Assembly: GCA_051294905.1 (NCBI GenBank)
Contig: CM119373.1
Location: forward strand, 7,998,001 to 8,062,000
Source: Botryllus schlosseri
Lineage: Eukaryota
Reading direction: 5' to 3'
DNA length: 64,000 nucleotides
The notes beneath the pieces were generated by a model. That model saw only the letters and a program-made list of their open reading frames with translations, searched no databases and had not been told where the DNA came from. The position numbers and the translations under genes are program-made. Of the stretch, positions 1-64,000 are shown piece by piece. Position 1 is the stretch's first letter; each line of letters begins with the position of its first letter.

Positions 1-74
1 TACTATTATAGCAAACAGGAATTGACATTACAATAATCAACCACTGTTCACCAACCTCGTTCTTACTTTCAAAG

Positions 75-1420
75 TCATTGGTACCTTGTCGGTGCAATGG
101 TGCAATATTTCTCTAAATTATTTTTTAAATGATCTGCACACCTGACATGACGAGCCGACGGGAAACAGTTCTTAAATGCAGAGTGGATCGCAACCTCGTC
201 ATCTGTTCCATACCTCAGGAATCGGTGATCTTTCAAAGAGTTCGCAGATGAGAAAAAAATGTGAAACTTCTTATTCTTGAATTTGAATGAACTAATATTG
301 AACCTGGGAAAATTGGATGACATTGCGCGTCTGTTTTAATAATCGATAAATTCTTATATACAGTTGCCATAACATAGACATCTTTATCTAAATTATAAGT
401 CGATTGTCGATTCCAAGTACTGTATGCCCTGGCGCACAAAATCGCTTGACGTTTTAAATCTGTTCTTTAATATATAATATTATCGAAACAGATTCTGTCT
501 TACTGGATCTAACATCGTGAACAAATGGATGGCTAAATACCATGCCCAATACTGATTGTAGTCATCTGCCAGTGATTTATTTGAAGTAACGCTGTTACTT
601 TTCCTGTAGTTATAAATTTGCTGTAAATTCTTTGGCCCATCTAATAAATCATTCCTACTCTCGCATAATAATTTGGTTTATCTTTTTTTGGGTGGCAATC
701 GGTCCGAAGTTGATTTCAGATGGTCCCGTACTTCATTCTATGTTCGAACATATATACCTCTGGATTTTGAATTGCCCTGCTTTTTGTACCCTGGAAATTT
801 CCCAGTATATTCTGCTATTGCACAGACACCCTCAATCCGCGATATCCTTCTCCCGTTTGTGTTGTTTGCTATAAGGTTTGTATATTAGCTAGTGATTCCG
901 ATTATGTCATCGTGAGCCAAATTTTTAATAGGAGTGAAGTTCGGTTGACCGCCAATTTTTTTTTTATTCTACCAAAAATTCCTTCAAGTTTATGAATAGG
1001 TGGCGAGATAGCGCAGCGGTATAATCCACGGCTGCAACTCCAATGGGCGCGGGTTCGAGTCCGACTGAGGTCGACTTCCGATACCTAAGTGTTGGAGGTT
1101 TACCTAGGCTCCTCCTCGCCACCTCATCCGCGTCAGCGGTGTCTTACAAAAGCCTAGAGGTGGGCCGTGCTATAAGTCGGCAGTTACGCAAGAAGAATAT
1201 CGGCCTGATGTAAATGACCATAGTAGTCGACAAACACCATGAATACCCTAAAACAAACAAACTTTTATGAATGTTTTCCTTGTTTTTCTTCAAATAATAA
1301 TTGTAGGTTAAAGTACATTTTCCCAAGCCCCACAGTCATCAGTAAAATTCCTTTCAAGTCCATAAACTTTGCATTGTTTGTTGTCTTTGAAGGAGACATA
1401 CATATATACATCTTACATAA
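75..1420 (-). pseudogene. Degenerate Mutator/MULE transposase relic (same family as the 35-44 kb element), interrupted by a SINE
   Basis: Frameshifted minus-strand fragments TYNLDKDVYVMATVYKNLSII..HPIFPG, YGTDDEVAIHSAFKNCFPSARHVRCADHLKNN (MULE D and CxxH motifs), AIAEYTGKFPG..GIYVRT (~680-800) and NFTDDCGAWEN (~1330) align by eye with DKTYNLGKIYATVMVFKNLSII, IGTDDERAM, IALYEYMGVFPG..GIYMK and FIDDCGAWCEH of the 35291..37861 ORF, in the same order. Confidence 0.85.
1001..1190 (+). mobile_element. tRNA-derived SINE inserted in the MULE relic
   Basis: Pol III A-box-like TGGCGAGATAGCGCAGCGG (1001-1019) and B-box GGTTCGAGTCC (1052-1062) followed by a GC-rich non-tRNA body; no complete cloverleaf; 3' boundary approximate. 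Confidence 0.7.
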
Positions 1421-1499
1421 TATATGCATCTTACATAACATAAACGTTAATTTAGAGGATGAATTATGCAACTAACCTACAATGCGTGGTTACGATGGA

Positions 1500-1955
1500 C
1501 ATCCCATCTCGATTACGGTTAACAATAGAACCACGCCAAGTTAATATTGCGTATATCCATTGCATACGTAACGACACTTGAATGGTGCTCCTGGACTGTA
1601 TTCCAAGCTCCTCTTTTCTTTCAGATGCGATCTGGACCGCGTTTGCGACGAGCACGCCACATTGGCCAACAGGCGGCTGAGGCCCGACCTCATCCTAGCG
1701 GATCGTTGGCGGGTCTTGGTCATCGATGGGGTGTGCCTCTTCGAGAATGGAGTAGCCAGCATGGACGCTGCCGTTGCGCTGAAACACGCAAAGTACAAGG
1801 ACCTCTGTGAGTCTCTCCGCCTTTTCGTAATTTCGCAGGTTACAAGGTGTCTCCATCACTCTCAGAATCAAGTATGCGTAGCGGTCGGCGGCCGCGAACA
1901 TTTGTATCCGAAGCGGTGTCACATCTTGGCACACGGGAACACTGTATTATAATTA
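1500..1955 (+). pseudogene. 3' fragment of an RLE-type (R2/NeSL/Utopia-like) non-LTR retrotransposon: restriction-like endonuclease domain
   Basis: ORF 1578..1952 contains LRPDLILADRWRVLVIDGVCLFENG...ALKHAKYKDL, i.e. the PD-x12-D catalytic pattern plus CPFENG-like and KxxKY motifs typical of NeSL-type RLE domains; no RT visible. Confidence 0.75.
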
Positions 1956-2123
1956 TAGAAATCAAAACATACGTTAATGTGACTAGCATACTGTGAACAG
2001 CTGAAAGAAAAACGCGCGAGCGTGATTGCGTATGCCTATTACGCACCGGTGAGTTAAACCACGTACAGTCGCATTATTATATTCCTGATAAAATGTGCGG
2101 CTTAGTTGTCCCGTGTAATAGTA

Positions 2124-3720
2124 CTATGATAATAACCCAACGATACGTGACTGCATCAATATGACTGACCCGGCCGGTGGATGAAAAGCGGGATTTGAGG
2201 GCACATGCGTTGGTCTAGCGTCGTTCAACCACCCGTCGCTAATAACCCGCAGATTCTCCTCATCCATCATGTTATTGAGGCACTGCTGGTAGTCAGATAC
2301 AGTGCGAAACTGATCAGCACATAAGTCTTGTTCTAAATCCGGCATTTCTTCGCTGGCAAGTTTGTTAACGAGGCTGTCTAGTATGAGCTCGCACGTTGCG
2401 CTACAAATTGACCGCCTTCTGGTACGCGGGACGAATTCTGCAGCAAATTCCAAACTATAAAACGCCGTCCCACGCCTCGCGCTGTTCCCCGCACTCGACC
2501 AGTAGTGCGAAGGGTTCTACCAATTTTTTCTATCAAGTTGTAAAATTATACCATAACTGTAAATGCTTTCCACAATTACCAACCGGTTCGACCCGTGGGT
2601 TTTGGCCGACCATGACGCATGAAACATTTGCTTAACGGCCGCCATCATGCCAGAATGACCCCAAAATGACCGGCCTGCGTCATCGCTTTTCAACACACGA
2701 GAGTGCGCGCGAGCCCATGTGTAATTGACCCACACCCGAGGCGTCGTGTGGAAGTAGACTAGAAATACGCGGCGGAAATAAAATATCGCATAGTAAGGTT
2801 TTTCCCGCCTCGGGCGTACCCTTAAATATTATATGAGAAGCAAACGTTACGCCATTACCGCGAGCCTCGATGACAGCGCACAAGAGACATGCCATGGTCT
2901 GCGACCGATTTAGAGTTTGTCCCGTATACGTAGCGCACACAACCCGATGATCTATAATATCGTTAATCATCTGGACGCCCTCCGCCACCGTTGTAGTGGT
3001 CGCGCGAAGGCGAAGCCTCCACGCCAATGGAGCACGGTGGTGTCGAACGCCAAACAGTCTGCGGCCACTAGTGGAAGCTCCTGTTCACGAGAGGCTGACA
3101 CCGTGTAGCCTCTCTTGTCTGTGAGATGAAATTCCCATTCGCCAAACGGTGGCTTCTCTTCGAATTCGATGTAACCCTGGCTGACGGCATGGAGCTGTGT
3201 GGTCCAGGGTGAAGCGCGTCTGGCTCCGACGATACGCGCCATTCCAGATGGCATTTCTGCATCCGTTCGACTGAACCTGTCAACACGTGTATGCATCGCT
3301 GGTATTGAAACATAGTCTACTACATCGCAATAATGACTGACATTAGGTTGACGTGCGCTATAACGTCCTCGGTCGCTGTCACGTGGTTGTTCATCACATG
3401 AATGTTGGCGCGGACCAACATTGTCCGTACCTGCTTTGCCGTATAGACTTGACGAGCGCGGTCCAGCTACAACTTTATATTATATTGGTCTGGCATGACG
3501 TTAGAGTAGTTCAGTTCTTACCAGAGGCGGTAAGATTAACCCGAGATGTACGTCCATGTCGTAGAGTGGATGGAGTAGATGCCGCGAAAATCTTAGCACG
3601 TCCGTTATGGTCCCACACAGATACTTGAACTCACGCCGACTGGCTACGAAATGCCAATCATGCAGAAACCTTATCGTCAGTAGCAGATACATTCAATACG
3701 GCTGACAAGTTGTTCGCATA
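2124..3720 (-). pseudogene. SF3 (AAA+) helicase-encoding ORF of virus-like origin, copy 1 (frameshifted)
   Basis: Walker A GTPEAGKT (2797-2820), Walker B VLKSDD, B'-like KQMF..SAKT, and EPFALLVECGEQREAWD(R)RFIV arginine-finger region after frameshift; collinear with copy 2 at 31-32.5 kb; N-terminal limit approximate. Confidence 0.8.
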
Positions 3721-4529
3721 TTGTCGCATATAGAAAAACTCGTTTGCCATGGCTATCACAGCTAATCAGAATTATTAAAGAACGTATGAGAGAACGAGAT
3801 CTTATTATATGCGCCCTACACGTGTTGCAATTCTTTATTGAATCGCTCTAATTGCAAACCCGCTAAATGTTACCCACCACGAGTGTGAAGGTGCGGGCTA
3901 ATCATTGATCTTGCGGTATGGATGAAGCAATTGGTGTTGCCAACCGTAGTCTAATATATAGGAGCAATCTTGTGTCCCGTATTGCCTGGCTCTATCTAGT
4001 AAATAGCAAATAATCGTACGCATCTCAACACAATCATTAAATTCGCTTGTACGATGCATAATAAGTATGCGTAAAAGTTACGGGACATTATTGCTATGTA
4101 TATGGAACACGGTTCCTGTAACGGTTATACGAAATGATATTGAAAATATGTCGGTCGATGTCCGTTCGATTAGCCAGCAACAAATTCTAGTCCGTATTTT
4201 GGTTTCGATACTATTTTGCGATGCGGGATGTTGTAAACCGGGTCGGTCGCATTGTAACATTCCAAACATGTAGGCCTAACATATTTCGGAATCGGGCATG
4301 GATGGCACATATACCAAATGAGAAAAGTTAGTTTAGCAAGACTGAGAACAGCCTATTTCGCTATTTCGGCTGTAAACTTTGAGGATACGACTAATAAAGA
4401 TACTCACTTTCGTTCAACTCCCGATTTACACACGTTATACTTAAAATTAGAGGTATTGACTGAGAAGATGAACAATAAAAATTTTGTCGTCACTTTCGTT
4501 CGGACATCCCCGTCTTCGTTCGTTACAGT

Positions 4530-4904
4530 TAGGGTTGGTTACCTACCTTATTTCGGAAATCTAAAAAGAGGACACTTTCAGGAATTTGAGACTTGCAAAA
4601 CCGGAGACTCATTCTCAAAAATCAGTGAATTTTTCTCGCATTTTGGTCGGATGACTAAAAAAAAAGAAAAGGTCAACTTTTCGCTCAGAGTTCAAATCAC
4701 CGTTATTCGCTCCGAAATACCCGTCGGACTGTCACTTCTGTGTTAATTTACGGCATATCAGCCGCATTTGTCTCTAAATATGACCTAAATTTTCAAAAAA
4801 GAGGACAAAATCTCAAAAATGAGGACAAAAGGGCGTCCTCCGAGGACACTTTCAAAAACTCATAAAAGAGGACAAATCCTCTTAAAAGAGGACGTATGGT
4901 AACC
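4530..4904. mobile_element. hAT MITE, TAGGGTTACC/GAGGACA family, copy 1 (right end abutted by another element)
   Basis: Starts TAGGGTTGGTTACC, ends GGACGTATGGTAACC, GAGGACA subterminal repeats; homologous to 13577..14063 and 21156..21491. Confidence 0.8.
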
Positions 4905-5060
4905 AGACATGGGGTGACTGCTTCATGAATGTAATCGATTGCGATTACGATTACTTCCGAATGACGCGATTACGATTACGATTACAGCAAAATCAGGAAG
5001 TAGTCGATTACGATTACATGGAAAAGTAATCACGATTAGATTTATGCGATTACGATTAAG
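4904..5060. repeat. Truncated MITE end with (CGATTA)n subterminal array
   Basis: CAGACATGGG followed by multiple GATTAC/CGATTA units; matching opposite end not found. Confidence 0.55.
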
Positions 5061-5492
5061 TTATATTGGAAGGCAACATATGGATTGCGCTGAAAAGACC
5101 TAATGAGATAACGAACTTCCTTTAAAAAGATACGTCATTTGCTTGTTACGTCATAATGTACCCATTGCCCATTTTTTATAGAGGATTTATCGCACCCAAC
5201 CAATTTCTTTCTTGCCAGGTCCATGACTGCCGCACCGGGAAGCGAGCTCTAGGGGACTCAAAGAGTATTATTTCGTAAACCCGCATAAATTATAGAGTAT
5301 TCTCGAAAGATTTAATTACCTTGAAAATTCTCTCTATATGGATAAGCTTGGTTTTGGAATGCATACGTTTCCACCTCAACAAAAAAGCATACATAATTTA
5401 TAGTAGGCATATTCAAAACAAATGGTTGTTTAAAGCACATTGTTTGAAACTTCAGTTTTTTAAAAAGGCCTGAAAAAAACTAAATGTGTTTT

Positions 5493-5548
5493 TCAAGTTG
5501 TAAAATTATACCATAACTGTAAATGCTTTCCACAATTACCAACCGGTT
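5493..5548. repeat. 56-bp exact copy of helicase-ORF sequence 2533..2588
   Basis: TCAAGTTGTAAAATTATACC...CCAACCGGTT is identical at both places. Confidence 0.95.
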
Positions 5549-5774
5549 TGGCCGACGTAAATCGATATGAGATGGTTGGAACCCCTCAACTTAGTCCGTT
5601 CAACAGTTATAGTACAGACATTTCGTCAAAGGAGCTATGTATGCTATAATTTCAATTGTCAATGTCAATCCACATTGGCAACGTCAGGGCTTGAAAAAAA
5701 CATGCTTTAAACAAGGGCATGTTGTAAACATGCTCGCTTCAAAATTGTTTTCGTTTCAAATGCAACGATAATTA

Positions 5775-6062
5775 CTAGCAATAGACATTTAGGTTCCAGT
5801 CAATACCGTGCCACCACGCACCAAAAGACATATGCAATTTCGACCAACACGCGACTTCACGAAGTGTGCTACTAAAGAAAGACCTTGGCCGAAACTTAGG
5901 GTATGTGTCCATTGGCAATAGCCACGCTGGGTGGGTGTGACTGATAATCCAGATCCGTGCCCACAATGCAAATGCCACCCGGACACCCACAGAGTAATAA
6001 AGACATGGCAATTTGTGTGTGCGCCTCACGAATTTGGCGTAGGTTAAAGTCGACGGGGTCAT
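5775..6062 (-). CDS. Orphan ORF (95 aa), unknown product
   Basis: ATG-started open frame in a CpG-rich segment; no recognised motif. Confidence 0.25.
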   Translation of the reverse strand: MTPSTLTYAKFVRRTHKLPCLYYSVGVRVAFALWARIWIISHTHPAWLLPMDTYPKFRPRSFFSSTLREVACWSKLHMSFGAWWHGIDWNLNVYC

Positions 6063-6527
6063 GAATTTTCAAGAATCATTGCCGACAGTTAGGGCCACGG
6101 GAGTCGTGGTTTCGCTTCTAGTTGTGGCACGCATTTTGTAAATGTGTCGTCATTCCTTTACCTGTCCTTATTAACAAATCAATATTTGGACTGTTATCAC
6201 ACTGCGCGTTCTAGGATCTATCTAACCGAACTTGGTTAAGCTCGTTTAGTAGCGGTCACCCCCGAAGAGGTTCTGTCAAAAGCTTTGAGTGGAACAAATT
6301 TGCAATATGAACGTTTTGGTAATTCAATTGAATGTTTCGTTTTCAAACGAAACAGCATAGGTTTGCCACGCCAGTGATACGTGTTTCTCGTCCTGGGGAT
6401 CGAGACCGGAATACTTACGGCTCGCGTATCATAACATCCGTTATTTTTTGACAGGCTCCACGTAGCGCAAAATAGCGACTGCGCCTGAAACCCGCGGCCC
6501 CGCAGCCAGATTGTCTCCTGTCAACTA

Positions 6528-6850
6528 TTGCCAGTCACGATCAATACGACGCCGGATACTTCTAAGCCGGAGACGACGCCTTTCAATACGACGCCGGATA
6601 CATCTAAGCCGGAGACGACGCCTTACGTTCCCGACACCGTCATACTGCAGTGGTTAATCGCCTTATCGCAGCATTCCGTCGGGACTATCCGTGGTTGGCA
6701 CTGCACGAAGAGCTAGGAACATTCAACGGTCATCCAACCGCTCCCAACCTGCGACGACCGATGGATTCAATGATCCGCGACTTAATGCAGGGACCGCCAG
6801 ACGCGCTGGACGCAAACAACAGCGTTCCTTTCACTACTTTTGACGTGTAA
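6528..6850 (+). pseudogene. Orphan frameshifted ORF with an in-frame 42-bp duplication
   Basis: 6541-6624 holds two 42-bp units encoding NTTPDTSKPETTPF/Y; reading continues in the overlapping frame 6650..6850. Confidence 0.35.
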
Positions 6851-7182
6851 ATAAGCGCAAACACACCCGTCTGGTGTGAACAATTGAATTCATAGAACAG
6901 CCGGACGGACGGACAACAAGGACGCTCCAAAATAAATATATTGGTTATATGACTTGCACAGGTACATTATAGAGTAGGTGGTCAGAATACAAATATCATT
7001 TTCTAAATTACCTGGTTAACACTAGGACGATCACGGCTTTTTTGACGCATTTTAATTTTTGAAGAGCTGGCATTCAGTCATATCTTAGCTGTTCGGCTGA
7101 AACTTGGACTTTATTTGATTGACGTACGTTTATTTCTTTTATGTAGGCCATCTTACCTATGATTTTCATCAATCATCTAGTA

Positions 7183-7260
7183 CAGTGGTTCTCGACCTTT
7201 TTCGCGTCCCGGACCGGTAAAATTTCAAAAAATGTCTGGCGGACCGGTGAACTTTCAAAA
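7183..7260. mobile_element. Truncated hAT MITE left end
   Basis: CAGTGGTTCTCGACC terminus followed by CGGACCGG motifs; partner end not found. Confidence 0.6.
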
Positions 7261-7558
7261 TTGAAATGAGGCCAATATGTAAAGTATGCAACCGTTTTTT
7301 TGCAATTGTATGGTGCTATAGAGTGAAATATAGAGAGTTTTGATCGTAGTTAATTATATTCACGATGGCATCCATGTGATTTTATGGTAGTGAGTCTTCC
7401 GAGTCGAGGTAAAATTGCCTTGCCAGATAAACGTGCTACCGCTGAGATTCGTTTACAGTCTTTCGCGCCGAAGGCCGTGGGATCCACGTCAACTCCAATA
7501 ATATTCTTCTCTTTGATAATATCGAGAGAAGAAGCGCATCGGAGTCGAACCAAGCATC

Positions 7559-8655
7559 TTGTCGTGCTACCTTGCTCATACCCACTCCCACCAGACGAAG
7601 GCTACTCTGCCAACTACGAATACAATGCGTGCCGCAAGAAAACACATTACAGCAGCTATACCGGCCATCCACAAATACGGGCCGAGAAGCACTTCTTCAG
7701 CCCACCCCTATAAACGTTGGTCTTGGGACCCCTACAGGGCGATAAGCCAAACTTCCGGGGTATTTATCATCAGCCTAATTGAAGGCTACATGCATAAAAA
7801 GTATTTTTCCCCGCACTTTTTCATAGAAGGTAAAAATCACACAGGGAAAGAGGTATTGATTGATTTGTTGCTATCCGATGAAATAGCTAATTTCATAGAA
7901 CCTTTTCATTCGAATTTAGAGGCGTTCAAATACCATGATGCTTCGAAATCCATTTGCGATTCGTAATTGTGGGAATCTGTTTTCATGAACAAGATGTTGC
8001 AGGAGGCGATTATGTACGTTCATCGCAGTCCATTGCAGTGTAATTACGGACGCGTAAATCCGTCTTCGTTTTGGCTCGTATCCGAAATTCAGAATGGAAG
8101 CGATGTCATGCTTAATAGCCTCGATCGGATGTTTCAATTCAGTAGCGTGATTATCCGTTTCGGTAATCAGTCTTATGCCTCGTATTTGCCTGAGATGAGT
8201 AGGCATGCTCGCCGTAGAATTATTCATGATATTTTTTCTCGCACATTCATACCGTCAGATTCGGAATTCGATCATGATGCCTCTTATGTTGATGACGATG
8301 TGCATGCATGTGAATTGTATAGCAAATTCGATGAGATTAAGCTGGAGCACAATGATTGTTATTACAATTGAATTTGTTTTCTCAGATTATTATGGATCCC
8401 TTTAGTTGCGGTAAAGATTTAAATATGCTGTTGCAGCAAGAATACGGCGCAGGAGACGCGAGGCGTAGCCGAGATGCCACGACGGCCACCTTCGAAGGTT
8501 TGATCGATGAAGATATCAAGAAAGGTGCCACTTGGAGAAAAATGGTCTCACTGGAAGGATACGGGGAATGGCAGAAATATTTTCTTGTTATCGCAAAAAA
8601 TGTCCTTAGGTATTTGCCCCTGACTCGGAGGAATTGCGTAACTTACCAAGTGTAA
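7559..8655 (+). pseudogene. Orphan ORFs immediately upstream of the polymerase relic
   Basis: 7559..7966 and 7967..8371 are one frame broken by a single stop; 8356..8655 follows, then the pPolB frame; no family recognised. Confidence 0.4.
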
Positions 8656-8739
8656 ATTGCGTCTGAGATATGAAATATCTTTATGAATGTATCGTTTATG
8701 TATTTATGAATGTATCGTTAATGTATTTTCAGAATATAG

Positions 8740-9790
8740 TATAAGATATATTGCTCGCCGAAGACGCTACGAAGAAGATGCCACATTCATCGTCGACGAT
8801 TCGCTCGGTTTCGACAACGACGCGACGGGGGTTATTCAATCCTACTACGATGCGATTATCGATTCCCAGTGGGTAAACGCTAGACCCAACCCAAGGACTG
8901 CAAAAGAGGTGATCAATGTACGCGTTCTTGCTAGAGAAATGAATGATATCCATACACGTATCGCATCCATATACCCGAGGAGATTTCGACAATTCAAATT
9001 GAACTTCGCATTCGGCTTTTTGCTGTACAATCGTGAGACGGAAAGATGCAGCTATTTTCATCCGCAAGCAAGCCGCGCGGTTTTGGATATCCTAAAAACA
9101 ATTCTCTCACGTGAACACTTTGACCATTTCGTCAGCGCGCTCGATTTATCAGCTGCTTACGAGCTCGCGAGACAAGCGAGGCCCGATACCAAGTTTTATT
9201 GCGTTTGCATACTACATATTCAATTTTTCTTGTACGAGATGACACGTGTTTTACTGGGCTGCCCCACATTAACCTCGATATCCAGCGAGGCATTTAAATG
9301 TCGCCATATTAGGACGTTTATTCAAGATAAGGGCCGTTTACTGAACGATTCGCTATGCCTTTTCCGTTGCGTATCATTTTCCATAAAGAAAAAAGAAGAC
9401 GAGACATGTCTCACAATTGGCCTCTCAATTGCATGCGCGATACAATTTGCCTATTAATAACGGCGTGCCCTTTGACGAATTATCGAAAGTTGAGGAATGT
9501 TTTAACGTAAGGATACTTATTTATGAGAAGCATGATCATCAACCATCTCTGCTGCGGCAGTCCGAAGCAGGCGGGACAGCGGTTCTGATACACTTGGATA
9601 ATGGACACTTGTTTGATAACTAACATTGAAATTTATTCCGCCACGTTTTCTTGCGAATCGTGTAACTTTTTCTTTGCGAATAGGCGGAATTTGAACCGTC
9701 AACGTGCACGTCAATGCAAATTGGCCCAGTCTCGGAAATATGCGAGCGGTGTATATCGCACTAAACTCATCGTTTCAAACAATTGGAAAG
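8740..9790 (+). pseudogene. N-terminal portion of a Maverick/Polinton (adintovirus-like) protein-primed family-B DNA polymerase
   Basis: FKLNFAFGFLLYNRETERCSYFH, RPDTKF, LLG, DSLCLFRCV, GVPFDELSKVEECFNVRILIYE, FSCESCNFFFANRRNLNR..C..YASGVY occur in the order characteristic of the N-terminal region of animal Maverick pPolB; frameshifts at ~9420 and ~9610; exonuclease and polymerase motifs absent. Confidence 0.75.
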
Positions 9791-9800
9791 TATCCATACG

Positions 9801-10127
9801 GTATCCATGCGGCAATTATTCTGCGCCGCTATATACCTATAATTATATCTTCGGCGATTCGAAGCGCACATTTGATTTTGTAATTCCTAAAATTCCGAAT
9901 ATTACAAAATCCGAATTGCTCATAAGCTTGGAACCGTTTAAGTTTAAACACTTGAGTACCATAGAACTGAGTACTATAGAACTAACTTAAACGGTTCCAA
10001 GCTTATGAGCAATTCGGATTTTGTAATATTCGGAATTTTAGGAATTACAAAATCAAATGTGCGCTTCGAATCGCCGAAGATATAATTATAGGTATATAGC
10101 GGCGCAGAATAATTACCGTATGGATAC
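9801..10127. repeat. Long near-perfect inverted repeat (hairpin)
   Basis: 9814-9944 is the exact reverse complement of 9984-10114 (131 bp), extendable to 9801/10127 with 2 mismatches; the 39-nt loop holds a 15-bp tandem repeat (TGAGTACYATAGAAC x2). Confidence 0.97.
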
Positions 10128-10384
10128 ACTCACTCCCCTATTTACGACCATGCACATTAAAATGGTACGCCGCTGATACGATGTTGCAAATGTTCATGCA
10201 TCAGTAGGTCATAATCGTTTTGTATCTTTTAAAACGGATTATATTTTATATTAATATCCATTCCGCACTGAGAAGTTGCATCGAGAACTCGGAGCTGTTC
10301 GGACTGATGGAATAATTGTGTTATGAGTTAAGAATTCTAAATCGTAATAATCTATTACAGGATTCGTAATTTAAGAACTATAAT

Positions 10385-11486
10385 ATGGAGAACAGACGGG
10401 AAAAGACAAGGAAAAGAGCCGGTGCCGCTAGGAAGGTACGGAAAGATTTTAGCAATGAGCGTCTTGCGGAGATGCTCTTCAAATATGACGACGATATGCT
10501 GGATACGCCGGACATGTGGGACTGGGTCCAGACAGATTACAAGCCGTACGGTATTAACAAAAAAGATAGAGGTAATGATCGTTACCTCTAAGTTCATGCA
10601 ATAAAGATTCAGACGTCACAAAGCCACAATTTTAAGACATCGAGCTACTATGCTCGAGTGGGGAATAACCGAAACTCGCGTAGATGGGACTGCTGAGCTA
10701 AGCGCCAGAGATGAGCGGATTTGAAATTTCTATGTCCTAATCCAATCCAAATCCGAACCTTCAAATCCTAATCCATAACTTTTTCATATTCAAGTCCATG
10801 TCCAATCCTAATCCGATTGCAACTGGAAATTCAGAAAAAATACTAATTTATGCAATGGAGGGATTCGAAAATTTTCTTTCACAACCAACGATTCATTTGA
10901 TTCAAGATAACTTAGTAACCGTAAGTACATTAATTACTGATCTGAATAAAGTTTGTCGCCATTCGCCACATGACATTTCAATCTCCCAGAAAATAGGTAA
11001 ATCCAATCTTAATCCTAATCCGTTCTCAAAAAATTGTCTAATCCAAATCCAATCCAAATCCGACAAAATTTCACAAATCCTGTTTTTTCAAAACCTAATC
11101 CTAATCCATGCTCATCTCTGCTAAGCGCGGACCAGCGAATGGAAGAGGTCGCGAGTGAGGTCTCGCTTATCATTCGCGAAGCTAGCGGAATAAAGGTCGA
11201 GAGGGCTGAACCCGGAGAGTCGAGCGCCGGCGTAGCGGATTTTTCTGCTGTGAAGATCAAAACAGAACGTGTATCGAATGATGATGCGACACTGAAAGAC
11301 TTTTTGGACAATTATGCATCGCGCAGATCGTCCGAGAGGACGGCGGGAATTCGCCCAGTCGTGAACAATCAAGTCGGTAGCCTCGCGGTTTTCTCAAGGC
11401 CAGAGACATTGAATCGGAGCCAACTGCCTCCGATGAGAAACATTATAGGGATCATTATCATGTGGATATCCCGAAATATATGGTGA
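10385..11486 (+). pseudogene. Orphan ORF split by a MITE and one stop
   Basis: Removing 10706..11128 joins ...ETRVDGTAELSA to DQRMEEVASEV... in frame; the frame continues upstream through the stop at 10589-10591 into ORF 10385..10591. Confidence 0.45.
10706..11120. mobile_element. hAT MITE with (AATCC)n subterminal repeats
   Basis: TIRs CAGAGATGAGC/GCTCATCTCTG; perfect 8-bp TSD CTAAGCGC (10698-10705, 11121-11128). Confidence 0.95.
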
Positions 11487-11539
11487 TTATCGAGACAATA
11501 ACACGTGTTTACAATGCTCGTGCCTTAATAGACAACCTT

Positions 11540-11750
11540 TTAAAACCTTCAATACAGAAAGGGATTTTCAGCAAGCGCGATAGTGTAATGGTCACGGTTC
11601 TGTTCCACAAGTCATTGGGGTCCTCGGTTTGAATCAAGGAGAGGAGCCGTTTTCATTCGACGCTGAAAGCTTCAATACAAGCGGATGTTCTCAGCGAGCG
11701 CGATAGTGTAATGGTTACAATTCTGGTCTATAAGTCAGGTTCTCGGATCA
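11540..11750 (+). repeat. Two tandem degenerate SINE-head units
   Basis: ..CTTCAATAC..CAGCRAGCGCGATAGTGTAATGGT.. twice ~120 bp apart; resembles the head of the SINE at 33.9 kb (GAGCGAGATAGTGTAATGGTT). Confidence 0.55.
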
Positions 11751-12112
11751 AATTTTGGCGACAGTCCGTTTTCATAATAAAATTGAAATAAAAAAAAATG
11801 AAACAAATACGCGTACATATTCAAATTTGAATGTGGGCGTGGCTGGACACGTTGGGGGGGGGTATAATAGGCCTACCTACACTACTAACGCTCCCATCCA
11901 TAGGTGGCGCGCCACCAGTTTGAGAACGCCTGGCGTAACATATAAATCGAGTACCTACTCTTCCTAGGGCGTTAAGGTGTTTCTATTCGCGGACATACTG
12001 ACGAACGTTCTAATTTCTCCGAACTATTGAAACTTTCGGCGAAATGCAACAACCTCAGCGCTGCAGCATGGCTTGATCGGCAGGGTTACAAATGGACAAG
12101 TCATGAAATTAC

Positions 12113-13029
12113 CAGTGTTGGGATGACTCGAGTCATGACTTGACTCGAGTCACCTTTTTCGTATGACTTGACTTGACTCGAATCACTTTGCTAAAATGAC
12201 TTGACTTGACTTGGCATATCCAAAGTGTGGATTGACTCGTGACTCGGACAAAAATTCACGAGTCAATTTCAAGTCATCAAGTAATCGGTGTCGATAAAAT
12301 CACTATAACTTGCATATGTTCGGATTGTTCGCGAAACGCTAGTGTAACCCGTGAGAGCGACCAATCACTCAATGATCGTGAGTTTTACTGAGCCTCCATT
12401 GTTCTCACACAAATAAATTGACCGCAAACGAAGGGATCGAAGCTTATAGCTTACGTTGTCGTAAACTAGTATAGTAAAGTCATTTAATAGCAAAATATAT
12501 ATTTCTGTTCTCTGTTCTTACCTTGACGAAGCCTCTTATTTTATTGAAATTGAATTCGAATATAGTTTATATAGTCCTCAGCCATTGTCACAGGCTCGAT
12601 TTGTAATATATCAATTTGTAAATGGGTAATGTACTGCATCTTATCAAATTCGTTTCTCTATTGACTATTTTGGCTGATAACTATATAAACTGAGAATATG
12701 CAATTACTTACATCATTTAGCTATACAGCGCCTTCTTGAGTGTATTGAACTCTATACTCGTTCATCGATTCAAAATTAATGAACATTCAATCTGTATTTC
12801 CGACAGCTAGCATAATTCAATGACGTAATCATGCCTCATACTTCGAAAAGGCAATTTGACTTGACTCGTGACTTGACTTGACTTGACTCGAGTCACCTCC
12901 AAAAATCGAGTGACTTGACTTGACTCGAGTCACCTTCGAAAATCGATTGACTTGACTTGACTCGAGTCAAAATGTGCAATGACTCGAAATGACTCGTGAC
13001 TCGAAGGTAGTGACTTGATCCCAACACTG
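12113..13029. mobile_element. hAT MITE with GACTCGAGTC/TGACT arrays
   Basis: TIRs CAGTGTTGGGAT/ATCCCAACACTG; TSD GAAATTAC/GAAATTAG (7 of 8 match). Confidence 0.93.
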
Positions 13030-13576
13030 GAAATTAGCAATGAAATTCTTGGAATGATGGCGAAAGAAGTACTTAGAAATGAATGAAATTTCCGACATCA
13101 AGCAAGGCCGATATTTTTGCATCATGGCAGACGAAATTACAGACGTAGAGAAAAAGGAACAATTATCTTTATGCATTCGTTACACTTCTTGGTCTGACAG
13201 AGTGCCCCTGCACTGATGCTACAACATTGCATAAACTAATATCGAGTGGATTGAATCCGCTAGGACTTGGACCTTTCTCTTTGCCGAGGGCAAGGATATG
13301 ACGGGGCAGCAGCCATGGCAGGGCGGTTATCAGGAGTGCAAGCTCGTTTCAAGGAAACCTACCCGACCATGCTGTATTTACATTATGCTGGGCATCAAAC
13401 AAGCCTGGTTGCAGAAGATTGCTTCAAAGCAACCAGACAAGGTTTGTATTGTATGCCAGTAGGGTTGGGCGCTGCAAATTTCATCAAATCGTCTCCGAGA
13501 AGACTGATCAGCTATTCGAATAGCGTCAACGAATTCACCCTCACCGCTGGGTAATGCAGCTTCCCGCCGTTAACGC

Positions 13577-14063
13577 TAGGCTTACCATATTTTGGAAATG
13601 TAAAAAGAGAACACTTTTTCAGAAATTTCAGACATGCAAAATTGGAGAAGAATTCTCAAAAACCGGTAAATTTTTCCCACTTCGTGATCGGTTGACTAAA
13701 AAAAAAAAACATTTGACTAAAAAAAAAAAAACTATAAAAAAAGTCATCACTTTCGCTCACAACTCAAAATAACGTTTCTCTCCACATTTCCATGTGGATG
13801 ACTAAAAAAAAAGGTCTTCTTTTCGCTCAGAGCTAAAATCAGCGCTTTTCCCTCCGAAATACCCGCCGGAGCGTCACTTCTCGGCAAATCTGCGGCATAT
13901 CGCTCGCAATTTGATCTAAATCTGACCTAAATTTCCAAAAAAGAGGACAAAATCTCTAAAAGTAGGACAAGAGGGCGTCATCCTAGGACACTTTCAAAAA
14001 AGTCAAAAAACACTTTAAAAAAAGAGGACAAATCCTCTTAAAAGAGGACGTATTGTAAGCCTA
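13577..14063. mobile_element. hAT MITE, GAGGACA family, copy 2
   Basis: TIRs TAGGCTTAC/GTAAGCCTA; perfect 8-bp TSD GTTAACGC (13569-13576, 14064-14071). Confidence 0.95.
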
Positions 14064-14974
14064 GTTAACGCCTTCCAGGACCAGTATCAAGCCGTACTGG
14101 ATTGGCTTGCTGAGACCTCAAATGACACCAGCTTGGATGCGCTCAGTCGCAGCAAAGCTTCCAGTTACTTCCATTCGATGGAAGATTTTGATGTGTATTT
14201 TTTATTACGCCTATTGCAAAAACTACTGTTGATTTTAAACCTGCTCATACACAAGTTCAAAAACGACAATTAGCGTTAGACGAGTTCGTCAACTGTTGGA
14301 AACCGTCTCGTCGACAATTTCGTGGAGCGCGGGAAGTTAAAGTGAGGCATCCGTGTTGTTTGAAGGTTGTAAGGACCCTGCTACTGTAATGGGTGACTAA
14401 GTCACAGCTTTAACGAAATGTATTGTTCACGCCATTCTAAGATTTGAGCAATAAGGAGTTGTTAAACCTTACGTAATTACCTGAACTGAGACCTGATAAG
14501 ACCTTTGTGAGTCGTATATTTTGTCGTGTGAACGTAGATAACAATTTGGCATGTACTCTCTCTTTCATGGCTATTGAGAGACGGTCATTCTAATTCATGA
14601 TTGTTCACTAGGGCTCTTCAAAAATGAATTTTTTTCTCAAATCCTACTGGCTACTTGATAAAATTGTTAGGTTACCTAATTTAAGCCTACACACAAAATT
14701 TGGTTCAATTCCAGCCAGTAACCGCTTTGCTACAGGAGAAGAAAGTTTCTAATTATTATATAAAATTAAATAATAAAAATTTTGAAAATTTTCTGTTCAC
14801 CCCATGAAAGTGTTAGGCTGTCTATAGAAACGATCCTCAACAAATTTGGTTCAATCCCAACCAGTGGATGCGGAGTTAATGCCATCGAAAAATTTGGATT
14901 CGAATAAAATAGTATTTACGGTGGGCACAATTATAATCAATAAACAAAGAATCGGTCACCGTAAATACTATTTT

Positions 14975-15510
14975 ATTCAAATCCAAATTTTTCAACGGCA
15001 AACGAAAGAAGAAACACGCGGCGAATTGTAAACGCAACCTTCTGGAGTCAGATTATACAACTATAACAACTACAAACATTCGCTCTGCGTTATAACAGCT
15101 ATCTATTGTAACGACGTCGATTCAAATATGCTGCGTATGGAACAACAACAATTGAGAAGCTTCATACCACAAAAGCAGATTTATGTTTCAACGATGCCAC
15201 AGCTTCACAATCTCCCTGATGCCACAGCTTCACAATCTCCCTAACAAAAATGAAACAATTCCGCTGATGTCACCGAATGTGGCTGAACTCGAGAATTTAT
15301 CTCTCCCTGCCGTGTACTACCTGTTAAGCAGAGAGGTCGTTCAGTGCGCCCCGACGCTTAAAAACTTATTTCAGATCAAGCATGACGCAACAGCGATTCA
15401 AAAACTTATTTAAGATTAAGCATGACGCAGTAGCGATTGAATCATGTGCTCGTATTGAATGTATATCAAAAGGAAGCTTCCAAGATTCCGCTGGAAACCT
15501 TGATGAATGA
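14975..15510 (+). pseudogene. Orphan ORF broken by two tandem duplications
   Basis: Removing a 25-bp duplication (GATGCCACAGCTTCACAATCTCCCT, ~15192-15241) and a 42-bp duplication (~15365-15440) gives one frame QPSGVRLYNYNNYKHSLC...IKHDAVAIESCARIECISK. Confidence 0.4.
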
Positions 15511-17465
15511 CTGGATTGAAAGAGCTACCGTCCGCAGAAACACTTTCGCCAAGCAGTAACGATGTCTGAGTGAAGGTCTAATATTGTTTGTGTTTATGTA
15601 TCTTTTTGATTAAAAATTATGCCCGCGTCTGAACAAATTGTGCTCATTGCCATTATCGAATCTGAGTTAGCGGACCCTGTAATTGTTATTACTGCGGGTT
15701 TGCGGCATGTCCGCAATTTCGAGCGCAACCTTGCCGGTCGATTGTACAGTACGCAAAATTGATCACTACTATGTATTTCGCACAACGTTGATGCTGATTT
15801 CAGCAAACCAACGATCCTTATTAGATGTTGTACGACTTCATCGCGCGCTCCGAGAAACACCATCTCTTATCGCGATTTGACGACTAAATATACGTTCACC
15901 TTCTACAAATTTAAGTGGATTATTTGCATCGATGGGGGCCGCAAGCCGCGATCAAAATATTCTGTGAACCGTTTTAGTTGAATAAGTGTTTCATTGTGTG
16001 TGCCTGCTCTGTGGAATGAATATATTCCAGTGGCCATAATAATATTAATCTAATTACGGTTTGCGAACGTAAATCAGGAAATCGATGTTTTAATCAGCAA
16101 CCAATTGTCGCGATGCGAGCCACTCAATGCTATGTAAAAACCCATCGTGTTTGTCGGTAAGGGATCATTACTGATTGGCCGCGCGAGTTCGTAATCCACA
16201 TTCTTGTCTGTCTTTCGTGTTCCAGAATTGTCGCACCATGTTACTGCTCAGTCCAGCGACGGATGCCGAATACGCGGCAATAAAAAGGCCTAATTTTGCA
16301 GTCATCTCAGTGGGAGATCACGTCGCGTTACATTGTGCGATACGCGTGCCCTGGTGCACAGACGATCCTCGCTAATTGGTCGCGGCCGCGCGTGACACTG
16401 AATAATACTTGTTTAATTGAAACTGAATAATAGCATGATGACGGGGTTTTGCGTTTCAAAGGGGTGTTTCGACAGCCCCTGGCTACGAGCCTGCCTGCCG
16501 CCACCTTATGCAAAATTAAAAGTCGGCGCCTATGGCTGTGGACATCAATCATTCTAATTCTATTCACACTCAATCTCAATAATTTGTACAGGCCAATAAT
16601 TCCTTGACCCAATCACATACTTGAAGTAAAGGACCTCAAAGAAGACGGACATGTATGTAAGCCTTGGTCGAAGATTGTCGCGCATGCTTTTACGTTGATC
16701 AACGGTCCGCTTATTTATGAACGACTTTCGGTGGTGGCGAAAACACTGCGAGTAACACACGCTCGGTTACGTCGCGTTCGTCGGTCCCAACGCTGTCGCG
16801 ATACTGGCAAGGCGCGTATATTCAAAGGCAGTATGGTAACTCTATAGTTTCTAATATCGATCGCCCCGTGCGCAGAGACGGTCGGGCAGACTGCAAGCGA
16901 AGTAGAAGGTCGAGAAAGTAAAAGATGCTATGTCACCGCTCCTAACTGGAATATCGTTGTGCTGCGACAGCGCAAAGCAAGTACTTATGTATGTAACCTT
17001 TATTCTGTATTGCGCATTATTATGAATCATAGCATGAGTGAAAAGGAACTACCTCCAAAACGTCAGCGGTTCACGCTACGAGGCTTAAACAGGTGAAGCC
17101 ATTTGTAAATGGCATCAACAGTTCGAATCAAATTTGGGCGTCGGACTCCGATTTCGAGAGGCCGGTCAAATCCAAAGAACCCAGGTCAGTGTCTGCGCGC
17201 GCTGCGAATACATTTTGTGTACTAGACGCCCGGTGACTGTAGTGTCGTCACCATGGATACTTCCTTACGTACATCGAATTACCCTTCGTTCAGAGTTGCC
17301 GCGTCGACGACAACGGCGTCACCACGAGTCCTCATCAGACATAGGTGCCGATAATGCGGACAAGCGACCGGATGCTTCGGATAACAACAATGGAAGGTAC
17401 GTAAGTTTGCTGAGGAGGCGTGTAAACGTGACTCAGTTGTTATTGAGCGCGTCGAAACTTTAGAT

Positions 17466-17580
17466 CAGTGGTTTCCAACGTGTGCGATATCGCCTCCCCC
17501 CTAGGGGGCGATTTGGCGGCCTAGGGGGCGAGAATGACGAAGGGGGCGAAAATAGCGAAGAGGGGCGATGACGCGCTAAA
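17466..17580. mobile_element. Truncated hAT MITE left end with GGGGCGA repeats
   Basis: CAGTGGTTTCCAAC terminus plus repeated GGGGGCGA; other end not found. Confidence 0.6.
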
Positions 17581-17989
17581 ACGACTATATCGTAGTCACG
17601 TCGGAGGTGTTTAAAAGTTTTTTACCCTTAAGTCCTGACGAATTACAAAGTAAGAAAAAGGCCCTCTGTCGCCAGCTACCACTTTCTAAACAAGATAGAT
17701 ACTGTACGCGACCAAAGACGACGCAGGCAATCAAATTGGTTTCAAAAAATACTAGGTGGTCGAAATGTCATTGACAAAGACTGCGCATAACTGCAGGCTG
17801 CAAAAGTTATAATTTCGAATTTTAAAGAAGACAAAGACGGCCACTGATAAAGAAAAGAAATACCAGTACTTTTCCCCGTATGCCTACGACTCTGCAACGC
17901 TGCTTCGGGTCGCTGGGAAATCACGATAACATATTTTCAGGTGACATATTATTTCTAGCCGTGTGTTATTGGACCTGATCCAATAGCTC

Positions 17990-18640
17990 TGTCTGCTTTT
18001 GTCTTTTAGTTTTTCGTCTTTTAATGGTTTAAGAAAAGTATCCCTTCGTGATCCGACATATTCTTCAGATGAAGTTAGCTCTCTACCAATGGACAGTCGG
18101 GTGAGTTGACTCTATAATTGAACTTTCACGGGTTTTACTTGCTGACTGGTTGGAATGGAATTACAAGTTTAATCACTATTGTATAGCACCTCGACTTAAC
18201 ATTTGTTGTGACGATTTCATCCCTCTACAATGGCGGTTCCCAACTCATGGGGAATTCAGTGTTTTCTGGCGGGGAACAGGCACACTTGGTAAATCAAGGC
18301 ACAACACCACGATTACAGATACCAGTTTACCGGTCCGGACAGTAGGAGTTGCAGATGTTCACATTGCGGATATCCACACATTTAGCATGAACAAACTTCC
18401 GATGCCCTGGACGCTTGCACATATCAATATCGAAGATTCCAGTGAACATGTCTTCTATTTTGAGCAACGACTATCCTTTTCCGAGTGCAGACTCGAAGTC
18501 GCATTTTGGGCAATACATTTCTCTCCTGTGTGTAAATATAGCTATATAGACTCAATTATGTAAACTACGCGTATTCATACTTCATATAAGTTTTCGACGT
18601 CTGATTAGCATACCATGTTCATCGTTGGTAGTTTTCTCGT
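17990..18640 (-). pseudogene. LINE ORF2 apurinic-like endonuclease (APE) relic
   Basis: Degenerate minus-strand motifs in APE order: LGKG*SLLKI (GGG-V-x-x-x-K position), VNICNSYCP, LNS..W/G region, SDHEGILF (SDH at 18048-18056); no RT follows. Confidence 0.6.
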
Positions 18641-19559
18641 ATTCACCATGTTTATCGATGTTAGTTTTCTCGTATTATTACCTTCCTTAATAACCCGATT
18701 TCCATTCAGTCAATATTCTTTGGTACGGATGCTGATAATTGGAATGCAGAAACAGCCATGCTCGGGAGGCCAAGATTGTGCCGAATTTGCAAAGAATAGA
18801 TTGCCAAGAATAGAGAGCTTCCTCGGCCCAATAATCGCAATAATTAATGAGATAATGGCAAAATCTGATATGTCATTGGTCATTTCCCGGACGAAAGCTC
18901 TCCTGTAATTTCCCGGACGAAAGGAAAGCTCTTCTGTAAGTTCAATTTAATATGTCTGAATAACGTCCTGTCATCTAAATTCAAAGAGGATGAACTTGCA
19001 TTTATTGCAAAGATATTTACTTCGGACAGTTTTCGCATTTTTGATTTTGGGAGGGATTCCTGAAACTATAGAAATCCAGTTAAAGGTATTCTGGGAGGGT
19101 TGGTATTCAAGTATTATATCGGCGGAATATATTTCTGTTGTAAACTTGAGGGCGATCCTGAATCCGTGTAAACTGGAGAGCGATCCTGAATCGGTATAGG
19201 TCTCCTGTAGGCCTAGACGTGTCTTGTTGAAATAACGTCCGTATCTATTCTCGTTGTATCCATTTTGTCTCGTGATGCTTGGGGTGGCTGAAATGGTATA
19301 GAATACATTTTGTTGCACGACTTGAGAATGAAGCCAGCCAAATTGCAGATAGCATTGATTGTGAATTTTGTAACATTGATTGTGAATTTTCTCATTTTGA
19401 CTAGTTATATTGGCGTGATCCCACATTGAGAAGTTTGGGTTGCTAATGGTTTTATCAGTGTTGCGCTGCTGTTCTGTGATTTTGAAATATATGTTTGCGT
19501 TGTTTGTTCTGTGATTCTGAAATATATGTTTGAGTGACAGGTAGCAAAACGTTACCTTG

Positions 19560-19720
19560 GATTTCTTGAAGAAAATCCACTCTGGAATGGGATGTGCTGC
19601 GATCAGTGCAAAGATTTCTTGAAGAAAATCCACTCTGGAATGGGACGTGCTGCGATCAATGCAATAAGCATATAAAACGACTCTGGAATGGGACGTGCTA
19701 CGATCAAAGGCAAAAAAAGC
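19560..19720. repeat. ~53-60-bp tandem repeat (about 3 units), possibly the LINE 5' region
   Basis: ACTCTGGAATGGGAYGTGCTRCGATCA occurs three times. Confidence 0.8.
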
Positions 19721-20218
19721 ATAACAAAACAGACTCTGAAATTTCGAGATGAAACGATATAGGGGATGGAGTTGTAGGATTTGTCACGTCAGCACGGCAT
19801 AGCCGCAACGAAAACTGACCTATTACTCGAGAGTTTGCTTCAAGTGGTTCTCTTGATGCGCCCTATAGTCAGTCTACTATTATGAAAATCTGTCAACCTA
19901 GAATTATCTGAAAATGGCACATTGAGTTTGACTCATCTGCTTTGTCTCGAGATTGTGAATTTTCAGTGATTCTAAAACTTTTTTTGGCTTGCAGTACACT
20001 AGGAAAGTTATAAAACACTCTTAGCCAACGATGAGTTCACGATGAGTATGCCTATCGATACGCGTAACTGAACGAAACAACTGAAGCGAGGTTTATAGTG
20101 TGGACAAAATACCCGCATATCTCCGTCAGTTCCAAGCATCTTCTCTGCTGTACAGCTCTTAATCAGTGAAGACATATAAAAGCTGTGTTCACGTAGTCAT
20201 AGAGATTGCACTATAGGC

Positions 20219-20350
20219 AGTAAGATGGTGATTTTGTTGGTTGATACAACGACTGTCATGAATACCATCAATATGACTATAGAGATTGCACTATAGGCAG
20301 TAAGATGGTGATTTTGTTCCAATGATTATCATGAATACCATCATTATGAC
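20219..20350. repeat. ~80-bp tandem duplication
   Basis: ATAGAGATTGCACTATAGGCAGTAAGATGGTGATTTTGTT..CATGAATACCATCA.TATGACTA twice. Confidence 0.85.
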
Positions 20351-20599
20351 TAACGGCGAAAATGATAGGATGTGGAGGGAGATACGAGACAGTCATGTCA
20401 CTCATTAATATCAAACTTGACGTGTTTGAATGTCATACTTCAGTGATTTACATCAAATTTGCAATTTGCATTGTAACTGTAACATCTTCCATTGTGATGT
20501 TTCAATATCGCTAAAACTTCTTGTACCTCTATGCAAATTTTGCTAAATATACCACATGAATTCCAATGCTACTGAGGCTTGTTAGTAGAGGCTTCTCAT

Positions 20600-21100
20600 T
20601 TTTCGACGACTTGCCTTGAATGTGGTATGTTAAAAAACTGGAAGTAAAACGGAAAGTGAAATAATATTCGCTACGCGAACACAATCAATTCATGTTACTC
20701 TTCCACATTGATTCCAAGTGCGGACATTTTGGGAAGTTGAAAATTGATAATAAATTGAAATTGTGGCAATTATATGGTATACTATAACGATCTGCCTAAA
20801 ATTATATGGTATACTATAACGATCTGCCTAAGTACTGTAAATCTACATCAGATGCACTTCAGCCAGTCTCCACACCGCTTTCATCGGCATACGACGTAAC
20901 TTCCCGTTATTATATAATCCAACTTCTTTCGTTGCTGTTGGCCTATTATATAATCTAATTTCTTTTCGTTGCTGTTGGCCTATAAGTTGTCACAGCTGGG
21001 GAAAAGCCGCCGTTTCCCTTCTCTTTTTCGACTTGTACATTGTGACTCCATACGTGCCACTACACCCCATCAGAGTCGGATGAAAAACTATGTAGCATAC
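20600..21100. repeat. Dispersed repeat, copy A (unknown family)
   Basis: Shares GTAAATCTACATCA, GGCATACGAC, TTTTCGACTTGTA, GACTCCATACGTGCCA and ATCAGAGTCGGATGAAAAACT in the same order with 55300-56000. Confidence 0.8.
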
Positions 21101-21155
21101 CCTCAATTCGATAACAAAATTTATTTTTGAATATATATGAACATAACACATAACT

Positions 21156-21491
21156 TAGGGGTACCATGTTTATTTTCAGACTTGCAAAACCGGAATTCTC
21201 AAAACCGGAGAAGAATTCGCAAGAACTGGTACATGGTACATTTTTCCCATTTCGTGGTCGGCTGACTGAAAAAAAAGTTTTTCCTTCACGTTATCGGGTG
21301 TCCTTCACGTTATCGGGTGGTGAAGTATAAAGGTCAACTTTCCACTATCCTCCTGAAATACCCGCCGGAGCGTCACTTCGTTGCTAATTCATGGCGTCTC
21401 GGTCGAATTTTGCTTTACTATGACCAAAATTCTCAAAAAAGAGGACAAATCCTCCAGGAAGTAGGTTAAAAGAGGACGTACGGTAACCCTG
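21156..21491. mobile_element. hAT MITE, GAGGACA family, copy 3 (internally shortened)
   Basis: TAGGGGTACCAT...GGACGTACGGTAACCCT; internal homology with 4530 and 13577 copies; TSD not preserved. Confidence 0.8.
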
Positions 21492-23393
21492 TATATAGCT
21501 GTCATCGGTTCATAAATCAGATCCTGTTCACCCCATGCGAGTGGTACACCCTAGGGCCTAGGGTGTACGAAACACCCGGTAGAAAAGCATACCGTAGATA
21601 ATGTGCGACGACGTGGATCATATGACAATGGGCCCATTGCGGTGCCGAAAGTGTGGTATCTGGGGAGGCAAAACCTACATTTTGGAGATCGGGCACTCAG
21701 AGTCGAAGGGCAGACCAAACAAAATATAGTGAAAAAGACTCGGAGAAGCACGGTCGAATCCCTGCCGACGGAGTATTTCTTGTCTCGGCTCGTCTAATTC
21801 AATCTATCCGCAGATACCGACTCGGAGAAGTTATATATAAGCGAAATATCGCAAATTTCTCTTCCCGATGGGACGGCAAACGCATTGTCCGAATGGAACT
21901 GAAAAAATCGTCAGATATCGGAATTATTTGGATTGGTGACGGGTTCAATAGGTTCTCGGCGAGAAATTCGACTAGTCCGAATATAGTCGTCAGGGTTCGT
22001 AAGGTGGCTTCGGCGATCGTCGGGGCGACTTTTATCCGTCCGGAATGACATACTTGGAAGAAAAGACGACAAAATCGTCGAACTATAAATGTCTGTCTCT
22101 GACTCTATTATAGTTGAGAACAATTCCATAGACGAGGCATGCGGGCCGAGAACGCAATACCGCGTAAAATGCTGATCGTAAGCACGTCAGAAACGAGTGC
22201 TGACGTGTCTGGTGACGTAACGCGGATATATTTTATAACGTCTGGGCGGATATTGTGCGACGTGAAAAAGTGGCGCAGGAGCCCATCAGCTGCGACAGCT
22301 AAGGCTTGTCATACCTGACCCGGAAGTTGATGCGAATCGAGAAATTCGACGACTCGTTTAGAAGCTCCTCACCCATTTGCAGCGAGGCGGGTTATACGTT
22401 CAATTCACACACACAGTGCCCTTGAATTTACTATTAGGTTAGTTCGAATTATTTTGCTTCACACGTCAGAAAAAATAACAATTATTCACGATTTTCATTC
22501 GCACCACACTGCAACGTTTATCATTAGCACTAGGGCGAAACCGTCACACAGGTTGAAAAGCACTGATCAAGAGAATGGAACTCGATGAAGAAACGGGCCG
22601 CAAACTGCAGTGCCATGTGTCTGGGCGATTATCTAAGGAGTGCACTGTAAATCAGACCAGTGAACTTCACCCGGGTGTATTGAGTACAATAGTTCAGTGC
22701 CATAAATTTCAAAGGTTGCATCGTATCGCACATCGCGTGTCTTGATCAGATAATAATGATAGAACCATGTGTACTATATGTCTTTGTGGTATTCGTGGTA
22801 TTCATGGTGTTCGTTTCTGTAACTGCTGTATTATAGCACGGCCCACTTCCAGGCGTTTTAGAAGACAGCGCTCACGCGGATGAGGTGACCTGTAATATGC
22901 CACACTCGGTAAGAAATTTGGAACACCTATTATTTTGTTGTACGGCGATTTTGTTCACCGCATCTTCTCGCGGCACCCCGGAGCTGTCCAATCGGTACAC
23001 TGGTTGAGAGCCACTGGCATATAGAGTTTGAAATATACATAAAGAGATCGAGAATGCAGCACGCGACAGCAGGAGCGGTCGGCAGGCCATGGCGTGTACA
23101 ATGCTAATGTAGGCTAGTGCATAATAGCACGCTAGGAAGCCTCTCGTAGGAAGTAATATAGTCGAGAGATCTCAGATGTTTGCACGCTAAAGTAGGAACG
23201 GGCGGGTGGCCAGAGACGTTCCAGAGAGCGCGTAAGGTAGTATACAAATTAATAACAGATAGAAGATGGAGTCACGGGTATCAACGGCAGGTAACACATT
23301 CTTGCAAACTACAATACAGATAAGGATCAAGATTCCGAAGTTCTGGACCAGAAATGAAAACATGTTGGAAGTATATTCATGTTCAGCAAACGA

Positions 23394-23735
23394 GACAATC
23401 CGCTTTTACCCGTTAGAAGAACCGAGCTGTCTAGCAAACACGTCCCACCGCCAACACTTCCTGTAAGCAAATGAACGAGAATGAACGTTCAAAAGACTCT
23501 CGCAATGAATCGTGTTTACCCCAATTGTCCGTAATCATCAAAATACCAATCGTAAATACTCGTGGACAATCCGCTTTTACTCGTTAGAAGAATCGAGCTG
23601 TCCAGCAAACACGTCCTACCGCCAACACTTCCTGTAAGCGAATGAACACGAATCAAGGTTTAGAAGACTCTCGCAATGAACCGGTGTTTACCCCAATTGT
23701 CCGTAATCAACGAAATAACAATCATGACTACTCGT
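23394..23735. repeat. 171-bp tandem duplication
   Basis: GACAATCCGCTTTTAC..CGCCAACACTTCCTGTAAGC..GACTCTCGCAATGAA..CCCCAATTGTCCGTAATCA starts at 23394 and again at 23565. Confidence 0.9.
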
Positions 23736-24074
23736 AAACTACTCGTAACTCAGCAGTGGTGCTAATTGGCGCATTTGCGAACCAAATTCCGGAATTGTGA
23801 CTCATTTTCATGTTAGTTGACACCTGATTTTCTCAGTTTGGCGCGTAAGCACTATTTAGGTACTTTCCACATTCTTCAACTTCAACAGCGCAACGTTTCG
23901 CAACGAAACACAAGCTCATTGTCCATTGCCGCGACGCCAGCTGATCACTCACTCTCGCCGCGCAGCCGCCCATTTGCTCCTAAGCTACGCATGTTCCAGC
24001 ACTAGTACGACTGAGAACAGAGCAGCGTAACTCTCGACAATGTTGGAAATTTGGTTCTAATAATTGATGCGTCC

Positions 24075-25475
24075 TTAACAGGTTTTGTCTGGCTATGAAA
24101 AGCAGTGGTGCATACGAACAGCTTTGTGATGCTGGTTTGCTACTGCTACCTAGTAGAAGGACTCTTTTTAACTACAGGTTCGTTTTCTACTCATGAAAAC
24201 TTGGGTTCGGGCCCCAAACCCGGATCCAATTTCATATCTCACTTTTGTTGTAATAGAAGTGTCCATAGCTCGTCACCCAGATTTCTGGACACCACTATAC
24301 AAGAGCTAAAGGAGAAATCAAGATCAATGGAGGAGCATGAACGTCCTTTTGTAATCAAGATCAATGGAGGATCATGAACGTCTTCTTGTACTATCAATGG
24401 ATGAGATAAAAGGTACTATAAGGTGAGTTAGATCAATCCATAATGGATATCTTTTGTTATCATTGCTTTGTAGCAGTGCACTGCACCAGACTTTACAGTT
24501 AATCTTTTTGCACTGCTATCCAATGTAATCTTCCACGTGCCTGATTACATCTGATTAATGTATTTTCAGTGAAAGAAAATATATTTTATTCCGCAAGCCT
24601 CAAGACATAGTGGTAGGATTCGTCGATCTTGGGAGTCAAGACCTGCAAAAGCGAAGCAGCTACACACGCTCTTCAACTTTATGTCAGGGGCCTTGTAACG
24701 TCATTTTCCAAGCCCTTTTGGCACACTACGCTACAAAGTCTGTGGCTTCATTTCAACTTTCCTGTATATTTTGGGAATGTGTCGGCATGTTGGAGGATTG
24801 TGGATTTCGAGTAGCTGCATTTGTTGCTGATGGACTAAGTGCGAATCGCAAGATGTTCCAAGAGCTCAATAACATGAATTTGGAGTATCCATACAAATGC
24901 AGAAATATATTCAACCCCGGAAATGAAACATTTCTGATTTTTGACCGTCCTGATTTATTGAAAACCGTACGCAACAACCGATACACCAGTCGCAGTGGTG
25001 GTACTAAACTTCTCGCCAAAGATGACAAAGTTATACGTTGGCGGCATTTTACAGCTGTTCCAAAACTGTTTAAAACAACATAATTAAGATTCTGCAAATT
25101 GACAGATGCACAATTGCATATTTACGTATGCAAAGCTTTGCGAAGATGGGTGGTATTTTTGCTGCTCAGCTTCTGTCTAATAGTGTTGCACGTATCATGA
25201 GAGCGCGGGGAGGTGACGAGATGGAAGCTTCAGCATGGTTTGCCGATATATTCAACAAATAGTTCGACCATATGAATACAACAACCAAGTTGAGCTATAA
25301 CAGCGACTTGCGGCCATATTCCAGAACAGACGATTCACGCTTGGACTGGCTGCAAAATGAGTTCTTACCCCAACTGCGAAATTGGAAAGATTCATGTGCT
25401 GGAGCTACTGCAACGGACAAAGCGAGAAATTTCTAGAGCTGGCAAACCTATGAGGGTCTCGAGATAACTAGCCTA
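24075..25475 (+). pseudogene. P-superfamily (THAP9-like) transposase relic with spliceosomal introns
   Basis: RFCLAMKSSGAYEQL..LLLPSRRTLFNY|intron, LLVLSMDEIK|intron 24413-24569|VKEN..VGFVDLG, FVADGLSANRKMF, FDRPDLLKTVRNN, WQTYEGLEIT. Confidence 0.9.
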
Positions 25476-25619
25476 CTAGCCTGATTGTTGAATCGGACGG
25501 TTAGCACGGGAAAACGCCCGTCTCATCGATAGATGCTGGGAGATTCCAAGCAATGCTTCATAAAGTGTCCTGAGGCCTCGAAGCACCTGCTGAACTGCTT
25601 GAAACTAACGAATTGTCAA

Positions 25620-27012
25620 AAAAAAAATTACGAAATATTTGTTTGGTACCAGTACGGTGCCGAATTTTCGATTTTTTTCATAAAATTCAGATCATAAGTA
25701 GCATGGTAAGTACACTAAAACTCCTATGGCAAAAACAATAGGTTCAGCAGGTAGAACATTCTTAGTGCTTATACTGAGCCAAGTTTGATCAGGATTGAAG
25801 GTCTTCTGATATCAAAATTTCCTGTCCCCGTGACAGCATATTTCCAAAAAACTAGAAATGGGAGAAAATCAACTTTGAAAATTGAAATATATGTTTGGGA
25901 AAAAGTAAAGCAGGTATTTGGAATTTGCTGCCTTTAAATGATGCAGGCATGCTTTAATCAGTACATAGTCAAATTTGAAGACAATTGAATGTGTCTTAAT
26001 GCAAAATAAGTCGTGTACAGTATGAGTGATTTGATGATATTTTACTCAAAACTGCTATACCAGACTAAAAATATTTGCAAACTTTGAATTGGACATCAGT
26101 GAGATGTTGTAAAATCTAACAACATATCAAGAATACTGCGACATTGTCAAAATACCCAATATACCCATTTTAGGTCGTAGGAGTGAAGATACTATACCCA
26201 AATTTACCTCCGAAATCTTTCAAACATACAATTTTTAGCATCAATTTCATCATGACAATCCGACACTAATTTGAGTTGTATAACCCTCATGCATATGCAT
26301 AGCCTGTGCAGTTCCAATATCCTTTGCCAGATGACCCACAGTCAGGCAATTCACAATTTTTAGAACAACTCCATCAAAAATGTAGAAATTGCGATGAAAA
26401 ACGATTACGCCGAATCCGAACCACCATTATCAGATGTTGAAGGAGGTGAAACCTCCGATCTTTTTCAACAGATTTCTTTGACTGTTCAGTTCAGGAACCA
26501 TTGGTACTTTTATACCATGGTTTTATCTTTTCCTATGTCAAATGCCTTCGTATAGTGTATGTGTACGTCTTTGTCCTGATCGTCAATTAAGCGATTAGCT
26601 ATCAACAATATACCAATGCAATCTCGAAAAATATGCAATATGATAAACAGCGCTCATAATATTAACAACTTTCAGCTCTTCCCAGGTGAACGATCGGCTG
26701 CTGGGCTGTGGCCTGCTGAATGTTTTGAAAGTCACGCTTCATCGATTAGACGTATGACTCTTTTATTCATTGTATAAAGTCAGCACGGCAGAGTGATCAT
26801 AGACAATTTTCAGTGAGTTTAAAATTTAAATGAATGAAAGTGTATGTGGGGTGACTTTTTACGAAAATGGGAGATTTCTAATCGTATTTTAACATACTTT
26901 TAATTTGAAATCCGACAAGAGCTATACATTTTTGAAAAGAACTAGTTTCATACTTTGAGATTCTGCAATAAAAAAAATTTGAAAAATTGTTTCATTCCAG
27001 CTGCACCTTAGT
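25620..27012. mobile_element. AT-rich non-coding segment resembling a non-autonomous DNA transposon interior
   Basis: Abrupt switch from transposase-coding to AT-rich non-coding sequence ending ..TTCCAGCTGCACCTTA; matching left terminus not identified. Confidence 0.3.
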
Positions 27013-28116
27013 GCCTTAAAACTACTCCAATTTATTTCGACATCTTCCTATCTTTTCATTGTATCGCCGTTTTGCGGTGTTTTCATACGATTTAAATATT
27101 AATAAATCTGATTGAATCTCCAAATGATGCAGTTACCAATTGGGTGAGATACCTGAAAACTTCTGTACTTCAACACTAAAACTTCTGTACTTCAACACTA
27201 ATTTGGTAGCTGATCTCAACCCTCGTCAAATTTGTTACAGGCAAGCGTGAGTTTCTGCGTAGGTTAGTCACCGTCATATATACACCTACTGAAACTTGGA
27301 TATAGTAACATCTGCTTTGCTAGTGGCAACTAGCAACACAGCAGAGAATGCCTTTAGCTCCGAATTACTAACCAAAATCGAAATTGTACGAATGGACTGG
27401 TAAACACCATCACACATCATCCAAGCCATAATTTGGTTTTCGCCTTCCTTTGTCTTAGTACAGTTACTACCAAGTCATTCCTTTGCTATGCAACGTTAGG
27501 CAAGTGTAACTTAAATCTGATCTTTTTGCAGGTCTTGGTGGAGGATACTGATGAAGAAAGTGGAACTGTGCATTAAGTTACACTTTTTTGAATAATAAGT
27601 TTCTTTCATGAATAAAATGAAACTGAGCACAAACAAATCTGGTTAAGCAAGAGCATTGTTTATAAAGTTATATAGGTCATTTCCGACGTCTGGGCCTGCG
27701 ATACTTGATCAATGATCACCACCAGGTCTTGTCTTCATTGCACTATCGAATGTGCCATTGCCATCTTCGGTATCATTTTGGCCCTAGCGAAATGCAGTTT
27801 CTGAGCAAAGCCGACCACGGCGCCTTAAGTCGACCAAAATCTTTTAACCTTCATGTGTGCTTTGCAAAGTTTCTGAAATATCAATTGTAAATTGGGCTGC
27901 AGAAAGGAAATTTATATTACATATTTAAAATTAGTTGTGTTTCAGAGAAAAGGACAAGGCTGAAATGGATAGGCTGCGTCACCAGTTTCCCAATCATGAA
28001 GTCATTCTGACAAAACTTAGTGCAGGAAATACATGTTTGGTACAAATGTTGCTGTGAGTCTCATTTTAAAGACGTATTTAGCCTGCTGAAAAGGATGCCC
28101 CTACAGCACAGCTAGG

Positions 28117-28271
28117 CAATGTTCCCTCCAAGCTGCGCACGTGCTGACACGGTATCTGCGCACAGAAAATCTAAGTTGCGCACAAAAAATCCCAAGTGAT
28201 GACCTTATTTTTAGCCGTTACGCACTGTTTGTCCAAGGGTCTGCGCAGTGAGTTGGTGAGAGGGAACATTG
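28117..28271. mobile_element. Small hAT MITE (155 bp)
   Basis: TIRs CAATGTTCCCTC/GAGGGAACATTG; TSD CAGCTAGG/CTGCTAGG; GCGCAC internal repeats. Confidence 0.9.
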
Positions 28272-28664
28272 CTGCTAGGCCTAATATTTTCCATCAATTT
28301 GGGTCTTACTTTTGAGACAAAAAGTAGCCTTGTTGGTAAGATCAATTTATCTTTCACACTTCTTTTTCTAACATATTTTTTCCTGATTCAAGACAAAATT
28401 TGTCTGACTTTTTTGTAGTGGTATGCTATCCAAAAACTGGCTTCATATACTGACATTCCGCCATGACGAATATAGAAAATATTACTTGGCTCCAGCAATT
28501 AATTCCATTAAAATCAACTTGTGACAGTTGCTTTCTCAAAATACATCTGAAGTTTACCTGGATCTATAAACGATTGGCTCCATTGGCTAGCCCCCAAAGA
28601 GCGACGCAGCTACTCGGCAATCAGGAGAAATTGAGTTCGTATAATTTGCTGGCTGCTTTTCGAT

Positions 28665-29111
28665 GGTTCTATACCAATACCGAGAAAACCATTACCGAGA
28701 ATAGACGTTACCGAGAATGCCATTACCGAGAATGGACATTACCGAGAACGGACATTATCGAGAATGGTCATTACCGAGAATGGACACCACCGAGAATGGA
28801 CATTACCGTGAATGGCCAATGTCAAGAATATAGCTTACTGGGACTGACGTCGCCGAGAAATGCATACCTGAGCATCGATACCCAATGTGGCAACGCCCTG
28901 ATGCACTCCCACGACCTGTGCATCACTGCATATGCATAACATGCCTGCATTGCATATATTGCATTCTCGGTAATGTCCATTCTCGGTGATGTCCATTCTC
29001 GGTAATGTCCATTCTCTGTGGTGTCCATTCTCGGTAATGTCCATTCTCGGTGGTGTCCATTCTCGGTAATGGCATTCTCGGTAATGGTTTTCTCGGTATT
29101 GTCCGGACACC
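28665..29111. mobile_element. Foldback-type MITE (MULE-like) built of inverted 16-bp repeat arrays
   Basis: (CATTACCGAGAATGGA)n on the left, its reverse complement on the right; perfect 9-bp TSD CTTTTCGAT (28656-28664, 29112-29120). Confidence 0.92.
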
Positions 29112-29239
29112 CTTTTCGATATGGTCTCGAAGCTCGTCACAGAGTATACCAAGTGTTTCTCTGTACACAATATTACATTTACCAAAACCATTATACAGCG
29201 ATCGCAAAGATAAACTGACTTTGTCGTACGCAGATGTGA

Positions 29240-29735
29240 TCCGTGATATGTGAGATTTTAGTGGTAAATTTAATGTCGGGATGGATCCAAATTTATTAAA
29301 ACTTTGAGAACTAGTTTATTGGATGTCAGACTTATTGAAATGTCTGGAACATATGTAAGTCATCCGTCTAGCACTTTCTTCTTGAAACCCACGTCGTACC
29401 GGAATTTGAAGATTATCTGTAAATGAAATATAACAAACTAACTTTGTTATTGCATAATACAAAAACATCCTAGCACAACATAAATACCGTACCTTTCTAG
29501 TTCCCACTGACATTACTAATCTTTACTGAATGGTTCAATAAACCACAACACATGCCTGTGGAACTTTTCATCCCAATCTTTTGTCCGCATTCCTGTTATG
29601 GTCGGAATCATGTACAACCAACCTGTTGTTGCGTGTACTAGAGCTGCTGCAAATGGAAGGCAGCAGTATCGACCACCTCTGCTTCTCTTGCGATCTGGAT
29701 CTATTGGGCTACACAACATTAACCCCCGTAGTTCT
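29240..29735 (-). pseudogene. THAP zinc-finger relic of a DNA transposon
   Basis: GGRYCCLP(F)CSSSSTRN (frameshifted N-terminal CxxC) then YICSRHFNKSDI..GSIPTLNLP (CxxH and terminal vPtl motif). Confidence 0.8.
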
Positions 29736-29994
29736 GAGCGAGTTACTGAGAAATATCCTAAGATAGATGCATCCATAATAACGTACAATAAACTCTTAAC
29801 TTCCAGAACTACAGGCCTTCGAGGGGAACCTACCTACGTCTTAACCTATGCCAGAGCCAACGGAGATGTAATAATACAGCTGGAGAGGCTGCTTGTTACG
29901 AGTGTATGATACCGTGTCACTAGGAGCGCTGTCGGTCAAACATAGACGGCTCTCTAACCCCAGTCTCCGTGCCAGCTACGTTATAAATTGCTAT

Positions 29995-30440
29995 GATAAA
30001 ACAGTTAATGGAAATTGAAAAATAAAATTGAACCACTGCAAGTTAAATGACACCGTTTTTCGTGAAATCATATTAGGACAGTTTTCGTAAATTACAAAAC
30101 AATCGATCCACTGCCTTTAATTGGCACATTTCTTTATCATAAGAGCACAGTTAACGGAAATTGCAAAAGAAAATAGAACTACTGCGAGTAAAATGACACA
30201 GTTTCTCGTGAAATCATAATAGGACAGTTTTTGTAAATTGCAAAAGAAAATTGATCCACTGCCTTTAAATTAAATGACACATTTCTTTATCACAATAGAG
30301 CAGTTAACAGAAATTTAAAAAAAGTTGAACCGTTAAACCACTACAAGTAAAATGACAGTTTTTCGTGGAATCATATTAGGACATCTTTTGTAAATTGATC
30401 TACTGCAAGGAAAATGACACAGTCTTTCGTTGAATCATAA
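29995..30440. repeat. Minisatellite, ~145-150-bp unit, about 3 copies
   Basis: CAGTTAA.GGAAATT..AAATGACAC.GTTT.TCGTGAAATCATA.TAGGACAGTTTT.GTAAATT..GATCCACTGC recurs. Confidence 0.85.
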
Positions 30441-30577
30441 TACTTGAATATATGGCTGGTGGTACTGAACTTGAGTATAGCTTCCAAAACTATATCCATT
30501 GCAATAAATAATTTATCAACTCGAAGACTTATTGTGGCTCCTTATAAAGAGTTACCGGCACAGTAACAGAGTTGAAC

Positions 30578-30772
30578 GAAAACCAAATTGGCAAAGTACG
30601 ACATCACAATTCAATATTAAAAAGGAACGCTGTTTGCCTGTGTAATCTGTTGCGTAGTAAGTATATAATTTGATTTCTTCACATTTTTAATGACCACCAG
30701 TACAGCTGATTTTGCCCAGCGTTCGTTTTTGTCATTGAATTGTTACGTCATACTTGCCAATTTGATTTTGTT
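30578..30772. repeat. Degenerate inverted repeat (old MITE)
   Basis: AAACCAAATTGGCAAAGTACGAC..GGAACGCTG versus CAGCGTTCG..GTCATACTTGCCAATTTGATTTT. Confidence 0.75.
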
Positions 30773-30983
30773 TTGTTCCTATATGCTTGTGCCGAAAGGG
30801 GCGCACAAAAATGACTAGTGACCGCCACAGCCTACACTTCATTTATCATAGCTGTACGATGTACCCTGATGATAGTGTATCGACAATGTCGATTCGACAT
30901 ATACGGTAGTACGTATGGTATCCATTGACATCAGTGCATTGAAGAGCAATAATGTGTTAGATATATAATAATATATAATAACA

Positions 30984-32480
30984 TTACCACACCCTGTTTG
31001 AGGGTGACGTACGAACGGTGGACGGCACGATAGACGGTATTGGTTCGTCCAACCATCGATCGCTCATCATCCGCAGAATCTCTTCGTCCATGGTGTTTGT
31101 TAAACAATTGTAATATCCTTGTGCCGTTCGGAACTGATGCGTGAAGCATTCTTCTCCGCCGTCAGGAAGGCCTGTGTCGACGATATCGGCGACGAGCCGG
31201 CCGAGAATTCCCTCGCACGTTGCGCTCAGTATTGGGCGCTTGTTAGTGCGAAGAACAAGTCTATAACCAGAAATCGCCTGTCCCACGCTTCCCTCAGTTC
31301 ACCATTAGCAACGAGTATAGCGAACGGGTCCGGGTCGTTACTGGTGATAACCACGATGGTGGCGCCGTTGGACTGTTAAGCACCATCAGTTTTAGCAGAA
31401 CATGAGCCATGAAACATCTGCTTCAGTGACGCCGGCATACCGGCGTTGCCAAAACAATTCCTGTCAGCGTCGTCGCTTTTTGATATTCTGGAATGCGAAT
31501 TCATATGCAGCAGTCCCACACCGGGTGAGTCGTGTGGGATGGCACTAGATATCCGGGGTGGGAACAGCAAATTGCATGCAGTGTCTTCCCAGCTCCCGGC
31601 GTTCCTTTGAATAGTATGTGTGGCGCACACGACACGCTATTACCACGAGCCTCGATTACCGCACACAACAGGCAAGTCATCGTCTGGACCCTGTTCAAAG
31701 TGGTACCCTTGAAGGTTGCGCACATTACTCGATTGTTCAAAATGTCATGTACCATATGGACACCTTCATCCACAGCTGTGGTGCTCGCCCGCCGACGGTT
31801 ACGCCAAGATTGTAAGGCGCGGTGATATCTAACACCTACAGTCGGCGGCGATTGGTGGAAGCTTCTACAAACCAAATTAGATGATATGGTGAACCCCATC
31901 TTATCTGCCAGGTAAAACTCCCACTTCCCGAATGATGGTTTCTCCTCAAAGTCCAGATAGCCCCGGCTCACAGCCTGGAGTTGCACGGTCCTGGACGCGG
32001 CGCGCCTTACGCCTACAATACGAGCCAGTTTAGGCGGTAGATCGTCATTCGCTTGGTTCAACCTGTATATGTACGCCTATCGTGTGTAAAACATGAAATT
32101 GCAACTAGCTACGTGCTTAACTCACACGAGGTTAACGTGTGCCACTACGTCGGCAGTCGCCGCTGACTGATTACGAACGACATGTATGCCGACCCCTGCC
32201 AGCATCCCCCTTGCTTCGCCCGCCGTATACGACTTGCGACTGCACTGGAAACGCACTGATTGCAATCGTGTCTAATTTTCTCTACCCGTACAATTACAAA
32301 TTCGGTAGAGGATAATCGTCATACGATCGTGTAATTATACGTCATGTAGTATTACAACAAGTGTGGGCGATCGGTTTCACATACGAGTGTCCCATATCGA
32401 GCAATTCCGCCGGACCGGATCTCTTTTCGGTCGTCTACCACGTGGTAAAGCCACTGTCCACCAATGTACTCTATCGCGCA
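30984..32480 (-). pseudogene. SF3 helicase-encoding ORF of virus-like origin, copy 2 (frameshifted)
   Basis: Walker A GTPGAGKT (31582-31605), Walker B ISKSDD, motif C IVVITSN (~31337-31357), EAWDRRFLVIDL arginine finger (~31265-31290); N-terminal region aligns with copy 1 (ARIVG.RR..QL.AVS.GY..FEEKP.FG.WEF). Confidence 0.85.
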
Positions 32481-33674
32481 TGTATGAAGCCATATCACAC
32501 ATACTGTAGAACCGATGTAATACAGCCATTATGTCAACAGACACCACGTAAAGGCCCGTTATATTATGGTACAATAACTATAAACTTGTAGGGCATCGCA
32601 GCTAAAGGCTCATGTTGGTCATCGTGGTCGTTTGTGTCATTCCGTGTTTTTGTATACTAAAATGTCAGTTACACCAGGCCGCTATTTGTCCATGTTGAGT
32701 TGATGCATTCGCTGCCTACTTGAGCACGAACAACATATTGCCTGCTTACGACACCGCTTACACGGATCAGTGCACGATTATGAACCTACACTGTAAAAAA
32801 TATCCTTGGTATGTCTCAAGTTTAGGGTAGTTTCAGAATCCCCCTAGCTTGGACTCGTGAAATCAGTTTACTACTAATTCAACTAGGTGATTCTCAAGTT
32901 TCCTACCTGACTTGTGTTCCATAAACCAAGTCTGACAAAGGATTGACATATACCTTTCGCCTTGAACAATTGACACGAAATCAGTCGTCGGTAATCAATA
33001 GACAACAAAATCAGTCGTCGGTATGTGGATTCCAGCACAGTGTATATTACCAACAAAAATGCAACGCAACACACAAGACAATATTGGATATTGGATAACT
33101 GAAGTGACACAAATTCGTTATGATGTAATGAATACAGGTAAACCCACAATATATGTTCATTGTTCGACTTGATTACGTGATGGAGTAATAAGCCCTATCC
33201 TTCATATTCATCCAACGTTTTCGTAAACATTTTTGGCTCCTAATCGTCCCAAGGTCGCTGGAATTAAACTTTTCCGCGAGTCTCTCTCACTCTCTATCCT
33301 TCGCTTTGGTGGAATATTTTTTTATTTTCAATCACCGGATTTTCTGCTATTAAATCCAACAGCAACTTTTTTTATTGTAGAGAGAAATTTGGTTCCCTCT
33401 TTGCGGCAACACCATCCATTATTAAAATTATTGTTACATTATCGCTCGTAATTCTGTATTTGTTAGTTGATAGCAATTTAACCCGTTATAAATTGCTATG
33501 GCAGTACGGTAAATCGATACAATGGTCCTTATTAAAGAAATTGATTTCGAACCTGACCATTGCACATCACTACAGCACCTGTTCAAACCTGACCGTCAAA
33601 TTGCAGTTCACGCAGGTATCGCAGGTATCAACGCATGTATCACTCTTCCACGTTGTTCTGGTGCTCAGGTATCA

Positions 33675-33942
33675 AGAGAGAGAGAGAGAGAGATATGATA
33701 TTCTTTCTCGCCTGCACCGTCGAGATGCTTTGGCGACGGAGTTGCGATACGGCCCCATGAGGTCATCTAGTCTGCGCCCCCGTTTTTTTTTCTCCTCCAT
33801 GCTATCCGTGATTGCTGAGCGCCTAGCAGGATAGCTGCGGATACCATTTTTCGAGTCTTTGGTATGACCCGGCCGGGGATCGAACCCACGACCTACCGCT
33901 CGAGAAGCCGGACGCACAACCATTACACTATCTCGCTCGGTC
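33675..33942 (-). mobile_element. tRNA-derived SINE, probably V-SINE-like core
   Basis: Minus strand: A-box GAGCGAGATAGTGTAATGG, B-box GGTTCGATCCC, then CGGCCGGGTCATACCAAAGAC..AAAAATGG..GCGCTCAGCA (resembles the V-domain as recalled, not searched); ends in a (TC)n tail. Confidence 0.8.
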
Positions 33943-35016
33943 TGGACTCTGGAGTGTTTTCGGGGTGTGTTCAAGTTTGTAGAGTGATCAAGTATCGTAC
34001 AGGTAGTCCTCAACCTCGGACGGACTCTACCCCGCACCCATTGGTGTTGACGCCGCGGTTTCTAACACTGCGCTATCTCTCTATTTCGCATGCTAGGCGC
34101 AATGTCATAGTGCTTCGTTTGCGTCCACTGAGTTAAGTAAATATGTCAGACTGTTACGCGTCAAGTGTACCTGTTTGACGCTGGTGTGATCAGACTAGAT
34201 GACAATGCAAGCATAATTTCTGTACCGCCATCACTGCCGTTGCTATGTATTTTGGTTGGTTGAAAATAAAGACTCTCTCTCTCTCTCTCGTGTTGAATTG
34301 AATATGTTATGCTTGGCTGGTCGAGTTTGAGGCACATGGCTGCGAGCATCTAAGAAAAGTCTTTCTTTGGTTGAGGTCGCCTGCGGAGCATCTAAAGACT
34401 ATGCCATTATGTAAGTAGCCTTGTTGATTACACGATGAGGCAATTACTATTCATTTTATGTCAAGTTGGCGTAACATAACGGGGGACATAATATATGGCA
34501 TTAGGTGGGAGTAAAGAATACCTGTGGAATTCTTATGTCTCATAACTTACAGGTGATGAACCAATAAAACGACAGCGGGCGAGGTCGGGTGTGTTCAACG
34601 TGGTATGGTCGTAAGCCATACACGTGGGGCGAGATCGACTCTAGCGCGCAGAGGAGTAGCGTCTTATTGGGTAAGTCAGATTTTTACGATTTGATATTTC
34701 CTAAGCTTAATTGTGGCTTCTTTGTTGTGTAGTGTAGATAGAGATGTTCATGGCCAATGCTATTATGTAATTCTAATTAGAAACTAAGTTGAAAAACATT
34801 GCTGCTTCACGTCGGTCAGTCGGTAACTAACAGTTGTTGCTATTATAATCACAGGAATTGAAGTGTCGAAGAGTACGAGAGATGCTTGAAAGAATGCTGC
34901 CACAAAATCCTGATTCCGAAAAGGCCAGAATGACCGGTGAGAAGAAAACTAAGTCACTTACTGACCTCTCCTCTATGGACACGCTGATACGTAATCTGAA
35001 CAAAACTTGGCAAGAT

Positions 35017-37798
35017 TCATTTTTTCATGTGAAAATGATTGTTTAAATGAACGGAAAAAGTAACCCCTGAACAAATCAATTCTATGCAAAAAATATAAAC
35101 CTTGAAATAAAATAAATTGAAAATTGCTATTTTCTTCGTCTTTCTGCAGCTGCGGCCGGGTTTTGATCCGGCATTCTTATTAGGACCCGTGACGCGTAGC
35201 TTCCCATCAGATGAAACGTGCAAAGCGTTCACGGCCAATATTGGTTCCGCAAGAAACTTAGTAACTGCCTTTTGTTTCTCCTTTTCCGACTTATTGTCCC
35301 ATTCGTATAAATTCGTTTCGTATTTTAGATACTGATCCTTCAGTCGATACATGCCTTGATCGTAAAAAAGCTCTCTGAACGTCCAAATACATGGTCGTGA
35401 CCATTTTGTGCAGAAGATCAATCAATTTAGTTAATTTACATTTTTGCCATTGTGTCTGTACCTTGATCATAAAATTCGCAGTTTCACAATTATTATTTGT
35501 ATACAGTCCTTCGGAATTCGATTGTCGGTCCAATATTCTATTTGACGCCCAAACCTTGTCGCGAGCCTTGGTGAGGAGTGAATTGAGGTATGGAAGTGTC
35601 TGTGGGCAGTTTTCCCTGCAGTACTCCCTCAGTGCGTCTTCCGCTGACGACAAAGATGCAAGGCTGGATGATTTCATCAATTGGAATAAATTTTCTATTA
35701 TTGTTCTTCGAATTGTTTCATTTGCCCCGATCTTTATCAAATGATCAGCAACATTTTTTTTCATGGGGCTATAGCAGAGAATATGTGAAGCACCTGGCAA
35801 GCCATCCAATAAGCCATTATACATTGCCCGCTCGTCGTCGGTTCCAATTATTAAATTATCTGCAGCTGGAAACTCCTTTTGCAACTGGCTAGCAAATATA
35901 GAAAATGATGACCTGCACGATTTCGTATGTAGGAATATTGGGCCCAGGAATATAGGAGATTGGCCAGTGTCTCTTTTGATTATGCTCAGATTTTTAAACA
36001 CCATTACTGTTGCGTATATTTTCCCAAGATTATATGTTTTATCGACTGAGAGCGGAGTATCCCCAGTAAAACAGAATCGTTTGACATCCGCAATTTGTTC
36101 TGGTATAAACAGAGTAGCGCAGAACGGTTCGTCCTTGTCTATAGCACAAGATTGTACGTAGGGGTGATTGCTAATCATGCTGAATACTTGCTGATAGTCG
36201 TCCGATACCTTATTTCCTGTTCCGCTGACAACTTGGATTGGAAATTCTTTTGCCTTCTGTATTTTTTTCTGGTCTCGAATTTGCTGTTGATTAATTGGCT
36301 GTTTGGTTTTAAAATCTGGATCTGTCATTAGCATTGTGTACACTTTTTTTGGTGGAATAAATTTGGTCAATCTCTTTACTTCAGACAAAAGCTGTGGTGA
36401 GCTCTTCATATATATCCCGGCAGATGCAGCATTTCCATGAGGCGCGTGCCCAGGAAAGACACCCATGTATTCATACAATGCGATTTCCGATTCATGTCCG
36501 ATTAACCAAGTAATTCTCCTCTGATATGGGCGATTGACTTTGCTTTTACAATGGTAAACACCGATCTCGAATAGGATGTACTTTGTTGCATCATTGAATT
36601 CAGGTACCTCCGGCCAAATGTAAGTCTTCCCTCTCCTAATACGATCACATAACTTCCCGTCGCGTTTGAATACAATTTTTGAAAAGTCGCTGTCAATCCC
36701 TTTGATGTAATATGTGGTGGACCTATTATGCTCGCACCAAGCTCCGCAATCATCGATGAATGCATATTTAAGGTTGTTATCTTTCCTTTTTCTATTTGCA
36801 TCATTTCTCACGAGAAAATATATGTCTTGTTTTAGTCCTCGCGGGACTGCTTCTAGAGGTTTGTTGCTCCGTGACAGCTCATCAAAAACCTTTCGCAGTG
36901 GAAGAAATGAGCCATGCAGAAGTGGACTGCCGTATTCTATTTTCGTTTTTTCATTACAATTAATATCTGGATCTGATTCGTCTTGTGCTTCTAATTTTAT
37001 GTGCTTCTGCTTATTTTCTTGGTTATTTGAATCATGCAACAAACACTCAACGTCATGTGGATCATCATGTGCTGTTCTTTTCGCTTTTTTTTTGCAATGA
37101 CCATCTAGATTGATTTCTTTTGCTTGTAGTTTCTGCTGCTCTTTTTCCTGGACAAACAAGTTATCTGAATTAATTAAACTCTTGGCGTCATTTTCGCTTT
37201 CATTTATGTGCTTCTCTTCTTCCTCGTCGGTCGAATCATTTACATCTGGCAACAAATTTACTACGTCATCGTTACGACATTGCAATAAATTAAAATGGTT
37301 GATTTTCAAATGGTCCGAAAATGATAATGATATCCGGGATGTCCACATTATTTCGACACCGCAGTGTTTTGATGCTCGTACGTTCCTGCCAATCACTTTT
37401 CTTGTATAGGTTCTGCTCTGTAAATCGTAAATACCGTCACTTGGCATGTACGAGAAGATGGGAGCGTTTATGGCTGCGCTTGCAGCATACATATGTACAA
37501 GGCCGGAAAACTTCGCTATCCCGCTGGCTGAACGAAGAATTTCTCTGTAAGGTGGAGTCAAAATCTTATAGTCATTGAGGATATCGAGATGACTACCCCG
37601 TTCCCCAACATCGTACCACTTACTATTTTTCAGGATTTCCAAAGTTGTCGCCAGCCTCAGACGCAAGAGGAATTTCTCAGAGCCATATAAACCCAAAGAG
37701 CGTGCTCTGTAGAAACAGTTACCATCCGGGTTTGTCGACCGAGGTGAATAACGCAGCAGCACTCGTGGAGAAAGTGCTTTTAATATTGATACTGTTAC
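35017..37798 (-). pseudogene. OTU-like protease + MULE DDE transposase (3' part of a PHD-OTU-MULE ORF)
   Basis: OTU motifs TNPDGNCFYRA..LRL..LEIL.N..WY and INHFNLL; MULE motifs LSVDKTYNL, IGTDDERAM, HILCYSP (CxxH with H to P), TNNNCETAN; +1 frameshift in a T-run at ~35365 joins the C-terminal frame 35017..35421. Confidence 0.92.
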
Positions 37799-37887
37799 TA
37801 TAGAGTATGACTGGAGTGACGACTCGATTGTTCTCCCATTGTTAGCCGGCAGAATGGTCACGGTCAGATGGCTGCACCCAAAACAGT

Positions 37888-39073
37888 CAGTGTTGCCAAT
37901 TTAGCGATTTTCGCGCTAGATCTAGCGATTTTTCATCTGGTTTAGCGCCAAAAATATGGATCTAGCGCCTAGCGACAAATCCAGCGATTTTTGAAGAAGT
38001 ATTTAGCGATTATTTAGCGCTTTTTTACCGTAAATAACTAATAAAGATCAGTTCTGGCCGACGACTGCATTGGCTACACCGGCCACCAGAGTGCGGACTC
38101 CGATGATATATAATATTGCATGGTGTTCTAAGAACACTATGATTATAGATTACTAACCAACGTATAGATACGCAACTCCAAGCGGTAACGCATGGGCAAA
38201 CAGTGTTTATTCTTGCTGAGTAATCTAAAAGTAACATAATTGGAAGTGCTACATCTGGCGACTTGGGCGCTGAAATGTAAAATAATTGACATTGATCGAA
38301 AGCTAGTGTCGCAGTGATTTCGGAAATGCAAAATAAAATCGCGTCAGGACAATGCATGCGCCTCGAACCGGCATTGCTCCAACAATGGCACCGTCGCAAC
38401 GCGAAGAACATAACAATGACCAATTTCGTCCAGTGATTGCTCGGATCAATGCCAATTTCAGACTTCGGGGGCTGTTTTGAGGTCGTTCCGTTGTCTTGAA
38501 AAAAATTTAATTCGTATTGTCGGAATCAATGTGACACTAGCTTTCGTTTGAGACCAAATTCATTAAATTTCATAGCCCGGGTTGGTCCTCGGTCTCCACT
38601 TATAGTGGCTGGCATACCCGGTTCAAGTCGTGTTGTGTCGGGTCAAGTTGTATGTCGTGTACAAGTGTTTCCAGTGACATGTGTTCAAGTACTCACACAC
38701 AGTTTTGTGAAGTCAAGCGCATTTCCACGCTACATCGCATCACGTATTCACGGACGCATCGAGCAAGGCAGGCTTATGTAGTGAGCGGTTATGCCTGCAA
38801 ACCTGGTCAGCGGTCACGTATAGCGATCATTGCGCAAAGCGATCTGCTTTATCGAAATGCACTGCACGTTTTGTCCCGCTGTGACTTTTGGTCCCAGACG
38901 AGTAAAATATAACTGAGAAGAATGTATTGATATTATGGTTCAATTTAACACCTTTGGCAATTACTGCAGATTTGTCGCTATTTTTTAGCGCCTTTTTCTC
39001 AATATTTAGCGATATCTAGCGATTTTTGAAACCAGTTTTAGCGATTTTCTTCCATCCGGAGTTGGCAACACTG
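37888..39073. mobile_element. hAT MITE with (TAGCGA)n arrays inserted in the left TIR of the P element
   Basis: TIRs CAGTGTTGCCAA/TTGGCAACACTG; the empty site is preserved in the right TIR (43981-43995); TSD AACAGGAT on the right, AACAG--T on the left. Confidence 0.92.
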
Positions 39074-39349
39074 AACAGGATCGCTCAGTGCTTGTTTCAA
39101 TGGCGTTCAAGGCGATTCGTCGTGTATTTCTTGAAGTTGCGTCGGATTTAGTTAGACAGTTCAACATTTAGGTAGCGGTGGCGAGTCGTTATGACTAGTG
39201 AATAATACCGTGTAGCCTATGTTACATTTCTCATGAGATTGATGTGATATTGTGGCTTTGATCCTTTGTAGAGTTTGCTACGTATATGAATATAATGACA
39301 GAAGGTATAGAATATCTGGTTCGTGTGCATTGACTATTTTGAGATGAAT

Positions 39350-42300
39350 TCATGGAAAGAAAGACTGAAGAATACTACAAAGTGAACAAGTGGAAAGATC
39401 TTGAACTATATCTATATGTAATTCACAATATCGTTGATTGAAAATATGTCCTATATTAACTGCAGAAACTCGAGTATGGATATAACAAATAATATTGCAA
39501 CTGCCTTGTGGTCCTATATAATGCCTGTCCGATAACCCCAGAAACTTGAGCATGACTAGAACAAGAGCCTTGTGTAATGTTAATGTTCTGCTTGAGCTCG
39601 ACTCGCAATAGACAGCTTACTCCTTGGAAGCGTGAAAAATCGAACTTGAAGGGAACTCGTTGTCATTGCCAAGAATACAGGAAGACGTCTGCCGGTCGAC
39701 ATTAGTAGTAAGCCAATGCACCACGTCAAGGTTTCGACCAACGCATTGGTTTCCTTTTTTAGGTAGGGAACCTCAATGTGGATAGGCAGCATTTGCCACA
39801 GAGAGAAAAAACTACCATACTAACACTACCAATAACTACATTCGCTTCATTTGCTGCATCTTTTCTTGGTCATGGGTTCCTGGCAGACTTTTGTCCAAGG
39901 ATTTTGATCACCATAGGCATAGGTTGTATTCGCACCTTTCACTCTTTTTATAGCCTTACGCTGACATAAGGCATTCACTGAGTAACTGACTTGGCTAATA
40001 TCTGGATTCCTGCTGTATCTCATCGAAGACCGCTGTTAAAAAGGCAGTCACGAATTCATTAGTGAATAATATTAATGAATGTAATTACTGAAGTTACCAA
40101 AGATCCAAATGCTGCTTCCAGAACATCTTGTGTTAGGACTCTGAAAGATACTGATTCCACGCCACCATTCAAAAGCCGAATTGCTAGCTTGACCATGTTC
40201 TTTGTGGTAAACATCAATCCATGCAACGTAGGCCTTGCCATAAGACGCTTCTCCTCTCCTTTGTGTTTCTGCTCCACTTACCGCTTAAAATGGATTAATA
40301 AAGTGTTAGCAACTATAAAGCAAATGATATTTACAGTCATACCCTCCAGTCATCCAGATATTTCATGAAGTGATCTTGTAGCCATGACAATCTTTCATCA
40401 GTTGTGCTTTTGATGTCGGTTGCTGTCATGATTTTGAACCACTTATCAAAAAGAAGAACAAATTCAGCAGTCCCTTCCGAATTTGGCACTTCATATTCAA
40501 GGGATTTTCCGACTTCGTGGCTCAAAACCTCTTTTGCCAAATATACTCTCATCTTCAATGAAGATACAATTAGAATATGCAATGGACCAGGACCAATGAC
40601 AGTTCTCATACCTTGCTGTATGAATCTAATTCAATGTGGGTACGGGTGATTTTATTGGGTGTGTGCAGTGGTTGGTCCATGTTTTTTTTATACAATTCCC
40701 TGATGTGAGTCCAAAGTATATCCTTGCCCGATTTGCATAAATACTTCGTACCAGCAGACTTGGACGAATAAAGTGAATTTCTTGCCGTCTGTAATAAATC
40801 ACAAAAACGATTGGAGCAATAGTTACGACCACAGATAAAATTGATTGTAACTATACCTTCAACAGATGACTCGTGTCGGAACAAATGAAAATGGGCTCAT
40901 GAAGATTGGTAGGATGTGGCGCAGTGTAGTTGAGATAGTTTGGATTTGACATGGATCCATGTATCATTGAAAAGAACTTCCGGTTAGTTGAAGCACCATC
41001 TGCTACGACAGCATGAATTTGTACATTGTACAAATTACACACCATAACTGCTTCCCAATACAATGAAGTCAGTTGAAAAGCAGCGGTATTGGTTGTCGGC
41101 CACCATGAGAGTGGAGTTGAAATTTTGCGGTCGAATGAACGCAAGTAGAACACTGAAAAATAAAATTCTCAGAAAAGAAATAGAATCCCGTTATTATGGT
41201 ATTAGCACATCTATTAACAAACTTGCACCCGAATAAGTAGTAACAGAGACAAGAAACTCACTGCAAATATGTGTGGCGATTTCATTTGATGAATATCGAT
41301 CACCATAATCTACAAATCCTATAATGCGCCCATCTCGGTACACCAAATTATCTCTCACTGTAACAAGGAGTCCATTAAATGATAGGTCATAACTAAAGAT
41401 TACCGTATTACCTTTCATTTCATCTACTGTAAGGTACGCATGAATTGTATCAGAATTATTTTTCAGCTGTTCCAATGCACCCTCACAGATCCCAGGGTTT
41501 CCAGATCCAAAGTTTCTGAACAAAGTGAGTGCATGAGAAATGTGTAACAATGAGGGATAACCGAGTTACGAACCTGTATTGTCTGAGGACTCCGGCTGAT
41601 GGTGGTGTTAGAACACCTGTGCGCCGGAGCATATGATATGCAGAAGGAGACCTTGCATACATTTCAATGGCCCATCTGACAACATCAGGGTGGTATCGCC
41701 TTGCATTCTGATGTTTCTGGGCATTTGCACATTGTTCCTCGAAGAACATTTGCTGCCATTCATTCATAGAGTTTGATTCGGCCTTGTACAAGTTCTGAAG
41801 TATGATATAGCCTACATAAACGGATGCATTTGCTTAGCAGGTTCGCCGATAAGATAGTCACCAAGATATCTGAGTGGAGGTGTTCATCGACAGTCACCAT
41901 ATTTTCCTCCGATATACACGGCAATTTTTCTTCCTTTGAATATCTAATGTTGAATTTGGTTTTTGTGTCGTATTTCAAGCAACAGTCACACATTGAATCC
42001 TCTTCCGACACTGAAAAATATATGGTGATCTGATAGCCTAAAACCTCAGAGTGCTAAAACCAAGAAGCTTACCAATTACTGTACAATAAGGTGACCTCAC
42101 ATACGATTGCTCGGTTTTCAAGTGGTCATTTGACCATGCCAAAATTTGATGCATTTTTGTGTTTTTCGTTTTTTCTTGGACCCCAATGCATAAATTTACT
42201 TTTTCCATGGTACCTGTGTCCAAATTAAGTCATTCTGCTACTCGTTTAGATTTTGAATTCAATTTACCTATGAAAGTTTGGAGAGTCATGTGCTTTATAT

Positions 42301-43468
42301 CGCAATCACCCAGGTAACTAGCTTGAAATTTCCAACCATTTAGAGCAGCAGAAATGAAATCAAGATTGCTGGAAAAAACAACTCTAAAGAAAGAAATAGT
42401 TTTTATATGCGAATGAAATATTCAATTGAACTTCTTGTTATATATAGGCTACCTCAGAGTAGGCACAATTTCATTTTCATCTCTCCAGTTTTCAATGAAT
42501 AATTGTTCCTTCCTCTCAAAGAAATTCCAGGTATCTTAAGTGCAAGCCGTATTCACAATTCAGAAATAACTGATGATTGGAGGAATTATTTTCCCACCTC
42601 TGCATGCTTTACTGAGTTTTTTAGCTTGTTTGAGAACATCCTCAACATTTCTGTGCCTGATACTCTCTGGTAGCTGACACCTTACAGCAGGCAACTGGCG
42701 TTGTACTTTCTTGATAATAAATTGGATGTGTACATATTACTGTTATTACTTCATCTCGGAGATTACTATTACTTCACATATCCTGAAAATCTCTACGACA
42801 AAACTGACGACAAATTTACATCACTATACAACAAGTTGATGATGAGAATGGATTCAAATTGATCTAAAAACATAGTGCTGGAACAACTATCCTGCTACAG
42901 CAGATCTAGTACCACACTTAATAAAGAACTGTTCATCAACTCTACTGCTGAATGCAAAATGGATGCACTCGAATGATCTACATAGAATAGCACAAGAATA
43001 TAAGCTGTACTGATTCTGATGAACAATTCAAGTAATAGGATTGGTAAATCAATCATTTCCAAAAACTTACCTCCATAGTGTTGCATTTATCCGGTAGGTG
43101 ATTTTTAGGTAATGCTCCAATTTTTAGTTTTGTTAATTTGCTAAATCTGATGATGTCATCCTCATCAAAATGGATTTCAGATATGGCAGCACTGATTAAC
43201 ATATCCCATGTGTTATAGTATGAAGTTGTTACACAATGCTGCATCCTCCATGAACATCAACTCACCTTTCCTTGTGTAGCAAATGCTTGATGTTATCTCC
43301 CCGGGCTGCATCACGGATAGAGAGAAGAAGTCTGGTCATTTTTTGGTGCTGCTCCTTTTCCTCTTCATTTTGTATAAATTCAGGCCTTCGCACACAAAAT
43401 AGCGCCCTTTTCTGTGACTTGTCCTTTCTGGTGAAACTGCATCCCGGAGTGGCGCAGTTATTGGGCAT
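39350..43468 (-). pseudogene. Multi-exon THAP + P-element transposase gene (degenerate)
   Basis: MPNNCATPGC..KE|intron|..ISEIHF..GALP (THAP; Cys of CxxH changed to Ser), RYHPDVVRW..SPSAY..LTPPS, TVDEMK|54-nt intron 41358-41411|VRDNLVY..GFVDYG, VVADGASTNRKF, SDTSHLLK|ARN, KMRVYLA, TQDVLEAAFG. Confidence 0.92.
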
Positions 43469-44074
43469 ATTATAGATTATTCTAGAATCTAGATGAACCT
43501 GTTCAAGAACATGAAATTTGATGACAGGTAACAGGCATGTATTGGCATTTCTAGACAGCCAAGACACGGTGCCAAGGTTTCAACAATAGCATTGCATTCC
43601 TTACATTATAAAGAACCCCACAGTGATAGCAGTAGCAGTAGTCAAAATGGTAAAGAAATACCATGGCCTAAACAATTCCAACAATAACAAAAAAGCAAAG
43701 CCATTCCACGGCACCGTGATTGAAACGAGAGGTTTGAAGGTACAGAAAATGGTGCTAAAAGAGCATATTGTTCATTTTTTTTCAAGCCATCTCGCAAACT
43801 TTTTGTGTGACGAAATATGATCTAAATCTGGCGAAAAATATAACACAGGCTACACGGTACTATTCACTAGTCATAACGACTCGCCACCGCTACCTAAATG
43901 TTGAACTGTCTAACTAAAACCGACGTAACTTCAAGAAATACACGACGAATCGCCTTGAACGCCATTGAAACAAGCACTGAGCGATCCTGTTTTGGGTGCA
44001 GCCATCTGACCGTGACCATTCTGCCGGCTAACAATGGGAGAACAATCGAGTCGTCACTCCAGTCATACTCTATA

Positions 44075-44428
44075 CTGTTACCGCATCTTCTGTGCCTACT
44101 TGAGTGGAAGGAATAGATAATTCCGAGATAAGCCGTACATCGTGAATATTCATTAACATCTCCCTGGTTGCCATTGTGCGTAGACAGTTCCTTCCAGTGA
44201 CATTTCTGTCGATTCTGTTGAGGACTTTCTCCACGTCGTACTCATGCCCCTTGAAACTGCACTTTTTACAATAAAATTCATGCCTTTCGCAAACCCTTTT
44301 ATTAGCTTCTGTGTCGCAATTTTTTAGGCAGGAAAATGCGTCCACTCAGAGCACTCGTCACATTGGATGCAAGCTTTCTCTGTCGTATCTGAAGAGCATA
44401 CGCCACAAGGATATTTCAATTCCGACAT
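44075..44428 (-). pseudogene. 5' part of the PHD-OTU-MULE ORF (PHD finger)
   Basis: MSELKYPCGVC..CIQCDECSEWTH(fs)SC..FYCKKC is a C4HC3 pattern; ..TEDAVTV joins in frame across the 7-bp TSD to SILKALSP.. at 37798. Confidence 0.9.
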
Positions 44429-44687
44429 GTTCAGTCAATGATTTCACTGCTTCAGTAATATATCCAACAATCTGAGAAAAACTCCGCAACTTTGTCATTT
44501 ACGATCTGTTTGAAACGAGACTTAGCTTACTCTTTGACAGTTACTAGCAACGAAGGTTGTCACGTATATTAGTGAACGGTAAATAAATTATGTAGTAGCC
44601 AATTATTCCACTACATAAATAATGATATCAACTAATCTGACAACAGCTGCGCAAACTCAATACTATAGGTCCGAAACGAATTGCAGG

Positions 44688-44845
44688 TTACTAGTTGTGT
44701 AAAAAAACGCATCTTTGTGACGCCGTCCGAAGTATACCATGAATTGTCTATGACGACATTGATGTCTTATCAACTAGTATGTAAAAATCGCATATTTGTG
44801 ACGTCCAAAGTAGACCATGAATTGACTATGACGACATTAATGTTT
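44688..44845. repeat. ~80-bp tandem duplication
   Basis: ACTAGT..TGTAAAAA..CGCAT.TTTGTGACG..CC.AAGTA.ACCATGAATTG.CTATGACGACATT.ATG twice. Confidence 0.85.
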
Positions 44846-45367
44846 TATTTAGCCAATTAATAGACAAGCGTTCAACTTGATGCATTTGGGAATTGAGATC
44901 GAAATCCCGTTCTTCACATTCGCATCCTTTTCACTCCTTCATCTTATTTGAGTTCTTTTGTCGGCTCAGGGATCACAGAGGAACTTCCGCCGCTTGGCCT
45001 CTGCGTACCAAATGTTGGAAGTAACGACTACCGGTAGCAGTATAGATTATGCTTCAAAGGCCGCCTGTTCGATGCTAGTCCAGGTCACGCTAGCAAAGCG
45101 TCTCCTTTAGACGCTTCAAACCATCTGACAAAATGCAAATAAAACGAATTTTAAAATCGGCGACCGATAAACTCAAGAAATGATAACCTACCTGCGTGAA
45201 CTGCGTATATCCACACGGCCTTTTGTGATTGTCCAAGTTCAAGTATGCTAGCGTATTTTTCTCTTTGCTACGAATTCGGCAATATCTATATTGCGTAACT
45301 GTAACATTCTTTTATCGCTAGGAGATATCTAATGTGTAATTATAGTAAGTTTGATTGCTGTTAAAAC

Positions 45368-47380
45368 ATGGCCACCGGAAATTTGGTCGAAGTCGTGTCT
45401 ATCTATGGCAGTGGTCGGGAACCTTTTTCGTCCGAAGAGCCATATTGGCCCAATTTTTTTCCATTTCAACTCCCAAAGAGCCATACACGTCTTTCAACTG
45501 TTACTTCACAATTGAAAATTTGTGACGTCATGGTAGCACATGGGATTCGTCGTGTGCGCCTCATTTTCTCTGTAAAAAATTCGTACTTATCATGCTGGTA
45601 ACCGTATTCAAGCATGCGAAATTTGAGTTAAGAGAACGTAGCTTATTGCGACAACCCATGATCACATCCGTAAATGGAGCCAAACATGATCACTACAGCC
45701 GTATATACCCAATGTAAGTTGTGATACATCAGTGACATGGGGTCGGGGGAGGCAAGCGAGGCAGTTCGTCACCTGTCGCTACGATGAGTGAACGAAAATT
45801 GTGAAAATTTCAATGACTATTGGTATTTTCTATCGATGTTAATGAATGACTGAATTTTGAACATTTTCCTCTTAAAATTAGGCGACTTGCATATTTATTA
45901 TTCGAAAATACAGCCCGATGCGATAGGTAAGGCACAGACGGGCGAAACGTCGACATTGATACCGCAATTCATCGTAAATAGCTTAGAATTCATAATAACT
46001 GATGTGAACTGAATGTAACTGTTGCACTGATTCCGAAAATCTAAATACTGATCGACTTCTCAATTCTGAAAGTATTTGGCGAGAACATAACGTTGCGCTA
46101 TACATGCCTATATTTTATCGCTGGTGTCACAAAGTGACATACCAATCAAGAACGTCGATAGCTATGGCGTTGTTTGTAATTGCGAATGTCACTTCCACGG
46201 CAGTTCATTTCGCGCCATAAATCAGGAAAACGGAGCGTATGTATATTTGATAACTACGTTGTCATTTATGGGCATCACCATGTCTGCTATTCTCTTTGAT
46301 CAATCAACGTATCGTGCAATCCAAGATTTCAAGTCGGGTACATCGAATTCGCACGTGATATTCGTCGCCGGCGCGACAGTAACTTCAATTTGGGGATTTT
46401 GAAAAGGGCTGTCCGAGCCCCTAACCCTGAAGACGACATTGTCTTTACCTTTCAAAGACATGTTCATACGCCCACGAGAATGATTATTGTGGTCGTGATG
46501 AAATTTTACTAACAAGTTGCTGCAATATTGATCAATTCAGTAACAAAAAAAATTTATTTGGCAAAGAGCCATATCTTATACCCAAAAGAGCCATATATGG
46601 CTCGCGAGCCATAGGTTCCCGACCGCTGATCTATGGCATGATGAAATATTCCGATGAGGCAAAAAATGCTTTCTGCAAGGGCTAATTAAAGTATAAGTCA
46701 GGATTTGTACTTCAAGTTACAATGCGTGGCCATACAGTCCATGGAATTGTCAGGGCGTCAATGAAGGATAGGAGTTACAATGCTGAGGTTCTTGTTGACG
46801 GCTGTGGGAATATTTTAGATGCAAAATGTGCCTGTCCGAATGGGACGGAGTTTTGCAGTCATATGGTAGCAACAGCCATATACGCAAACCGTTAAAGGAT
46901 TTTCAAGGACTAATTTACCTAATTCCTGGATTTCAGAGCCCAAATCATCATTTTCTGAAATGAAACCAATTTCCCAGATATTTCCAGATATCAAACCTTT
47001 CCAAGCGATCTCACAGCCAGTTAATTCAACCGACAAAATGTATCTGTTTGAGCGTCTGAAAGCTGCATCCAGTGATTGTCCAATGACATGGATTGTTGGG
47101 CCAGAACAGGAACCATCTCATGATAGTGGTTTCAAACCACCACACATGGAAGACTTGATTCCAATCTACATGAACGATACCAGAGAGTTTTTGGAAAAAT
47201 GTAAAGTTAATGTCGGGCAAATAAAATGGTTGGAAACTGTGACTGCAGCACAACGAGAGTGTCCAATTTGGGGCAAGTTCAGGTCACTACGGTTAACGAG
47301 CAGTAATTTCGGAAGGGTGATACACAGTTATGACCGGCATTATTTAGATATGGTTTCATTCCAGCATTGCACTGCACAAT
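45368..47380 (+). pseudogene. SWIM zinc finger + YqaJ/lambda-exonuclease ORF (ISL2EU-type second protein), split by a MITE
   Basis: After MITE removal: MATGNLVEVVSIYGMMKY..KG*LKYKSG..VRASMKDRSY..AKCACPNGTEFCSHMVA (SWIM CxC-x6-CxH), then TAAQRECPIWGKFRSLRLTSSNFGRV (YqaJ N-terminal motif); truncated before the catalytic motifs. Confidence 0.8.
45409..46628. mobile_element. hAT MITE with GAGCCA repeats (1220 bp)
   Basis: TIRs CAGTGGTCGGGAACC/GGTTCCCGACCGCTG; perfect 8-bp TSD ATCTATGG (45401-45408, 46629-46636). Confidence 0.95.
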
Positions 47381-47599
47381 GAAACAAGACTGCTGCTAGT
47401 AAAAATAAAGAATCATCGGCACAGTGATAAATTATGTGCTTCAAGAACAAATATGAGCATGCGACATACTTAGTTTGAGTAACTTGAGCATATGACTTTA
47501 CAACGTAAAACACTTCTGAAATGGACCCGTAAATATAGACCCTGTGTACTGCAAAATTCCATCCATATGCTGAAGTGTCACGCTTTAAAGTCGCATGCT

Positions 47600-48090
47600 T
47601 ATGTCAAAGGATCTAATGGAATGGAGTATAATAACAAAATATTGTCAAGGAAAACAAGACAGTCAGCGTGCCAATATACTAAGGTAGAGTATGAACTACT
47701 GTTGAACAACTTGTACAGTCATATTCAAGTCAAATTAGTGGGCCTATCACGGCCTGACAGTATGTGCTCAAAATTTTTGAAGAAATTATTAAATTATCCA
47801 GTAACACTAATTCAGCCCATATGCTGAAAGAGTCACACGCTATCCAGCCACATGTTCATGCCCACGGATTCAATGGACTGATAAATAGAAACGCAATATT
47901 GCAAATAAAAACAAGATAATGTCCTAGGATAAAACTAGAGTATGAACTACTGTTCCGCAACTTGCACAGCAATAACCAAGTCAAATGACTTAGCCTATAG
48001 TAGGCCCTTCACCTATGTGCTCAAAATTGTTGAAGGCATTATTCAATTTTCCACAGACACTAAATTCAACCAACATGTGTCACGCACCAT
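47600..48090. repeat. Old ~240-bp tandem duplication
   Basis: TAGAGTATGAACTACTGTT..CAACTTG.ACAG..CAAGTCAAAT..TATGTGCTCAAAATT.TTGAAG at ~47684 and ~47936. Confidence 0.75.
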
Positions 48091-48115
48091 CAATCCACAT
48101 AGGGCGGTATATATA

Positions 48116-49740
48116 CAATAGGGTTGTCCAAAATTTGGAAAATCTTAAAAATACCCCGTGATTGTGTCTCATTCTACAGATTATTGATGAAAAAAAACAA
48201 TGAGCCTGAAAGCAGCTTACAGGAAAGCCGTTAAGATTTCGGGCAAACCGTTTGAAAGTAGCTGCTCAAGAATGGGCGCTCCGCCGACCATAGAGCGACG
48301 AGAAGACTAGTAATCATATAACCACGGCTCTTGATTGGCTAATCAGCTATGCTTCAAAGATCACGACTGCAGCAGCTTGCTGATTAGGTGTTCAATGAGT
48401 CTGCTACCGGCGGGGATTCTGAAAGCGCATTTTTGGCAGGTTCGCAGATGATGATTTAAGATTAATTCAGGACATGTTGAGGTACGAAATACATGATGAA
48501 CAAACAACAGCTGCTTCACAAAAACCTTTACAGTATCACTGCTTTATTGTGAAGGAAGCGGCTGTAGCCTAGATGCCGTGTTTTCATCGAGGAAAAGCAA
48601 AGGCGCATGCAAGTGGTGAACGAATTCCCCGTTTCAGAAGTGATCCATCATCAGTGAATACAAACATAAAGCTTGACTATGACGCTATACTTTGTGTGAT
48701 CTTATTGGACCCAAATTGTAGTATATAGTTGAGATTATGAATGGTCTAGGGATCGACTGAATCAGCCGGTTATGCTTGGCAGTTATATCTACTGCAAATT
48801 GAATTCACTTATAAGTGTTGTCAAAGTCCTTAATAATGCTGCAGAAAAGAGGTGTAAGGTAAGCACAGACTATGCTGGATATGATATCCAAACTACGCTG
48901 GATACTATGCAGCATAGTCTATGCTTTTCTGTACACCTCTTTTCTGCGGGATCAATAAGGACTTCGACATACCATGCGAGTGTGCGTACATTACCACCTC
49001 TTTTCTGCGTTATCATCAATGACTTTAACAACACGTACAAGTGAATTCAATTTGCTCTAAGCATTTGATAAGTGCCAAGCATAACCCGCTGATTCAGCCG
49101 ATCCCTAGAGCATTCAAAACGTCAACTATATAGGCCTACTACAGCTTCAGCTCAATAAGATCACACAAAGTATAGTGTCATTGTTGAGCTTTATATTTGT
49201 ATTCACCGCGCGATGATGGATCCCTTTTGAAACGGTGAATTCGCTCAACACTTGCATAAGGCCTTTGCTTTCCCTCGATGAAAACTCGGCATATAGGCTT
49301 CAGCCGTTTCCTTCACAATAAAGCAGACATGCAGTAAAAGTTTTTTGTGAAGCAGCTGCTGTTTGATCATCATGTATTTCGTACCTCAACATGTCCTGAA
49401 TTAATCCTAAATCAACCTACCAACAATGCGCATTCAGAATCCCCGCCGGTAGCAGACTCCTTGAACACCTAATCAGCAAGCTGCTGCTGTCGTGATCATT
49501 GAAGCATAACCGATTAGCCAATCAAGAGCCGTGGTTATGTGATTACTAGTCTTCTCGCCGTTCTATGGTCGGTGACACGCCCATTTTTGAGCAGCTTCTT
49601 TCAAACGCTTTGCCCGAAATCTTAACGGCTGTCCTGTAAACTTCCTTCTGGCACATTGTCGTTTTTTATCAATAATCTATAGAATGAGACACAATCACGC
49701 AGTATTTTTAAGATTTTCCAAATTTTGGACAACCCTATTG
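48116..49740. mobile_element. Foldback element with ~670-bp imperfect arms
   Basis: 48116-48786 is the diverged reverse complement of 49068-49740; termini CAATAGGGTTGTCC; flanked by TATATATA on both sides. Confidence 0.93.
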
Positions 49741-50039
49741 TATATATATATAATATATAGATTTAGTGTCGAATATATTGACAACCATTTCAACAACAAT
49801 AACAAAAGAACGGTAGGAATGGAGCAAAAATAATACAATAATAATAATATAATATATATGCTAAATAAAAATTATAGATATAGATATGTAATGTCTTATG
49901 GCAGCAATTTCAAAAACACTCACAAAGGAACAGTTGGAATAAAGGAACAATAAATATAACATAACTAGATTTAGAAATCCATGGTAGAAATAGTAACCGA
50001 AGAAGTATTCTCAGTAGTAGTTGAAAAAAAAATCAGCTC

Positions 50040-50650
50040 CTAGACGGTAGAAAAGCGGTAATTTATATGGTGTTGAAACTTCAAGGTATATGTTGTTTCG
50101 CTTAATATTTGAGCGTGTGGCCAATTTCCCTGCATGACTGTGTGCATTTGATTTCCCCGATACATTTCTTGCATATGCATGCAGTCTTAGTTGAACATAT
50201 CGGTGTGCCATTCTAGTAATGGGGGCAGCAGCATGACACGGTGGGATATCGTTCTGTTTCGGAAGTTTTTCAAATATAAATGGTCGGGTAAGTTTTCGAA
50301 CCGTGCGACATATATGTTATTGCGAAAAATTGTTTCGATAACTCGGAAAAACGGAGCATTGTCGGGGTCGGGTGGGTTTAATATTCATCCTCAGTTGCTA
50401 TTGATAAATTTCCATCTTTCTTGTAGGACCGTATGACTGTTAAATTTGAAGAAATGTTAGATGATCGGAGAACCGGCTCCTGTACGGAAAAAATGCGAGC
50501 GGCAAGTCTCGCACTCCGAAGGCGTGCTTTCTTTAGCGATAACCCAGCCGCAAACGTAATAGTGGGCGTTCGCTTCTCCTTCGTCCGACATGCGTCGGCC
50601 AGTAATTTCAAATTTTCTTCCGCTTCGAGTCCCTCCTGATTTTATTTCAA
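50040..50650 (-). pseudogene. C-terminal fragment of another P-superfamily transposase
   Basis: EANAHYYVCGWVIAK..CETC and YVQLRLHAYARNV..ATRSNIK match the C-terminal region of THAP9/P-type transposases. Confidence 0.6.
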
Positions 50651-50924
50651 AGTGCATGATAAAGCATAATAACCGAAGCAAAGTAAAGAAGAAATATAGT
50701 GCGTGCCTATATGAATCTTTGATGGCTAGACTTGAGATCTCAAGTCTTACAGGCCCGCACCTCCGCGAGGTTGGCAACACTGGTATACCGTAATCAGTCT
50801 GCCTATATTAATACTCAGGGTGTGATTTTACTATCAGAATGCCATTGGGAGATACGAGTAAGATAACCAAGGGATTGAGAGATGGAAGCCTTGAACAGGT
50901 AGATGCACACAGCTCTGATATAAA

Positions 50925-51312
50925 TCACCAAAGTTCAGCTTGGAACTTTTACTGGATGTGATAGCGCTACCAAGAGCTATCAAGGTTATACTCAGTGTAG
51001 AAAGTGCAAAATCACTTATAAACATGATCGTGCTACAAGCGGTACATCGAGACTGCATCAGCACTCAGCTTCATGTCAAAATGACACGCAGACGTCTTCG
51101 AACTCCACATCTCAAGTGCAGAGTGAGATGATTGCATATATGAAAACCACAAAATTGCCTTAACAAGCAGTGGCATCAATGACAGGCGCATTTGTGGATT
51201 TCAGTGCACACGAGTTGGTTTCTATGAAATCTGCAGAAAGCAAAGGGATGGGTAATCTGATTCAAAAGGCTGTGGAAATTGGTGCAAAATATGGCGCTGT
51301 TGATACTTTCTA
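50925..51312 (+). pseudogene. Hermes/hobo-type hAT transposase N-terminus (BED finger + DNA-binding domain)
   Basis: SSAWNF..YTQCRKCK..TSGTSRLHQH..C, then KGMGNLIQKAVEIGAKYGAVD. Confidence 0.75.
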
Positions 51313-51422
51313 GGCGCTTCGCTAAAAGCGAGCACACACCAGCCTTTCCTTGACTTGTAAGGGTAGAACTGGGTCCACAGAATGTTTTTGGTCCCTACCA
51401 ATTTTCGCGCAATATCCTTCAG
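51294..51422. repeat. Inverted-repeat partner of 54700..54782
   Basis: GCGCTGTTGATACTTT..AAGGGTAGA.CTGGGTCCACAGAATGT..CCCTACCAATTTTCGCGCA.TATCCTTCA matches the reverse complement at 54700-54782 apart from a ~45-bp insertion. Confidence 0.85.
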
Positions 51423-52545
51423 ATGATACAGATATGTAGGCTACGTTTAAGTAGTCTACATTGAATATGTCAGATTATTATGATATCGATTACCTTAGCC
51501 GCTTGTTGCGTAGGGATCCGCAGATGCGTGGCACTTTTGATGGCGGGTGTCGATACTTTCTATAGTCGCTTTTATGGTTAAGTGTGAGCAATGAGCATTG
51601 AGCATGGGCATAAATTACAAGCTTTTATTTGATCCGTCAGGGTAGGACTTGGTCCGCGAATACAGCAGGTAAAATGTTGATTGTTGAATAAAGTTCAACA
51701 GCAGGAATGTCGAATTAAACTGAGATCGCTGTCCGGATTCAATCCGTTATTGGAAAGCTTGCGGGCCAGACCTGCCAAATGTTACCGCCAAATCCATACC
51801 TTTGTTTTTCACTGGAATATATCTGATATCACTATAATCGTTGACGTTGGAATTTGGTTTATCGGTTTTCAATCACCAAACAGTTTTTTTGAATGCCGGG
51901 GACCTTTTGCGTCAAAAGTAATACAGTGGTATCACAGATATTTGAATTATATTCACTCAGTAGCCTGTATTTATATTCCTAATGTAACTTACGTAAAACG
52001 GATTTGCATTATTTTTTTCGCATCTGTGAATAACTGAATGTCCATTGTCCATTCGGCCCAACAGAGTATGCACTTTTTCGCTTTCTCGGAATTTGGTGTC
52101 AAGATCACCGACGTGGTGCTAATGGGGACTAGAATGAAAACTCAACACTGTAGTTGTATTACTACAATATGATATATTTACATTATCTAAATTTGCTGTC
52201 TTGAGTGAATCTTATTACTTGAAACTATATTTTTCTTACTAGAAATTCAAACTTCTGTTTGAAATGTACTGGGTAATACAAACATTTTTCCAGTTACTTG
52301 GAATTTCTTTGCGGGTCGGATGAAGTCGTCAGGCGGGCCACATCCTGCCCGCGGGCCGTAGGCTATGTTTTACATCCAAGATTTACTCTTATGGCGTGAG
52401 GTATTTGGAGACTTGCAAAACCTCGCTTTGTTGACTAAAATGTCCATCCCTCTCTTATGGTATTATGTTATTGGTGACACCTTACCCATTAAATAAATGA
52501 GATATTTGTGTTTAAGTGGTTGCAAAGTTACCAGGAATATATTAA

Positions 52546-52754
52546 ATGGCCAATTGCTGTATCCCTGGCTGCTCATGGTCGACGGCAAAGGCAAAGGACT
52601 TGAATACGACGAGGTCATTTTTCAAAATACCACGTGTCGACTTGGCTAAAACTGACGAAGAAATGTCACACAGGGAGGAGCTTAGAAGGCTTGTTTTATC
52701 TATGCGAGATCCACACAAAGATGATGATATCAAGTTTCAGCTTAAAAAGGAGAG
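52546..52754 (+). pseudogene. First exon of a THAP-domain transposase gene, same subfamily as 43468
   Basis: MANCCIPGC..SFFKIP..LVLSMRD..DDIKFQLKKER then a GTAAAT donor at 52755; later exons not found. Confidence 0.8.
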
Positions 52755-52877
52755 GTAAATATTTCGATCTCTTGTTGCTCAAGGAGGATAAATGATAATA
52801 CATATTGTGTCAAATTTTCGGGGATCGTTCGTTAGTAATTTCTCTACTCAAGTAGCAGTAGAAGTGGCGATTTCCAA

Positions 52878-54591
52878 GTAAGTGGCCAACCTTTTCAGCC
52901 AAAGGGCCACATTCGGTTGACGAAATATTGCGCGGGCCACTAGCCGCGGTAAGCGCGAAAATTTGTTCGAAGTTCATAGCTCAGTAAGTATGTCACTTGA
53001 CTATATTGCGGGCCTGCTGTATATCGCTGGGCTCAGTTTGCAACGACTGGACTATTATTCGGCGCCTGGACATATCAATTTCGAAAGCTTTGACCAACAT
53101 ATGTCAATCATTTTGTGCCTAGTAGGGATGGTGTGAACCTCTGAAAGGTTCGGGTTCGTGTGAACGCGAACCTTTTTGAAAGGTTCTGTGTGAACACGAA
53201 CGTGAACCTCGTGACGTCATATTGCTAATTCCAACCCTATCTTTCAATGAAGTGATAGCCTATGCCCTATATTAATGTACACGATACCTAGCGAAGACTC
53301 GGGCCACATTAATGTCACATTGCTGAAGTACATATTGGCGTTTTAAACGTCGCTAAATGTATCAACCGCGGTTATCAAAGGATATAATATTCTCATAAAA
53401 TCAATACATTCCGTCGCTTTGCCAACAATTTCGACGAGGACTTACCAGGGAATATAAGCTTACGCCTTTACGGTCTTAGCCAGACCGGACAATGTGTTCG
53501 TAGTCTGAGTATTGCGAAATTTATATTGAGCAGAGTGTAAAACCGGTTTCTATACTCGCTACTGATACCATAAACACAAGTTATATAGCAGTAGCCAGCA
53601 CCTTATTCGCCCGGATTTGGTTTTAATGATACAGTAAAGATATGAAGTCAAGATTGACCCCGTACGCTCGTTCGATTTTTTTTCATCAGCAAACGATATC
53701 AATGTCATTGATTGATTAATCTTCATTCGCTGACTACGTATATCGCTCGTGATGTTGTGTGATTGCGGGTCAAGCGCACATCAGAGAGTCACTAAATATT
53801 CACAAACGGAAAGCTGGATATTTCGAGAAATGTTTTGCAACAAAAAAGTACGTAAAACTTTTAAGGTTGTCATGGTGCATGCTCGTTTAGCGTTAATTTT
53901 TTTTATGCTGTCAGCGCCATGCATAGAGTGACCCGCAGTTGAAATGCAATAAATTTGAACCGAAGATTTTATAATGAAGTGCAAATTACAATTTATTGAA
54001 AAGGTTCACAGTGCAGAACCTACCAAGGTTCTGTTGTGAACGCGAACCTCCAAATTTCCGAGGTTCACACACAGAACGCGAACGTGAACCTCACGTTCAC
54101 ACCATCCCTAGTGCCTAGGTTTCACAGTCGACGGTCTTTCTGCGAGCGCAAACGCAAGGTCGCATATGTTGAACGACACTTTGTCTCGTCATCGCGAATA
54201 TAGTTAGACTCAATCTGATACATTAGGATTAGGCGCTCTTTCATTTTCACAAAGGGGTAACAATATAAAAACAAAGACATCGAGTGACAACATGTTGCGC
54301 GAAACGTGTAGAAAATTTTGACTTTTGATAAATAATATATCGCAAATTATTCTGCTTGATTGTAGTGTTCGAAGATCTACCAAAGTGTGACCGACTCATG
54401 GATCTGCCACTGCGTCGGAACTGATATTTTAGTCATCACGTCTCAAGTGTTGCGGCCAGACTAATCAAAGTTTTGGTTGGCTTTACAAGTTCACAATCTG
54501 TGCAATCCATTTTTGATAATATTACTAATTTCAGAAATTACCTCGCGGGTCACTCAAAACCTTCTCGCGGGCCACGGGTTGGCCGGCCCTG
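52878..54591. mobile_element. hAT (Charlie-like) MITE hosting a nested MITE
   Basis: Left ..GTGGCCAACC..GGGCCAC, right GCGGGCCACGGGTTGGCCGGCCCTG; TSD not preserved. Confidence 0.6.
53123..54110. mobile_element. hAT MITE with GAACC/GGTTC arrays, copy 1 (988 bp)
   Basis: TIRs TAGGGATGGTGTGAAC/GTTCACACCATCCCTA; perfect TSD GTGCCTAG. Confidence 0.97.
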
Positions 54592-55299
54592 AGCTATAGT
54601 GTATCTAATTTTACAGCGCATAAATTTATGTGACATGCACTTTGGTGGCGAAGACATTATTCAAAAGGGCAGTCGCAAATGCTTTAAGACCGGTGCAGTT
54701 GAAGGATAATGCGCGAAAATTGGTAGGGCCCTAATACATTCTGTGGACCCAGGTCTACCCTTGAAAAAGTATCAACAGCGCAGCGTTTCTCTGCGACGCG
54801 ATTGCTCAGTCATTGCTATTGCCGCGATGTCAGCTGATCCCACTCTCGCCGCTCGGCCGCATCCTTGCTCTTGAGCTAGTCTCTCGTTTCGCCAGACAGC
54901 ATTGTTGCGTCACACTGCCAATCTACTTAACAATGAATAATTTGGGGCTGATTGTGGGGGTTCCAGGGCCATGAGTGGAATAAAATTTATATTTTCGTAA
55001 TCAGTGCAGAGTCAGCTTTCGATTGATACCCGATTCATCAAATTTAATGCTCGGCAAGCCGGTCAAAAATGACCGTTAAATTGCCTGTAGCCAAATGGAA
55101 ATTGTGACGTGATACAATTTCATTGAACCGTGAGATTTGCTTGTGTCGACACCATATAGGACACTATGGTTAAATTCTCAGGTTGAATAAACTCCTCCAA
55201 CAAACAAACGACCAAAAAGATTTGGGTAACTTTGAGCTCCCAATTGGGAGTTTTAGGTGCGGCAGTTACGGTCCTGGTAGATCGTATAACTCTTGTGTA

Positions 55300-56000
55300 T
55301 ATTAATATGGCCGCTGTTCCGCTCACGTCGCGAAACCCAATAATCTAATCCACTGTGTGATTGCGGTTTTACTTCCACAATGGTGCGGATTGGGGCTGGG
55401 CCAGCTTCATACAATTCTTACGTGAAAGGGATACTGCACAGATCTGGAGAAAGAATATATTTCAATGTTTATGCTGTACAACGTACATATAAGATGTCCT
55501 GTATCTACTGAAGTTGCGATGTCAGAACATTCAATCCGATGGTACAATCATTTCATGTGACTTTTACATTATGTACAATGATTTCAAGGCCAGAAATTTT
55601 AAACCGACTCCAAACATTATTGTACGTACTGCTCTAAATCCTCAATTCATTACGATTCGTTGCGGTGGTGCCGTATACTTCGATGGGAAGTTGAATTGTT
55701 AATAAATTGCGATTATGGCTATTTTATATTACAACAATACGACCTGCCAAGGTACCGTAAATCTACATCAAATACACTTCTGTCCGAGTTTAATGGACAC
55801 CCCTTTCAACGGCATACGACCCTGCTCGAATACTGGTCACTTCAGCACCAACTTCAAGTACATTCTCGTTGCCGTTAGCCGTAGGTTGTTGAAGCCGGGG
55901 GATAAAAGCCTTCGTTTCCCCTCCCATTTTCGACTTGTAGATTTTGACTCCATACGTGCCATTACGATCTATCAGAGTCGGATGAAAAACTTAAGGTAGC
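55300..56000. repeat. Dispersed repeat, copy B (see 20600..21100)
   Basis: Same ordered motifs as copy A. Confidence 0.8.
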
Positions 56001-58743
56001 CCACGTAATAATTGTCATTGTTCTAAAACAATTGCAACGGCGCAGCACAATGACCATAACAGCGGTCCGTGCGTGGTTGCGATTGTTTAGAACAATGCCG
56101 ATTTTCATATTTTGAAGGCTATTTCGGGGTGGTTCCATTGCCTTGATGAAAATTTAATGTATATTATCAGAATCAGCGCGACTGTAGCTTTCAAATAAGA
56201 TCAACTTTATTTAATTTGAGCGCTCGGGTCGTCATCTATGGGATTAGCAATTACGCTCCCGTTTCATGCTATGAAGCGACAACAAATCTGCCGTTGTCGC
56301 ATCACTCGACCGTGACTCTCGTGCTGCCCATCTATCCGTAGGTTAGTTATCTATAGGTGGAGTCACACCGACACCTGAGTATCATGTGATAGCAAGGTGC
56401 GTTTGTTGACAAGATTCTCTCGTTCCCCTTCCTCTGTCTCATCGAGCAATGAACACGAACACCTCTTATGTGGATGTGCAGCGCACGGTACCCGAGAATA
56501 GTGTCTCCTTGCCGAGTCGCTGGTGCATTCATTGGTTCTGATTGTTACGCCCACTGTCTACTGGCTTCAACGTAGAAGTCTAAGTTTGGGAGCGGTGCCC
56601 CGTCTCAAACCTCTCGCGCGGGGCCTCTGCGCGAATATACGATATAATCGTTAGACATTCGGCCTTTAGAGATACGCCTTCTGCGCTGAGTGACGGCTCA
56701 AGACCCCATCAGCCTCTCCAAATTATCATGAGATTCCTGTTGTTGACGGAAAAGTCGCTCCCACGTAAACAGACAACGCGGTTTCGTACATTCAGTGGTA
56801 GGTCTAACTGTTGGTAGGAATTCCCCCTTGGATCTTTATTCGTTTTTATTCCCGTTCGTTCCGACATTGCCCTCTGCGATCCATTTTGTCTTCAGCTAGG
56901 TGGTGACTAGGCCGCCCCTGAAATTGTTAGACCAGTATGTAAAGTCACAGCGATTTCAATCTTGGCATAGAGGATCAAGTATGATCAACCTTCCTCACCA
57001 CTGAACTTTCAACAATGATAATAGGATGAATGTTGCTAAGGCTTGAGAGATATTTCATCTCGACATTACACAACAAAATACTGTTAACTTATGTAATCCT
57101 CTGGGTACTCTGGAGCCTCTCATAGGATTACGTAATAGGCTGCGTTCAGATTTGAAAAAAGGATGGTCAGTAAATGAATGAATGAATGAATAGAGTTCCA
57201 TCACAAAAATTGTGCAGCGAGCCATTACAACATAAAACATGATATTGTACCAACATAAAGCATGGTACTTACAGCAGCAGGTTCTTCAGATAATGCAAAC
57301 CAAATCCCGTAGGTCTATTCAACTTGGCTAATCCATCCCTTTGGGAAAAAAACAGGATACCATCATTGATGACGTCACGGTCGGTAGATGCTGAAATATC
57401 ATTAAATTCGCATTAAGAAGCTGGATGCCATTAATACCTTGTCCTTGATTTCGCTAGGATTCAGATATTCTTTTACATGCAACACTGGGGCGTGTTATGT
57501 TTTGCATAACCTAAGAAGAACCGCATCCATATATGGTGGCACTGGAATTGGCCATTTGGACAGCCGCAATGTTCGTGACTGATATTCTGATCAGTCGATC
57601 TGAGTCAATAAGGGTGGGTTTCAAAAAGTTGTCTTAATTTAGACCTGGCTTAAGGCCAGTGAATGACTTGCCCAAGACGCCAGGCGTCGGCGGTCTTACT
57701 TCGGTTTCAAATGTCAATTTGGCGCCGCGCTCGGCCAGGGTTTTGTTACTCAATTAGATGTAACGATCGATTTCATTGAAGATGCGCTTCACGTAGTTTT
57801 CATGCTTATTGGTCCACACAGCGCAATCGATTTTATTGATTTTGACCAGGATCTCCTGCTATGCCATATTTGTTCCCGAATCTATAGGTCTATTATTCAC
57901 GTTTGTAGCAGCCGGACCCGTTGTAATATTAAATAAATTCATTGGTTCCATTGTTTTCATCCCGGTTTGGACACTTGGCTTGGGATCTTGTTTATGGACT
58001 GGACACTTGGCTTGGGATCTTGTTCAGTCTTTTTCAATTTTGTACTTGACCGATAGCGAAGTAGATTTTGCTGTGGCGCGTTCCTTTCTTGACTTCTCAG
58101 CCAGCTTGCTATTAATTGGAACAATATGCTTCGACCAGTCGTGCGAGGAATCTGTGGCATGGTTGTCATTCACGTGCATTTTACGTAAGTCGTGATTTCC
58201 TCTGTTGATCGATTTATGGAACAAAAGACAACGGTCAATCAGATACGTTCGCCATTATCACAATCTGAATAAAACAATACAATTGTAATGGACACACTTC
58301 TACATCTAATGCACCAGAAGCTGACACTGCAGACGGACAGTCGGTGATACTCGAATGGAAAATAGCTTCAATGAAATCAATACGGCAGGGTGTCTCAACT
58401 TCACATATAACGGCAACGGGCCACATTTAGAGGATACTGGGGGCTGCAGAACAGAACTTTATTTTCAATCTAGTATTAAATTCACTTTATTCAGTTTGTT
58501 AGTTGTAGACCGGCAGTTAAGCGCATTTTGACACATTCAAAATCATTAACTAGTGCTACTGGTAGCAACTTGGTGGAGCGTACATTACCAGGTTCGTACG
58601 CTACGAGTGTGATAACAGAAATATTGCTGATATCTTGGCTTTAACGATATTCGATCAATCTTGAACGATACCCTATTTAAAATATTCTGCACTTATTGCA
58701 CAATGGCCCGAAATATGCATTGCTGACTTTGACATCTAGCTAG

Positions 58744-60926
58744 CAGTGATGAGCACCGGAGCGGAGTCGGAGTGGATCCGGAGCGGAGTTTTGCCAATTT
58801 TGTGATACCCGGAGTGGAGTCGGAGTTTACAACGGATATTTTTCCGGAGTTTTACGGAGTATTGTAAGTTTTACCCGGTGCCCCCGATATCTTTGACCAG
58901 AAGACACTATTGATTACAAACCAAAACAGACAGTTGACACCTTGTAAAGTTGTAATATAACGGGTAACATGCAAAAATGATTGCCAAGTGCATAAAAATC
59001 AGCCATCTGCACTGCAATTGGGAACTGGAGAGTAACCTAGTGATCTAGCAAGGCATTTCCGTTGAGCAGTGTCTGTAGTTCACAAACTTGAAGCCACCCA
59101 ACATCATTCGCAGTGCATCATTTGTTCCCTGCCTTGAGATGCAGTCTTTGAATCCACTACTGTGTGCTGAATGTCACCATATTATGAGATAAGATCTTCC
59201 ACGTTGCTGTCATTGCAGTCTGCTAGAAAGTCACATTACATTCCTCCTTGCGTATTTGTTTTGTGACTAATTTTCATGCTACCCCAGTAATTGTGCAAAA
59301 CATTTACAATCAGCAACATACAGCGGGGCTTCCATATGGTACAGCCTTTAGCTACCCTGATTCTTCCAGCAAGTTCATGATCATAACGGAATATATCCCA
59401 TCATCCTGATGACATTCAACATAGTAATAGGTCCATTTTGTGAAAATGTGTTCCCAATGTTGGTATCAGTTGAAACAAGATAATATCCGATACCACTTTT
59501 GTGATAACTTTTCGCAACTTTCATCGTACCGTACTTGCAATTTGCAGTGAGAGATATCGATAATAAGTGTTACATCAATATTACCTTTATATCTGTGAGA
59601 AATATACATACAACAGGCAAGTATCTGGATGGAAACAATAATAACTTATGCAATATGTTACATGACTTAATGATTGCATTTCTGAACAGCCACACTAAAT
59701 AACTATGGTACAACTACCGTCTGCTTTGCTCGCATCAACTCAACTACACTTCCTTCACTATTGATTGACGTAGTCAGTCATCCAGAACTCTTCTGAATTT
59801 TCGTCATGTAATGTTTGGTTTGATTGAGAAATGACTTTGACGTGATAAGAAAAATCAGCACCGCAATCAAGTTTCTGCTGCTGGTCTGTCTCAGACTCCA
59901 AATTACAGATATCATGTATCAGCTTGAAAATTGGAAGTCACTAGTCATTTAGTCAACTCCAAGGAGCGTCGATCGGTGCGTCAGTGATGCATCATGTATG
60001 TTTAGTGCAGTGCAGTTCCATCAACTGTTTCATGGCGATGCGGAACTTAATTTACTGAAACCTCTGATGTGATCGTCGATTTCAGTGGTGTTAGTTCGAA
60101 CTGACTGGTCTTCCTTCGTCCTTTTAATATAATGGCTGAAGCACCGTCGACGTCAAGTGGGTTACTCACAAAGACGCAGAGTGACGTGTGGAAGGATTTC
60201 ACTCTGATGCTGCATGATAATAACGGCAAGTATACTGGGTTTGCGAGATGTCAAAATTGCAATGTTCAGCTTAAGCATCACAAGTTGACAAGTGGTACGT
60301 CGCATCTTTGAAGACATATCGAAGCGTGTAAGAAGAATTGATCGTAGTCGAAGAAAGTTCCTCTCTTCCAACAAAAAAGTAAGCAAGAAATCAAAGGAGA
60401 AGGTGATCATGGGGAACACTGAACGCCGGGTGGAGAATACCGAAGTGCCTGTGTGCCGTGGTGTTGTGCAGAAAACATGTTTTGCCATTCAGATTTACGG
60501 TGAAACGTAAGTTGGATGAGGAGGCTTTATCTTTGAAGCAGAAGCTGTCAGAGGAACTAAGAGTTGCTATCAAGTGTTATGGGCTGGCTGGCATCACCAC
60601 AGATATGTGGACCAATCTAAAGGGTCGCAGTTCTATTAACTTGACTGTCCATTTTGTTGGAGAGAACTTGACTCTCAGAAGTAATGTTGCGACTGTTCGG
60701 CAATTCACGGATACTAAAAAACTGGTATGAATATCAGACAGGCTATCGAATACATCGATTGGGATTCTTCGACAATGGTCTGAATATGTTTCGGAGACTG
60801 AACAAGATTCTTCGGGTTATCTCGGAGTCTGGGATTGAGATCCCCGGAGTCGGAGGGACTTTGCCTCAGAGACCAAAGTTGTCGGAGGGACTCGGAGTCT
60901 CGAAAAGCAGACTCCGCTCATCACTG
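58744..60926 (+). mobile_element. Internally deleted hAT element retaining a BED finger and the first catalytic Asp
   Basis: TIRs CAGTGATGAGC/GCTCATCACTG; perfect TSD CTAGCTAG; GGAGTC arrays; SDVWKDF..ARCQNC..SGTSHL*RHIEAC (BED) and GITTDMWT..INLTVHFV at ~60170-60720. Confidence 0.93.
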
Positions 60927-61202
60927 CTAGCTAGGAACTTTTTTCCTGAGATCCGGTGGATATGTATATTTTCAACTCGGGATGAAACTGTAAGTGGTGA
61001 CTGGTGTCGTTTCATTTCAAGTTCCCTCTATTCGCCAAAACGCTAGACAGCTGTTCTTCGGGGAATACACGATTTACATGATTCTAGTTTTATGATTAAG
61101 GGTGGATTGCACAGATGCCGATTGAAAAGTAATCACCGATTGCCTTAATCGGCGATAATTTAATCAGCGAGCAAGGTCACCTGGTGACTCTGTGGTACAG
61201 AT

Positions 61203-62179
61203 TAGGGATGGTGTGAACCTCTGAAAGGTTCGGGTTCGTGTGAACGCGAACCTTTTTGAAAGGTTCTGTGTGAACACGAACGTGAACCTCGTGACGTCAT
61301 ATTGCTAATTCCAACCCTATCTTTCAATGAAGTGATAGCCTATGCCCTATATTAATGTACACGATACCTAGCGAAGACTCGGGCCACATTAATGTCACAT
61401 TGCTGAAGTACATATTGGCGTTTTAAACGTCGCTAAATGTATCAACCGCGGTTATCAAAGGATATAATATTCTCATAAAATCAATACATTCCGTCGCTTT
61501 GCCAACAATTTCGACGAGGAATATAAGCTTACGCCTTTACGGTCTTAGCCAGACCGGACAATGTGTTCGTAGTCTGAGTATTGCGAAATTTATATTGAGC
61601 AGAGTGTAAAACCGGTTTCTATACTCGCTACTGATACCATAAACACAAGTTATATAGCAGTAGCCAGCACCTTATTCGCCCGGATTTGGTTTTAATGATA
61701 CAGTAAAGATATGAAGTCAAGATTGACCCCGTACGCTCGTTCGATTTTTTTTCATCAGCAAACGATATCAATGTCATTGATTGATTAATCTTCATTCGCT
61801 GACTACGTATATCGCTCGTGATGTTGTGTGATTGCGGGTCAAGCGCACATCAGAGAGTCACTAAATATTCACAAACGGAAAGCTGGATATTTTGAGAAAT
61901 GTTTTGCAACAAAAAAGTACGTAAAACTTTTAAGGTTGTCATGGTGCATGCTCGTTTAGCGTTATTTTTTTTTATGCTGTCAGCGCCATGCATAGAGTGA
62001 CCCGCAGTTGAAATGCAATAAATTTGAACCGAAGATTTTATAATGAAGTGCAAATTACAATTTATTGAAAAGGTTCACAGTGCAGAACCTACCAAGGTTC
62101 TGTTGTGAACGCGAACCTCCAAATTTCCGAGGTTCACACACAGAACGCGAACGTGAACCTCACGTTCACACCATCCCTA
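61203..62179. mobile_element. hAT MITE with GAACC arrays, copy 2 (977 bp)
   Basis: Same TIRs, nearly identical to 53123..54110; different perfect TSD GTACAGAT. Confidence 0.97.
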
Positions 62180-62798
62180 GTACAGATACGGATTCGCCTG
62201 TGAGTTATCTTATCGCGGATTACTGACGCAAATCGACGCAAATGACGTACGTTAGCAATCAGCTGATTTCGGTCGGTGGCGATATGAACTGCGTCGTCAT
62301 AACGGAGAGATGTGATCTTCATGTTTAGTTGATGTCAGTAAAGTTGTTGTTGTGTGAGGTTCATTCGTATGCGTATAGCAGCTCACTAAACTGTTGCCAC
62401 TGCACAGTGCAAAGTTATGAAGGCCAGAACCCGTCAGAACAAGCGTTGTGAGGTTATGAAAAGAGGTATTGTAGGAATAGCGTACCAAAATCATCGTCTT
62501 ATACCCGTATCGCTATGCCAGAAACTCGACTACAAATTTCGTATATTGCAGGACATTTATGTCATTAGTCATTACTCAGGGATATCTAGAACTAGAATTT
62601 TATTTTTCATTCACGGGTGCGTTAGTTATGATGATTGCCGTTTCACCAACGCAATGCTGTTACCCAGTTGAGTAATCTTGTTTGTTGACAGCCAAACCTC
62701 ACGTCAGTTTATCAAGAATTTGGTCAACCATAAAATTCAATACAGCCTGTTTTATAGAGAGCTATATTAATATAGTGCAATATCGACTGAGAATAACA

Positions 62799-63760
62799 AT
62801 GGATCCATACCTCAATGTTCTTGCTACTCTCCAAATGTTAGAGAGCCTAGCAGAAGAGAGAGGGGTCAAAGACATAGCAAATCCATTGGAATATACCCTG
62901 GAGGTTAGCGCCACCGATAACGTGACAGCACAACCGAGCAAGACTTCAGCGCAGACAGATTGTTCAAAATCACTTCTCTGGAATGTCTTTAGTATTTCAT
63001 CTCGTGTTTGAACATCAATAACCACACATTCAATTCCTCGTCAATTATTTTTATTACGAGATCCAGTAGCCTATGCTGTAGTCAGAATTGGACAACTAGA
63101 AAATCAGCTTTTAGACTATAATTATAATTATGGCTACACATGTTTTTCCAAATTAGAATAGAATTATAGATACAGTAGTTATTTGAATAAAATTTGAATA
63201 GGGATTACTGAATATCTGAAAATTGAATCTGAACTACTCGATTAGCATTGTAGAGTTCTACTGTAGCATTTTCATCAGGTTAGAATTATATTACTCACAT
63301 TTTGCACTAACTATTCTAATTATACAGCCAATTAACTAGTTGTCCAAGTCTGGTTTTAGTGCTATCTCAATTTTGCAGTTCTTTTGCCATTTCCAGTTTC
63401 TGCCTTTCAATTTCCAGTTTCTGGTATTTGACATGCATCTGTAATTCAAAATACTTCATTCTGATATCATGCTGCTCCTTTGCCATTTCCAGGACGCTCA
63501 TTTCTGAACACCCCATTTTGATCAGTTGAAATATGATTTTTTTCATCAACACAACCTGGTATTTCCAAACTTGAGACAATTGGCGTTGAGCTTTTTGTGT
63601 TGTCTGTTTCATCTTGTATATCTGAATGTAGTAATGAATAAACTGTGGGTTGCATCACCATCATTGTATGCTAAATTGCTAATGCTAACACTTACTGGTC
63701 TGGTGTTCCATCCTGAAGTCTGTTGAGGGATTTTGAAGGAAGCGTCACATCGCCATCAAC
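62799..63760. pseudogene. PIF/Harbinger-like relic: transposase N-terminus (+) converging on a Myb/SANT-partner C-terminus (-)
   Basis: + frame MDPYLNVLATL..RGVKDIANPLEY resembles Harbinger transposase N-termini; - frame 63367..63612 VLEMAKEQHDIRMKYFELQ..KLEIERQKLEMAK resembles the coiled-coil tail of Harbinger DNA-binding proteins; convergent layout fits. Confidence 0.45.
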
Positions 63761-64000
63761 AACGAAAAGGGCAGCAATTTCATTTGCTGCAAGAAAACTA
63801 TGGTTAACAACAGTTGTATTGATTCAATAGAGTTCAAGTTCAATAGAGCAACGTTAATGTCAATCAAAACAACCCGCAATGTTCTATTTGAAGTATTCGT
63901 GTGGCTATGTTGGTACCAACATGATTCATATGGATTTCAAATTAGTACCTCAACTTACCATCGCTGTTGTGACATGAAGAACCAGCCTCTGTGGTCACAT

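Follow-up and report, generated by a model that had tools for sequence, protein, structure and literature searches.

Relics of a nuclease-dead HUH-SF3 Rep-family gene in Botryllus schlosseri and their probable link to large YR mobile elements

Two helicase-like sequences lie in the window, the whole 64,000-nucleotide stretch of the Botryllus schlosseri genome analyzed here (C3:7998001-8062000, where C3 is contig CM119373.1; genome of 495 Mb with TTAGGG telomeres). Both are dead and broken. The gene from which they derive contained introns and encoded a protein of the HUH-SF3 Rep family in which the His and Tyr needed for nicking are missing. They belong to a subfamily, here called clade B, whose helicase is probably an integral gene of large mobile elements with a tyrosine-recombinase-like gene (YR) and a probable origin-binding helicase of the E1/large T type. 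The best reading of the data is that a captured viral Rep was turned into an E1/large-T-like helicase within a giant Crypton-like element.

Two broken gene copies in the window

The initial annotation described two homologous helicase copies on the minus strand. This is borne out by tblastx, which aligned them in seven collinear segments at 46-71% amino acid identity (3457-2178 versus 32241-31002), and by blastn, which gave 66% identity across 650 nt. The two copies are built as follows.

3522..3750 (-): copy 1 exon 1, start MANE; first half of the nuclease-dead HUH-like domain, by homology to the HUH profile; stops and a frame break
3467..3521 (-): copy 1 intron 1, predicted from conservation; GT..AG, 55 nt
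3342..3466 (-): copy 1 exon 2; helix and motif III region, Leu in the catalytic Tyr column
3277..3341 (-): copy 1 intron 2, predicted; GT..AG, 65 nt, phase 2
2178..3276 (-): copy 1 exon 3; oligomerization domain and SF3 helicase, Walker A 2820-2797, Walker B 2690-2679; several frame changes
32248..32789 (-): non-coding DNA upstream of copy 2; 86% identity to the region upstream of the gene in the 32-kb element
32126..32244 (-): copy 2 exon 2 remnant; exon 1 and intron 1 deleted
32063..32125 (-): copy 2 intron 2, predicted; GT..AG, 63 nt
30990..32062 (-): copy 2 exon 3; oligomerization domain and SF3 helicase, two frame breaks and a stop
31605-31582, 31480-31469, 31351-31337, 31288-31271 (-): copy 2 exon 3 motifs, namely Walker A, Walker B, motif C, and arginine finger, respectively

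Copy 1 starts at 3750, and the earlier limit of 3720 was too short. A length of about 500 codons, previously given for both copies, does not fit copy 2, which holds ~400 codons because exon 1 has been lost (~385 nt are absent relative to the C1 copy). The frames had been called frameshifted; some of the frame changes are introns, and others are true lesions. Among the reported motifs, GTP[E/G]AGKT, KSDD, ARIVG, FEEKP, and CAVIEARGN were recovered in both copies, while VITSN and AWDRRF are in frame in copy 2 only. Neither copy showed a capsid, TIR, or TSD, as had been reported. The window also contains no YR, no element end, and no gene X (described below), the nearest remnant of which lies 45 kb from copy 2. 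A Pfam scan of four window fragments of the helicase gene passed no family.

Copy 1 and copy 2 represent separate lineages, which are 87% and 69% identical, respectively, to the copy on C1. Copy 1 sits within a block that is 99.6% identical to C3:6.835-6.843 Mb. Copy 2 shows 96% identity to two loci, and its break after Walker A is shared with one of them. Several clade B copies, as these alignments indicate, arose through segmental duplication after the gene had died. The window copies are best explained as having lost their flanks in a region rich in dead mobile DNA.

Other mobile sequences are present in the window. A decayed Maverick piece, comprising a helicase-like ORF and the start of polB, occupies 7520-9774. 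Young Mavericks elsewhere in the genome (94-99% identical) carry an ORF of 530-544 aa before polB, which has a degenerate Walker A and is distant kin of the Rep family. The fragment at 1572-1952 (+) recurs at three other loci (75-92%), where it lies downstream of the helicase gene, and has no Pfam match; by eye, we take it to resemble the restriction-like endonuclease of a non-LTR retroelement. An 869-aa open frame at 35291-37900 (-) weakly matches a MULE transposase (E 0.009). A P-element-like transposase fragment lies at 24559-25083 (+) (E 8e-11), and a weak alkaline exonuclease-like fragment at 46870-47382 (+) (E 0.04).

An HUH fold without its catalytic residues

The conserved N-terminal domain, which initially matched nothing recognizable, is the Rep oligomerization domain, and it is preceded by a nuclease-dead HUH domain. 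Two further conserved coding pieces upstream of it constitute exons 1 and 2. When these exons from clade B (9 rows) were compared with the HUH profile of the family by hhalign, they matched with a probability of 93% (E 3e-7, score 39.5). None of 200 column shuffles reached this score (maximum 17.4), and the reversed profile did not come near it either. Single exons gave weaker matches, with probabilities of 18% for exon 1 and 72% for exon 2. The degenerate exons escaped an HMM built from the active HUH domain (best -0.6 bits), whereas the profile-profile comparison detected them.

The catalytic columns are well conserved in the family, where, of 48 rows, 43 keep the second His (His87), 45 keep Tyr136, and 44 keep the Lys. 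Clade B has Gly at the His column in all six exon 1 rows that reach it, and Leu or Val at the Tyr column in all ten exon 2 rows. A His occurs two positions earlier in 3 of 6 clade B rows, where the first His stands in 27 of 48 family rows; a lone His at this position would not form an active site. The clade B protein is an HUH fold that lacks the catalytic His and Tyr, and its nickase is predicted to be dead. Compared with the HUH-SF3 Rep of the Floreoviria replication module, it retains the N-terminal HUH fold and is devoid of the catalytic pair. The absence of an HUH nuclease beside the copies had therefore been stated correctly as regards chemistry and wrongly as regards fold, which persists in degenerate form in exons 1-2. 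The SF3 motifs Walker A, Walker B, B', motif C, and the arginine finger follow in order, assigned in clade B by alignment, with the SF3 fold taken from a modelled family member. In a database family member outside clade B in the tree (P0015), His and Tyr are also absent at the aligned columns, which may represent a second loss.

Copy number, introns, and selection

A genome search with a fragment of copy 2 returned 34 matches, most of them in ~20 loci of clade B, mainly on C3. Most clade B copies are pseudogenes; long open frames are found at C1:13.16, C5:20.78, and C16:22.37 Mb. A diverged copy at C3:30.26-30.28 Mb is flanked by 6.5-kb inverted arms that are 92-95% identical.

Splice sites were compared across 17 loci. 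Donor 2 is GT in all 12 loci in which exon 2 was located, and donor 1 is GT in 7 of 8. Acceptors 1 and 2 are AG in 10 of 12 each, and copy 2 has an AG 6 nt further in at acceptor 1. Background frequencies are 0.058 for GT and 0.052 for AG, and the copies are kin, so these counts are non-independent events. The predicted introns are mostly 55-66 nt long and longer in the two most diverged copies. Two conserved GT-AG introns thus appear to split the clade B gene, and splicing is predicted.

Between clade B lineages, pN ranges from 0.14 to 0.37, compared with a saturated pS of ~0.8; therefore, the lineages diverged while the protein was under selection. Close copies show dN/dS of ~0.3-0.4. Introns, purifying selection, and the loss of the nicking residues would suit a family of host genes that was domesticated, for example as an antiviral dominant-negative Rep, and then multiplied through duplication. 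This explanation is very improbable. Most copies are pseudogenes, and the open copies lie within a young mobile unit. Four subsampled RNA runs yielded no read on the coding exons of the C1 gene (3-13% of each run was read; two runs had no read at all), a search of sequencing runs listed no RNA run holding the gene, and no close homologue was found among the 82 family representatives.

The Rep family and its active-type members

Word searches recovered only three database relatives, while a profile search recovered 82 representatives, 58 of them at E 1e-10. Among 23 relatives that were looked up, one is an uncharacterized protein of Styela clava, and none bears a virus name. No Pfam family passed the cut-off in 44 family proteins, including Parvo_NS1, Viral_Rep, and RNA_helicase, and neither Parvo_NS1 nor Viral_Rep matched any of the genome's own ORFs. 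Most of the family retains an active-looking HUH site. This is also the type of clade A, which consists of two more distant ORFs (C3:8.43 and C5:12.22 Mb) with an unspliced HUH-type domain followed by the oligomerization and SF3 domains.

The AlphaFold model of a clade A Rep (pLDDT 80.8) was matched by Foldseek to AAV2 Rep68 over ~450 columns, then to papillomavirus E1 and B19 NS1. Further fold matches, at 8-16% identity, include IHHNV NS1, other parvovirus NS1 proteins, CRESS Reps, and an adomavirus helicase. In the ESM Atlas, the top match of the active-type relative was NS1. The PDB sequence search returned AAA+ P-loop matches only. In a tree of 46 of 51 rows (five short rows were dropped, and no classified virus was included), the three clade B rows form one clade (100/100), which sits inside a poorly resolved part of the family.

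None of the searches matched a named NS1, CRESS Rep, or Maverick helicase over the full length. The helicase-like ORF of the genome's own Mavericks is only a distant relative, scoring 18 bits over 78 aa against the family profile and having a degenerate Walker A. A polB/integrase element with close homology, the mark of a Maverick/Polinton helicase, was not found either. IMG/VR scans with two family proteins gave no relative. A metagenome scan with P0002 gave one locus, a 130-nt tail on a phage-like contig, which was rejected as an assembly chimera. The literature searched contained nothing on this Rep family or element; the protein supplement of PMC11071296 could hold members. The original proposal of an undescribed SF3 family of viral origin is upheld, with many diverged lineages under purifying selection. 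Its further suggestion of repeated direct virus integrations is less favored because the copies are better explained as relics of recombinase-bearing elements and as segmental duplicates made after death.

A near-complete virus-like unit of 5.3 kb with a clade A Rep lies at C3:8.4274-8.4328 Mb and is hairpin-ended. Its left end is a 21-bp perfect hairpin, and each poly(A) signal is followed by a repeated stem-loop. The Rep gene, which has an overlapping ORF, is preceded on its 5' side by a capsid-like gene of basic, Gly-rich composition and the same orientation. The genome holds 17 matches to the capsid-like gene and 15 to the HUH region, clustered on C3 and C10. The capsid-like ORF has no homologue among 7994 scored candidates, and its predicted fold reaches a pLDDT of 26; the Gly-rich gene is an unproven candidate for a capsid gene. 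RNA reads on the unit in four runs numbered 53 and 87 (mostly partial), 8, and none.

The 32-kb element and its YR-like gene

On C1, the helicase copy has a YR-like ORF at a distance of 10 kb. The open copies on C1 and C5 are located inside a unit of ~32 kb that is 99.3-99.8% identical between the two chromosomal sites, whereas the MITE copies it interrupts are only ~75% alike. The unit carries the same 5-bp core at each end, with short imperfect inverted arms inside. There are 14 left-end matches in the genome, of which 11 were examined. All seven near-identical left ends lie at the same MITE site, one of them reversed, and all four diverged left ends follow TTAGGG-like tracts. The six right ends examined all complete the MITE. 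At C1:23.04 Mb, a diverged end is followed by gene X, a clade B gene (73% nucleotide identity), and YR (65%). At C3:1.16 Mb, conserved element DNA and a right-end-like piece directly follow the gene, with no YR within 30 kb.

In the putative YR, the R-HxxR-H-Y motifs were read by eye; no Pfam family passed, and only a weak match to Phage_int_SAM_1 was obtained (E 0.017). Gene X is spliced and under selection, with 14 genome matches and no Pfam match (segments L032:385-1144 and L101:6721-7703). Its first exon matches clade B exon 1 with 79% probability in hhalign, and the rest of gene X is unsupported as a Rep paralogue. A separate 17.7-kb tandem YR array on C30 was rejected as a helicase element because it is the rDNA repeat. 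The C30 rDNA spacer contains a ZnF-YR gene with long open frames at 11 positions ~17.7 kb apart, which also adjoins telomeres on other contigs.

In the tested conserved DNA of the 32-kb element, coding signal is limited to ZnF-YR, gene X, and the helicase, and none was detected in the conserved regions between YR and the ends. The scanned pieces matched no capsid, protease, or packaging ATPase. Both results argue against the element being an integrated unknown small dsDNA virus (adomavirus- or PLV-like) with capsid genes too spliced or diverged to be seen. Such a virus is rather improbable, even though a dead HUH joined to SF3 is the papilloma/polyoma-type replication module (PMC13595969, in its available text), YR and SF3 modules are known together in PLVs (available text of PMC11296320), and YR-bearing nimaviruses target telomere repeats (available text of PMC10871703).

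The helicase and YR identities over the four loci that hold both agree in rank (Spearman 0.99, 1 of 24 label permutations). This is the strongest result that four loci can give, and it lends modest support to a common history. A YR lies within 25 kb at only ~4 independent loci of ~20 (10-60 kb of DNA per locus), and order and orientation vary. Between the C1 and C3:8.88 loci, the YR block is 96-98% alike and the helicase 90%; therefore, the modules have been shuffled. YR and gene X occur without the helicase gene at C7:22.23 and C3:8.76 Mb, and four short members also have both ends without it, so the helicase is dispensable for mobility. The region C3:4.7-9.1 Mb gathers many kinds of viral and transposon debris, including clade A and Maverick sequences, and can fake linkage.

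These data bear on the possibility that the helicase is passive cargo, that is, that a lineage of spliced parvo-like virus (or its helper or satellite) integrated repeatedly and was swept up by YR elements without serving them. Most clade B copies have no nearby YR, the short members move without a helicase, and active-type relatives with capsid-like genes are endogenous in the same C3 region, all of which this account would accommodate. It is nevertheless unlikely, since no capsid-like match lies beside any nuclease-dead copy, a Rep lacking His and Tyr would be of no use to a virus that needs rolling-hairpin replication, and three YR lineages bear correspondingly diverged helicases. An integral helicase gene of the YR elements is the preferred reading.

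Proposed replication of the element and its significance

A more specific proposal is tentative and on balance doubtful. It holds that a target-specific YR element on the 30-kb scale took over a Rep from an unnamed family of linear ssDNA viruses, killed the nickase of this protein, added introns to its gene, and uses it as an E1/large-T-like initiator to replicate the excised circle; such an element would be a new class of self-copying integrative element in an animal. In the mechanism inferred for the integral helicase, the YR would excise the element as a circle, by analogy with the YR chemistry outlined in the available text of PMC3212892. The dead HUH fold would bind the origin and the SF3 ring would melt it, as in E1 and large T. 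Host polymerases would copy the circle or an excision intermediate, and the YR would reinsert the element at a TTAG[A/G]G-like core.

The active ancestors of Papovaviricetes are too distant for residue-by-residue comparison. Here, active-looking and dead forms ~30% identical occur in the same genome; therefore, the transition is directly testable. What emerges is an unnamed Rep family of 82 representatives that Pfam does not recognize, together with a spliced, nuclease-dead branch of this family, and in an animal a large YR element with target specificity. In the literature searched, large site-specific YR elements are described only in fungi, protist-type viruses, and nimaviruses. If the self-copying proposal is true, the element would have repeated, independently, the step from which papillomaviruses and polyomaviruses arose, and its host genome would still contain the active ancestor family. 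It would be categorically new if circle replication were shown.

Comparison with known systems

For Papovaviricetes, it has been described how an HUH-SF3 Rep with nicking activity became an origin-binding helicase with a dead nuclease (PMC13595969, in its available text). Clade B shares with papillomavirus E1, polyomavirus large T, and the adomavirus type an inactivated HUH combined with an intact SF3 domain (same source), and E1 is among the top fold matches of the clade A model. In contrast, identity in the fold alignments is 14-17%, and clade B resides in an integrated YR element in which no capsid was found. The loss of HUH activity in clade B looks independent of Papovaviricetes because its nearest kin are active-looking Reps at ~30% identity.

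Parvovirus NS1 and AAV Rep likewise combine HUH, oligomerization, and SF3 domains in one chain, and AAV2 Rep68 and IHHNV NS1 are the best Foldseek matches. The clade A unit also resembles parvoviruses in its hairpin end and Gly-rich capsid-like ORF, although this gene lies 5' of Rep. The family differs from them in the absence of a Pfam Parvo_NS1 match and in an identity of 8-17%, and clade B differs in lacking an active site. The jelly-roll capsid gene and hairpin termini that characterize Parvoviridae were not found at the nuclease-dead copies. Oomyviridae and CRESS viruses, compared by description, resemble the 5.3-kb unit in their linear ssDNA genome and CRESS-like Rep motifs (PMC12451638 and PMC13426907, in their available text), whereas no Viral_Rep or RNA_helicase Pfam family passed for the present Reps.

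PLVs carry a YR together with an SF3 helicase, but as primase-SF3 end modules of D5-like type (PMC11296320, available text). YR-bearing endogenous nimaviruses possess a ZnF-bearing YR and target telomere repeats or rDNA (PMC10871703, available text). These groups are marked by D5-like primase-helicases, or by capsids and extensive virus gene sets; nothing of this kind was found in the 32-kb element. Cryptons share with the element a YR-like gene with introns, a short direct repeat at both ends (5 bp in the present element), the lack of a long TIR, and a proposed circular intermediate (PMC3212892, available text). The element described here differs in its size of 32 kb, its target specificity, and its SF3 helicase; the main text of that source, as available, never uses the term helicase.
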